Below, piece after piece: positions 1-64,000 of a stretch of DNA of 64,000 nucleotides. The DNA lies in NCBI RefSeq assembly GCF_028641065.1, contig NC_073379.1, positions 36,084,001 through 36,148,000 on the forward strand, in the 5' to 3' direction. The translations under genes were made by a program, and so were the position numbers. Each line of letters starts with the position of its first letter. Within the stretch, counting starts at the first letter, position 1. This DNA comes from Leucoraja erinacea. Lineage: Eukaryota. The notes beneath the pieces were generated by a model. That model saw nothing but the letters and a program-made list of their open reading frames with translations. It did not search any database and was not told the DNA's origin.

Positions 1-154
1 TATATTTTCCTGGTTCAAGTATTTTCTGGCATTTAAAAAAAAAAAAATTTTTAATCGCTGTGTGAATAACTTTCAGCGGCCTTGAATTTGTAATGCCTAT
101 TATTGTAAAGACATTTACAAACATGCCAGCTCTTGGACAATGATGGCAGTCTTT

Positions 155-344
155 AAGCCAGGGAGCTGAACAGTCAGCTTACAAATTAATTTTGTGGTTG
201 GGGTTTCTATTCCTGCTGTGAAAATTATTTTGACAGCCCTCGCCAAAAGCCATGGAGCTGAACAGTCAGCTTACAAAGTAATTTTGTGGTTGGGGTTTCT
301 ATTCCTGCTGTGAAAATTATTTTGACAGCCCTCGCCAAGACCAT
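155..344. repeat. Tandem duplication, 2 x ~92 bp
   Basis: GGAGCTGAACAGTCAGCTTACAAA...GACAGCCCTCGCCAA begins at 162 and again at 254 with very few differences. Confidence 0.9.
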
Positions 345-619
345 ATCAATCAGGAATAGGCTTCACTTGTGCTCATTGATGAATGCTTAAGGGGAATAAC
401 CAAATGGGTCAGATGTAGCTGAATGTTCACCAGGCACAGTTTCAAAGAAATGCATTCAGAGACTAATAGAAGTCGGGGCGGGCGGTGGTGGGATGGTGGT
501 TGAGGAGGTAGTTCATTCCCATACCATAAGTAAAATACATTACCTGAAGGGATGGTTGGGCCGAGGCCCCTTATTGCTTGGAAGGAGTACCTGAATAAGC
601 ATTTGATGGAGGGATGGGG

Positions 620-1110
620 AAGGCTGGTTTGTGTGGTGGACTGGGCTTCATTCACAATTCTACAGCCTCTTGTGGTCTTGTGCAGAGCAGTTCCCATACC
701 AAGAGCCAAGTTGAATTTTCATAGCCTTTTGAGGATGTAGAGGCATTGGAGTGCTTTGTTGGCCATAGGGTCAGTTTGGTTGTACCACGACAAGCTGTTG
801 GTGATATGACACTAGAAATTTGAAGCACTCGACAACCTCCATATCAGCACAATTGAAACAATGTAGGCATGTACTTCACCCCGCTTCACTATTCTGATAG
901 CTCAGCCACGGTCATGGCAGAATGAATGGACCATATTATCTTATGATAAAGAATGCATTGATCACAGTCCTAGGTTGGCCAAAGACCTGTACAGTCAATG
1001 AAGTCGATGACTAGCTACTTTGTTTTGTTAACATCGAGGGGGAGGTTGTTGCCCTTGTACTCTGTCTTTTCATTGTTTCAGATTCAGTCCACCACTCTGG
1101 TGTCTGTATG
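620..1110 (-). mobile_element. Degenerate Rex1/Babar-type LINE RT remnant
   Basis: Minus strand near 800-840 reads VEVVECFKFL, resembling the VERVxxFKFLG motif of Rex/Babar RT; heavily decayed, boundaries approximate. Confidence 0.45.
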
Positions 1111-1423
1111 GGCAGAAGAAACATGATCCGGAGTAAGCCATTTGACCTCATGAGCCACTCATTAAGATCATATCTGATCTTTTATATCAGCACCACTTTC
1201 CTGCACTAATCCCACTTCCCTTGATCCTTTTGATATTCACAAAACTATCAATCTCTTTCCTAGATATACTCAGTGACTGAGCCTCCACGATCTGCTGTGG
1301 TAGAGAATTCCAAAGATTCACCAACTTTGGATGATTTTATTTCTCCTCTCTACCCTGAATGGCTAGCTCACTGTTTGATATTGTAACCTGTAGTGGAGAA
1401 CATCCCAGCAGGAGATGCAACAT

Positions 1424-1913
1424 GTTCAAGAAGGAACTGCAGATGCTGGAAGAACGAAGGTACACAAAAATGCTGGAGAAATTCAGCGGGTGCAGCAGCA
1501 TCTATGGAGCGAAGGAAATAGGCGACGTTTCAGGCCAAAACCCTTCTTCAGACTGATGGGGGGTGGGGGGCAGAAGGAAGGAAAAAGGGAGGAGGAGGTG
1601 CCCGAGGGTGGGGGGGATGGAAGAAGACAGCGCGAGGGTTAAGGAAGGGGAGGAGACAGCAAGTGCTAGCAAAATTGGGAGAATTCAATGTTCATGCCAA
1701 CCGGACGCAAGCAACCCAGGCGGAATATGAGGTGCTGTTCCTCCAATTTCCAGTGTTGTTCACTCTGGCAATGGAGGAGACCCAGGACAGAGAGGTCGGA
1801 TTGGGAATGGGAGGGGGAGTTGAAGTGCTGAGCCACCGGGAGTTCAGGTAGGTTATTGCGGACTGAGCGGAGGTGTTCGACGAAACGATCTCCCAACCTC
1901 CGCTTAGTCTCCT
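1424..1913 (-). mobile_element. 5'-truncated Penelope-like element (GIY-YIG C-terminus + 3' region) with 16-bp TSD
   Basis: ORF 1666-1956(-) contains ETKRRLGDRFVEHLRSV...VAQHFN...KLEEQHLIFRLGCLRPVGMNIEF, typical of the Penelope GIY-YIG end; GCAGGAGATGCAACAT duplicated at 1408-1423 and 1914-1929. Confidence 0.85.
1524..1555 (-). ncRNA. Minimal hammerhead-ribozyme-like motif in Penelope 3' region
   Basis: Minus strand CAGU-CUGAAGA-AGGGUUUUGGCCU-GAAA-CGUC: CUGANGA core, stem II, GAAA, palindromic ACGU, NUH triplet. Activity not shown. Confidence 0.5.
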
Positions 1914-3491
1914 GCAGGAGATGCAACATCCCCACATTTGCCTTGTGAAGTCCCATAACAGTATGTTACAAAGAGGGACTCATGTACAACTCTCACCAAT
2001 GGCTTCTGTTCATCACTCTTTCTAAGCTCCACACAAACTGAGTTTTCTTCTTTCTGCACTAATCATATTCTTTAATATTGGTCAATATTTGTATTCTGCT
2101 TATTTCTTCTAATGTATCCAGGATGTTTAATTTTCACATTGTTCACAATTATAATATTGTGTGACCAGCCACATAGTCAAAAAAGTAACTGCGGATGCTG
2201 GAAATCTGAAAACACAACTGGAAACCTCAGCAGGTCAGGCAGCATCTGTGGAAAGAGAAACAGTTAATGGTTCATGTTCAAGACTCTTTGTTATAACTGA
2301 GATGTTAGGCTATCCTGGTGAAGGGTTTCAGATCTGAAACATTAACTCTGGTTCTCTTTCCACAATTACTGCTGACTAGTTGAGGGTTTTCATCATTTTC
2401 TGTTTTTATTTCAGATTTCCATTCGCTGCATTTTTAATCTAGTCATGGGTATGCATACAATATTTTCATTTTGTAATCTACATTCTCAAAGCAAAATATA
2501 TGCTGCATATATATCGCCATCACTGAGCTTTATTGGAATCAGAAATCACTTCAGTTAAGTTTTTATTTAGTTATTCTTAGCTGCAACTGAACAATTCAGC
2601 ACTTATTAATTAATTTCTGTTTTACATTAATTTCTTACCTGATTGCACAATGTTCAAATTGCCTTAGCTCAACCTTATTTTCACTATGTTTAGCTATTCT
2701 GATGCACAGCCACAGTCTCGCCACATTTCAAATGGACCACACTATCTTACAATAAGAGTGCATTGGTCACAGCCATTGGCTGCTCAAAGAAGAACTTTTG
2801 AAATGTAAAAATAGAAATCTGTTTGGCAGTTAATTACTTTACACCAAATATGTGAAAATAATCAAATGTTGATTAAGAGATAAATATTGATGAGCTCACT
2901 GCGGTTTGCAATAGCACCTTGGGATTCTTCAGCGAAAAAGCAAGAGGAACTCAGCGGTTCAGGCAGCATCTGTGGAGGGAATGGACAGACAATGTTTCAG
3001 GTTGGGATTCTTCTTTCGGTCGAAGACTCTTCATTGGATCTGGAATGTTTTGCTATCATGGTGAAAAGTTTCATTATTCAAGGGTTGGGATTCTTAAATT
3101 TCACAAGAGAGGTCACATTGTTTAACATTTCATTACCAGGCTGCACCCTGGTGGAGTACAAGCCCAGATGTTTGTGCTCAGGATTCTGGAGTGGAACGTG
3201 AGCACTTGTTTCATTGGTCAGAAGCTCGAGTGCTTCCCATGAGTGGGGATCTCAGATATAAAATTTTAAACCAAGCGCAAACCAGCCAATATTAACCCAA
3301 ACTAAGCCCAGAAATATACTATTTTATTTCATATTGCACCCACCCCTAAACATTATATAAATGTAATGATTTCAATGGTGCTGTGGCTCACCTGGATTAA
3401 TTCTAACACCGGAAATAATTTTAGGAGATAACAGTAGATAAAAAGCTTTCCAAAGTATTGAACCAACACAACCAATATTGAACCTAAATGT

Positions 3492-4822
3492 AAAAAAAGA
3501 TGAGATAGCCGCATATTTAGATAGTAGTAACAGGATCGGTCTGAGTCAGCATGGATTTACGAAGGGGAAATCATGCTTGACTAATCTTCTGGAATTTTTT
3601 GAAGATGTAACTAGGAAAATGGACAAGGGAGAGCCAGTGGATGTAGTGTACCTGGACTTTCAGAAAGCATTTGATAAGGTCCCACATAGGAGATTAGTGG
3701 GCAAAATTAGGGCACATGGTATTGGGGGTAGAGTGCTGACATGGATAGAGAAGTGGTTGGCAGACAGGAAACAAAGAGTAGGGATTAACGGGTCCCTTTC
3801 AGAATGGCAGGCAGTGACTAGTGGGGTACCGCAAGGCTCGGTGCTGGGACCGCAGCTATTTACAATATATATCAATGATTTGGATGAAGGGATTCAAAGT
3901 AACATTAGCAAATTTGCAGATGACACAAAGCTGGGTGGCAGTGTGAACTGTGAGGAGGATGCTATGAGAATGCAGGGTGACTTGGACAGGTTGGGGGAGT
4001 GGGCAGATGCATGGCAGATGAAGTTTAATGCGGATAAATGTGAGGTTATCCACTTTGGTAGCAAAAACAGGAAGGCAGATTACTATCTAAATGGCATCAA
4101 GTTGGGAAAAGGGGAAGTACAGTGGGATCTGGGGGTCCTTGTTCATCAGTCTATGATAGTAAGCATGCAGGTACAGCAGGCAGTGAAGGAACCGAATGGC
4201 ATGTTGGCCTTTATAACAAGAGGAATCGAATATAGGAGCAAAGAGGTCCTTCTGCAATTGTACAGAGCCCTAGTGAGACCACACCTGGAGTATTGTGTGC
4301 AGTTTTGGTCCCTTAATTGGAGGAAGTGCAGCAGGGAGTGCAGCGTAGGTTTACAAGGTTAATTCCTGGGATGACGGGACTGTCATATGCTGAGAGAATG
4401 GAGCAGCTGGGCTTGTATACTCTGGAGTTTAGATGGATGAGAGGGGATCTCATTGAAACGTATAAGATTGTTAAGGGCTTGGACACTCTAGAGGCAGGAA
4501 ACATGTTCCCGATGTTGTCGTGAACCAGGGGCCACGGTTTAAGAATAAGGAGTAAGCCATTTAGAACGGAGACGAGGAACACTTTTTCTCACAGAGAGTG
4601 GTGAGTCTATGGAATTCTCTGCCTCAGAGGGCGGTGGAGGCTGGTTCTCTGGATGCTTTCAAGAGAGAGCTAGATAGGGCTCTTAGAAATAGCGGAGTCA
4701 GGGGATATGGGGAGAAGGCAGGAACGGGGTACTTTGGGATGATCAGCCATGATCACATTGAATGGCGGTGCTGGGTCGAAGGGCCAAATGGCCTACTCCT
4801 GCACCTATTGTCTATTGTCTAT
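3492..4822 (+). mobile_element. 5'-truncated CR1-clade LINE (RT domain + 3'UTR)
   Basis: ORF 3478-4362 has QHGF, YLDFQKAFDKV, GVPQGSVLGP, KFADD; (CTATTGT)n tail; TAAATGT at 3485-3491 and 4823-4829 as likely TSD. Confidence 0.92.
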
Positions 4823-6093
4823 TAAATGTGCACCTAACCCGATCTGAAACAAATATACAATCACAGTATACACCTGATGTGATCTGAAACTGTAGGTGTG
4901 GTTACACCAGCCACTCTGCTCAACCGAAACCTGAATGTACACCTGACCCAACCTAAAACAGCTTTGACATGGTGGAATGAGCAGAAGATGTTATATAGGA
5001 GCAGGTGGTGAGAACACCCCAGTGGATAATGGCCCAGAGTTGGGGTTGATGATCAGGTTTGGAATTTATGAAGAACATCAAAAACTTGTGTATTATTTTG
5101 GGGCATTATTGCTGGTGGGGAGGCACTGTGGTGTTTGTAATCAGCTGCATGGGGTCAAGATTGGTTGGGATCACCCTGGGATCAAGGCTTGTTGGTGGGA
5201 GCTCAGGGTTAAACTACAGTGAGGGTTAAGTTTGTAACTGAAATGGGGTGGAGGTTTGATCTTATTGCAAGCTGTCTACAGATGCAAAGCCCAGGACATT
5301 TCCCTGTGACCGGATGTCCAGGGAGCCGCTCTCTTAATTAAATAGCAGGCAAATCAGCGGCAAACTCCTCCACCCATTATCACCCAACAAGATAAGGCTG
5401 TTAATGTTAGCAATGGCGAGAGTGACTTCCCTCGGGCATCACAATATCTCACTAACTGCAAACAGGGGAGTTACTGCCACTGGGCCATTGCAAATTACTG
5501 AATAATTGTAGATGGAGGAGTGACTGCCCAGGACAAGACCTGCCCCATGTCATCAAATATAGCAAATGCGAATCAGCTCTCTGGATGCTGATTAAACAGA
5601 ACCTTTTGGTGATTTTACCTTATCGTTACCACATCTAGTATAGGATTTTTAATATATTTCACTGCATTGCTGAGATTATTTTTCAGCTAGTCTGGTTTGC
5701 ATACAACATTTACATCTTGTAATGCAGGTGCAGAATGAGTTCCAGCAGGGAATTTGAATCATCAAAGAACGTTGTTCAAAGTGTGTTGCTCCGGGCGACA
5801 AAATAGATTCCATACAAATCAGCAATACATACCTTCTCATCAGGGCAGGTCAACAGTTTAAATTGGGATTATTACTAACTGTTAGGTTTTTATACCCACA
5901 GCAGTCAGGGTCAACAGGTGCAAAATTATCACTTGTCTGTTTGGCACCAAATAAAATCACTTCAGATCTGGTCGGTGCAACGAGAAACTGAGGTCCAGGA
6001 AAAGAAGGTCTTGCCTTTCCAATATGCTGCTACTCACACAGATAGAGGCAGAGAGGCCCTTTTGAATTGTTGCCATATGTAGTACGACAAGGG

Positions 6094-6400
6094 TGGCATC
6101 AAAGTGCAGGAGATAGAGCTGCTATTCAGGCTTCTGTGACCCAAGTTCAATCCTGACTTTCAGTCCTGTCGGTATGGAACTTTACGTTCTCCATGCGACT
6201 GCATGTTTTCTTCCAGATGCTCGCCTTTCTTCCCACATCTCAATGACATGGGGGTTGATACGTTGATTGACCATTGTAAATTGCCTCTTGGATAGATGGG
6301 CAGTAGAATCTGCTGGGGCGGGGGGGTGTAGGTGGAGATGGGGGTGGGGAAGACAAGGTTAGATTGATGGGAATGTGGTTACTGATAAAAGCTTACATGG
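6094..6400 (+). mobile_element. Degenerate tRNA-derived SINE (HE1/V-SINE type)
   Basis: A/B-box-like head (GTGGCATC..GTGCAGG / GTTCAATCC) and body similar to the younger copies at 11528 and 46486. Confidence 0.55.
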
Positions 6401-6604
6401 AAATGATTGTGCAGTAAGCCACCCCTTAGACTCAATTTGCCAAAACAGTCTCCTATGATACATGAAAATGTGGAATATGCACGTGAAAACCTTACACGAA
6501 ACAGCAATGAAATTATGAGCTGGTAACTTTAGAATAACCTTCCTTCAAGCTCTGGGCTATACTATTTACAAAAAGTATATATTTTGGATGATGTGGGTGT
6601 TGCT

Positions 6605-7392
6605 GGAAAACAGGAAGGCAGATTATTATCTAAATGGTGTTAAGTTGGGAAAAGGGGAAGTACAATGGTATCTGGGGGGGTCCTTGTTCATCAGTCAATG
6701 AAAGTAAGCATGCAGGTACAGCAGGCAGTGAAGAATGCAAATGGCATGTTGGCCTTCTTAACAAGAGGAGTTGAGTATAGGAGCAAAGAGGTCCTTCTGC
6801 AGTTGCACAGGGCCCTAGTTAGACCACACCTGGAGTATTGCGTGCAGTTTTGGTCCCCTAATTTGACGAAGAACATTCTTACTCTTGAGGGAGTGCAGCG
6901 TAGGTTCACAAAGATGATTCCCGGGATGTAGGGACTGTCATATGCTGTGAGAATGGAGCGGCTGGGCTTGTATACTCTGGAATTTAGAAGGATGAGAGGG
7001 GTTCTTATTGAAACATATAAGATTATTAAGTGTTTGGACACGCTAGAGGCAGGAAACATGTTCTCGATGTTGGGGGAGTCCAGAACCAGGAGCCACAGTT
7101 TAAGAATAAGGGGTAAGGCATTTAGGACAGAGATGAGGAAACACTTTTTCACACAGACAGTTGTGAGTCTGTGGAATTCTCTGCCTCAGAGGGTGGTGGA
7201 GGCCGGTCTCTGGATACTTTCAAGAGAGAGCTTGATAGGGATCTTAAAGATAGCGAAGTCAGGGGATACGGGGAGAAGGCAGAAACAGGGTACTGATTGT
7301 GGATGATCAGCCATGATCACATTGAATGGCGGTACTGGCTTGAAGGGCCAAATGGCCTACTCCACCTAGTGTCTATTGTCTATTGTCTATTG
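6605..7392 (+). mobile_element. 5'-truncated CR1 LINE
   Basis: QVQQAVKNANGML...LVRPHLEYCVQFWSP...GLYTLEFRRMRG; (CTATTGT)n tail; same family as 3492. Confidence 0.9.
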
Positions 7393-7563
7393 AATTTTGA
7401 TTACCCATCTGTAATTGTCCTTGTGGAGGTGCTGATCAGTGTTTTCCCTATCGACCACTGAGGTCCTCCTGGTGAAAAGTATTCCATCGCACTGTCAGAG
7501 AAGGCGTTCCAGGATTTAGCGTAACTTGTGGATGTTGGTGTTGAATTTGTGGGAGTGGGTATG

Positions 7564-8723
7564 CAGGGCTCGAAATTAACGGTTGCCCGGGTGCCATTGG
7601 CCACCTAACGTCCTGCCGGGCATCTTAAAAGTTGTGTCATTTTGCCCGGCTTGGCAAGCACCCGGGACACCTGCTGTTCAACTCTGAGCAGGCCCCCCTC
7701 TCTATCTCTCTCTCTCTGTCACTCACATGTGTCCGGGCCGCCATGTCTCCGCTCTCCGCTCTCCGGCCGCTCTCATCTGCTGGCACGGCCGGCCGCTTTG
7801 CACATGTGCACAACCACAGCCAGCACATCATCAGCCGCCTTGCAGATGCGCACTGCCATGGTAACTGGACGGCGCCAGGCAATTTCTCCCACCCTTTGTA
7901 TTGTGGGAGATCGGCCGCTATTGCTGTCCAGTTGCCGCATTGCCGCGACCGCTGAAAACCAACGCAGAATCACTCCCTGGAGCTGGAGTAACTCCCTGGA
8001 GTAACTCCCTGGAGTAACTCTTGCTTCTGGTTTCCTGGTCTTCCAAAAATATTCTAAATGGAATTTAAACTGGAGGTGGTGGTGGGTCCATCACCAAACT
8101 CCAAACTCTGAACAATAACAGCCTATTGCATTTTATCTGTTGATTTATTGTGTATATATATATATATATGGTCTGTGGTATATAAGCACACTGAACTTTT
8201 ATCTCCTCTATTATGTTTACACATTCTGTTGTGCTGCAGCAAGCAAGATTTTAATTGTCCTATCTGGGACACATGATAATAAAACTCATTTGACTCTTGA
8301 CTTGAGAAAAAAGGGTTCTTGGGAAATAAGACCTACCTTAAATTTAGTTGTGTCTGGTTGGGTAACTATGGTAGGGTGAAGACTATTCCATGCTTTAATT
8401 GTGCAAGGAAACTCCATGGAGCAGCCAGCAAATCTGGATAGAAGAAATTGGGTGACTTTTCGGGTAGAGACCCTTCTTTAGTCTACCTCTAGTTTTAGTG
8501 ATTTTAGTTTAATTTAAAGATACAGCGTGGAAACAGGCCCTTCGGCCCACCGAATCCATGCCGACCACCAATCACCCGTACATTAGTTTTATCCCGCACA
8601 TTAGTGATGTAAGTCAAGGGTGTTTTATTCTCACACGTCCCAGTTAGAACTGTCATTTGGCAACAAAAATCTGCCAAGGTTGCCCGGAACACAACAGAGA
8701 AAAAAGGTTAAGTGAGAGCCCTG
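7564..8723. mobile_element. Non-autonomous DNA transposon (hAT-like TIRs), with nested repeat fragments
   Basis: TIRs CAGGGCTCGAAATTAAC / GTTAAGTGAGAGCCCTG; subterminal TTGCCCGG repeats near both ends; GTATG on both flanks. Confidence 0.6.
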
Positions 8724-9000
8724 GTATGGGTGTTCCAGTACACTTGATGCCCTTGTCCTTCTTCATATTAGTGTTAGTTAATTATTGTCATTTGTAGGGA
8801 GATAGATGAAAAACTTTATTTTTGCCTGGTATCTGGGCAGGTCGCACCATACTTGAGGCAAACACTATGGTAGTAAGGGTTGTCAGTTTGGGAGCTTCAG
8901 TTACAGTATGCTGGCTGTGATTCTGCAGTGAGCTTTATGGATGATATACAATTAGCCACTGTGCTTTGGGGGAAGGCATAAATCATCACAGTGTTTGAAG

Positions 9001-10240
9001 ATTAGTTTAGTTTAGTTTTGTTTAGAGATACAATGTGAAAACAGTCCCTTTGGCTCACTGATCTATCCTAGACCCTAGGGACAATTTTACAGAAGCCAAT
9101 TAACCTACAAACCTGCACATCTTTGGAATGTGGGAAGAAACCGGAGCACCCGGAGAAACCCCATGCAGTCACAGGGAAAACATAAAACTCCATGCAGACA
9201 GCACCTGTAGTCAGGATCATAGAAACACAGAAAATAGGTGCAGGAGTAGGCCATTCGGCCCTTCGAGCCTGCACCGCCATTCAATATGATCATGGCTGAT
9301 CATCCAACTCAGTATCCTGTACCTGCCTTCTCTCCATACCCCATGATCCCTTTAGCCACAAGGGCCACATCTAACTCCCTCTTAAATATAGCCAATGAAC
9401 TGGCCTCAACTACCTTCTGTGGCAGAGAATTCCAGAGATTCACCACACTCTGTGTGAAAAATGTTTTCCTCATCTCGGTCCTAAAAGATTTCCCCCTTAT
9501 CCTTAAACTGTGACCCCTTGTTCTGGACTTCCCCAACATCGGGAACAATCTTCCTGCATCCAGCCTGTCCAACCCCTTAAGAATTTTGTAAGTTTCTATA
9601 AGAGTCCCCCTCAATCTTCTAAATTCTAGCGAGTACAAGCTGAGTCTATCCAGTCTTTCTTCATATGAAAGTCCTGACATCCCAGGAATCAGTCTGGTGA
9701 ACCTTCTCTGTACTCCCTCTATGGCAAGAATGTCTTTCCTCAGATTAGGAGACCAAAACTGTACGCAATACTCCATGTGTGGTCTCACCAAGATCCTGTA
9801 CAACTGCAGTAGAACCTCCCTGCTCCTATACTCAAATTGTTTTGCTATGAATGCTAACATACCATTCGCTTTCTTCACTGCCTGCTGCACCTGCATGCCT
9901 ACTTTCAATGACTGGTGTACCATGACACCCAGGTCTCGTTGCATCTCCCCCTTTCCCAATCGGCCACCATTCAGATAATAATCTACTTTCCTGTTTTTGC
10001 CACCAAAGTGGATAACCTCACATTTATTCACATTATACTGCATCTGCCACGCATTTGCCCACTCACCCAACCTATCCAAGTCACTTTGCAGCCTCCTAGC
10101 ATCCTCCTCACAGCTAACACTGCCCCCCAGCTTCGTGTCATCTGCAAACTTGGAGATGTTGCACTCAATTCCCTCGTCCAAACGCATGTGTCTGGCTCTG
10201 TAAAACAGCAACTCTACAGCTGTGCCACTGGGCCTCCCCA
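9001..10240 (-). mobile_element. HE1/V-SINE-type SINE interrupted by a CR1 insertion
   Basis: (TTTAG)n tail and SINE body 9001-9218; tRNA-like head resumes ~10181-10240. Confidence 0.75.
9219..10180 (-). mobile_element. 5'-truncated CR1 LINE with uninterrupted RT C-terminal frame
   Basis: ORF 9309-10211(-): ISKFADDTKLGG...RPHMEYCVQFWSP...GYGEKAGTGY; TTTCT(A/G)TG-type tail. Confidence 0.92.
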
Positions 10241-11527
10241 GTTCATATCAAGAGGTTGCTTTTTCCCCCAATGTCGCTCAGCTTCTTGAGTATTAGTGCT
10301 GCAATTATCCGAGGAAATGAATGGTATTCGATCATAGACGTAACCTATTCCTTGGAGATGCTGGAAAGGCCTGTCAGTCACCATCGGGTACCCAGCGCCT
10401 GATGTGTGGATATATCCAAGACTGGGCAATTCCAGGCAGAGGTTGTTGTGAAGACTTGTACTCACTCAGCAGCCACTGTGGGACTGCGGACTCCTTGTGG
10501 AATCCAGTGGGGTAGCACAAACATTTTTGTGCATTTTCCAGCTCGAGAACTGGTAAATCCATTGTGTGAAACCTCACCAAGATAACGGTGCTGTCGTGGC
10601 AGCCACATTGAAATCAATGAAGGAAACTGGCTGCTGGGAGAAAGATACGTAAAAGATTTTATTTGGTTTAATTAAGTTAGTTCAAATGCTTTTATTGCAT
10701 TTTTGTGTATGTGTGTGTTTTATTCATTATCCAAGATGTTGGCATTAATGGGTCAACTTTTATTGCTATTCCCAATCTATTATTATTTTGTTAATTTTAA
10801 CATTTATTCTTAATAATGTTAATTTTGGGCATTCCTGGTGAATGCGAATGGTGATGCCAGTCACAAACGTTCAGTTTAAACTAGGTTTGAGGGCTGGTGA
10901 GCTGTGGTGGGGGTGTCGCTACTCTTGGCACCATTGCTGTCTCCACAGTTTGCCACCAGTTCGGTAGATGCTCGCATTGTCCCAGGCCGCAACGTTGTGC
11001 CAGGAACCAAGTTCCTGGATGAAGTCTGCACCCAGGACCAGGACATAGGTAACTGGTGAGTGCACAGAAAAGGAAGATCTGCCCACTTGTTTCTGCAGGA
11101 TTAGTATTTAGAAGGATGACAAAGAGAAGTTACTGATATTCTGTGAAATTGTCCTGTCAGATCTTTTCTGTCTATTGAGAGAGCAGGCAGAGTAAATTTA
11201 GTGTCAGTTTAAATGTCTTGTCTGAAAGATAGTTACTTGAAATATCATCACTTGTTGATAGTAGCATCAATTATAGTACTGTTCTCTAAATACTTTCCAA
11301 AGAACTCCATGGCTGTACAGTATTGACTGTGGATGTAGTCCTAACCAAATACATCTGGTACCTCCTCAGGCATGCACATGAGTTTCTGCCTAGAGTGGGA
11401 TTTGAACCTACAAACATCTTTCTCAGAGGCGAGTGTGTGATCTCTGGTTGCTGCTTGTGGTGCGAGTGGGCCTGCAAATCAAACAGCTGATCATTAAAGG
11501 CATTGACTATTCAAACCAGATTCCTCT

Positions 11528-11822
11528 GTTTAGTTTAGTTTAGTTTAGAGATACAGTGCGGAAACAGGCCCTTCAACCCATGCCGACCAGTGATAATAAC
11601 ACTATCCTACACACACTAGGGACATTTACCAAGCCAATTAAGCTATAAACCTGTACATCTTTGGTGTGTGGGAGGAAATCGAAGATCTCGGAGAAAACCC
11701 ACGCAGGTCACGGGCAGAATGATGCACAAACTCCATACAGACAGCACCCGTAGTTGGGATCGAACCGGGTCTCTGGTGCTGCAAGCGCTGTGAGACAGCA
11801 AATCTACCTCTGTGCCACTGTG
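11528..11822 (-). mobile_element. HE1/V-SINE-type tRNA-derived SINE
   Basis: Minus strand: CAGTGGCACAGAGGTAGA A-box, GGTTCGATCC B-box, TTTCCTCCCACACACCAAAGA core, CR1-like tail ending (CTAAA)n. Confidence 0.85.
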
Positions 11823-13061
11823 TTGACAGAAATTATATTGGGAAAAAATTAGTCCACATACAAGGTTCATACTGTTATGGGCAAATAGAATTGCACCCCA
11901 CCAGGGCATGTATTCTGCCTATTTGTTCTCACAGTGGACAATGACATGTTGTGGTAACCATGATGCGCTGAGACTGGGGAAACAGAGGCAAAATCACACT
12001 TGTGGATTTATCTATATATATACTTGTCTAATCCTATTATTTTCAATATATTCCACAGAAAAACATAAATAAATAAAATTTGATTTTAGTATTCCTTAGA
12101 GGAATTCATTTCAAAGGTGACTCTGAAATAGAGCATTTCCCAGTGCTCCAAACCATGCCGACCTGTCGGAACATGATTTCTTATGATAGATCACTGTTTG
12201 ATTCACCCATTTGGCTTGTTGCTGTCTTGTACAGTTCACTTGCTTAGTTGTAGATAAATGTGAGCCCCATGCACTCGTCATATTCTATTAAGTTGTCTTC
12301 ATTTAACAGAGCTGAAGTGGTTCCTTTCAAAGAGTCATATAACACTATAACAGACTACTCAGCACCGTTCCAATGCCAACCATCAAGTGTACCACCATTC
12401 TAATCCTATTTATCAGTGGTTGGCCATTTTCTTTTATGTCCTTTTCACAAAAATGTCTGACCCCCTCATTTCAATTATTACCAATGTTCCTCCTTTCTGT
12501 AAGTTGCTTCTTTAAAACAGTTACATTAAATGATAAATACATTCACATTGGTTGTATTTAATATTCCTGAACATTCATGCAATTTAATCTTTTAATGCTG
12601 CATTGCACTTATCCTTTATGTACCTCCTGAGAATAAAGGAGGTGTGATTATAGGAGCTGTTAACATATCCGCACCATGGATATCTGCCTGTGATTCTTTC
12701 AAATAAGATGCAAATGGATCTCTTATCTCGACAAATGGATGAAGGCAAAACATTGAAACTGGGGATACGAGGAACTGCAGATGGTGGAATCTTGAGTAAA
12801 AATCAAAGTTGGTGGCATCACATTGAAGGTGGTAGAAATTACAGAGTAAGGAATGCTGAATGTGGTGACTGATTGGGGGAGGGGGAAAAATGACGACAAG
12901 GGGAACCCTATCCTTGATCCAGATAGGAGGAAACGGGAAAGAAAGTAGATGTGGAATAATTGGAGGTCTCATGGTTGAGAGTTCTGTCAATGGTGATAAA
13001 GGTGAAAAGATGGTCAGGACAAAGGAGAAAACTTTTATATGGAACATGTTATCGTCAATGA

Positions 13062-13352
13062 GCGGTAGCACATTGGCGAGGCTGGTAGTGCTTCCTCACA
13101 GCGCCAGAGAGCCGGGTTTGATCCTGACTTCAAGTACTCTCTGTGTGATGTTTGACCTTTCTCCTTGTAATCACGTGGGGATTCTACTGGGGCTATAGTT
13201 TCCTCCCACATCCCAAAGATGTGCAGGTTTGTAAATTGCCTCTTGTTGGTTGGGAGTGGATCAGAAAGTGGGATAACTTAGAACTAGTGAGAACACTAGT
13301 GATGGTTGGCATGGGCTTAGTGGGCCGAAGGGCCTGTTTCCATGCTATCCTT
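13062..13352 (+). mobile_element. HE1/V-SINE-type SINE
   Basis: CACAGCGCCAGAGAGCCGGGTTTGATCC head, TTCCTCCCACATCCCAAAGA core, GGGCCGAAGGGCCTGTTTCC tail. Confidence 0.8.
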
Positions 13353-13454
13353 TTGAATGGTTCGATGATCAGAACTGATAAGATGGAGACAGAGAAGTTG
13401 GAAAAATGGAATGAAGACCTTACATGAACCAGGGTGAAATGAAATATACTCAAG

Positions 13455-13776
13455 TTTAGTTAACTTTTTTTTGTTTAGAGATAAATCACAGAAGCAGGCC
13501 CTTTAGCCCACCAAGTCCATGTTGGCCAGCGATCCTCATATACTGGCACTATCCTATACAATAGAGACAATTTACAATTTTTACCAAAGCCAATTAACCA
13601 AATCTGTATGTCTTTGGAATGTGGAAGGAGCACCAAGAGAAGCCGGAGCACCAAAGAAAAACCCACATGGTCACGAGGAGAACATACAAACTCCATATAG
13701 ACTGCATCCATAGTCAGGATTGCACCCGGGTCTCTAGTGCTGTAAGGCAGCAACTCTACTACTGCAGCACTGTGCA
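13455..13776 (-). mobile_element. HE1/V-SINE-type SINE
   Basis: Reverse complement of the same head/core/tail architecture. Confidence 0.8.
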
Positions 13777-14947
13777 ACACCATAACTGAAAGTCTAAGGC
13801 TTGCATTGGATGCCAGTCACTGGGATAGAAATAATGAAGTCAAGGAATCCAAGTTGGACCATGTGGAAATGAGAGCAGGATGGAAACTGTTTGAATTCTA
13901 TGCAAGGGAAGAACTAGCACCAAAGGAGTCACCAGCATATCAGAAAAAGAGGTAAGGGAGCTGGCCTGTGTAGGACTGAAAAAGGATTGATCCACACACC
14001 CACATACCTTAGATGTATGCAGATTACCATGGCTACACTTTAGATTGGGAGAAAACGGATGAATTTTGAGGTGAACATAAGCTGATGCAGGTTGGTATGG
14101 CATCCTGGTTAAAAAGTGGCTTAAACTATATTTACGATCTAACCACACCAGTAATAAATGTACACAATCCTACCAGTCCAAAAAATGTTAGTTTTTCTCC
14201 TTCTTGAGTTAAAGAACTTGTTTAATGGATATATTGAGAATGGGTTTTTGCAGATGAAGGAGGGTGGCAGAGAGGGAAACTGGTTGACCATCTGTGCAAG
14301 GAAGAGGTGAAACGCCCTTCGATTATCCTGCTGTGGGCTGGAGGTCTGGAGAGATGGGGCACTCTTGGTGAAGATGAACTGGTTGGGATAAGGATACCGG
14401 AAACTGTTGAAATAGTAGATGTGATTGTTAGTGTCATGGATGCAAATAGGAAGGGATGGGAACAAGAGCAGAAAGAATGGAGTTAAGATGTGAATAAACA
14501 AAATCAGCTTGGATTTCCTTGCAAGCCCAACTTCAAAATCTGTTCAAGTGGAGACAGAGTTCTCAATCAGGCACAATTCGTACACAGATAGGATGAAGAA
14601 TTAGCCAATGTCAGGACACAATTTCAAAGAACAGTCAGATTTTTTTGTTAGTCTTTTTTACTAGCTTTGGAAACAAACAGCAGAATGAGTTTTGAGACGG
14701 TGTTAGAAGTGATTGGAGTGAAGTGAAGAAGAGAGGGAACAATAACTGATTTTTGAAGATGTGGCAAATTATTGTGAGGTACCAATGGTAAGTGATTATA
14801 ATTACACAACATAAACCATAAATGTAGTCCTGCCATCTCTCATTTCCAAAACAATCATAAATATTAGTGTAAGCATCATTTTTTCAATGTGTGTAATACA
14901 TTTCATAAACATTTCATTTTTACCTTAAAATGAGTCTCTGGAGACTG

Positions 14948-15345
14948 GTAGTGTAGGAAGGAACTGTAGTTTCTGGTTTAAATTGAAGATATACACAAAA
15001 TGCTGGAGTAACTCAGCATGACAGGCAGCATCTCTAGAGAGAAGGAATGGGTGGCGTATTGGGTCGAGACACTTCAGGCTGATATGAGGCAAGTTCAGGC
15101 GGACTGAGCGAAGGTGTTCAGCGAAACGATTGCCCAGTCTACGTTTTGGTCTTGCCGATGTATAAGAGTCCAAACCTTGAACAACGTATACAGTAGATGA
15201 GGTTTGAGGTGGTGCAAGTGAACCTCTGCCTAACCTGAAAGGACTGTCGGGGTCCCTGGATAGAGTCGAGGGGGGAGGTATAGGGACAGGTGTTGTATCT
15301 TCTGTGGTTGCACGGGAAGATACCTGGGGAGGGGGTTGTTTGGGA
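14948..15345 (-). mobile_element. Penelope-like GIY-YIG fragment + 3' tail
   Basis: FTCTTSNLIYCIRCSRFGLLYIGKTK / RRLGNRFAEHLRSV, followed by the AGATGCTGCC...GAGTTACTCCAGCA tail. Confidence 0.85.
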
Positions 15346-16100
15346 CCCTTCCTCGTGGCTTAACAACTGGATTGGTGTGGCCTTTCCGACCGGAGACCGG
15401 CCCAGATACCAGAGCTTCAGCAGCAGGCACAGCATGGACTTTAACATCGCGGAGCTGCGCTCCTTTGCCGAGGATCACTCGTGTTGAAGCTCCGACCGCG
15501 GGGGCTAGCTGACTTTAACACCATGGAGCTCGGTCTGTGGAGGTTCTAGGCGCGGCGCGGACTTTAACACCGCGGAGCTGTATGAAGAAGTGCTCCAACC
15601 GCGAGGCCCGTGGATTTGGCATCATGAAGTCGCGGGCTCCGGTTATAAGCGGCCGATTCGGGAATTCCAAGCTGCGGATCCGTCCCGAGTTGGAGTATCG
15701 ATCATGTTGGCTAGAGGGCCTGTATATCGGCGACTGCGGAGGGTTCAGGGCACTGACCACGGGTGAACAGGAGGAAGATTGGCTGGTCTTTTGTGGCCAG
15801 GAGCGAAAAAGACTACAAAAGCTTTGACCTCCCCACCGTCGTAGGGATCTGTCGTAGTCGCTGCCTCAAAAAGGCAGCCAAAATCATCAAAAACCCACAC
15901 CATCCTGGCCACATACTCATTTCACCATTGCCATCAGGAAGAAAGTACAGGAGCCTGAAAACTGTAACGTTCAGGTTCAGGACCAGCTTCTTCCCCACAG
16001 CCATCAGGCTATTAAACACTACAATGAATAAGCTCTGAGCTCTGAACTGCAAAATACTATATTATTATTGCACTATATTTGTTATTTAATGAACTTTTCT
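15346..16100 (+). mobile_element. GC-rich retroposon body joined to a Rex/Babar LINE 3' end
   Basis: 15350-15800 homologous to 23335-24200(-); 15825-16038 encodes CLKKAAKIIKNPHHPGH..LPSGRKYRS..RFRTSFFPTAIRLLN (Rex/Babar C-terminus). Confidence 0.7.
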
Positions 16101-16574
16101 TTTTTTTTCTCTCTTCCCCCGTTGTAGTGGCAGATTTTAATATTGTTCAAGAGATTACTCAATCTAGCCACTAAGTGGACTATATGATTAAAGAGAATGT
16201 CGTAATACGCATGTGAGCTTTCCGTGAGAACTTCAGAGCTTCTTCACAGATAAATCTTCATAACACAGTCTTTTGATTAATAGATTATTTATTGTTGATG
16301 AAAAACAATAAGGTATACATACAACCTTCTTCCGACTTGTATACTATAATCTTCGTCAAACTCCAGCATATCGATTTAAAGGTTAGAAAACTCCTCGTGT
16401 CTCCGTTACACTTCGCATGGTCAAAGGGTATGCCTTCCTCATGCAAGTCCCAAACTAAACTAAAACCTCAGCTTCTGCATAAGAAACGTGTGTACGTGTG
16501 TGTGTGTGTGTGTTTCGATGAGAACTCAGGATTTCAGAAATCGACTCCTCCCTAAATTTTATCAATTATCACCA

Positions 16575-19500
16575 CTCCTTGGGGGAGTGTTTGCTAGTGC
16601 TGTTGGGGAGGATTTAAACTAATGTGACAGGGGGATGGGTACAAGAGCAGAGAGGCATGGGGTGTAAAATGAGGGTAGAAGCAATAGGTAGCAAGGTGAA
16701 AAGTAAAAGTGGCAGGCAGACAAAACCAGGGAAAAAATCAAAAAGGGCCACTTTTCAACATAATTGTATAAGGGGTAAGAGAGTTGTAAAAACAAGCCTG
16801 AAGGCTTTGTGTCTCAATGCAAGGAGTATTCGTAATAAGGTGGATGAGTTGAACGTGCAGATAGCCATTAATGATTATGATATAGTTGGGATCACAGAGA
16901 CATGGCTCCAGGGTGACCAAGGCTGGGAGCTGAACATCCAGGGATATTCAATATTCAGGAGGGATAGAGAGAAAGGAAAAGGAGGTGGGGTAGCGTTGCT
17001 GATTAGAGAGGAGATTAACGCAATGGAAAGGAAGGACATTAGTTTGGAGGATGCGGAATCTGTATGGGTAGAGCTGCGAAACACTAAGGGGCAGAAAACG
17101 CTGGTGGGTGTTGTGTACAGGCCGCCTAACAGTAGTAGTGAAGTTGGAGATGGTATCAAACAGGAAATTAGAAATGCGTGCAACAAAGGTAAAACAGTTA
17201 TAATGGGTGACTTCAATCTACATATAGATTGGGTGAATCAAATTGGCAGGGGTGCTGAGGAAGAGGATTTCTTGGAATGTATGTGGGATAGTTATCTAAA
17301 TCAACATGTAGAGGAACCAACGAGAGAGCAGACTATTTTAGACTGGGTATTGAGTAATGAGGAAGGGTTAGTTAGCAGTCTTGTTGTGCGTGGCCCCTTG
17401 GGCAAGAGTGACCATAATATGGTTGAGTTCTTCATTAGGATGGAGAGTGACATTGTTAATTCAGAAACAATAGTTCTGAACTTAAAGAAAGGTAACTTTG
17501 AGGGTATGAGACGTGAATTGGCCAAGATTGACCGGCAATTAATTCTAAAAGGGTTGACGGTGGATATGCAATGGAAGACATTTAAAGACTCCATGGATGA
17601 ACTACAAAAATTGTTCATCCCAGTTTGGCAAAAGAATAAATCAGGGAAGGTAGTGCATCCGTGGATAACAAGGGAAATCAGGGATAGTATCAAAGCGAAG
17701 GATGATGCGTACAAATTAGCCAGAAAAATCAGCATACCGGAGGACTGGGAGAAATTCAGAGACCAGCAGAGGAGGACAAAGGGCTTAATTAGGAAATGAA
17801 AAATGGATTATGAAAGAAAACTGGCAGGGAACATAAAAACTGACTGCAAACGTTTTTATAGATATGTGAAAAGAAAGAGATTAGTTAAAACAAATGTAGG
17901 TTCCTTGCAGTCAAAAACAGGTGAGTTGATCATGGGGAACAAGGATATGGCGGACCAATTGAATAACTACTTTGGTTCCGTCTTCACAAAGGAAGACATA
18001 AATAATCTGCCGGAAATAGCAGGGGACCGCGGGTCAAAGGAGTTGGAGGAATTGAGTGAAATTCAGGTTAGTCGGGAAGTGGTGTTGGCTAAATTGAATG
18101 GATTAAAGGCCAATAAATCCCCAGGGCCAGATAGGCTGCATCCCAGAGTACTTAAGGAAGCAGCTCCAGAAATAGTGGATTCATTAGTAAGAATCTTTCA
18201 CAACTCTTTATATTCTGGAGTAGTTCCAGAGGACTGGCGGGTAGCAAACGTAACCCCACTTTTTAAGAAGGGAGGGAGAGAGAAAACGGGGAATTACAGA
18301 CCAGTTAGTCTAACATCGGTAGTGGGGAAACTGCTAGAGTCAGTTATTAAAGATGGGATAGCAGCATATTTGGAAAGTGGTGAAATCATTGGACAAAGTC
18401 AGCATGGATTTATGAAAGGTAAATCATGTCTGACGAATCTTATAGAATTTTTCGAGGATGTAACTAGTAGCGTGGATAGGGGAGAACCAGTGGATGTGGT
18501 GTATCTGGACTTCCAGAACCTTTCGACAAGGTCCCACATAAGAGATTAGTATACAAACTTAAAGCACACGGCATTGGGGGTTCAGTATTGATGTGGATAG
18601 AGAACTGTCTGGCAAACAGGAAGCAAAGAGTAGGAGTAAACGGGTCCTTTTCACAATGGCAGGCAGTGACTAGTGGGGTACCGCAAGGCTCAGTGCTGGG
18701 ACCCCAGCTATTTACAATATATATTAATGATCTGGATGAGGGAATTGAAGGCGATATCTCCAAGTTCAATGACACTAAGCTGGGGGGCAGTGTTAGCTGT
18801 GAGGAGGATGCTGGGAGACTGCAAGGTGACTTGGATAGGCTGGGTGAGTGGGCAAATGTTTGGCAGATGCAGTATAATGTAGATAAATGTGAGGTTATCC
18901 AGTTTGGTGGCAAAAACAGGAAAACAGACTATTATCTAAATGGTGGCTGATTAGGAAAAGGGGAGATGCAGCGAGACCTGGGTGTCATGGTACACCAGTC
19001 ATTGAAAGTATGCATGCAGGTGCAGCAGGCAGTGAAGAAAGCGAATGGTATGTTAGCTTTCATAGCAAAAGGATTTGAGTATAGGAGCAGGGAGGTTCTA
19101 CTGCAGTTGTACAAGGACTTGGTGAGACCACACATGGAGTATTGCGTACAGTTTTGGTCTCCAAATCTAAGGAAGGACATTATTGCCATAGAGGGAGTGC
19201 AGAGAAGGTTCACCAGACTGATTCCTGGGATGTCATGACTGTCTTATGAAGAAAGACTGGATAGACTTGGTTTATACTCTCTAGAATTTAGGAAATTGAG
19301 AGGGGATCTTATAGAAACTTACAAAATTCTTAAGGGGTTGGACAGGCTAGATGCAGGAAGATTGCTCCCGATGTTGGGGAAGTCCAGGACAAGGGATCAC
19401 AGCTTAAGGATGAGGGGGAAATCCTTTAAAACTGAGATGAGAAGAACTTTTTTCACACAGAGAGTGGTGAATCTCTGGAACTCTCTGCCACAGAGGGTAG

Positions 19501-19697
19501 TCGATGCCAGTTCATTGGCTATATTTAAGAGGGAGTTAGATGCGGCCCTTGTGGCTAAGGGGATCAGAGGGTATGGAGAGAAAGCAGGTATGGGATACTG
19601 AGTTGGATGATCAGCCATGATCATATTGAATGGCGGTGCAGGCTCGATGGGCCGAATGGCCTACTCCTGCACCTAATTTCTATGTTTCTATGTTTCT
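16575..19697 (+). mobile_element. Near-complete CR1 ORF2 (APE endonuclease + RT), disrupted
   Basis: CLNARSIRNK, GITETW, VVYRPP, MGDFN, SDHN (APE); NYRPVSLTS, GVPQGSVLGP (RT); stops at 17797, 18948, 19236 and frameshifts near 18520 and 18765; (TTTCTATG)n tail. Confidence 0.95.
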
Positions 19698-20786
19698 GTC
19701 GGCTTTATTACCAAATGCACCGCCGAAAAAAAAAGTTAATTAACTCATAATTAGAAAACACGACTGCGGGTTACTGAATTGGATTTTAATTGTCCTTTCC
19801 ATGTATAATGCTCAGGCAATTTATGCATTTTAAATGAGACATCAGAATCCCTCTGGAGAGCTTACTGACAGAATCTGTTCATAAAGAAAACAAGCTTGGT
19901 TCAATGTCGATGCAGTAATCATTTTGAAACCTCCAGTCTTACAACCCTACTTTTCTTGTCTCTTCAACATCTACATTTTTGCTTGGCCTACCATTGATAT
20001 CTGTGGCTTCAGCTACCAGTGCATTAAGTTCTTTAATTAGCCCACTTAAGCCCTCTTTCTCTTTATCTTTTCTGTTGCCCTAATGTCTGAAATCTAACTC
20101 TCTGGTAGGTTTCAACCTTCAAATGATTATCTAAAATAATCCAGATAATATCCAGTAACATTCCGCCACACACTACAATACTTGCTGTTTGTGCTGTAGC
20201 AATGCAGTGCCAAAATTGTTTTTCAATTTATCCCAGTAATTTAAATAGATTAAATAGTTAGTTTAATGTCAATGCTATTGCAATTGAATGCTGTCATTAC
20301 TTTCATTGTCAGCATACAATCTTTCAATGTAATGCACAATGTCTTATTTATATTATATTTACTTATTACATCGAAGGAGGCGATGTAGCACATCAACCCA
20401 ACATCAGCTCAAAGAGCTAATACATCACTCCCATTCCTCCACTTATTTCCCAGTAATCTATGCTGTCATACATGCCCATAAACTTCACCCTGAATCTCCT
20501 GCCATCCACCGACATTGGATAAATTTAACGTGTCGAAATAACACAGCGAACCACTCGAGCTTAGGATATGGGAGAAAACCTGACCCTCCCAGCGAAATCC
20601 ATGTAGTCATAAGAGGAATGTGTAAACTCCATGCAGACAGCATTTGAAGTCATGGTGGAGACCAGGCAGTAAGAGAGCAGCACGGCCTTCTTAGCTACTC
20701 ATGAAAATATGAAATAAATATAATATAAATATGGTCTAATGTAATACACTTTTGTTTCCCAAAGCAATTACCCTGTTTTCAAGTAA

Positions 20787-21325
20787 TGGGCCTGTCCCAC
20801 TTAGGCAATTTTATAGGCGACTACAGGCGACTAGGCTATTGCCACATGGTCGCCGGGGTGTCACCTGTATGGTCTCCTCAGTCGCCCAACGAGCCATACC
20901 TTTTATCGCCACTGGATTTTGAAATGTTCAAAACGTTTCAGCGACAGTCAGCATTTGTGGGCTTGACGCCAACGATCATGGCCTGACATAGGTGCTGTCG
21001 CCAGGATGACGTAGGTTGTCACTGGTGCTGACTTCTGTGAATTCCATTGGTGACTACCTACATCACCCAGCGACAGGTACCGGAGACTGAATTGTCTTAC
21101 CTTGTCGTAGCTTGTCGCGGGTGGACTTAGGTTGTCATAGGTGTGGTCGTAGGTAAACGTCCTAATGGGTGGCCGATTGTCAGTAGCTTGCTGTAGCTCG
21201 ACGTCGACTAGGAGGTAGGTTGTTGTAGACACTGTTGGAGAAATTGTCATAGACATTGTCGTAGGGGGGTTCACCTGCTACGATTATGACAGTCGCCAAA
21301 AAATCGCCTAAGTGAGACAGGCCCA
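20787..21325. mobile_element. MITE, probably PIF/Harbinger
   Basis: TIRs TGGGCCTGTCCCACTTAGGCAATTT / AAATCGCCTAAGTGAGACAGGCCCA flanked by TAA and TTA; internal GTCGTAG-like repeats. Confidence 0.7.
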
Positions 21326-21993
21326 TTAGAATGCCCAATTCTAATTTTGTAACATCAAGTTTACCCTCTATAGGAACTTTGCAATGAGGCTTTATATTAT
21401 TCGCTGAAAAAAAAACACAACAGATGCTGGAAACCTGATATAAAACACAGCAGTCAGAAAGAAACAGAGCTAATGTGACCAAGAAAGAGCTAAGGTGACC
21501 AAGATTTTTTTTTTGTCCTATCTGGGACTCATGACAATAAAACTCTCTTGACTCTTGACTCTCTTATGTTAGAAATCCAACATGCAGAGAAGGAGGAGAG
21601 GTGGAGGGAATCGAGGAAATAGTGGTAGGGTGACGACAAAGTGAATGTTAATGGCACACTGGGACGCCATTAAACATTGGGGGGAGTTGAGGCTGCTGGG
21701 GTGAAGTAATGTAATTTACAGCTGATTTATCATCAGAATAACAGAAAGAGACGAATGAGAACAGATGAAAGAGAACAAATAGAGTGACTGAATTATGATT
21801 TGCTTGAAATCTGAAGCAAACGAGAATGTTAAAAGTACCCAGAAGACCAGGCAGCATAGGTGGAAAACACTGGGTTAATCTTACAGATTAATGATTTATC
21901 ATCACAACTAGCCAGTTTAGTTTGGTTTAGAGATACAGCTCAGAAACAGGCCCTTCGGTCCACCGAGTCCGCACTGACCAGTGATCCCCATAA

Positions 21994-22977
21994 AGGGGCT
22001 GTCCCACTGCGGTGCCTAATCTGCGAGTTCAGAAGAGTTTGCCCTCGACTCATACTCGCAGCATGGTCAACACGAGGTCCTAGGAGGTCTTTGTAACTCT
22101 CCTTCATACTCGAGTGTAGTGCCCGCATACTCGAGGCCTCAGCTAGGTCGCGGCGTATATTTTTCAACGTTGAAAAATGCCCGTGAGTAAAAAAAGGACG
22201 CCATGGAAAAAAGCGATTATTTTTTTACTCGTAGGTTTAGTCCAACTAGGGGGTCTTAGTAGGTCAATAGACAATAGGAATAGGCCATTTGGCCCTCCGA
22301 GTCAGCACCGCCATTCAATGTGATCATGGCTGATCATCCCCAATCAGTACCCTGTTCCTGCCTTCTCCCCATATCCCCTGACTCCGCTATTTTTAAGAGC
22401 CCTATCTAGCTCTATCTTGAAAGCATCCAGAGAACCTGCCTCCACCGCCTTCTGAGGCAGAGAATTCCACACTCACCACACTCTGTGAGAAAAAGTGTTT
22501 CCTCGTCTCCGTTCTAAATGGCTTAATCCTTATTCTTAAACTGTGGCCCCTGGTTCTGGACTCCCCCAACATCTGGAACGTGTTTCCTGCCTCTAGCGTG
22601 TCCAAACCCTTAACAATCTTATATGTTTCAATGCGATTCCCTCTCATCCTTCTAAACTCCAGAGTGTACAAGCCCAGCCACTCCATTCTCTGTTAATCGT
22701 GTTGTTCGTATGTTATTCGTAGGTATTCGAGGGTAGTCTAAGGTAATCGAAGGAGGTCGAAAGGTAGTCGTAAATAGTCTTCAACATAGTCGAAGGGAGG
22801 TCGAAGGAGATCTAAGATGATCGTCTTCACTCTCCACTCATCAGTATCCAATTTTCCAGAAGCTTGTCGAAGCTAGTCTTCAACTTAGTCGAAGGAGGTC
22901 TTCAACATGACATTTTTTCAAACTCTTCTAAACTCTACTAATCTCGCCAATTAGGTTGCTGCAGTGGGATAGCCCCT
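21994..22977. mobile_element. PIF/Harbinger-type MITE with TAA TSD
   Basis: TIRs AGGGGCTGTCCCACTGC / GCAGTGGGATAGCCCCT; TAA at 21991-21993 and 22978-22980; internal GTCGAAGG repeats. Confidence 0.8.
22266..22690 (-). mobile_element. CR1 3' fragment nested in MITE
   Basis: ORF 22402-22686(-) LGLYTLEFRRMRG...ETYKIVKGLD; CTATTGT-type tail. Confidence 0.9.
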
Positions 22978-23334
22978 TAACACAAGCTCTATCATCTATC
23001 CTAAGGGATAATTTACAATTTTCACCGAAGCCTATTAACCTACAAACCTGTATTTCTTTGGTGTGGGAGGAAACTGGAGCACCTGGAGAAAACTCACACG
23101 ATCACAGGGGAAAGGTACAAACTCCGTACAGATAGCACCCGTAGTTGGAATGAACCCGGGTCTCTCGCACTGTAAGACATTCTACTGCTGTGCCACCGTG
23201 CTGCCCTGATACAAATTGGGAAGGCTGGTTATCCAAAATTGTTGAATTCAGTGTTGTGTCCTAAGGACTGCAACGTATCCATTTGGGAGATGAGAGATTG
23301 TGCCTTGAGCTTCTGTTTAGCTGTTGGAACAAGA

Positions 23335-24201
23335 TGGATACAAGATACAAGATACAAGATACATTTATTCATCACATGTGCCAGATGGCACAGTGAAATG
23401 AAATTCCCATACAGCCATACAATTTAAAAAAAAAGGACTCAACACACCATAGGGTTTGACATAAAACATCCCCACACAGCAGAATCAAAGTTTCCCACTG
23501 TGTGGGAAGGCACCAAAGTCAGTCTCTTCTTCCATTGTTCCCCGTGGCCAGGGCCTCCCCGTGCCCTCCGCAGTTGCTGCTACGGGCGGCCCGATGTTCA
23601 GGACCACTCGCCGGGGTGTTGTAAGTCCGACATCGGGGCTGCGGGACGTCCTCAGCGGCGTGGACACCAGAGTCGGCCCCCTCCTACCAGAGTGGGCGGC
23701 TTCCAAAGTCCGCAGGCCGCGCCGGGTGGAGACTGCTGTTGGAGACCCTCTGCAAGGCGCCCCAGGACTCCACGATGATGGTCAGCACCGCCCGCGTTGG
23801 AAGCTCTCCGCACCAGAGCTCCACGATGTTGGAGCAGTGGCCCAACGCTCCGGAGCTCCAAATGGCACCCAGGTGGGCATCGCCCGCTCCGCAGTGACTC
23901 CAGCGCTGCGCCGCTGCTGTAGCAGCCCTGGTCTGGTTCCCGGTCCCCGGCAGGAAAAGCCGCTCCGATCCAGCTGGTAGGCCGCGAGGTGGGGGGGCGA
24001 GGACGCAACTCGGGTAAATAGTCGCGTCCCCACCAGGAAGAGACTGGGAAACGGTTTCCCCCTTACCCTGGCCCCCCTCCCCCACATAGAAAAGTAAAAG
24101 TTTCCCCCAACACAAAACTTTAGACTAACTAAAAACAAAAAAAAAGATAGAAATAACAGTAGGCTGTAGGTAGAGGCTGCCAGTGCAGCGCCCCTAGTGG
24201 C
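23335..24201 (-). mobile_element. Unclassified GC/CpG-rich non-coding retroposon (~0.87 kb)
   Basis: On minus strand ends AATAAA then (TATCTTG)n; closely similar to 56275-56970; inserted in an older Penelope remnant. Confidence 0.75.
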
Positions 24202-26873
24202 GGGTGATAGGGTGGTCAAATTGGGAGTGAGATGAAGAATTAAAGTGACAAGCAAGTGGTAGCTCAGCATCACACTTATGGATTGAATGGAGCTATTGAG
24301 AAAAGCAGTCACCCAGCATTTAGCTTCTCCGATACAGAAGAGATCATATTGTGAGCACTTTCACTTGCAAGAAGTGGATTGCTGCTTCACCTTGGAGCCT
24401 TTGGGTTCCTAGTTGGAGGGATGGGATAATGGTGTAAGGGCAACTGTCGCATCGCCAACAGATCCTTGAGAAAGCAACTACTGACTCTTTCTTATATCTC
24501 TTTCCAGGGTTCGTGCCATTGATGCAGAGTGAGTGTCTTGTGGATCCACCATTCTCTTTTACCTTAGATTTCCAGCATGACTGCAGGATTTTGTATCACA
24601 GTTGCTTTCTTCAGAAATGTAAATGGCTCAGAGCAGAAGGTGCAATTTAAGCTGACTTTTTAAAAATAAAAGCACAAAATGCTGGATACACTCAGGAGGT
24701 CAGACAGCATCTATGGTAAATGATGCAGAGTTAACATTTTGGGTTAATAACTTTTCATTAGAACTCAATTTCCAGTGATTTGCACAAGATCCCTTAATAA
24801 AAAAGTTTTCTGAGGACTCATCTTTCGTAATCATTTAACCAGCACATTGCTGCTAGCATGATTTTTAAAAACAAAACAAATCTTTAAATTATAGAATAAT
24901 AACACACGATTCCATGGATTTGCAAAGGTTGAATTTGCTTTTAACCATGGGTCATTTTTTAATTTTAGTTTGTAATTACACTGTGAATAGCCAAATATGA
25001 CAAACTCTAAAATTACGTCCCTCAGGGAAATTTTTGACACTGGCCCTAATTCAGCATTCAGTTGACCCTTTCAAAGGACGCATGTATACTTCAGAGGAGA
25101 GGAAATACCGGCAAAAAAACCTAATGCTTTTAATTAAGAAAGTCGGCTCTAAGTTTCCCACCCAAAATGACATCTGTCCATCTAAGTTGCCGCCTGACCT
25201 ACTGAATTCCTCCAACAGTTTGTTTTAAGCAAGTGTTATTTTTGTGCTCAGGCAGGCATACCAGCATTTCCGAACAATGACAAAGATTTTCTTATATCTG
25301 AGAACTGAACTTGCCCTCAATTAGTTACCATTCATCCAGGAAATAAAAGAGATCTTTATTTTTAAAAAGTCAGAAAAAGATCTTGAGCTATCTTCTTCTC
25401 AATCATAGTTCATGTTAGGAGGATTACTGCTGTTAATTCATGTGGCACAACCAGATGACATGATTAAAGCTATTGACACTTCATAATGGGCAAGAACAAA
25501 CTAATTGCAACATACATCAGCATTTTGGGCTGAAATAAACTGACAACGCAAGGAAAGTTAGAACAAGGAGCTCGCTCCCACTTGTCTACGAAATAATCTA
25601 TTCTTGGAAGCAAAATAACCTTGAAATTAGGTCATTGCAACACTGTTTTGTTTTCAGCACTGCATCAGGGAAATCAATTTTCTGAATTTGAATGCTGGTT
25701 GTCAGGTTAAGTCACACAACTCCATAAATTCTACCAGGCACATGTGGTCACTAATCATGAATGAGTGTGTGAGATTTGTTTGTTCTTGGTGCATGCTAAG
25801 TTCCATCATAGTGTGAAGCTCTTGCCATGAGGAATGAGGTCACCTTATACCAAAGTGTCCTCATAAACTGCCAACCAATGTCCGTCTGTGCTTGTTTCTT
25901 TGACAACCCCGTTACTTCTGAGATTTAAAATGGTGAGTTCAAGAGAACCTCTCTTGACTAGAAAAAACATTTTTGACCTCAGAGTAAAACAAATTGAAGG
26001 TTTAATTGGCACGATTACCTATTAACTTAATAAAATCGCTTTCCTGTTATTTGGCCTAACACTATTAAATAAAAGGATTAATTTTATTCTCTAGTCTCAT
26101 GCTACATCAAGAACCTGGTAAGAGATACAGGATAGAATTAGCAAAGTTATCTCGTAATGCATTAGGTTCCAGTGAGAGCTCTGCCCATTATTTCGTTCTT
26201 TCATTCCATTTTCCTGGCAGCCTATTCACTTGCTCATATTGGTTGAATGTCTAACAAAGAATGGTAAATACACAAATGTAAATCATTTAATATTACGTAC
26301 AGATCACAATTATCTAATTTACCATATTTTGGGATTTAGACTTCATCGTGTTGCAGGGAAATTGAAACCTAGATCTAGTCTCCCAGCTTCTTTTTACTTG
26401 GGCTGATTAAGATATATTTGTAATTATTGCCAAAGCCAGGGCAGTTACTTTCATAAGAACATGAAGAGAATACAAAATAAGAGCAGGTTTATGCCATTCA
26501 GCCCCTTCAGTAGCCACGCCATTCTGTGAGACCATGGCTGATCTGATCATTACCCAGTTCGACAATATTTGCATATCGTCCAAATATTTCTCAGTCACAG
26601 TTTTGTTTATACCTTGGTGAGAGGAAAGATTTATCCCCATCTCAGTCTTAAAAGATCAATGCCTTACTCCTGAGACAAGACATCTTATTTGTAGCTACCC
26701 CCTCTCTGTGTAACTCAATCTCCCTCTTCTCCCTACCCATCACCAGGGGGAAGCAACCTTGCAGTATACACCAAATCAGTGTAGCACTGCTGTGAATTCC
26801 TCTGAGAAAAACACGCTGAAAGTCTGAGATGACATTTGCTGTGCTGATATGTTCTTTTTATTGATTAATACAG

Positions 26874-27472
26874 AATCCCCTCCACCTGCAGATGAGCCTG
26901 GAAAATTCTCACCCCACCAATGCAGACATACTTATTTCCCTCCTGACAATGAATAGCTGGTATGACGTCAACTTGGTTCTGTGCCAGGAGTGGAACGTGT
27001 CCGATTTCCTCAGCCTTTTGTACAACAATTCCAAGATTCACCTCGGGACCGTTTTCAACATCACAGAAGACAGCGATGACAATGATTTTCTGAGTTACCT
27101 ACAAGGGTACTTGGCAGCGGCCAAGGCGGTCTCATTATCCATCATCACCTTTGGCTGTAACATTGACCATTTCCAAAGGATTTTCCAGTTGGCAGCAAAC
27201 TATGGATTGACCCTGGCGGAACTCCATTGGATTCTTGGTGACGCTCAAAATGTGGAGGAGCTGAGGACTGAGGGGTTGCCCATGGGTCTGCTGGCCCATG
27301 GTAAAATGACTGAGCCTGCTTTCCACAACTATGTGCAGGATGCATTGGAACTGATAGCCAGAGCAGTAACCACTGCAACCTACGTCAGGCCAGACCTGGC
27401 ACTCATTCCAAGTACAACAAACTGCATGCATTGGGAAGAAATTAATATAACATCGGGCCAGTTTCTTTCAAG
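26874..27472 (+). CDS. grin3a: GluN3A (NMDA receptor subunit 3A) internal exon, amino-terminal domain (equivalent to mammalian exon 2)
   Basis: Acceptor TTCTTTTTATTGATTAATACAG| and donor AG|GTAAGA; reads NPLHLQMSLEN...WILGDAQNVEELRTEGLPMGL..HGK...YVQDALELIARAV..AT...LALIPSTTNCM...TSGQFLS(R), matching recalled GluN3A; 599 nt, ends in phase 2. Confidence 0.93.
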
Positions 27473-27586
27473 GTAAGACTTGCTGCTTTTAAGAGTTTAA
27501 TTGTTAATGGCATTAATCTTTCATAAAGTCATCACCAAAGGTTAAGTGAAATTTTATGAAAAGCAGAAAATTGGAAATACTATAAA

Positions 27587-28166
27587 TCTATATAACTAAA
27601 ACTCTGATCTTGACCGCTTTTGGCTCGCTGTGCTGCGATTTCCGAGAGAATGCCGCCACCTACGGCCGTCATTTTTGGCCACCTCACTCAGAGCCCCCCT
27701 CCGTCTTTTTGGACCAGAGGATTTTTCCCATTTATGAAAAATCAGAGAGATATTAATGTTTTTTTTAAATTAGCCATTCTCTCTGCTGCCCCTGCTGGAG
27801 GGAGGGGGAGGGACTATATAACCAGGAAGTGGTGTGCCTCTGAGTGAGTCTCTGCAAGATGGAGGAAGCCAGAGGGTCACGTCTCTCTGAGCTCGGAATA
27901 ACACTGAACACATGTCTACTCAACTGTGAGTGCCCTTAATGTGGTTTGAAAATGAAAATATGATTGGTTTGAAGTAAAAATGTACTGCAAATGCTTGTTT
28001 GGGTTGAAGTAAAAATGCACTGCAAATGGTTGTTTTGGTTGAAGTAAAAATGCACTGCTAATGGTTGTTTGGGTTGAGGTAATTGGTGGAGAGGTGAAAT
28101 TGGTGGAGAGGTGGAATATTGCATCGGGGGACCAGCCCTCCCATGTGAACATGGGACCCGTTGGGT
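27587..28166 (+). mobile_element. Possible non-autonomous Helitron fragment with 35-bp tandem repeats
   Basis: Starts A|TCTATATAACTAAAA (Helitron-like 5' end); GAAGTAAAAATGCACTGC unit at 27971, 28006, 28041; 3' CTAG not seen. Confidence 0.45.
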
Positions 28167-28309
28167 ATGAAATAAAAACAGATGCTGGAAATACTCGGCA
28201 GGTCAGGTAGTATCTGCAGGAGGGTGAAACTGTGCTATGCAGGCTAGTGCTAAGTTAATTACGTATTAATCTATAAAAAGATTCAGAGATGATTGGTAAA
28301 AAATTGTAA

Positions 28310-28750
28310 AATATCGCTGACTTTAACATCGTGAGCCTGGGATCTCTCGGCGAGATCACCAGTGGTGGAGCTCCATCCAGCGCAGCCTGTTGGCTTCGGA
28401 AGACGTGATCTCCAGTAAGGAAGCGGCCATTCCAGGTGCCCCAAGCCGCTGAGAGGGTTCTCCCGTCGCCAGAGCACCATCACCCGGCGAGAAGGGCCTG
28501 AAACATCGGGCCGCCGTAGCGGCGACTGCGGAGGCCTCAATAGGCCCGACTATGGGTGGACAAGGGGATGGGGACTGGACTTTGTGCCTTCCCTCATAAT
28601 GGGAATCATTGTGGCGGGATGTTTTCATGTTTATTGTTAAATTCTTGAATGTTGTGTATTATCTTTATTAGTGTGCTGCAATGGCAAGTCAAATTCCACT
28701 ACACCAATTGGTGTATGTGACAATAAATGTCCTTTGTATCCTTGTATCCT
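28310..28750 (+). mobile_element. 3' half of the GC-rich retroposon family
   Basis: GGAGGCCTCAATAGGCCCGACT..GGGTGGACAAG.GGATGGGGACTGGACTTTGTGCCTTCCC is the reverse complement of 38165-38230; ends ACAATAAA + (TATCCTTG)n. Confidence 0.75.
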
Positions 28751-28875
28751 TAATGGGGTGTGTTTTTATTTTCCCTGGCAAAGCGCAGCTTATCTATATC
28801 CCATTGTCATTGCTGTGAAACTAAAAATCCTTTCTTCCAGTTTTTGGATTGGTAATGATGAGATATTATTCTAAA

Positions 28876-29240
28876 TGTGTTGGTAGGAACCGCAGATGCC
28901 GGTTTACACTGAAGATAGACATACAATGCTGGAGTAACTCGCTGGACAGGCAGCATCCCTGGATAAAAGGAATGGAATAGAAGGAATTCCTTCTGTCCCA
29001 CTGTTACTCCAACATCGTGTGTCTATCTCGGGTATTAATCTAATCTGTTTTGGACCGAATGTAACTCTTGGCCAAGGCATCAGCAAAAATGTCATTGTTT
29101 TAGTCCCATTCTCCCTACTACAATCAGTCTGAAGAAGGATCCAGACCCGTAATGTCACCTATCCATGTTCTCCAGAGATGCTGCCTGTCCCGCTGAGTTA
29201 CTCCAGCACTTTGTGTCTATCTTTGGTGTAAACCAACACC
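28876..29240. repeat. Inverted cluster of Penelope-derived short tail repeats
   Basis: Minus copy 28876-28980; plus copies ~29000-29050 and 29125-29240 (CTGAAGAAGGATCCAGACCCGTAATGTC...GAGTTACTCCAGCAC). Confidence 0.75.
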
Positions 29241-30488
29241 TTTATTTTTATTACATCATGCAATTGTTAAACTGAATAAACAAACAGAGCTTCCACTGAA
29301 CCTCTCATTAGAAAGATAGAACCTTTGACAATGCAGCACTACATGCAGTGCTGACACTTTCTATCACCCAAGTGTCTGCTTAGGTGATAGAAAGAGGTTT
29401 GAATACCTTGGAGGCAAAAAACAATGAGCCGAGTTGATATTCGCAATTGACATGCAAAGAAATATTGCCCTACTCATACAGTTGTCAGGTTTTCTTGTGC
29501 CTTTCAATTCTCTACGCTAGCCATTGAATTAAATGGTGACTAATGAATGCATTGTTGGTGAAAATGTAAACATTTAAAATGTTATACTGCAGTTGCTGTA
29601 CACAGGAAATAAACACCAAAAATGTTAGAAACACTCAGAGGTTCAGGCAGGAACTGTAGAATAAAAAACAGAGTTAACGACTCGACAAAGACTTTTTGTA
29701 TGCACATTACAGGCGTTGTAACATAAACTCGAGGAAAATATGTGGTCTTTCTGTCTTAAGGACAATCTGTCTATTGCCCTTGGTGCATTCATGGGTAGTG
29801 GCTGATCTGTTCATTTTCTCTGTTGGTTTAGTACATGATCCATACATTTCCAACGGCATTAATTTTCCTATCAAAGTAGGGCAGTAACTTTAATATCCCT
29901 CGAATTATACAGAGCTTCCAAGGTAGCTCAGTGGGGAACTAAATCTTGCCACTGATGTGTCAGAGTTGGTTTGATGGCTGAGCATTTTTCATTCTTTAAT
30001 AGTACCTGGAGATTTTCAACTTTTTTATGTTGCAATGTAGACCATGATTTCCAACGTCCTTTACATGCACTGTGTGCTTGAACACCATTAGCCGTATCTT
30101 CTGTCTAGTGTAATATTTATAACTCAAAGAATATTAGAGGATTGTTGTTTTGCTCATGAAAAGTAATATTTTCTTTGGAGTTAAAATTGACTTCAAATCT
30201 GTAGTGAACCCCAACTGTAATAAGAGGTAGCAGTGGGCAATGCCGTTGCAGATAATTGAGTACATAGCACAAGCTGACACTGTGCAGAACAAACTAAGTC
30301 TTGCACTCTTGAAATATGTTATCTTTTGAATGAGATGAAACTTTCCTGGGATGATAAATATCCTTTGAGACTGGCATAAAGAAAAGCATGATGGTTCATC
30401 TCAGGAATATTCATCCCAATTTCTCGGGTAACCTTCATCCTGGTTCTGAACTCTTTGCCACATTCAGCATTCATCTAATGTCCTGGCC

Positions 30489-30879
30489 CATGTGTGGACG
30501 TGCCGTCAAAGGACGAGAAGCCGAAGCAAAGAAGCGGAAGCCAAATAACCGAACGGAATCAGACCGATGGCGGTGCATCGCGGTTAGTGACTCTGGGTGG
30601 GCGGAGGGACCAGCCTGTCCCACACCTCTGCTCCACCCGGCGCTGCCGACCCACAGCCCGTCACAGTGCAGCCGCACGGGGGAGACAAGGCAGAGGGTGG
30701 CCGTGGCCATGGGAGAGTGGGGGCTGTCCCGAGGAATGCGCTCCTTCGGCCGCATACAATTTGGCGCACGGGTTCAAAGTGTCCAGTCACCTATGGCTTG
30801 TGTGGAAAATGACCCCCACTCTCCCGTCTCTGCCAGACAGTGATGTGATGAACTCGGGGGTCTGGACAAATCGCTGACA

Positions 30880-30924
<45 letters not shown>

Positions 30925-31250
30925 CGTCATGTCCGTATTTGACTTTTCGGCAGAGCGGCCATTCGGTGAGTTGGCTTGTAGACGATGCAGCCTTTCGGTG
31001 AGTTGATATTTCGGCATAGCGGCCTTTCGGTGAGTTTGCTTTTAGGCATCCCACCCTTTCGGTGAGTTTGCTTTTAGGCATCCCACCCTTTCGGTGAGTT
31101 TGCTTTTAGGCATCCCGCCCTTTCGGTTAGTTGGCTTTTCAGCTTCGTACGCTTTCAGTTAGTTGGCTTTTCGGCCTTGTTTCCGTTCGGTTATCTGGCT
31201 TCCACTTCTTTGCTTCGGCTTCTCGTCCTTTCATGCCACGTCTGGGTACC
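30489..31250. mobile_element. Foldback MITE with ~70-bp inverted repeats and 9-bp TSD (Mutator-like)
   Basis: IR arms ~30497-30567 and ~31170-31242; GTCCTGGCC at 30480-30488 and 31251-31259; internal C36 run and 32-bp tandem array. Confidence 0.75.
30959..31180. repeat. 32-bp minisatellite (~7 units)
   Basis: CCTTTCGGTGAGTTTGCTTTTAGGCATCCCAC-type units start at 30959, 30991, 31023, 31055, 31087, 31119. Confidence 0.9.
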
Positions 31251-31600
31251 GTCCTGGCCAACACCTATTTTGTTCCCTGGATATCATTCATCCCATATTT
31301 TGGGCAACATTGATCATGTGCCCTTGGCAACCTTCATCATGATGCCCAAAACAACATTCATCCTGATGCCCTGACCAATATTTGTTCTGTTATCCAGGTA
31401 CATCCATCCTGGTACCCTGCTCAATATTCGTCCCGATGCCATAGCTACTTTTGTTCGGCTTCCTGGTAACAATTATCATGCCCTTGTCCTATTTTTATTC
31501 TATGCGCTGTGCAATATTCATCACATTGTCCTGGTTAAAATTCAGTCTGCTCCCCAACCAATGTTTAACACAGTTACCTGTGCAACATTAAATCTACACC
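31251..31600. repeat. Degenerate ~24-bp minisatellite (continues left of the MITE, ~30400-30488)
   Basis: Units like CAACATTCATCCTGATGCCCTGAC / CAATATTCATCACATTGTCCTGGT. Confidence 0.7.
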
Positions 31601-31974
31601 CTACTAAATACCCTACATTCATCCCTCAACTAGCAACTCTAAAACAGACAATCTGCAAGAAGATATAATGTAGGAAGGTTTGGAGGCCATATAGTCTCTT
31701 GAAGATATTCCGTCATTCAATAAGTTCAACATTCCTGCCTGTTCTCCATAACTTGATTTCTCAAACATCAAATTTATGTTTATCTCAATGATGAATACTG
31801 TATATTCAACAAACCAACTTCACAGCTCTCTGGGGTAAAGAATTCCAAATATTCATTACCGAGAGAGAAATTCTTCCTCATCCTCATACATGGATGAAAC
31901 ACTGAATCTATTTTCCATATTTCATCATGAGGGAACATCCTCTCAAGCCTTTTCTTCTGTAGACAGAAGAAACA

Positions 31975-32420
31975 AAGAACTGGAGATGCTGGTTTACAAC
32001 AATAAACACAGAGTGCTGGAGTAATTCAACGGGTCAGGCAGCATCTCTGGAGTACATCCTGGGCCGGGATCCTTCTTCAGACAGCCTTTCCGCATAAGTC
32101 AATCCATCATTTCAGGACCATCCAACGCATCCATATACCTCCATAAATTAGTAGACAAGTGTACCACAGTTTACCCCCACCACCTCCCCCCACCACAGCC
32201 ACAAGAAGGGTCCCGACCCAAAACGTCACCTATGCACATTCTCCAGAGATGCTTCCTGGCCCACTGAGTTACTCCAGCAACTTGCGTTTTTTTGTATTAA
32301 CAGTATTCCAGATAACGTGTAAGAAAAACACCTCTGAAGAAGGTTCTTGACCTGAAACGTTACCTATCCATATCCTCTAGGGATAATGCCACACCCGCTG
32401 TTACTCCAGCATTTTATGGT
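31975..32420. repeat. Three Penelope-derived tail repeats (one minus, two plus)
   Basis: 31975-32082(-), 32200-32290(+), 32334-32420(+), each with (CTG)AAGAAGG..CC(G/T)AAACGT and/or GAGTTACTCCAGCA. Confidence 0.75.
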
Positions 32421-33004
32421 TTTTTTTTCCTTCTGTAGACATTGTTCAACACCACAGCCAAGACTGCCTTGTCATTGCTTCTGAATCTGCACCAGTGTCA
32501 AATTCTGCTGTCAGCTACTTTCAGCAGGAAAATAATTGTTTGGTGTTGGTCCAGTAACTTTGAAAGGAGACTTACACAGCCAATATTGGGCTGTAATAAT
32601 TGGGCTGTGAATGCCATCCAGGCTAGCCTGCACCTTTTAATAGATGGAATCAGTATGTGTGAAATGAATTTGATGCTCATTGTGATTACACTATCACCTT
32701 AATTCATAATTACCTCAGACATTAGTCATAAATCATTGCATGTTGTGTCAATCTATTCCTTACATCACATGCCTACATGAATGGAATGTTAATTAAGGAG
32801 GCTTGATTTTCAACGCTGTCCTTTTATAATGGATGGCTGCAAGAAACCAATTGGAATTTGGATCTTTGCCAATTGTCAACAATTTTTTTTTCATCCGTTT
32901 AAACTGTGCCTCTGGCCAAATGCATTCCTTTGCACAAATTGAACTGACATGAAATGGGCTAGCTACAATTTCCAGCCACTAAGTTCAGGCAGCAAACAGT
33001 GACA

Positions 33005-33400
33005 AAGGCACAAAGTGCAGGAGTAGCTAGCAGGTCAGTCAGTATCTCAGGAAAAAATGGATAGATGATGTTTTGAGTCAGGACCCTTCTTCAGGGGGAG
33101 GGAAGAAAGCTGGAAGAGAGATGGGGCCATACAGAGCCTGGCAAATAATAGGTAAATACAGTTGAACAAATGGATGGTTGGACAAAGATCAGAGATGAAA
33201 AGACAGAAGGTGATTGCAACCATGTGAATTGTGGAGCTAACGGATGGAATGTAGGTAGATGTGGAGGTGGGGAATGAGGGGAGAAGTAGGTGCAAATCCA
33301 GGTGTGGAACAAGGGATAGAGGGTGGGAAAGAAAGGGCAAGTAGGGGAAAAAAGGGGAAGGGTGGAGTTATCCAAAATTGGAGAATTTAATGGTCATAAA
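33005..33400 (-). mobile_element. Degenerate Penelope 3' region
   Basis: GACCCTTCTTCAG core, purine-rich tract and AAATTGGAGAATTTAATG as in 1424-1913. Confidence 0.6.
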
Positions 33401-33493
33401 TTTAAGTAGGGTTCATCTGCAGCCTGAGGAGGGAAATCCCTGGAAGTTTGTACTGTCCCATTGGGTATTCTCCTCAGGCAGCTGGATATGGGT

Positions 33494-33652
33494 TTCAGAA
33501 TGAACTGCAGTTGCTGGAAAATCGAAGGTACACAAAAACGCTGGAGAAACTCAGCGGGTGCAGCAGCATCTATGGAGCAAAGGAAATAGGCAACGTTTCA
33601 GGCCGAAACCCTTCTTCAGACGAGGGTTTTGGCCCGAAACGTTGCCCATTGC
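33494..33652 (-). mobile_element. Short Penelope tail insertion with 5' inversion and 15-bp TSD
   Basis: Near-identical to 1430-1552; inverted arms 33589-33612 / 33623-33646; CAGC(T/C)GGATATGGGT at 33479-33493 and 33653-33667. Confidence 0.85.
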
Positions 33653-35039
33653 CAGCCGGATATGGGTGGCAGGTGCTGCCAGCTTAGGCACAAGCTATTG
33701 TAAGACTCCAGGACTTCTGTGGAGAAACACAGTCAGGTCCTAGTCTACACCCTGTGAACAGAGCAGGAACTTTTATTTTATTTCAAAATTATTACTTTAT
33801 TCATGACATGTGAAAATGTGTGTAAATTGAAACATGCACATGCGTCACCATTCTCAGCACATCACATTGTTCTTTTTACGTTGGATCGGTTTTCTTTTAT
33901 GTACTTTCTAGGTTGATAATTTGTCAGTAGCAGCCCATTAAACGTATAGTCTGGTGTTACACAAAATACACAAGAGACTGCAGATGCTGGGATCTAGGCC
34001 AAAAACAAACTACTGGAGGAACTCGGTGGGTCAGGCAGCATCTCTGGAATCCAGGGGAATGATCTACCTGAAATGTTGACTGTCCTTTTCATTTACAAAT
34101 GCTGCCTGACCCCCTGAGTTCCTCAATCAGTTTTATTTTTGGTTTGGTGATACACAATTGTTCAGAATGAACGTCATCAACAACCATTGCATCACTTTAC
34201 AGAAGACGATGGGCTAAAGCCTCATCCCAACTGTTATCACCACAAGAGCAGCCATTGAGACTCCAGTTGTGTATTAAAGATTTCAGGAGAAAGATCACTT
34301 TCATTGCCTGCCAAGCATGACGTTGGTGTTGGTTTGAGAATTCTGGCATTCTGTCAAATTAATTTGATAGTCTGTCTGAAGAACCGTCCAGTATATCCAT
34401 CATCTCCTCCATCTATAGGGCCTTGAGAGCATTCCAAGCAGACCACTGTTTGATCACTATTAGAGATGAGTGCTGGGGATGATCATGGATCATTACGCAG
34501 AATGGATCATTAAGCAGCACCGTGGCTGGGCACAATTGGGAACAGACAGAGCCTACATATGAGGTGACACTTGATAGTCATGTGTCCACAGCTGGATGTT
34601 GCCACATGCAGATGTAGTCATCAGGATGAGGGAGATATTAGGAAACAATTTTCCTGCCGGTTCTCTGGAATTTTGTACATGGCAAATGTCGTCCAATTTC
34701 AGTCTTCAGGTAAAATGAATTGCCTTGGGTTACTGATGTAATGCAAGGTCACCGTGTGAATCACACCAGTGCCACTTCAGCAACACCTCACAACTCGCAT
34801 CTGACCACCAGATTATGTCCTTCTACAGAAAGGAAAGGTAACTGCTGGAATCCCAGTTTCTGTTTCACCTTGGCCACACCCTGCAGCCAGTTCTTTGTGC
34901 AGATGGCTGTGGAGGCCAAGTCAATGGATATTTTTAAGCGGAGATGGACAGATTCTTTATTAGTAAGGGTGTTAGGGGTTACGGGGAGACGGTAAGAGAA
35001 TGGGGTTAAAAGAGAAATATAGATCAGCTTGTAGATCAG

Positions 35040-36602
35040 TGTCACTCATGCTTTGAGTCATACTGTGGCTCCGCCCACTGGTTTAATAGAAAGCCCTTTT
35101 CCCTTTCTTCCCCAGTCTTGAGTAGTGTGTTAAGATGAAGTTACCTATGCTTTATTGCTAATAAAATTATTTGTATCTTAATCACTGTACGTGAGTTAAG
35201 TCATTCCAACATGGTGTCAGAAGTGGGATACGAACCAACGCCTCCAAATGGAGACCAGTGCAGTGTGTAACAGCTTGACACCTCATCACCAAGAGCAACC
35301 ACTTCTCTCACACCCAGCTCCTGCCCTCCCGTCGTCTATAGTGGCAAATGACATATTTGAGTGGCATGGCAAACAGTACCTGGTACTTGTCGACTCATAA
35401 TCCAGCTGGTTTGACATCGATTTTCTTATTAGCTCTGCTTCTCACGGGATAGTTCTAAAACTCGCTCGCCATTTTGTAGACCATGGAGCTCCTTGCATAC
35501 TGCTATCTGATAACGGCAGTCAATTTACCGGCCAGCACTTCAAAGAGTTTGCTGCATGCTGGGGTTTTCACCACATCACCAGCAGCCCTGAATATCCACA
35601 GTTGAATGGACTGTCTGAACAAGCTGTCACGAGCTAATGGAATGATCCCACAGAGCTAATTCCGACATGTACCTGGACCTGCTCAACCTACACAACATCT
35701 CCCGCAACCCCATCTTGGATTCACCTTCTCAACGTTTATTGTCAAGGCAGGCCCGAACCACGGTGCCTGTGGCAGATCAGGCATTGATCCCGCAGGTGGT
35801 CCCACCATCGGAAGTACAGTCCAGGCTGCAACAAAATCATGACCTTCAAAAACATTGGTATGACAAAAGAAGCAGGCCGCTGCCACCATTAACCAAGGGG
35901 CAGGTGATTCGTTTGCAAACTGACAAAGGTCATGACCGTATTGGTGTAATTTCTGGAACTGCCTCTGAGCCACACTCATATTTGGTTAGTGCTGATGGCG
36001 GCACCTACAGACGTAACAGACAACATATCCTGCCTGTGAATGAGCCGGCTCCATCTCCGTATTATCTCGACCGTACAAGTGTACTTCCGTCCACGTCCAG
36101 CGGCATCAGTCTGCCTATACCAGCACAACAACCCACTTTTGAAATGGCTACTCTGCCAATGGCGATGCCTCCTCCGCCTGTGCCAAAGTCCCCTGTTTCA
36201 TCACCGGGAATGCTGTTTCAATCTCCGCCACCAGTAATACCACCGACTCTGTCCCCAATGACGAAAAAACGGAAATGGTTTATATAGCGCACACATGCTG
36301 GCTGTGTTTGCAAGCCCACCATGAAATACTCAGGCTATGTTTGACTTTCCTCCAGCTTATTATCAACTGCTATGCATGCCTTATTTAGTCAATGGTTTTG
36401 TACTGACATTTAATTCTTTAAGAACGAGGATGTCACTCATGTTATGAGTCATACTGTGGCTCCGCCCACTGGTTTAATAGAAAGCCCTTTTCCCTTTCTT
36501 CCCCAGTCTTGAGCAGTGTGTTAAGATGAAGTTACCTATGCTGTATTGCTAATAAACGTTTTTGGATCTTAATCACTGTACGTGAGTAAAATCATTCCAA
36601 AA
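35040..36602 (+). mobile_element. Internally deleted Ty3/Gypsy LTR retrotransposon (LTR-PBS-integrase-PPT-LTR)
   Basis: 172-bp LTRs 35040-35211 (TG..CA) and 36431-36602, about 11 mismatches by eye; PBS TGGTGTCAGAAGTGGGAT; integrase remnant CSVC...DIFEW..YLVLVDS...LSDNGSQF...SSPEYPQLNG...YRRNRQHI; purine tract 36420-36430. Confidence 0.92.
35212..35258 (-). other. Extended primer-binding site: 47-nt copy of the 3' half of mature tRNA-Leu
   Basis: Minus strand CTGGT-CTCCATTTGGAG-GCGTTGGTTCGTATCCCACTTCTGACA-CCA: variable-arm hairpin, T-arm, acceptor strand and encoded CCA. Confidence 0.85.
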
Positions 36603-36734
36603 CAGCCATAATTGAATGGCGGAGTAGATTTGATGGGCCAAATGGCCTAATTCTGCGCTTGTGAACATATCCTCGTCTTTCAGAAACATCTTTCCATCAT
36701 CTCGAGGCAGCTGGCATTGTTGGTGAAGGGGTAA

Positions 36735-39100
36735 AACAATAATCTGCCGGAAATAGCAGGGGACCACGGATCAAATGAGGAACTGAGTGAAATCCAGGTT
36801 AGTCCGGAAGTGGTGTTAGGTAAATTGAATGGATTAAAGGCCGATAAATCCCCAGGGCCAGATAGGCTGCATCCCAGAGTGCTTAAGGAAGTAGCCCCAG
36901 AAATAGTGGATGCATTAGTGATCATTTTTCAAAACTCTTTAGATTCTGGAGTAGTTCCTGAGGATTGGAGGGTAGCTAATGTAACCCCACTTTTTAAAAA
37001 GGGAGGGAGAGAGAAAACGGGGAATTACAGACCAGTTAGTCTAACATCGGTAGTGGGGAAAATGCTAGAGTCAGTTATTAAAGATGGGATAGCAGCAAAT
37101 TTGGAAAGTGGTGAAATCATTGGACAAAGTCAGCATGGATTTATGAAAGGTAAATCATGTCTGACGAACCTTATAGAATTTTTCAAGGATGTAACTAGTA
37201 GAGTGGATAAGGAAGAACCAATGGATGTGTTATATCTGGACTTTCAGAAGGCTTTCGACAAGGTCCCACATAAGAGATTAGTATGCAAACTTAAAGCACA
37301 TGGTATTGGGGGTTCAGTATTGATGTGGATAGAGAACTGGCTGGCAGACAGGAAGCAAAGAGTATGAGTAAACAGGACCTTTTCAGAATGGCAGGCAGTG
37401 ACTAGTGGGGTACCGCAAGGTTCAGTTCTGGGACCCCAGCTATTTACAATATATATTAATGATTTGGACGAGGGAATTGAATGCAACATCTCCAAGTTTG
37501 CGGATGACACAAAACTGGGGGGCAGTGTTAGCTGTGAGGAGGATGCTAGGATGCAAGGTGACTTGGATAAGTTGGGTGAGTGGGCAAATGCATGGCAGAT
37601 GCAGTATAATGTGGATAAATGTGAGGTTATCCACTTTGGTGGCAAGAACAGGAAAGTAGACTATTATCTGAAAGGTAGCCGATTAGGAAAAGGGGAGATG
37701 CAACGAGACCTGGGTGTTATGGTACACCAGTCATCGAAAGTAGGCATGCAGGTGCAGCAGGCAGTGAAGAAAGCGAATGGTATGTTAGCATTCATAGTAA
37801 AAGGATTTGAGTACAGGAGCAGGGAGGTTCTACTGCAGTTGTACAGGGCCTTGGTGAGACCAAATCTGGTGTATTGTGTACAGTTTTGGTCTCCAAATCT
37901 GAGGAAAGACATTCAGGCCATAGAGGGAGTATAGAGAAGGGTCCCCAGACTCATTCCTGGGATGGCAGGACTTTCATATGAAGAAAGACTGGATAGACTT
38001 GGTTTATAGATTAGATTAGATTAGATTAGATTATTACTTTATTAATCCTCTTATTCAGAGGAAATTCAGATGTCCTTGCAGTACACTAATAAAAATACAA
38101 CATAGCATTCAAGAAGTTTAACATTAAAACATAAAACATCCCCCCACAGAGGTTCCCACTGTGGGGGAAGGCACAAAGTCCAGTCCCCATCCTCTTGTCC
38201 ACCCAGAGTCGGGCCTATTGAGGCCTCCACAGTCGCCGTTACGGGGCCCGATGTTCCCGGCCGTTCTCGCCAGGTGATGGTACTCCAGCGTCGGTAGAAC
38301 CCTCAGCAGCTTGGGGTGCCAGGAACGGCCGCCCTCTTACCGGAGACCGTGGCCTCCAGGCCAACAGACCGCGCTGAACGAAGCTTCACTCACTGGCGAT
38401 CTCGGCGAGAGATCCCAGGCTCCGGGATGTAAAGTTCAGCGCCGCAGCTGACCGCTCCACAGAACCACGGCTCCACGATGTTTTTATCGGCGGTCCCAGC
38501 ATACTGGAGTTCCAGCGCGGCGATCCAGGCAAGGCATCGCCCGCTCCGCGACAGCGCCCCAGCGCTGCGCCGCCGCCAAAGCCGAGGTTCTGGCCAGGTC
38601 CCCTCAGAAAACGTCGCTCCAGGACCCGCTGGTAGGCCACGAGGACAGGTCGAAGGTGCTGCTCGGAGGAAGGCAGCCTCACCGTCCAGGTAGGGATTTG
38701 AAAAAGCAGTTTCCCCTTCCCCCCCACCACCCCCCACACAACAAGATTAGACCCCCCCCGACTACACACTTTAACGCACTAAAAATAATAAAAAGGAAGT
38801 GAAGAAAATGGACAGCTGCAGGACAGGCAGCCGCACAGGACAGCGCCCCTACCGGAGTATACTCGCTAGAATTTAGAAGATTGAGGGGGGATCTTATAGA
38901 AACTTACAAAATTCTTAAGGGGTTGGACAGGCTAGATGCAGGAAGATTGTTCCTGATGTTGGGGAAGTCCAGAACAAGGGGTCACAGTTTAAGGATAAGG
39001 GGGAAGTCTTTTAGGACCGAGATGAGATAAATATTTTTCTCACAGAGAGTGGTGAATCTGTGGAATTCTGTGGAGGCCAATTCACTGGATGATTTCAAGA
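36735..39100 (+). mobile_element. CR1 LINE RT region, interrupted by 849-bp insertion
   Basis: KSPGPDRLHPRVLKE, NYRPVSLTS, DFQKAFDKV, KFADD; continues after 38858. Confidence 0.92.
38009..38857 (-). mobile_element. GC-rich retroposon family member, apparently full length
   Basis: (AATCT)n tail after AATAAA on minus strand; TATA duplicated at 38005-38008 and 38858-38861 within the CR1. Confidence 0.8.
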
Positions 39101-39344
39101 GATGTTTTCATTTCAGCCTAAATGGCCTACCCTTTATTCTTATTATGTCGCTATCTTTATCTGGAAAAAACCTAGTCTTCTGAGTTATTCAGAACAAACA
39201 CTGATCAATACCTCTGCAACTCTTCCTTCCTCTATAGAGATGGGCAACATTTTTATTTTCGGTGCAGCTATCATAACCAATTTTCTCACCACCAACCGAG
39301 TAAGATCATGGTGAACATTAATGATGGCTAGATTTAGGGACTCG

Positions 39345-39665
39345 CACTACAATATAGTAGTGTAGCTAATAGACTGCTGCCACACAGTACTAGACACCCA
39401 CCCAATCTTGAACCAGTGCTGTCCATGTGGGTATTTGTGCACTCTCTCCCCATGACTTCATCGGCCTCATTAGGGTACTCCAGTTACTTCCCACATTTCA
39501 AAGAGGCGTGGGTCTGTAGGTTAGTTGGCTGTTGTAAATAGCTTGTAGTCTGTAGATGGTTGGGAGAATGTGGGGGTGTAGAGGTGATGGGAAATAGGAT
39601 GAATGTAGGATTAGTGTGATTGCTGTTCAGCACAACTCAGTGGTCCTGTTTTCATGTCACATCTG
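39345..39665 (+). mobile_element. Degenerate HE1/V-SINE-type SINE
   Basis: TTCCCACATTTCAAAGA core and similar layout to younger copies. Confidence 0.5.
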
Positions 39666-40424
39666 TCCATGTACAACTGTGCCAAGTTCAAACAATTTCT
39701 CCATGCCCACCACAACAAACTCTCTCATTATTTCATTCACATTTAATAACCTTCACTGTTCAGGCAAAAGAGCCTCGGCCATTTTAATATTTTAGTGGAT
39801 TAAATATTAATCTAAAGACTCTGTCAAAGTGACTGGATTTCATGGAAAATATGATGATACTAATTGTCATCCATCTTTTAGTAAAACATTTTGCACATGA
39901 AATAATGTGTTTGAACCTTGAGGAATGTGCCAAGGTTGAAGTTAGTGTCTAAAAGGGGCACATGCAACTGAATGGAGAGAGGCATCAGTTATAAGGATCA
40001 ACACTGATTAATGTTTGTTATCTTGTAAAAGAGCAGCAAGTGGGTGAGAAGCAGTGGCTTAAAATAAGTCTGGAGTGCTAGAGGAGAACATGCAAAGTTA
40101 TTAATAATCCAGAATGATAATGATGGCTTCATTTTATAGTGCTTTTGCATAATTTCCTGAATACTTCACAGTTAAAGAATTTACACGGGTAATATATGGT
40201 TTTCAATTTTTCACACAGCAAGCTCCAGTCAACAACATATTTATGGTGATGGAAAGATGTTGTTTTTTGACACATTCAATGGGATCTTTGAGTGCAGATC
40301 AGAGTGCAGCTAAAACCTTCAATAAATATCTCATCTAAAAGTCAAGATCATGGGATGTTCATTACTTCTGTACTTCACTGGTGTCATCTTAGATTATTGT
40401 ACTCATGCACCTCTGATTTCTGGA

Positions 40425-40795
40425 TTCCCTCCCCATCAAAGACCCACACCATCCTGGCCACACACTCATCTCCCACCTACCTTCAGGTAGAAGGTACAGG
40501 AGCCTGAAGACTGCAACAACCAGTTTCAGGAATAGCTACTTCCCCACAGCCATCAGGCTATTAAACCTGGCTCGGACAAAACTCTGATTATTAATAACCA
40601 CTTTCTGTTATTTGCACTTTACCAGTTTATTTATTCATGTGTGTATATATTTATATCATGGTATATGGACACATTTATCTGTTTTGTAGTAAATGCCTAC
40701 TATTTTCTGTGTGCTTAAGCAAAGCAAGAATTTCATTGTCCAATACAGGGACACATGACAATAAACTCACTTGAACTTGAACTTGAACTTGAACA
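40425..40795 (+). mobile_element. Rex/Babar LINE 3' end
   Basis: IKDPHHPGH..LPSGRRYRSL..RNSYFPTAIRLLN; GGGACACATGACAATAAA + (CTTGAA)n tail. Related tails at ~8100-8303, 21500-21563, 59231-59490. Confidence 0.8.
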
Positions 40796-41130
40796 TTTAG
40801 AAAATAATCTACACCTTTATTCCTACTACCAAAATGCATGACTCTACTCTTTGCTACACTATTCCATCTGCCACTTCTCTGCCCTCTCTCCCAACCTATC
40901 AAAATCCGTCTGCAGAGTCCCTGCTTTCTCTACACTACCTGACCCTTCACTTATTTTCATATAATCTGCAAACTTGGTCTCAAAACCTTCAATCATTAAT
41001 ATACGACATGGAGAGCAGCGGTCCCAGCACCGAGCCCTGCGGAACTCTGCTAGTCACTGGCAGCCAACCAGAAAAATCTGCCTTTATTGCCATTCTTTGC
41101 CTTCTGCCATCTAGCCAACCTGATATATAT
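40796..41130 (-). mobile_element. CR1 RT fragment (older)
   Basis: RRQRM...WLPVTSRVPQGSVLGPLL..YIND on minus strand. Confidence 0.8.
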
Positions 41131-42864
41131 TTAATACATGATATTATATTTAATATGAGGAACAAAGGTAAACAAATTAAACATGTACTGTATTCCTTCA
41201 ATTTTCTCATTCTTTCATTTTATACCTTGATATTTTCAGTTATAATGAAATAAAACTTCACAGAAATATAACCTTTCCAGTTTCTAAGTAATAACTTCCA
41301 ACATTACAAAGTGAGCAATCTTCTTTTACATTTTTACCATTTACAAATAATTGGTGGCTAGTAGGATAATACAGTACATGTTGTGGCTATGTAACAACAT
41401 GTACTACTCTTCAAAATTACATGATGGTTTGAAGCACTTTGCATGGTAAGGCATTATGTAATGATAGTTTTGTTACATGCTATGAAGAGTCTTCATTTTG
41501 AATTCTTAAGAGGTGGATAACATTTTCATAATGAACATTTTCTGATGATCTCAAAGATATTCATTTTTTTACGAGCTGTTGGATTATTTTTAACTTGCTT
41601 TGTGTAAACAAATTATTATGCTAACAGTTATATAGGAAAAATATGCTGATTATCATTGTTCCACTAATGCATTTCAGAAACTATCTGAAAAATTACAGGC
41701 ATCAGAGATAATCCATAAACTCCACAGTAACCTTCTGGGCAATTCTGATTGAAAAAATGTAGGTATTGTCTGAATCTGTTGATAACATGGGCTGAATAGA
41801 ATTATGTGAGGAGCAACTACTCCTTGCTGAGACAAAAGTTACATTCAGCATGACGAATTTCCTGTAGCAACACAAGGTGCAGTAATTGGGAAGCTCCATG
41901 GACAACAGAGAGAGAGAAAATATTACCTTGTGCCTCTCAAAAAATTGTTGCAGTCATTTAAAACCTGAGAAATGTTAAAATATATTAAATGCATCTGAGA
42001 CCTTGGAGCAGTTTGACCGATGTAACACGCTCTTAATGGGTTTCATTGGCATACCACAATTGGGCATTCACAAAGCTCTTTGTCTCCAAAAGTAATTGTT
42101 TTTCTGCATGTTCAGAATTTAGTACTTTCGTCAAGGTTTTTTTCAAGGTTTGTACTCTGTTATTACCGTTATAACCATCTGTTATTTCAATTTCCCTTCT
42201 GCTTCTTTGTCTATTTGAAGGTCTCCCTTAGTGTGGCTTGTATATGCTCCATGTGTTTGCACATGTAATCTCAGCATTGTTTTCTAAACTTGTCACAAGG
42301 AATTGAAAAGAAGTAATGAGCAATGTAGGCAGTAGGGTTATAATTATCCAATGGTCTTGGATAATGTGTTTAAAACAGTGCCACCAATTACAATCTGACA
42401 ATAAAACTGAAACTCAGTGGTGATGTTTTGGTGACCTGAAACATCACCTAACCTTTTTCTTCAGAGATGCTGCCTGATCCACTGCATCATTTAGTTTCCA
42501 TTCTTGCTGTAAAAAAACATCTGCAGTTCCATCCAACACATAAAACTGAAAATGCTCTTTCATGCAATGTTACACCACAGAAAAACTCCAACATGCCTGT
42601 CATGATTCATGGAAACATTCTTTAGTAGGTCCAACATCCTTTCTGCGACCATTTTACAGGACCTGGGCGCTGCAGGCAAGGCCATCATTTATTTCCCAGT
42701 CATAAACCCCCCTGAGAAGGCAGTAGTGAGGCATCTTCTAGAACTGCTGAAGGCTTATGGTGAAGTAGTCCCAGATGATGTTAGGTAGAAACAACCACGA
42801 TTAAGACCCAATGACAATGAATGATCAATGTGATATTTCAGAGTCAAGGTGGTGCATAAGTTGA

Positions 42865-43495
42865 AAAGGAACAAAAAGCAACAAAACACACAAAATACAT
42901 TTTAACATCAACATCCACCACAGTGACTCCTCCACATTCCTCACTGTGATGGAAGGTTCAATCTCTTCCCTTCTTTGTTCTCCCGAGGTCAGGGGCCTTG
43001 AGCTTTCTGTTAACGGGACGATCTTTGCTACCATAGACACCGGTCGGGCCCTCTGCGTCGGGGTGATAAAGCTCCCGCATCGGGCGATCAGACCCCGAGT
43101 CGGGGCTGCAGTGACTTTGGAGCTTCCCGACATCAGCCTCTACCCGAGACTGCGAGCTCCTCGATGTTCAATTCTGCATGTTCAATTCTGCAGGCTCCGA
43201 TCGTGTCCACGGTCCCGCGGTGCTCAGTCAGTCTTGAGCAAGGCCGCCGGCTACATGATATTAGGCTGCAAAGCGACCGGAGATACGATCCAGGAAACAA
43301 TTGCATCTCTTGCAATGTAAGAGATTGAAAAAAAGTTTTCCTCCACCCTCGCCCCCAACCCCACCCCCGTCCCACCCCCCATATAAAAAAACCAAACAAC
43401 ATTAACATATACTTTTAAAACACACTCAAAATAACAAAAAAGACGAAAAGGCAGACTATTGGCAAGGCCGCCATCACTGACGGTGCCACCCAGTG
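42865..43495 (-). mobile_element. Diverged member of the GC-rich retroposon family
   Basis: Same order as 23335: AACATC..CCACACAG, AGTCGGGGC, CCCC tract, A-rich tract, GCCGCC..CCCAGTGG end. Confidence 0.6.
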
Positions 43496-44381
43496 GTTCT
43501 GCAGCCAGAAATAATTTCTCCTTGTTATATCCCCAGAACTGCCCATGATTTTGAACAGCTCTATTACATCTCTGGAGTTTTCAAGTAGTTGAAGCTTTGC
43601 TGCTGTGTGAGTGAATGTATTATGAACCTTAAACTCTCTCCCACATTCTCCTAATCTGATCAACTACATATATTTATTTGTATATTTCAGTTTTATATCA
43701 ACTATATATATTTCAGTTTATCCCTACATAGTTGAATGTCATTCTCAATTCATATTGACTGGTCTGCGGTTACTTATTGGGAGGATGTATTGTCAGTTAA
43801 GGAACAGTACTTCAATTTCACTATGACATTGGATGGTGTACTTAAAACATTGCCATTAATTATAGTCAGAATGCAATATTAATGAAATGCTTTCGCTCAC
43901 ACTGTCATGGGGAGACAATCCTACATTCTCACTGTGCTTTCTCTTTCATGTGAAATGCACAATATTAACACATGGAACTGTGCAAAAATGAAGCAGGGAA
44001 GGGCAGGAAGAGAAATGGGAAGCCAACTGATGACTACATCTCCTAACTTCACTTCTCCAACAATCCTGTCTTTCTTTTGCCAAATAGTTACTGGGTGTAA
44101 TTATTGTGTTTCTTTATGATTTAAGAAAGTGTGTTGACGGGGTAGTTGTATTTGATGGTTTTCAAAATTCTTGGACCAAAGTTTATAATAAAACCTTGAT
44201 GAAAATTATTAATCTGCCACAATGCATTTCTCATTTTGCTCCTTGACGTAGTCAGTTTTCAAATGTGTATGATTCAATAACTCACATTACTCGTCCTGCA
44301 ATAGTTTGTCACGGAGGTATATTCAATTTATTTTGTAATTGGATTCAGAAGATTTTGCAGTCTTATTTTCAGAAGAAGTAG

Positions 44382-45470
<1,089 letters not shown>

Positions 45471-45495
45471 TAAGAGAACTATTGTTTTTTCATTG

Positions 45496-45823
45496 TATGT
45501 AGGAAGGAACTGCAGATGCTGGCTAAACCGAAGATAGACACAAAAAGCAGGAGGTACACGGCCTGTCAGACAGCATCTGTGGAGAAAAGGAATATGTGAT
45601 GTTTCTGGTCAAGAGATATAGAGAAATATAGAGCACATGAATAAACGACATGCAAAACGTTTACAATATTCTATATCTCACTATATCACCACCTATATCT
45701 CTTGTTTGCCCTTCCCCTAACACTCAATCTGAGGAAGCGTCTTGACCCGAAATGTCATCTATTTATTTTCTCCAGAGATGCTGTCTGACCAGCTGAGTTA
45801 TTACAGCTTTTTGTGCCTATCTG
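45496..45823. repeat. Inverted pair of Penelope-derived tail repeats
   Basis: Minus copy 45496-45614, plus copy 45728-45823. Confidence 0.8.
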
Positions 45824-45849
45824 TTTATTTCCCATTATTGGCTGTGAGT

Positions 45850-46150
45850 CAGTGGGTTGCACTCCTGACTCCGTGTTAAAAGCTCGAGATTCATGTGTCA
45901 TTTTTGTGACTTGTCTGTGTCTGGAATGTTGAAGGTGTTACGTGAAACCAAGCACCCTCCGAGACAAATGTAGAAAAATCTATAACACCATTTCAGGGGA
46001 GATATCTTTGATGCTCAGACCAAAATATCCTTCCAGCAATAGATGATCTGATTATTATGGTATTGTGGTTTGTGGGGGTTTGATATGCACAAATTGGATG
46101 TCAGGTTTCACACATTTCATATGCCTACAATAATACCTCATTGGCTATGT
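45850..46150 (+). mobile_element. Ancient DeuSINE/SacSINE1-like remnant
   Basis: AGATGATCTGATTATTATGGTATTGTGGTTTGTGGG..TGCACAAATTGG..G resembles the recalled Deu-domain 3' part; highly decayed. Confidence 0.4.
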
Positions 46151-46485
46151 CATAAAAGATAGTATAAAAATACATATCATCCATTCCCCCTCTATTATAA
46201 TCATGCATTAATAAAAGTCCTATTTGATTTTCATCACATGCCTTAATTTGAAAATTTTTCATCTTGCATTTTCACAGCCCTTCGTGATCTTGTCTCTTTC
46301 TATCTCATCCTGCTCCACAATCCTTTTCAGGTACCACACTGTCAAATCTGATCTCTCACTTAACCCTGAGATCAAGTGCTCTGCAATTGGCACTTGCACC
46401 TATAGCTTCCCACATCTTCGCCTCCCTAAACCTTTGTGTTTTTTCCTCATTTAAACTGTTCCTTAAAACCTGTACATTTGACAAA

Positions 46486-46793
46486 TGTGGTACAGCAGTA
46501 GAGTTCCTGCCTTATAGCGCTTGCAGCGCCAGAGACCCGGGTTCGATCCCGCCATCAGGTGCTGTCTGTACAGAGTTTGTACGTTCTCCCTGTAACCACG
46601 TGCTTTTTTTTCTCTGAGATCTTCGGTTTCTTCCCACACTTCAAAGATGCACAGGTTTGTAGATTAATTGGCGTGGTTAAAGTGTAAATTGTCTCTAATG
46701 TGAGTAGGATAGTGTTAATGTGCGGGGATCACTGCTCAGGGTGGACTCGGTGGGCCGAAGGGCCGGTTTACGCATTGTATCTCTAAACTAAAC
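46486..46793 (+). mobile_element. HE1/V-SINE-type SINE
   Basis: CAGCGCCAGAGACCCGGGTTCGATCC B-box, V-type core, GGGCCGAAGGGCC..TGTATCTCTAAACTAAAC tail. Confidence 0.85.
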
Positions 46794-47037
46794 GTTTGAT
46801 CATCTGTCCTAATGTGATTCAGTTTCATTTTCTTTATTAATGTTGCTATATTCCAAAATATAACTAGGATTTTACTTCGGAGTCACGTGAGTGACTACGT
46901 GAAGAACCCACCCAGTGCGCAGGCGCGGCATTACGCCAGCAGCGCAACAGCGGCGGCAGCTGGAGCCAGGCTCTCCAGCTGCAGGTAAAAGACAAGACCT
47001 CAGGTAAGTGAGTCTTTTGTATTACAGAGTCGCTAGC

Positions 47038-48267
47038 ATGGCTACCCGCAAGCGACAAAGCAAACGGACTGCCTGCCCAACTCCCCCCGAGGAAGGGTCA
47101 ACATCTGGGCGGCAGCCACCGGCGGCAGAGGAGCATTTTCAGCGCTCCCGTACACCCGACCCCGAGCCGCTCCCTGTGCTGCCGACTTCAACACCTCGCA
47201 CAGGGAGGAAATCCACCCGTAAAACGGACCGGCCGGTGGTCTCTGACTCGTCGGAGGAACGGGAACATTCTCCACCGGCTAAACGGGGAGACAGCCGCTT
47301 AAGCTGCATGAGGCAGCTCCTCGAACAAATGTTCGAGCAGGAGATGCAGGCAAGGCATCTCCAGGGAGGACGGGCTGAGGCCTCCTCCAAACCGTCACCT
47401 TACCCCTCTGCTCCCTCCTTATTTGAGGTCAGCAAGGGAGGCCAGGACTGGGCTGGCTTATCGCAGGGGCAGGCGGACGACTGCACAAGTATGCCAGGGG
47501 AGCAGGAGGAAGAAGAGCTGCTGGGTGTGGTCAACCGGTATGCGGCGCCCCCGAAGGCCGGGAGAATGCTGACCCCAAAAATGGCGGCCAGCATAAACCG
47601 GCTATCCAACAAGCCTCTCCAGGAAAAAGTCATCCAGGAGGCTCTCGAGACATACACGGCACCCGAGAACTGTGAGGCGCTGCGCGTTAAGACCGTCAAT
47701 GGCCAGATATGGAGCCAGCTAGGCCAACATATTAGGAGCCAAGAGCTGAAAATGCAACGCATCCTGAAGCTCCATACCGCTGCCATCACCGCCTTTGCTC
47801 GGTCCGCAGAGCACACGGACCTCACTACACCTCAACAGGATGTCCTAGCTCTGATGTGTAACACCCACTTTGAGATGAACAACTTAAGGCGGGAAAACAT
47901 CAGGCCTGCCCTCAACCCCAAATATGCAGGGCTTTGCAAAGCTCCTGCGCCAGAGAAGGAGGCGCTGCTATTTGGGGCTGACCTGGGAAAAAGGCTCAAA
48001 GAACTTGAAGAGGTGGCCAAACCAGTAGGCCTCATGAGGGCAGGACCAGCGCCGAGCAGGGCGAAGACACCCAGTTGGCAGCACCCCTCGGCATCCACCA
48101 GCAGATACCGGACTGGTGAAAGCCTGGCTACCGCTCCTCACTACCCCCATAGCTCTTTTTTAGAGAGGGGCCCAGAGCGGAGCCGTGGGAAGATACGCCG
48201 CCCCGTGACAGCACCAACAAAAACGCCCGCGAGCCAAACCCACCAACGAAGACGCTCCCAAAAATGA
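47038..48267 (+). CDS. gag: DIRS ORF1, Gag-like protein (409 aa)
   Basis: First ATG of the element; long open frame with PENCEAL..KTVN.QIW and LFGADL motifs; assignment mainly positional. Confidence 0.75.
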   Translation: MATRKRQSKRTACPTPPEEGSTSGRQPPAAEEHFQRSRTPDPEPLPVLPTSTPRTGRKSTRKTDRPVVSDSSEEREHSPPAKRGDSRLSCMRQLLEQMFEQEMQARHLQGGRAEASSKPSPYPSAPSLFEVSKGGQDWAGLSQGQADDCTSMPGEQEEEELLGVVNRYAAPPKAGRMLTPKMAASINRLSNKPLQEKVIQEALETYTAPENCEALRVKTVNGQIWSQLGQHIRSQELKMQRILKLHTAAITAFARSAEHTDLTTPQQDVLALMCNTHFEMNNLRRENIRPALNPKYAGLCKAPAPEKEALLFGADLGKRLKELEEVAKPVGLMRAGPAPSRAKTPSWQHPSASTSRYRTGESLATAPHYPHSSFLERGPERSRGKIRRPVTAPTKTPASQTHQRRRSQK

Positions 48268-50198
48268 ACATGGAGGTAGGTGGGTCTGGTTCCTGTCAAC
48301 ATACAATAACCAAGGGTGTTTTACTAACAGGAGGGCGTTTACGATTATTTAAACATGTTTGGTGTACTATCACTAACAACCAATACATACTCAACAGTAT
48401 TAGTGGATACAAAATTGAATTTAAAACAGGCATAATACCGCCGGTTCAGCATATACCCCAAAGGGTATTCCTTCCCACTAAACTAGAGAAGGAGAAAGGA
48501 CAGGCTGAACTAGATAGGCTCATGTCTAAAGGAGTCATTGAAAGGACCAGACATGAGCCATTGGAATTTGTATCAAATATATTTATTAAAACCAAAAAAG
48601 ATGGTGGATGTCGCATCATCATTGACCTAACATCACTAAATCAATCTGTTGAGTATCAACATTTCAAAATGGAGACATTTGTCACTGCCAGACAACTGAT
48701 CTCCAAGGGATACTTCATGGCAAGCATAGACATTAAAGATGCTTACTATTTAGTACCCATTCACAAGGATCATTTTAGATACCTGAAATTTATCTGGATG
48801 GGGCAACTATGGCAATATAGAGCACTGCCCAATGGGTTAACAACAGCTCCCAGATTATTTACCAAAATTCTTAAAGTAGCCATGAAAATATTGAGAGAAC
48901 AAAAATACCTAGTCATGGCTTATCTGGACGATATTCTCATAATGGGGAGAACCAAGGAACTAGCTGTCGCAGCAGTTTCAGCTACTAAACAACTCCTTGA
49001 AACGTTGGGATTTGTTCTACATCCAGATAAATCGAAATTGAAGCCGTCAACTAATATGGACTATCTAGGCTTCACCATCGATTCTACCCACATGACTGTT
49101 ACTCTGCCAAGGGATAAAAAGGTTGCATTAGCGCAAGCATGCAACAATTTAATCGCAAATACACAACCAAGGATCCGGCATGTTGCCAGAGTCATTGGGA
49201 GTATTGTAGCAGCATTTCCAGCTGCACAATATGGACCCTTGCATTACCAAAATTTACAAAGAGCAAGGACACATGCATTACACCAAAATAGGGGGCATTA
49301 TGACCGAACAATGTATTTACCCACTGAGGCCATATCAGAACTTCAGTGGTGGTCAGAAAATATTTGGCACAGTTACAGTCCCATTGCCATCACTAATCCT
49401 AACATAGTCATCACGACTGATGCCAGTGCTTTAGGCTGGGGAGCTACTAACTCTATATCCAGCACAGGTGGCAGATGGACTAATCTCGAGACATCGCTAC
49501 TACACTCACTAGGCATAAATTATTTGGAAATGCTGGCCGCCTTTTATGGGCTAAAAGCATATTCATCCAATATGCAGCACGTGCATGTTAGGTTAATGAT
49601 TGACAACACAACGGTGGTGGCCTACATCAAGCACATGGGTGGCATAAAATCAGTATCATGCGACAAATTGGCTAATATAATCTGGCAATGGTGTGTCGAG
49701 AGACATATTTGGCTATCAGCTGCCTATCTACCAGGTAAGCTAAACACAGTGGCAGACACCAGGTCACGAAAATTCAATGATAACATCGAATGGATGTTAC
49801 ATCCAAAAATATTTGCAAAAATTACTAAGCAATATGGAACACCAGATATAGATTTGTTCGCGTCTAGATTGAATCACCAGTTACCCATGTATGTGGCTTG
49901 GGAACCAGACCCAGAGGCAGCAGCGGTAGATGCCTTCACGCTGGATTGGGGAAATTTCTTCTTCTATGCTTTCCCTCCCTTCTGCCTCATCAGCCGGGTA
50001 CTCCAGAAAATACGGTCAGACTCTGCTTCAGGTATTTTGGTCGTACCCGACTGGCCTACCCAACCATGGTTCCCAGTCTTTCACGACATGGTGGTAGAGT
50101 CACCTATGGTCTTTAACAGTCATCCACAGCTATTGACTCACCCAGTATCCGGCATAAGTCATCCATGCCATAAAAAAATTAAAACTCCTGGTTTGTAG
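48264..50198 (+). CDS. pol: DIRS ORF2: reverse transcriptase, RNase H, methyltransferase-like domain
   Basis: RIIIDL, SIDIKDAY, LPNGL..APRLFTK, YLDD, YLG; TDAS..GWG, LEM, IDNTT, NTVAD; DLFAS...YAFPPF...PDWPTQPWF. Confidence 0.95.
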   Translation: MNMEVGGSGSCQHTITKGVLLTGGRLRLFKHVWCTITNNQYILNSISGYKIEFKTGIIPPVQHIPQRVFLPTKLEKEKGQAELDRLMSKGVIERTRHEPLEFVSNIFIKTKKDGGCRIIIDLTSLNQSVEYQHFKMETFVTARQLISKGYFMASIDIKDAYYLVPIHKDHFRYLKFIWMGQLWQYRALPNGLTTAPRLFTKILKVAMKILREQKYLVMAYLDDILIMGRTKELAVAAVSATKQLLETLGFVLHPDKSKLKPSTNMDYLGFTIDSTHMTVTLPRDKKVALAQACNNLIANTQPRIRHVARVIGSIVAAFPAAQYGPLHYQNLQRARTHALHQNRGHYDRTMYLPTEAISELQWWSENIWHSYSPIAITNPNIVITTDASALGWGATNSISSTGGRWTNLETSLLHSLGINYLEMLAAFYGLKAYSSNMQHVHVRLMIDNTTVVAYIKHMGGIKSVSCDKLANIIWQWCVERHIWLSAAYLPGKLNTVADTRSRKFNDNIEWMLHPKIFAKITKQYGTPDIDLFASRLNHQLPMYVAWEPDPEAAAVDAFTLDWGNFFFYAFPPFCLISRVLQKIRSDSASGILVVPDWPTQPWFPVFHDMVVESPMVFNSHPQLLTHPVSGISHPCHKKIKTPGL

Positions 50199-51176
50199 GT
50201 TTTAACCAGGCCTTACCAGGAACTGGGTTTATCAGAAAGAACAATCACCACCATGTCGGCATCCCTGCGAGACTCTACCAAGAAGCAGTACCTGACATAC
50301 ATCAAGAAATGGGAGCAGTACTGCTTGGATGCAGGGACGTCGTATAAGAAAGCCACAATCACGGACGTGTTGGAGTTCCTGGCCCATTTACACCATGACC
50401 AGAAGATGAGCTACAGTGCCGTCAACGCAGCACGAAGTGCCCTGTCCGCTTATCTTATGCCAACAGGACACCATAGCATCGGGTCCCACCCGCTAGTCAT
50501 AAAACTCCTCAAGGGGATTTACAATATCAAACCCCCTACACCCAGGTATACCCATGTATGGGATATAAGTGTCGTGCTATCACACCTCAGAGGATGGCCA
50601 CCGGTGGGATCCCTCAGTCTAGAGCAATCCACGCTCAAGACCCTCATGCTAATGGCGCTCGTCTCTGCACAAAGGGTCCAGTCACTACATCAACTACGAC
50701 TGGACAACATGGTAACTACCCCAGACTGCATCACATTTACTATGCCGGGGTTAGTTAAACAAACCAGGCCAGGTATGTCCAACTCGCCATTAATCTTCCG
50801 GGCCTACCCTCCAGAACCTAGGCTCTGTGTAGTGACCCATTTATACAACTATGTAGACACAACCCATACACTTAGAGGGAGTGAAAAAGCCTTATGGGTC
50901 AGCCACAAGAAGCCTTTTGGACGGGTAACCAGCCAAACTATATCCAGGTGGTTAAAACAGGTCCTGAAAGCTGCAGGGATTAACACTGATGTTTTTAAAT
51001 CCCATTCTATCAGGGCAGCATCCACATCAGCTGCGGAACGGATGGATGTTCCCATCGACCACATCCTAAGCACAGCAGGATGGTCAAGGGAATCAACGTT
51101 CCGGATATTTTATCATAAACCGCTGATGCAGAAAGACTTGTTTGCAGAGAAAATTTTAGAAACTGCAAACTTATAA
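50199..51176 (+). CDS. DIRS ORF3: tyrosine recombinase (first ATG 50253; conserved frame begins 50199)
   Basis: Catalytic set SAQRV (R), VKQ (K), HSIR (HxxR), AGW, FRIFY (Y); N-terminal GLS...ST.KQY..W segment. Confidence 0.93.
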   Translation, partial: VLTRPYQELGLSERTITTMSASLRDSTKKQYLTYIKKWEQYCLDAGTSYKKATITDVLEFLAHLHHDQKMSYSAVNAARSALSAYLMPTGHHSIGSHPLVIKLLKGIYNIKPPTPRYTHVWDISVVLSHLRGWPPVGSLSLEQSTLKTLMLMALVSAQRVQSLHQLRLDNMVTTPDCITFTMPGLVKQTRPGMSNSPLIFRAYPPEPRLCVVTHLYNYVDTTHTLRGSEKALWVSHKKPFGRVTSQTISRWLKQVLKAAGINTDVFKSHSIRAASTSAAERMDVPIDHILSTAGWSRESTFRIFYHKPLMQKDLFAEKILETANL

Positions 51177-51211
51177 TTTTAAGCCCAAGGGAGCTATTTT
51201 TGTTATTGTTT

Positions 51212-51217
51212 AATAAA
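51212..51217 (+). promoter_or_regulatory. Candidate polyadenylation signal of DIRS subgenomic RNAs
   Basis: AATAAA 36 nt after the YR stop, followed by T/GT-rich sequence. Confidence 0.4.
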
Positions 51218-51336
51218 CATTTTTGTTTTCAAAAAACAAACAGATTCGTTGGTCTTTAGATACCACTTCCTCCCTCGATAACTTCGGCAGCGAGTGATAT
51301 AGCTGTTACACGGTTTGAAATCACAGATCTTTGAAG

Positions 51337-51449
51337 TCTTCACGTAGTCACTCACGTGACTCCGAAGTAAAATAGAGAGATTAAATGAGTACTTACCAGT
51401 ACGAAGTTTGATCTGTATTTTATGAGGAGTTACGATGAGGGATTACGTG
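51337..51449. repeat. Internal complementary region (ICR) of DIRS element
   Basis: 51337-51373 is the exact reverse complement of 46869-46905; 51371-51449 is the exact reverse complement of 51596-51674. Confidence 0.96.
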
Positions 51450-53779
51450 CCCTCCGCTCCCACCCTCAGTATATGGATCAAACTCGAGCTGATGTCTCTT
51501 TAATCTTTACTATCTTTACTTCATATATTGTGTCTACCTGTGATTCCACACCGCTGCTTGGAAGTATGCCGCGCCTGCGCACTGGGTGGGTTCTTCACGT
51601 AATCCCTCATCGTAACTCCTCATAAAATACAGATCAAACTTCGTACTGGTAAGTACTCATTTAATCTCTCTATTAATTGCTGTTGAAGTTGTTGAACTTA
51701 AGATGTCTGCGGTCTAAATGTGTTCCCAAGCTCTGCGTTATTTGAATAAGATGGGAACTTTTATTAAAATGCCAGTCAAGATTCATCCATTCATTCGTTT
51801 AGCTTGGGCAACCTTATAGCTTCACTATGTTACAAATTTAGAGACAAGAAGGGTCACCACATGACATGATTTCATCACACAAAATGAATCAGAAATTGCC
51901 GCTCACATAAAATAAGTACCACATGCAGATCTCCTGTGTGATATACACAAAATGCTGGAGTAACTCAGTGGGGCCGGCAGCATCTCTGGAGAGAAGGAAT
52001 GGGTGATGTTTCGGATTGCGACTCTTCTTCAGACCTGTATCTTTCTCCTGTGTGAAATGGCTCAACACATGGAAATGATGTGCTCCATTAAAAATAATTC
52101 TTCTTTAGCATTTAATTTTCATTTACAAATAGTGGAAACATTTGTAATTTTAAAATATTGTGGAGATGCATTCCCTGCATGCAATACCGACATTTCCGGA
52201 CTATCACTAATTACCCCTGTATTGAGTAGGCTACTTCACTATGTGGTTAAGAGTCAAGCCTTTTGCCCTGTATCTGGAATCATACATGAGGCGACTCAAA
52301 TGTGGATCTCAAGGATACAATTCAACCAGGTGGGACTTCTACAATATTTCATGGCCAATGTAACTGATATGAGCTGACTTACACAGTCACTGTAGCGGGA
52401 TTTCATGTCATGCTTCCATATTTATAGCCCATGACTCGATTATTACTGATGATAGAACCTCTGTGTAGCCATACACTTAAGTCCACTTTATGAACATCAC
52501 ACCATCGAATTCTACTCCCAGCTCTCTGTATTTTTTACTTTATTTCAGTGTTAGCAGTGAAATATTTACTGGAAATGTGCATGGGGGTTGTGAGGGGTGT
52601 GGGTGGGTAGGTTATCTGAAGCCCAAGGAAATGAAAGTCCGGTTTAATTTAACAGTTAAAGTGACAGAGCACCCAATGTTATTCAAAGTAAACAAAGTCC
52701 TGGAATTCAAAGGAATTGATATTGTGAGAGACCCACACAACATGATATTGAAGTATAAAAGGCAGTACATCTGATAGAGAAAGGTCTAAAAACAGATAAG
52801 CAAAGGCACGCTGTCCATTTGTCCCACACAAAGCACAGGATGGTCTTGTTCAGCAAAGTTGTGCAGAAGCTGTTGGGAAGAAATGACACTGTACTATTGG
52901 GACAAGGAGCTAGATGCAGAATGAGACAATTAATGAGGACATTATTTCATCAAAACAAAACTCATTGCAATTATGGAAGTATGTGCACTGGTAGATAGAC
53001 AAATTCAGTCAACGATGTTGAACACCATATTTGACAGTCAAAATAGTTTATAAATTAACATATTGATAATAAAATGCATTCAAGCAGTTTTGAAAAAAGC
53101 TAGTCTCTTGCCTAGGAATCATGTGAAAGTCCATGGCTTTGAGACTGAAACATGCTGGTGAGATCAGTGCAAACATGTGGTCGTCGCATCACTCACTACA
53201 GCCTTGTCAGTTGTGTTTTGTCAAGTGCTTCATTTGGCAAAAGAAAGATCCGAAAGACAGTCTGCTGAACAAAGGCTGAGAAAGCAACACATGCAGATTC
53301 AAAGATCACACAGGCAATGTTGATCTGCGATTGTGCACTACCACGGCAGCAAGCAGTAACTGAAGCAAACAGCTTTTCGAGAAGTGTTGATTAATAACTA
53401 TTTCATTGAAAGATGAATTAATACTTCCACTATTTAGCACCAGCAAACTGAAACCTACACCAGGGTAAATGGAGAGAATAATACAACAAAACAGAAAGCA
53501 AGCAGACCAACCTATGGAAATTACCCAATTTGAATGTGAAGGACTTAACGCTAAATTGGCTTGTTTTGAGCACTAAAGATCAGGAGTCAGGCGTCTATAG
53601 TCATTGATGTTTAATTGTTCTATATACCAACTATAGAACAATGACATTTTTACTTGTAGCAGCACAGCAGGCCTGTATAACCAATACACCTAGAATCCAA
53701 GATAATAATGTAAACAAAGTTCAATACATTAATAACCCCATTAACCCCTAATGCAAAAAATGTATTTCTGAAGTAATAT

Positions 53780-54850
53780 AGACACCGTCTATGGCTTTGC
53801 CCTCATCAACCTTTTAGTTCCTCAAAAATCTCATTCAGATTATTGAGACCCAATCTCCCACGTGCAAAACTGTGCTGGCTATACCTAATCACTCCCTGCC
53901 TATCCAAATGTAAATATATCTTATCCCTCAGTATATTCTTCAGTTACTTCAAACCGCAAACGTTAGGCTCACTGGTCTATAGTTCCCAAGCTTTTCCTTG
54001 CAACCCTTCTTAAATAAAGGCACAACATTGATCACCCTACATTCTTCTTGCACCTTCAACTTATCCACTTTCAATCATCTTAAAATCTTCAGCACATCTT
54101 TGACTGTATATATTGACTCTCCTACTTGGCAGATGGGACTCGTCAGCCTGGGAAGGCAGTCCATCTAGGAGAGGGAAAACTTTGATTTAAAACCTCCACT
54201 GCCTTGTGGCCAAATCCAGTCATGGAAAAGGCTCCAGGAGTAAACCTCAAGAAAATCTGGAGTCGGAGCCCCTAAGGCAGTTCATCGTTGTCTACAACCT
54301 CTCTCTCTGGCAGATCCTGCGATGGCGCTGGTGCCAAACTGTAACGGCCCTGCTGTTCCTTTGGATCGATCATTGAAGTAGAGAGGGACGACGTGCTGCA
54401 TGGCAACAGCCTGCCCTCCATATGACATTGCCCAGGCTGGCATCCGACAAACTAGAATGCTTCACCCATGGTTAGTCATGACCGAGAGGGGCCTTCTATT
54501 ACTACTACTTAATATATTGACTCTGCTCAAGACACTTCCATTAACTGTCCTAACTTCCCCAGTCTTCACATCTTTCTCCACAGTAAACACATAGGAGAAA
54601 TACTATTATAGACCTTGCACATCTCCTTTGGCTCCACACAGAGATGTCTGCCTCGATTTTGAAATGTCCCCCCCCCCCCCCCCCCCCCCACCCCCACACC
54701 CCCTCTCTAGTCTCTCCTCTAGTCGCCCTTTCATTTTATGTATTTATGTACATCAAATCTCTTTGGATTTCCCTTAATATTATCTGCCACATCTATCTCC
54801 TGCTCACTTTTTGCCCTTCTGATTTCCTTTTATATCACTAACCACGTTAC
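53780..54850 (-). mobile_element. Old CR1 remnant
   Basis: GGCTCACTGGTCTATAGTTCCC = minus-strand GNYRPVSL; otherwise decayed; boundaries approximate. Confidence 0.55.
54121..54511 (+). mobile_element. 391-bp non-autonomous retroposon, RTE-like, 13-bp TSD
   Basis: ATATATTGACTCT at 54108-54120 and 54512-54524; (ACT)n tail; GGCAGTCCATCTAGGAGAGGGAAAACT resembles RTE 5'UTR. Confidence 0.7.
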
Positions 54851-54859
54851 AATATTTGT

Positions 54860-57450
54860 CTGTCGAGTTAGCAGGCTCAAAGTTATTCACAAAATTGGAT
54901 CATTCACTCAATTTAATATTGACAAAGATACCTGGCCATCAACATGCACAAAAGGCACTACTCAGACACAAGGCTGGTCTCTCGAGTCAAGGCTACATTG
55001 TGTACAATTTTGCAAGGAGTACATCATTTGTTCTCAACCCAAGGTGATTTATTGGTTGCCATGGTCTCAAGAAGGAAAAAAAGTTTGACTTCAAAGAAAC
55101 TCTTCAGAATTACTTGACTGCAAATGTGAAATTGAAGCAAATCAAATGCATTTTATTTTACAAAGAGAAGTAAACCTTGGTTTGAAGGTTGTTTCCAATG
55201 GCCTGCAGTTAGTGGGAAATGGTAGAGCATATCAACAATGCATCAGAGCACAAAATCCTGTCACGCCTTGGATTGTTCCTCAGGATGGTATTACATTCTT
55301 TTTGTGTGAACATTTGATGGTGTTGACACCACTTCATCACTTTTTTGAAATAGGATGCGTAATAGGCATGGAGCAGGAACAGAAAAGTGGATGTGACGAG
55401 TGTAAGAAAAGACTAACACGCGAAGCTCTCCCTGTTCATTGCAATATTATGTACGTTGAAATTGGTAGGTGATGCATCAAGCTATGGTGTTGTTCCCATG
55501 CAAAGCCATGTGATCTATCATGGGCACAAGACACCGATTGCCTTCACTTCCAACACTCTCAAGCAGCACTTAAAATAATGTTTTAAATCAATAAATTCCA
55601 TTATGTTTTGGTGGACATGTACTGTACCAATCTATTTCATAAAATTTGTGAACAGACTGCATATATATCTTATCTCCTCTATTCTACAGTGGACGGTGGA
55701 CAGTCCTTTTGCATGAGTAAAAAATCAGAGTACACTATTTGTGATTATAGATCCTAAATCAGCAATACTTAACCAGGTGCATTTTGTATTAAAAGTGGAC
55801 AATCCTTCCGATGTTATACAATTATACCATCAGTTGGAAGAATTCCAAACCAAGTGTCCTTGCTGGAGCACTGTTGCAGTTACAGGAAGGTTGTAAGTGA
55901 GAATAGGATTGACACGTAAATCCACTCACAGAATTTTCCAGTGACTACTTCTGAAATCCTTAAAGACCCATTGTTAAAAAGGCTCTGAATAGATGGTGAA
56001 AAGATGGACTGAATTTGACCAGTGTACTGACAAGGAACTGAAACCACTTAAGGATACGTGTGTCAAGTGACACAAAAGAGCAGTAATGCCTGCTGCTTTG
56101 AGAAAAAAAGTATTTTGTTAAGCTTTGCACCAAACAAACAGGAATAGTTGGAATAAAATTAATTGTAAGGTTCTTGGTTCTAGGTTCTTGGGTCCTCCAA
56201 AATATTCCAACTGGAATTTAAACTGGAGGTGGTGAAGGGAGGGATTAAGCCAGAAAGGGTATAAAGAACACACACTATAGAATTTAACATAAAACATCCC
56301 CACACAGCAGAATCAAAGTTTCCCACTGTGTGGGAAGGCACCAAAGTCAGTCTCTTCCTCCACTGTTCCTCGTGGTCAGGGCCTCACCAAGCCCTCCGCA
56401 GTTGCAGCTACGGGCGGCCCGATGTCCAGGACCGCTCGCCGGGGTGATACAAGTCCGACATCGGGGCTGCGGGATGTCCTCAGCGGCGTGGACACCAGAG
56501 TCGGCCCCCTCCTACCGCAGTCGCCGGCTTCCAAAGTCCACAGGCCGCGCCGGGTAGAAACTGCTGCTGTAGGCCCTCTGCAAGGCGCCCCAGGACTCCA
56601 CGATGTTGTTCAGCGCCTCCCGCATTGGAAGCTCTCCGCACCAGAGCTCCACGATGTTGGAGCAGCGGCCCAATGCTCCGGAGCTCCAAACGGCGACCCA
56701 GGTAGGCATCGCCTGCTCCGCAGTGACTCCAGCGCTGCGCCGCCGCTGTAGCAGCCCTGGTCCGGTTCCCGCTTCCCGACAGGAAAGGCCACTCCGATCC
56801 AGCTGGTAGGCCGCGAGGTGGGGGGCGAGGACGCGACTCGGAGAAATAGTCGCGTCCCTGCCAGGAAGAGACTGGGAAACGGTTTCCCCCTTACCCTGCC
56901 CCCCTCCCCATAGAAAAGTTAAAGTTTCCCCCAACACAACACTTACTAAAAATAAAAAAAAATAAAAGGCGCTTTGTTTATCTACCTATATTTGGCCAGT
57001 AGCCTGGAATAATTGGAAAGCAAATCCAATATGTAACAAAGCTGTAAGAACAAGTCATTAAAACAACTTTGCAGTCATGCTCATTGCCTACGAGTCCTTC
57101 AATGAGACCATGACTATTTGATCTTTAGTCACTCAAAGCGGATTGAAGTGAAATGAGACTGCTATATACTGTGGAATAGAGGAGATAAAATATATATGCG
57201 GTCTGTTCACAAATTTTGTGAAATAGATTGGCACAGTACATGTTCTCACCATTTCATATAGTCTGGCTTCAAATGGAGAAGTTGAACAATCAGTCAATGT
57301 AGTTAAAAGTGCTCATGACACAAATGCTTCAGGGATGTTGAAAATCCAGCATGAAGCATTGCTTGGCTGATTTCTTGCAGCAGTGGAGCCACTTCTCACA
57401 GGACCACAGTGTGTCTAACTGTAGAGTTGATAAAGTGTAATTGAGCCTAA
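54860..57450 (+). mobile_element. Highly decayed Gypsy pol remnant
   Basis: LAGSKLFTKLD (RT), DASSYG...PIAF (RNase H, ~55471-55560), ASNGEVE (integrase, ~57266); no LTRs recognised. Confidence 0.5.
56275..56970 (-). mobile_element. GC-rich retroposon, close relative of 23335-24201
   Basis: Colinear, high-identity match to ~23455-24150 (e.g. ACATAAAACATCCCCACACAGCAGAATCAAAGTTTCCCACTGTG). Confidence 0.85.
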
Positions 57451-60135
57451 TTCAAACATATTTGGTGTGTGGAGTTGTGTAGGAGCAGCTGAGTTAAAAA
57501 TATTGTTAAAACATTCATCAAAAATATGGCAATTTCAAGCAAAACAAATTAATTCATATTCTTGGCCCAACCAACAAGTTGATCCTACTTCACTAGAGGG
57601 AGGAAGGAGTCAGAATTGACATTTGCACAATTAAGGGATATTAGATTGAAATTGGTGACATCATCAATGATCACCTTGGTTACATGATCTTTGTGAGAGA
57701 TAAATTGTCTAAAGGTTGAAATACTTGATCCAGAATTTGTATCTGATTTGGACCCAGTGCAAGTGAAGGACCGAGTCCACACAAATTTGGCAAAAAATAA
57801 ATTTATAATGAATTCAAATCCAGAACCAAGCAGTCCAAAAGTTAATTCAACATCAAAATCTGTAAAGAGATTAATTAGCTGGATTCCAAGCGCTTATTAG
57901 TAAACTAGATTCAGCAATCCGATGGGACTATTCCCTCCATGACTCTTTTTCCATCTTCATTAACATCCACTCACCTTCTTATGGCACCTACCCATGTAAT
58001 CATAGGAGCTGCAGCAGCTGTTCTTTTAATTCATCTCTTTCCACCTTCCGGGAACAAAATACTCCTTCCAGGCAAAGCAGCAATTTCCTTATACCTCTTC
58101 CAAAGTGTTGTATTACATTCAGTGCTTACCATATGTACTCCTCTGTATTGGAGAAGACCAATGGTGATGTTTCACTGGCCTCATTCTCTAAAGGTGACTA
58201 TTAGGTTCCAGTTGCCTGTTATATTAATACTCTATCCTGCTCCTATTGCTATCTCTACCTTTGGTCTCCAAACCTGCTCGTGGAATAACATCCCGTTTTC
58301 CATTTTAGCACTTAGTATCCCTCTGGATTGCTGAATCTCTTGCCTCTATGGGCTATCAATTAATGTGGCAAATTACTCTTTGATATTCCATTAAATACTC
58401 TTCACTCTTGATGTTTTTTTTAAATTATGCTTTTGCACTAACATCTTGTTTTTTTGCACATTCATTTTTTATTTTAGAATTTGATGTGTAATTTGTGTAT
58501 AATGTGTTTTTATATGTCTGAGTCTATCTGACATAGTTATCCAGAGCAAATTTCTATCTTCGCTGAATCTAAGGACATAGAGAATTTTAATTGGTGACAG
58601 TTTATTTAAAATGTTTAGCCAAGTAAAAAAAACAATTAAAAATTGCACCAAAAATTCTGAGGGATAAATCACAGACAATGTATAATTGCTGTATACAGCA
58701 ATTTATCAGGCCATCCATTTATAACACTCTCAGCCAGTGACTTGTAGGCATCTATACAGAAAGAACAGATTTGTAAAGTGTAGTTGTACAATACTTGTTT
58801 TTTTTTCCAGAAAATAAAATCTACCTAAATTTGAGAATAAACAGAATATATGACAGAAAATACAGCAAATCCTCCTCCCCATAAAACGGAGGGCAATTCC
58901 AGCAGAAAATGTAGTCAGCGAAGGATGGCAGCTTACTAGTCAGTCAGGAACGTTAATCCTACTTACTGCAGCACAGTTAGGAAGGGTAATTGATTAACAA
59001 GGAAATTATGAAATCATCCACATACCTTTAAAAGGAAGGTGTTGAAACCATATGCCATATTATTCTGTTCAGTTATGGGATGTGAATGCGAACGGTACTT
59101 ATCACCCAACCTGGTCTACCTTGTAGTGTGTCTCCTTCTTGAACCATTGTAGTGAAGGTAGTCACATGGTGTTGTTTGTTAGGGGCGTTGCCCCAGCAAT
59201 GAAGGACCAGTGATATAATTCCTAATCACACGGGAAGAAGGTATAGGAGCCTGAAAACGATAATGTCCAGGTTCAGGAACAGCTTCTTCCCTACACTATT
59301 CGCCTATTAAACACTACACTCTCAAATAAGCTCTGAACAACTTAGACTATTCTTATTATTGCACTTATTGTTCCTCTGTCGTTTATTATATTTTTTACAG
59401 TGTACTATGTTTACTTATTCTGTTGTGCTGCTGCAAGTAAGTATTCATTGTTCTATCTGGGACACATGGTACTCTTGATTCTTGACTCTTGCTAATCGAA
59501 GATAATTGGCCGTAGTGATGTTTCACGGGCCGTACTGTTTTTCTTTTCCCTTCTGTGATTCAGAGATGGAGATTTTGAAAATGAAACACTTGACAACCTT
59601 TTAGAATATGTGGATAAATGCCCAGCTCAGCTATAAAACACAGGACCAATCCCATCTGTCAATCTCTTCCCACTCACAAGTAAAAGGCAGGACGGATATT
59701 GGATGCAGAGCTATCAAGCAGCACTTAATCTACAATAACTTGTTCATTGGTATTTCAGTTTAGCCAAAACCAGACCCTAAACTAAATCTAAAACTAAATA
59801 AAACTAAACTAATCTAAAAAAAGCCACATCCAACACAGAACTGAATTCCAGTGATGAGCAGAGAATGACATTTCAAACATTGAGGTGGTTTTTTGACGGT
59901 GTAGAATCAAAGTGCTTGGTTCAAATTAAGTCAGTGAGTATCAGGGGGGCAACATCCCAGAGGCTGGCCTCATACCTTGCACAAGACAGTTGTGGTTGTT
60001 GGAAGTCTGTCATCCCATACCAGAACATCACTGCAGGACTTCTTCAGGGCAGAGTCCTAGACCCTGTACACTGTGCTATTGCCTGCTAAATTGAGGATAA
60101 TCATGTTATGCCTGTCGTTCAAACAACTTCAACTG

Positions 60136-63100
60136 ATTTTACTTCGGAGTCACGTGAGTGACTACGTGAAGAAGGGCTGTCCGTCTGCGTGTGCGTCATT
60201 ACGTCTGAACGCAACGCGCGACGGACTGGAGAGGCACTGCGTCCTCCCAGGCCGTTAGGATGGGCAGGTAAGGAAAGTTGAATCACTTACCTGCGTTCTT
60301 TCGGGCTTGAAACTTTTTGTAGTTTCAGGGCCCAGATGTCGAGGATACGGTCGGCGGGGAAGTCGGCTACCGAAGACTGCAGCATTTTCCAGTAGCGGGC
60401 GACGGTGTTTCCCGACACAGCACCGGGAACTGAACCGGCAGGAGACTTGTTGCAGGAGGAGAGTTCCGTTGGTGGTCCTGCAGTACGGGGAAATCCACCC
60501 GCAAGTCAAACAACCCGTTGACTCAGAAGAGTCCGGGGAGGGAAAGGGATACCCTCCCTCAACGGAGAGCGTCTGAGGACGACTCTCCCACATAGGAGCA
60601 ACTTTTTGGAGAAGTTGCTCCAACAATGACCTGCTCTAAGGAGAGAGCTGTGTCAGCCCGGGGCCTACAGCAGCAGGCAGTACCGGGAGCCTCGCATAAT
60701 GGGGCAACCCAATGTCTTCCCCATTGGAGGGGGAAGTACATATGGAAGAAACCACTCTGAATCAGAGTACAAAAGCAGGGGGGGGGGACCTTCCCAGGGA
60801 CAAGCAGAAGAAAGGAAGTAAGTAAGTAACTTTTACTTATATAGCACTGTTTAAGTTAACTTGCACCAAAGAGCTTTACATAAAATAAATAATAAGCACA
60901 AAAGAAAAGAAATACTTCTGCAATCATCCAGGTTCCACTGGGTGCTTCCCTGGATAGAGATCTAGAAAATGTCTCCTGCTCTGAGGAGAGGAGCATTCAC
61001 GGTCAGTTTCAGTCTGACCCAAAGCAAGAATCTCATTTAGGCCCGCTGGAGGGGCCATGTCAGTGCAGGTATCCTCAGGGGCCTGTGGCAGCACCTGTTT
61101 TCAGGGCTACCTACAAATCTCACTCTCAATGGAGAGGAGTGTGAGTGAGATTACAATACTATACAATACCATTCATTTGTCATTTGAACCTCACATAACG
61201 TTCGAACAAAATTTGGTTTCGAGATCAGTAGGTAACTGATCTCGAATTAAAGTATGAACATACTGAAGCAGTTGGCAGAATATCCGCACAAATGCCGGCA
61301 AGGGAACAGCGCTATCAGGGTGACTTTGGAGAAACCAGCCGCCGAATCCTCTCTTCAGGTAAGACCAGAAGAAGAAAGCAAAAACTGTCGGACCAATCAA
61401 GGTATCAACGACAAGCAAACTTCATCAGTAGGCGACAACACACCCCACACCTCCATAGGGGGTAAGCAGTTCACTGAAGCCGGTGGTAGCTTGAAAGCTG
61501 GGCACGGAAATATGATCAGTCGTCTTTCAAGGCAGACTCAGAATTATGGCCAGAATTGTCCGACAAGGCAGGCTCAGTATGATAAGGTTTTCAGACCAAG
61601 ACCCAAGCAGAGGTCAGGAGAAACATGGAATACACACTTCCTACCAGTCCAACTCCCAATCAAGGAGAGAAAAGGAAACCGCATCAGGGGCCTTTGGGCT
61701 TACCACAAGACCACCAGTAACCATGGAGGTAGGTGGGTCTGGGTTTACTGAAACAAGGGATTGTGGACCAGTTACATGTTGGTAATTTTACTCTTGTGTT
61801 CAAAATGACAATAACATGAATTTCAGATCTGGTTTTAAAAAACAGATAACAACATGTGATTATTTTTTACTGCAAAACATACATAGGTTCCAAGCAGACT
61901 TGGAACTCGGACCGGAATTGTCTTCAAGGCAGGCCCAGTATTTTGGGCAGGATTGCCTTCCAGGACAGGTGACAGATGGAGGATGTCACTTCATCCAGGT
62001 TCAACTCATTTGTGCAGTACAGACTTTTAGAAACAGCAATTTTTGTTATGGTCTAACAACTGTTTTATAGGAGCTTCCTATAAAATAGTCACATGGCATG
62101 CATCGACCTCAAAGATGCATACTATTCGGTGTCTATTCATTAAGAACATGAGATATTTGAAGTTTAACTGGATGGCATGGCTGCCAAATGGGTTGATATC
62201 AGCTCCTAGACTATTGACTAAACTACGGAAACCAATTCTGGGACTACAAAGGTCTCAAAACCGCATAGTAATGGCATATTTGGAGGACATTTTCATTTGA
62301 GTCACCAAGAATTGGCAGAAGCATCAGTCAAAGCAAACCAAAACCCTGTTTGAAAGAATTGGTTACCTCATCCATCCAGTTAAATCAAAATTGACACCTA
62401 CAAGGGTAATTGATTACCTAGAATTTACTATCAAAAACAGTAAATATGTTGGTGACTTTGCCTAGGGGCAAACGACAATATTAATTAAGCCTGCAATGAC
62501 CTGATAGTCAAATTCTAGCCATCTATCAGGCAAACAGCGAGTGTAATTGGCAAATAGTAGCTGCATTCCCAGCAGTACGGGCCTTTGCATTACCAGAACT
62601 TACAGCAAGCAAAGGAACGAACACTCAGATTACATGCAGGCCGAATTGGCAAACTATGGATTGCCAGCAGAGGCCATTGTTGAATAACTATGGTGGATAA
62701 CGAATGGGAGACAGCTCAGGGAAATTTTGCTCGAAAGCCATCGAGGGTTCTTCAGACCTATGCAAGCGGCTAAGGATGGGGAGACACCAACACAGTCTAA
62801 AGCTGTGGGGGCAGATGGAATGAGCAGGAGTCTGTAATTCCCCAACACATGGAATCAATTACCCAGAATTGTTGGGGGCACAATATGGACTTGAGGTTCT
62901 CTGTAGCGATATGCAACCGGTGCTTGTTCAAATTCAGATTGATAACTCCACTGCGTTGGCATATATCCATTAACAAGGGTGGTGTAAAATCTGTATCTTA
63001 CGACAGATTGTCGAACCTCATTTGGCACTGGTGTATCGAGAGGAATATTTGGGAAATCTACGAGGTAGCTATAACACGGTGACAGATGCTAGATCACGAA

Positions 63101-64000
63101 TGTTTAATAACAACACAGAATGGATGTTGAATCAGACAGTATTTAACAAAATAACTACACGATTTGGCATACCAGATTGTATTGTATTGTATTGTATTTT
63201 AATGACCACACAGCCAGGCTGGTGGAATTTGGGTTGTCAGCAGCGATACAATAATAAAGAACACACAAGATGTTGATCTGTTTGCATCTAGACTAACCAT
63301 TAGTTACTCAGATGTGTCCTGCGAGCTGGATTCAGGAGCAAGGCAGTGGATGCTTTCTCCCTCAATTGGGGAGGAATGTTTATGTATGCTTTCCGCCAAT
63401 TTGTCTCACAAACCGATGCTTGACAAAAATCAAGCAAGACTAAGCCACAGGCATATTGGTAGTGCCAGAATGGCCTACTCAAGCCTGGTCCCCAAAAATG
63501 TTGGGAATTATAGTCCAGCCAATAATGGCTGTACCCAAGAGCAGGGACCTCCTAGTGAACCCAGTTACAAGGAGCAATCATCCACTACATGAACGTATAA
63601 CTTGTTGGTCTGCAGATTCTGAGGAGGCCATTTCAAGGCATAGGACTGTCCGAACAAATACAACACAGTTCGGATAACGGGTGTCTTGGAGTTCCTATCA
63701 ACTGTACTATAACTATAAACTAAGTTATAGTGCATCTATAGTGCCAGAGGCGCACTCTCCTCAAATCTGATGCCGGATGCAGGGCACAGTTCGATAGGAA
63801 CGCACCCTCTTTACAACAAAATTCATGAAGGGAATTAACAATTTAAGAACTCCAAGTCCAAGGTAAACTGACACATGGGATGTGAGCGTGGTACAAACCC
63901 TACTTTGACAGTGGGGACCGCCTATAACTAACCCTGAAGGTGGTATGCTGACAAAGAGTCCAGACACTGCAAAAGCTACGGTTGGACTACATGACCACCA
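60136..64000 (+). mobile_element. Second, decayed DIRS-type element (different subfamily), runs off window end
   Basis: First 38 bp identical to 46869-46906; remnants MEVGGSG, RYLKF.W..LPNGLISAPRLLTK..MAYLED, WCIERNIW, VPEWPTQAW and YR fragments with many stops, frameshifts and nested tails. Confidence 0.9.

Follow-up and report, generated by a model that had tools for sequence, protein, structure and literature searches.

A dead Gypsy insertion and many similar junctions carry copies of the mature tRNA-Leu primer, a likely genomic record of tRNA modification in Leucoraja erinacea

How does a retrotransposon insertion come to carry 47 nt of antisense tRNA directly behind its long terminal repeat (LTR), at a place where about 3 kb of its own coding sequence is missing? 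The question is raised by one locus in a 64,000-nt stretch of the L. erinacea genome (here, the window; G000:C3:36084001-36148000 of a 2.19-Gb genome). An earlier note, made from the letters of this stretch, had proposed that read-through of the primer tRNA gave an over-long strong-stop DNA that was mis-transferred to an internal site, and a genome-wide set of comparable junctions supports this overall reading. The locus is very probably a dead Gypsy insertion whose reverse transcriptase (RT) copied 47 nt into the mature tRNA-Leu(CAA) primer, likely misread two methylated bases and jumped internally. That note had missed the mark in the variable loop, how short the native primer site of the family is, and the genome-wide scale of the phenomenon.

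Structure of the element

The element (35030-36602, plus strand, as are all the features given below) has two LTRs, a primer site, a polypurine tract and a target-site duplication. The 5′ LTR (35030-35211, TG...CA, its start set from the relatives) shows 11 differences over 172 nt to the 3′ LTR (36431-36602), which lacks the first 10 nt found in the 5′ LTR and in the relatives; the missing bases were lost between two short direct repeats. The polypurine tract (36420-36430) was located by its sequence and by the relatives. Integrase-type insertion is marked by a 5-bp duplication (35025-35029 and 36603-36607) with four of five positions identical, and several relatives also show 5-bp duplications.

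Directly behind the LTR-terminal CA, positions 35212-35258 are antisense to the 3′ 47 nt of a CCA-tailed tRNA-Leu(CAA), as already recognized, with 43 of the 47 positions identical to the spliced host gene L152. The first part (35212-35222) is the 10 to 11 nt of primer-binding site common to the undeleted relatives. It is followed by bases absent in those relatives that finish an apparent 18-nt site, to tRNA position 59 (35223-35229), and that were probably templated by the tRNA. At 35230, there is an A opposite tRNA A58, where T is expected, a likely misincorporation at m1A58. The copy then proceeds through tRNA positions 57 to 40 (35231-35258), i.e., the T arm, the variable arm and the 3′ strand of the anticodon stem, and includes another A at 35247, opposite the C that is second to last in the variable loop (47d in a linear count), where G is expected and misincorporation at m3C is likely. 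Besides 35230 and 35247, the mismatches to L152 are at 35237 (position 51) and 35248; these two sit at unmodified-looking tRNA positions and fit a decay of ca. 3% per strand of descent, and they show how little a single copy can prove. The hairpin first described as CTCC-ATTT-GGAG is the variable arm, but ATTT is not the loop of the genes (AACT or GACT), 35247 and 35248 being mismatched. The fragment is too short for automatic recognition, and neither ARAGORN (whole window) nor Rfam (34800-36800) reported a tRNA.

The tRNA copy gives way at 35259 to integrase sequence. The decayed remnant (35259-36345, the 3′ bound being approximate) begins where the zinc finger ends and covers the core and the C-terminal part, with stops and frameshifts, and its rve match (E 2.3e-6) lies under the curated cut-off. 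Relatives align from 35259 onwards, each with its own upstream codons. The first reading of the joint, zinc-finger codons CSVC, was right about integrase but not about the letters, since the frame that leads into the core reads S-A-V-C. Relatives read S-C-A-V-C, and the joint is therefore inside the first Cys codon of the C-A-V-C motif. Elsewhere in the window (30943-31198), 32-nt units are repeated in tandem between the arms of a 65-nt inverted repeat.

The family has a short native primer site

Thirty relatives were located, and 20 of them were examined with long flanks; they are decayed, so that “undeleted” is used here by length only. Their pol order is RT, RNase H and integrase (L187 and L196), the order of Ty3/Gypsy elements, and among solved structures the RT piece of the family is closest to the Ty3 RT (E 1e-22). 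In five longer relatives, 2.5 to 3.1 kb separate the primer site from the position of the joint, and ca. 3 kb are missing in the window copy, a large internal deletion as the earlier note had supposed. All ten longer relatives with a visible primer site match the tRNA over 10 to 11 nt at most (with a mismatch in three of the ten sites) and continue with the family leader; in the other ten, no 5′ LTR plus primer site appeared within the range examined. Members without the extension had been expected, and that is what these longer relatives are, but the 18-nt primer site taken for a family feature is not one. With a native site of only 10 to 11 nt, bases 12 to 18 of the apparent 18-nt site are likely tRNA templated.

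These relatives also bear on the idea that the long match is a selected primer-site extension encoded by the family, like the primer over-extension sequences described in lentiviruses (PMC13191261). We consider it extremely improbable, as the ten visible sites are all short and, inside one family, both the length and the letters of the extension vary from copy to copy. The window's deleted junction was not found a second time among 40 scored of 1988 candidates, a search that was not exhaustive, or among the 192 events described below. As far as tested, then, the locus does not belong to an amplified non-autonomous (TRIM- or LARD-like) family, a point that the earlier note had asked to check.

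A genome-wide set of tRNA-extended junctions

A 22-nt pattern made of the primer site, any base and six tRNA bases had 336 exact matches in the genome and none with the reversed control, i.e., the matches are not due to chance. With the CCA-derived start included, there were 298 exact copies extending past position 58 (we estimate ca. 400 in all), nearly all with a junction of their own and distributed over many LTR families. We read 192 of the 298, taking the first listed for each letter opposite position 58 (90 T, 72 A, 17 G, and 13 C), a non-random sample. They fall into 33 LTR-end clusters, and just seven pairs have like downstream sequences, two of them near-identical local duplicates; the events are independent. 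In 181 of the 192, the tRNA copy, in plus-strand polarity, directly follows the LTR-end CA. The upstream LTR stretch recurs downstream in 31 cases with an identity of 80 to 100% (some of the highest values are short jump-back duplications), indicating that the events cover a long time span. In one case (L240), present twice via local duplication, the tRNA copy skips one arm of the variable hairpin.

A pattern of LTR end plus 10-nt site gave 1572 matches (control, 39), and 771 had the full 18 nt; both patterns miss copies in which one downstream position is C. A hand count of the first 100 among the 771 gave 52 with an extension. Corrected for this filter, rough estimates are ca. 400 extended copies, ca. 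490 ending near 18 nt, and ca. 1000 short or decayed. Contigs of related organisms cover the extension region, as tRNA genes would too, but their tables do not list positions 35230 or 35247, and we draw no cross-species conclusion from them.

The template was mature tRNA. All 298 copies have the CCA, and five copies elsewhere in the genome that read through G37 (see below) are in the spliced register, while the tRNA-Leu(CAA) genes carry an intron after G37; the window copy ends before the splice point. Recombination at the DNA level with a tRNA gene, or a tRNA retrocopy made by a LINE, might be imagined in a genome rich in LINE-type repeats. Such origins are hardly credible given the CCA tail, the absence of the intron in the read-throughs, the position directly after the LTR-end CA, and the lack of a tail or a duplication of their own.

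Both A58 and a C as the last-but-one loop base are present in all 26 tRNA-Leu(CAA/CAG) genes found, so that T is what the genes predict at 35230, and these genes match the extension, as the earlier note required. The gene list derives from an exact 5′ pattern, and the assembly may collapse tRNA arrays; ARAGORN without the intron option missed the L046 gene. Nine intron-containing tRNA-Leu(CAA) genes are clustered at G000:C12:6292531-6334159, six of them with A replacing G57.

Errors opposite position 58

If the RT read through m1A58, misincorporation is predicted at that position, and the pattern is present genome wide. The letter opposite A58 in the 298 copies is T in 165, A in 93, C in 21, and G in 19 (the last two totals were hand-counted from a list of 40), i.e., 133 are wrong. 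As a control, we used a pattern with ten free positions (266 matches) and tallied the first 100 by hand; position 58 was wrong in 48, its seven non-CpG neighbors in 0 to 4, and a CpG pair in 8 and 14. Neutral decay would favor the transition to C, whereas A is the most common wrong letter. Since 31% of the events have A, and decay amounts to ca. 3% per site spread over three letters, the A at 35230 appears far likelier to come from an RT error than from later decay. RTs are described as misincorporating at m1A, mainly dATP in some contexts (PMC4787781), and we infer that the modified base is m1A58. Raised mismatch at tRNA positions 57, 56, 49, and 48 was also considered as a signal and rejected, being explained by CpG decay or variant genes.

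A second mark at the variable-loop C

The variable-loop C is wrong in 80 of 114 CAA-type events (on the plus strand, A in 61, T in 11, and C in 8), mostly C-to-T in the tRNA sense, while its non-CpG neighbors are wrong in only 0 to 4%. Copies of the CAG isoacceptor behave alike, with 10 of 11 wrong. Ends also accumulate here: immediately in front of this C there are 19 of the 192, while the eight positions before it average 2.4 each. A C before U in the variable loop, combined with RT errors and stops, corresponds to the sequence setting of m3C47d/e2, and the mark is likely m3C47d. Human and zebrafish tRNAs reported to carry this modification are Leu-CAG and Ser, and Leu-CAA is not among the tRNAs named in the available portions of those sources (PMC7969016 and PMC11417395).

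The signal might be real but of another kind, i.e., C-to-U editing, another modification of the Watson-Crick face, or tRNA genes that were not assembled. The predominance of C-to-T (61 of 80) would suit such an origin, as would the omission of Leu-CAA from those human and zebrafish listings and the unusual modified U described at this site in zebrafish Ser-CGA. However, editing or variant genes would not give three wrong letters together with a peak of stops, and the signal is shared by the two CAA loop types and by CAG copies, where m3C47d is known; C-to-T is, besides, reported as the chief error at m3C (for mRNA sites). An origin other than m3C thus looks unlikely, and we retain m3C47d as the probable identity. 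Errors at position 58 were linked neither to errors at the loop C (Fisher p 0.84) nor to its passage (p 0.33), both in a sample picked by the letter at 58.

Ends at G37 and G26

Position 38 is reached by 29 events. Twelve end there, most of the others extend 1 to 3 letters, the amount expected from chance or acceptor matches, and all but about two of the 29 end no further from position 38 than chance matching would carry them. L120 reads on to position 33; L125, a candidate read-through of G37, was rejected because its acceptor site supplies identical letters. A read-through pattern gave seven matches; its reversed control is high (33), so that context alone counts. Five are primer-site copies in the spliced register, and the other two are chance matches without a primer site. 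The letters opposite G37 in the five are G, A, C, C, and A (a wrong base in three), and they end at 28, 27, 29, 27, and 32, two exactly at 27 and none beyond it, with G26 being the next base. Between the loop C and G37, ends are scattered across 12 positions in the variable arm and anticodon stem, and no known block explains them. A stop near the anticodon loop had been proposed from the window; a cut-off at G37 does exist genome wide, but the window copy itself ends at position 40, two bases short of that boundary, and does not by itself show a stop caused by G37.

We take m1G37 and m2,2G26 to be present on tRNA-Leu(CAA) specifically, and they would be the modifications at these end points. 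Both are listed for many zebrafish tRNAs, and both are described as common RT barriers (PMC8062790).

tRNA-templated copies are coupled to deletions

What follows the primer site varies with its length. The first coding match is gag in 9 of 11 short-site copies, and in none of 14 18-nt copies, 10 of which have pol within 600 nt and 4 no coding match; both samples are small and were drawn from a single contig, within its first 45 Mb. Among the 192 extended copies, pol is found within 600 nt in 112 (14 of them antisense) and at 600 to 1100 nt in 9. The remainder have an LTR repeat within 1450 nt (18), gag only (5), a later pol (1), or none of these (47).

The microhomology at the joints could be assessed in the 108 of the 192 events for which an unjoined homologue of the acceptor was found, the other 84 having no testable acceptor. 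Its mean length is 1.88 nt, against 0.72 in 300 shuffles (maximum, 0.98), and it reaches at least 3 nt in 28% of the events versus 6% in the shuffles. Microhomology at the joints, as originally expected, is visible in the genome-wide set but only weakly in the window copy, with 1 exact nt and 4 of the last 8 matching, a value that alone is not above chance.

We propose the following sequence of steps. While making the first plus strand, the RT would enter the mature tRNA-Leu(CAA) primer and copy 47 nt of it, with probable misreading of two methylated bases, A58 and the loop C. With a native site of 10 to 11 nt, a plus strand that has copied at least 18 nt would have a 3′ end unable to pair with the minus-strand primer site, and this tRNA-bearing strand would be a dead-end product, as in yeast Ty1 and Ty3. 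It could be rescued only where its 3′ end meets a short microhomology, which may lie deeper in the element, back in the U5 region, or on the other strand. The landing point might be a stalled minus-strand end; the sequence does not separate these sub-routes. Synthesis would then be completed, and integrase would insert the product with a 5-bp duplication. We infer that the aberrant transfer took place within one round of reverse transcription.

A different history would keep the tRNA copy as proposed and make the loss of 3 kb a separate, later deletion or recombination starting at the end of the copy. The weak microhomology of the window copy could be read in this way, and so could the few events that re-enter the native primer site without loss (L086). 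However, tRNA-templated copies almost never precede the normal leader and gag, as short-site copies usually do, and the microhomology is between the end of the tRNA and the acceptor, making a separate deletion very unlikely compared with a transfer during reverse transcription.

The junctions are diverse. In L070, L109, L126, L137, L141, and L231, the extension jumps back into the last U5 bases and continues into unrelated, probably flanking, DNA; these are miniature products with the entire interior lost. L086 and L067 have, after the extension, a second primer-site start, which in L086 leads into the normal family leader, i.e., an insertion without deletion. Antisense pol, reached in L198, L209, L003, L348, L351, L356, and L374 among others, is also found in 4 of the 14 18-nt copies and needs a switch to a plus-sense template plus a second switch. 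L231 and L252 are separate events that share one acceptor site and have different loop letters. At G000:C2:14350931, an 18-nt copy appears, from the match listing, to join a few bases from the position equivalent to 35259 of the window.

Comparison with known systems

Pulsinelli and Temin are said to have described, in 1991, how wrong termination of plus-strand strong-stop DNA led to deletions and captured cellular sequence in single-round retroviral vectors. For HIV proviruses, the mechanism has already been described. Hardy et al. (2025) give 44 aberrant second-strand-transfer sequences from defective HIV-1 proviruses, with inserts of 7 to 54 nt and 5 of the 44 changed at position 58, and, in the text available, treat read-through as an absence of modification (PMC12657518). 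In both systems, the primer site runs on as a tRNA copy that defines the deletion junction, and the window copy has the features of that class (LTR end, primer site, more antisense tRNA, and an insert that is the deletion junction). In contrast, the HIV-1 events are, as presented there, somatic, rare, and derived from a retrovirus with an 18-nt site, whereas the events here are in the germ line, belong to Gypsy elements with a short native site, number in the hundreds, and show 45% errors at 58 and further marks at 47d, 37, and 26.

In HIV-1, m1A58 is the main place where plus-strand strong-stop DNA terminates, with minor products running on to later modifications, 37 among them (PMC13191261 and PMC8599865), although these were described in vitro or in cells and for a different tRNA with different modifications. 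HIV-1 RT also stops at 55 and 54, which our extended set cannot show, since the pattern needs six bases past 58. Ty1 and Ty3 are closer in having a short primer site and in copying the tRNA beyond it; their tRNA-bearing plus strand is described as a dead end, the primer copy not being inherited (PMC5371799). Their product copies 12 nt and is lost, while here such products have been integrated in large numbers after mis-transfer. Laboratory mapping gives errors and stops at the same positions, 58, 47d/e2, 37, and 26 (mim-tRNAseq, PMC8062790; tRAM-seq, PMC11417395; HAC-seq, PMC7969016; m1A signature, PMC4787781). The difference is that here the enzyme of the element wrote the read-out into genomic DNA in the course of evolution.

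The scale and the information content found here are unreported in the literature searched. In particular, the search, made outside subscription journals and Repbase notes, found neither an endogenous record on a genomic scale nor the link to a short primer site described.

A possible natural library of tRNA modifications

It seems likely from these letters and end points that the genome keeps a record of chemical modifications on its own tRNA. We lean towards a broader view, in which short-site Gypsy elements would routinely integrate the dead-end plus strand, and nearly half of the Leu-primed LTR junctions would be single-molecule reads of germ-line tRNA by the element's own RT. The genome would then be a natural library of m1A58, a previously unreported m3C47d on tRNA-Leu(CAA), m1G37, m2,2G26, and possibly inosine 34. 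LTR divergence would allow such records to be dated, and they could be read in any assembled genome, even for species never studied biochemically. Assembled genomes might in this way give in vivo data, otherwise restricted to a few model systems, on which bases of germ-line tRNA are modified and how retrotransposon RTs respond to them. The set would also be vertebrate sequence evidence for the model, derived from yeast, in which the primer copy is not passed on by elements with a short site, and would reveal a major way in which LTR copies lose their interior. Where such families are annotated with 18-nt primer sites, caution is needed, as these sites can be accidents rather than family features. 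In this lineage, tRNA-Leu(CAA) is predicted to carry a blocking modification on its variable-loop C.

Other primer tRNAs

A generic pattern for other primer tRNAs had 13 matches, against 15 in the control, and six look tRNA derived on reading. Two near-identical copies, L337 and L338, have a tRNA 3′ copy, presumably of the proline type, that continues past 58 and then passes into telomere-like repeats. A single Leu(AAG)-primed case (L328:1504-1563, at G000:C2:45116438) shows C at the site facing wobble position 34, where T would be expected from AAG genes and A from TAG genes; it reads as inosine would, or may reflect a later transition, and it ends at 27, just before G26.

Follow-up and report, generated by a model that had tools for sequence, protein, structure and literature searches.

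How a DIRS1-like element obtains three proteins from one RNA is the question raised by a locus of the Leucoraja erinacea genome. Elements of this group, including DIRS-1 of Dictyostelium and families in Xenopus and fish, carry three open reading frames (ORFs), inverted termini, an internal complementary region (ICR) and a terminal ATT (PMC3266345, PMC9210276, PMC7192593). In the consulted portions of these accounts the ORFs are given as overlapping and no expression route is assigned to them; 'splic' and 'intron' do not occur in PMC3266345 and PMC9210276, and the splicing mentioned in the portion of PMC7192593 concerns a reporter intron. An earlier note on the window, which is the 64,000-nt stretch of contig NC_073379.1 (positions 36,084,001 to 36,148,000) analyzed here, proposed a single scheme of four splice sites, D1, A1, D2 and A2, that it did not know to have been described for DIRS elements. 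In the literature covered, with key reviews lying outside that coverage, neither a DIRS splicing scheme nor a translation route for ORF2 and ORF3 is described. The four motifs are real, yet D2-A2, A1 and D1 do not form one system.

From the observed motifs, frames, conservation and covariation we infer a splice and a frameshift that can be combined as follows. Unspliced RNA would yield Gag and, by -1 frameshifting at U_UUU_UUA (48156-48162), Gag-Pol. A singly spliced RNA (48275 to 50199) would lack pol, excised as a phase-0 intron; ribosomes that do not shift on it would again make Gag, and the identical frameshift would make a Gag-transframe-recombinase protein. This model as a whole, in which frameshifting feeds either Pol or the recombinase, is the account we moderately favor.

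The element that occupies 46869-51674 is a young DIRS1-like retrotransposon (Table 1). It shares the three ORFs, inverted termini, ICR and terminal ATT of the group. The earlier note had ended it at 51176, short of the ICR and right terminus. Repeat comparison reveals both the inverted termini and the ICR, and a gag-like ORF is followed by reverse transcriptase (RT) and tyrosine recombinase ORFs with Pfam matches to RVT_1 (E 4e-19) and Phage_integrase (E 2.7e-8). The trinucleotide ATT stands at 46869 and at 51672-51674, and the empty site has it once, as three reads of RNA run X19 that carry the empty-site joint 46868>51672 show. Pol is similar over its full length to the pol of relatives. Neither RNase H nor methyltransferase gives a Pfam match in pol at E 0.01; the motifs DAS, DLFAS and FPPF presumably belong to these two domains. 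A scan of viral contigs returned no matches. The right inverted repeat carries a donor-like CTG/GTAAGT at 51649.

Table 1. Features of the DIRS1-like element and of the second element in the window
Feature	Position	Strand	Basis
Left terminus / left inverted terminal repeat, begins ATT	46869..46931	+	Repeat comparison
D1, donor-consensus CAG/GTAAGT in leader	47001..47009	+	Motif, family conservation
Leader intron-like segment GT...TTACAG, 24 nt	47004..47027	+	Motif spacing in families
Gag-like ORF	47038..48267	+	Position, similarity to relatives' first ORFs; no Pfam match
Pyrimidine tract + AG inside gag, endpoint of joint from 46997	47410..47432	+	3 reads, run X19
Pol frame (RT by Pfam), of which 48276-50198 would be an optional intron	48153..50198	+	ORF list, Pfam
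Gag-phase heptamer T_TTT_TTA, predicted site of -1 frameshifting	48156..48163	+	Frames, relatives
Gag C-terminus overlapping open -1 (transframe) segment, ends ATG GAG	48164..48275	+	Frames
D2, phase-0 donor GAG/GTAGGT, second GT 4 nt downstream	48273..48285	+	Motif, conservation in relatives
A2, phase-0 acceptor with the TAG that bounds the recombinase frame upstream	50183..50198	+	Motif, relatives
Tyrosine recombinase ORF	50199..51176	+	Pfam
Internal complementary region (ICR)	51337..51449	+	Repeat comparison
Right inverted repeat + extension, ATT at end	51566..51674	+	Repeat comparison
Second element, non-coding sister family	60136..64000	+	Left terminus, D1, D2, A2 alike; heptamer absent

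All four motifs are present at their proposed places: D1 (CAG/GTAAGT) at 47003/47004, the A1 AG at 48162-48163, D2 (ATG GAG/GTAGGT) at 48270-48281, and the A2 AG at 50197-50198, where the same letters complete the TAG that immediately precedes the recombinase frame. Their counterparts in the second element are also found, at 60267, 61594, 61728 and 63615. That element, taken in the note for a decayed copy, belongs to an amplified family (91-97% identity) with no long ORF among the copies located. An alignment of 30 copies of the window family retains D1 and A2 in 29/30 and the A1 AG and D2 GT in 30/30. Because these copies are 96-100% identical, such retention says little about splice sites and was not counted as evidence.

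More distant relatives are informative for D2 and A2. These sites have GT-AG ends, are in phase and are conserved beyond near copies, and the excision of pol as a phase-0 intron for the recombinase, as originally suggested, is well supported by comparison rather than by junction reads. We consider this splice quite probable. The comparison drew on 80 metagenome loci, of which 27 include the start of pol (23 of them counted) and 43 were used to tally acceptors, with 13 loci removed as near-duplicates before counting; since thresholds were fixed after the data were seen and the loci are related, p-values attached to these counts overstate the case. Every one of the 23 distant relatives has a phase-0 donor shortly behind the gag stop. 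At a score of at least 6.5, such a donor falls within 136 nt upstream of the RT start at 23/23 loci, compared with 27 of 242 windows inside pol, and the same 136-nt window holds a phase 1 donor in 8 loci and a phase 2 donor in 1.

Acceptors were compared across the open frame that leads into the recombinase. Of 43 loci examined, 42 have some acceptor, and the best one is phase 0 in 35. It is located at position 0 (10 loci), -75 to -81 (6 loci) or -198 to -216 (21 loci), and 6/43 loci have no acceptor at any of these three positions. The open recombinase frame tracks this choice, extending 0-33, 27-60 and 67-110 codons, respectively. At 13/43 loci the stop behind which the frame opens is the TAG of such a site with a pyrimidine-rich tract; the same is true of 32/1285 other stops. 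On a tree built without L148 and without the 6 loci that lack an acceptor in all three places, the acceptor changed place several times, with 8 changes over 5 groups.

It is very unlikely that no splicing takes place, with the motifs being by-products of coding and the recombinase arising by a frameshift from pol or by initiation at Met 19. In many database entries the recombinase indeed starts at a Met close to position 18-20, and a frameshift has been proposed for the recombinase of Ngaro elements (Poulter and Butler 2015, as quoted in the consulted part of PMC13003380), in which this ORF likewise overlaps pol briefly in the -1 frame. Unlike in Ngaro, however, the overlap in this DIRS clade is closed by a stop that is also the acceptor. 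A pol-to-recombinase frameshift is blocked because this TAG (50196-50198) closes the frame, and the overlap that remains is two codons long and contains no heptamer. Codons 4-18 of the recombinase, which follow the pol stop and precede the first Met, have pN of 0.06-0.33 versus pS of 0.17-1.0 in eight pairs, values indicating that they are under purifying selection. The absence of splicing would also leave the phase-0 donor of all 23 relatives, which falls within a poorly conserved linker, and the covariation of acceptor with open frame to be accounted for.

The A2 AG can be explained in another way, as the earlier note cautioned: it may be kept as part of an Arg codon. This holds in 27 of the 29 other copies aligned, which differ from the window copy in the length of an A-run near 50172. 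In those 27, pol ends LLVCRF and the AG falls inside the Arg codon. AGR triplets make up 66-76% of Arg codons in three pol copies.

Searches for the products of splicing lend some weight to a splice-free reading. Neither 47003-48164 nor 48275-50199 is among the joints listed in seven raw-read RNA runs, and the latter is likewise absent from one contig run; coverage was shallow or probably antisense, so these runs have low power for junctions. Five pattern searches for a processed genomic copy found none, their 16 matches being 10 point-mutated copies and 6 unrelated sites. In two unrelated contigs from distant relatives, L128 and L157/L160, pol is missing at about the D2-A2 breakpoints, and gag plus the transframe segment is fused in frame to the recombinase (98 nt and 92 nt, respectively, from gag stop to recombinase start). 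No AG is retained at the acceptor positions in L157/L160; in L128 a CAG remains at -75, and this contig may have lost pol by genomic deletion. The molecule sampled may be RNA or DNA in such contigs. Two predicted RefSeq models also read gag-transframe-recombinase with pol skipped.

The A1 motif is better read as a -1 frameshift heptamer, U_UUU_UUA, than as an acceptor, and frameshifting at this site is likely. The heptamer at 48156-48162 is in gag phase, and the pol frame, which is -1 to gag, is open from there. A gag-frame X_XXY_YYZ heptamer within the open pol frame is found at 17/23 loci, where 0.23 is expected per window; a canonical heptamer is absent from the other six. Ten of the 17 have no AG and cannot serve as acceptors (TTTTTTAT, TTTTTTGT, AAAAAAC, AAATTTA). 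According to the consulted part of PMC5009743, U_UUU_UUA is the HIV shift site, which the window element matches in both heptamer and phase, and shifting is also established for A_AAA_AAC and U_UUA_AAC. In contrast to retroviral frameshifting, no stimulatory stem-loop is found: stable structure 3' of the heptamer is lacking (z +0.97 here, -0.2 to +1.0 in six copies), in a test that covered stem-loops. The AG of A1 consists of the heptamer's last base and the following G.

Under the original four-site scheme, D1-A1 splicing takes out gag and leaves ATG 48270 as the start of Pol, and adding D2-A2 gives the recombinase that same start. We regard this as unlikely, although D1 is a consensus donor in most L. 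erinacea families, the ATG is flanked in most of them by a purine at -3 and a G at +4, and both D1 and ATG occur in this genome's clade and are absent from the closest outside relatives. The claim that no ATG precedes 48264/48270 in the leader and A1-D2 segment is true of the window family. It fails in the second element (ATGs at 60260 and 61625) and is not general, as an abundant sister family has a gag-frame ATG in this segment, 74 nt before the pol ATG. Nor is Met-Glu supported as a general start, since in L070, a related family of this genome with D1, heptamer and D2, the ATG is replaced by ACA. A second AG lies 11 nt upstream within the A1 tract, D1 has a nearer acceptor available, and RNA reads traverse D1 unspliced. 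D1-A1 splicing as a route to Pol is not supported, and its two sites are not conserved together: A1 acts like a frameshift site in relatives, where the heptamer persists even when AG is missing (10/17), and D1 is missing from the four closest distant leaders, with no donor in L082, L083 and L103 and a weak one in L088.

D2-A2 splicing might instead be real while ATG 48270 is reached by termination-reinitiation after the gag stop 2 nt upstream. The stop-NN-ATG-GAG layout recurs in most families here, and the window family has a further ATG that overlaps the gag stop (48264). This route is nevertheless quite improbable, because 14/17 heptamer-bearing relatives have no pol-frame ATG before RT, the gag stop comes about 20 nt earlier in L071 and L067, and the heptamer would go unexplained.

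The frameshift-plus-splice model resembles known systems in part. Retroviruses reach their downstream env gene by splicing out pol. The window element differs from env RNA in having its donor after gag and the shift site, so its spliced RNA would keep gag and swap Pol for the recombinase. In the Arabidopsis Ty1/Copia element EVD, conserved alternative splicing to a Gag-only RNA sets protein ratios, as described in the part of PMC5580714 consulted. Whereas EVD splicing removes enzymes, that of the window element would select which enzyme is made.

We give roughly even chances to a broader proposal, that a two-switch code is common to the DIRS1-like elements of animals: ribosomes shifting by -1 where gag ends enter a transframe linker, and an optional phase-0 pol intron determines whether Pol or recombinase is fused to Gag. 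The acceptor would have migrated along the methyltransferase gene, which would produce the variable pol/recombinase overlap of the superfamily, and this fish lineage would have added a leader donor and Kozak ATG, perhaps in transition to expression entirely by splicing. The model would explain how common animal DIRS elements make three proteins from one RNA, and it predicts both Gag-fused Pol and Gag-fused recombinase. If it is true, present recombinase annotations that begin at the first Met have the wrong N-terminus. The conserved donor, movable acceptor and slippery site provide exact coordinates for tests.

In this model ATG 48270 is a lineage-specific extra that may offer a second way into the pol frame. 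A Kozak-context ATG before D2 is very common in the genome (4410 exact matches, versus 5018 + 200 for looser donor patterns), and this abundance counts against a pure frameshift model because such a model has no need of the ATG. The most likely role of D1 is as the donor of a short leader intron or as a binding site for U1. An acceptor-like site lies 24 nt after it, just before the gag ATG. This segment is probably too short to splice, and its skipping was judged only among indels listed in the RNA runs; the corresponding spacing is 50-67 nt in 7/10 family representatives. A donor farther upstream, at 46984/46985, was rejected, being present in only 12/30 copies. Three reads of run X19 alone join 46997 to a site inside gag, a joint that was not repeated in a second read mapping. 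Folds in several families suggest a hairpin at D1, whose form differs between families.

The earlier note had proposed that unspliced RNA of this element gives Gag, that D1-A1 splicing gives Pol, and that additional D2-A2 splicing places the recombinase behind the same start codon. All four motifs occur where they had been placed, and so do the corresponding sites in a second element of the window. The observation as a whole is partly confirmed and its interpretation is half right, with the D2-A2 intron faring better than the leader donor.

Features of the DIRS1-like element and its surroundings
Feature	Position	Description
DIRS1-like retrotransposon	46869-51674	gag-like ORF, pol frame (reverse transcriptase, RT) and tyrosine recombinase; inverted termini; internal complementary region (ICR)
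Leader donor D1	47003/47004	CAG/GTAAGT
Heptamer	48156-48162	T_TTT_TTA, gag phase
Acceptor A1	48162-48163	AG
pol ATG	48270	start of ATG GAG
Donor D2	48275/48276	GAG/GTAGGT
Tandem donor	48276-48285	second GT 4 nt downstream of the first, phase 1
Acceptor A2	50197-50198	AG
Right-terminal donor	51646-51654	consensus CTG/GTAAGT, mirrored in the ICR
Second element	60136-64000	non-coding sister family
Receptor exons	44382-45473, 26865-27476	ionotropic glutamate receptor gene, presumably GluN3-like
RT and endonuclease fragments	3442-37934	several, presumably LINE-type

When 19 further elements of this genome having both termini are compared, D2 and A2 are found again at corresponding positions wherever the region is present and alignable. 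A2 recurs even where the preceding pol residue has switched from Cys to Ser. The caveat that its AG may be kept as part of an Arg codon is borne out, since pol ends LLVCRF in 27 of 29 other copies. Recombinase codons 4-18, which follow a stop and precede the first Met, are under constraint equal to that on codons 20-59.

More distant relatives were taken from metagenome contigs, where 80 of 122 loci were retained (recombinase identity 30-52%) and near-duplicates were set aside before donors and acceptors were counted. A phase-0 donor lies within 136 nt before the RT start in all 23 loci with a pol start, compared to 27 of 242 control windows. Only some distant loci carry an AG at the A2 position. 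In the remainder a strong phase-0 acceptor lies at -75 to -81 or -198 to -216 relative to A2, and the recombinase frame is open back to this acceptor, often starting at the acceptor's own TAG. Such an opening is found at 13 of 43 loci versus 32 of 1285 for other stops; thresholds are post hoc and the loci related, so the pattern is relied upon rather than p-values. In the nine elements with the acceptor at A2 itself, a Cys follows FPPF and the usual upstream AG is consequently lost (a different AG is present at -201 in one of them). Their recombinase frame extends only 5-33 codons upstream before it closes. The acceptor position has changed several times on the tree, and families of this genome nest within the A2 group (branch support 87/90).

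The second GT of D2 outscores the first in four relatives (L082, L083, L103 and L104). Its use would yield spliced RNA without an in-frame recombinase, and might tune recombinase level.

A1 reads TCT TTT TTA GAG in the gag frame, and the -1 pol frame is open from the slippery heptamer it contains. Gag-frame heptamers are present in 17 of 23 distant loci, among which 10 lack the AG and 14 lack a pol ATG. The leaders of L082, L083 and L103 show no donor and that of L088 shows only a weak one; L108 and L137 do have a leader donor. This distribution indicates that the heptamer and D2 are old and that D1 with the ATG is specific to the lineage of this genome. D1 also recurs in families of this genome, but there an acceptor follows it shortly ahead of the gag ATG, at a distance of 22-24 nt in three and 50-67 nt in seven of 10 family representatives. 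The proposed lack of any earlier ATG in the leader and A1-D2 exon holds for the family of the element at 46869-51674 and fails in others. The pol ATG is replaced by ACA in L070, where D1, the heptamer and also a consensus D2 are present, and by CCT in the L066-type family. D1 often falls within a predicted hairpin (46990-47020 and homologous leaders), pairing with a nearby ACTTAC(C) in several families. The right-terminal donor is a possible U1 site.

Under the scheme we propose, unspliced RNA would serve as template and for synthesis of Gag and, by -1 frameshifting, Gag-Pol. RNA spliced from D2 to A2 would encode Gag and a Gag-transframe-recombinase product, the transframe segment being the open -1 frame that overlaps the Gag C-terminus. 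No stimulator of the predicted frameshift was detectable downstream of the heptamer. The common Kozak ATG leaves room for a second entry in this lineage, through D1-A1 splicing or reinitiation. Literature searches turned up no account of splicing or frameshifting in the expression of DIRS1-like elements, including in the portions covered of PMC7192593, PMC9341512, PMC13003380, PMC9210276, PMC3783388, PMC6681497, PMC3266345, PMC5633606, PMC5009743, PMC9940879, PMC4157794 and PMC5580714, or in Poulter and Butler 2015 as quoted elsewhere. The element annotations that supplement PMC3266345 and PMC9210276 may be relevant to whether the scheme is new.

Candidate spliced forms lacking pol occur at L128 and L157/L160, where 98 or 92 nt separate gag from the recombinase start and the transframe segment shares the recombinase frame. 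Once the distance to a -75 to -81 acceptor is subtracted, 11-23 nt remain, inside the 2-41 nt gag stop-to-donor range of 19 unspliced loci. L157/L160 retain no AG at the acceptor position; L128 retains CAG there, which makes its spliced status ambiguous. No unspliced parent of either was found among the loci, and pattern searches of the genome found no processed copies. Two RefSeq predicted models, XP_071502116.1 and XP_046546323.1, run from gag through a transframe piece into the recombinase and omit pol.

In RNA carrying the matching species label, neither a D1-A1 nor a D2-A2 joint was seen in seven raw-read runs from three studies, with 5-32% of the data in each run covered, or in one further contig run. 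Much of the coverage derives from other families, on both strands. Run X24 gives even coverage of one copy type at about 30-70x, but its first mates map to the plus strand (usually antisense); if these reads are actually sense, they are strong evidence against splicing in that tissue. Run X22 has the opposite strand bias and about 5-20x coverage, at which we estimate that a spliced share of at least about one-third is needed to show. A joint from 46997 to 47433 (three reads with two starts, run X19) ends at an AG behind a pyrimidine tract within gag and would permit a shortened Gag starting at ATG 47491. It was not seen beyond X19. Many read pairs in four runs (42 in X24) start at 49842, reflecting either priming bias or an RNA end.

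The best 30 genomic matches are 96-100% identical to the element at 46869-51674 over full or near-full length, and 25 have all three frames open. Among named proteins its nearest match is a skate gene model, which makes a cartilaginous fish the probable host. The terminal 34-mer occurs 7498 times in the genome (at most two per element), spread over many families. Three X19 reads contain the empty site at 46868/51672, so this insertion is missing from one or more chromosomes in another sample. The family of the second element (L032-L061) has no long ORFs in located copies, yet has spread at 91-97% identity, and therefore was probably mobilised in trans; D1, D2 and A2 are kept in this family, and the heptamer is absent. 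Since the receptor exons lie upstream of both elements on the same strand, both are probably intronic in the sense orientation.
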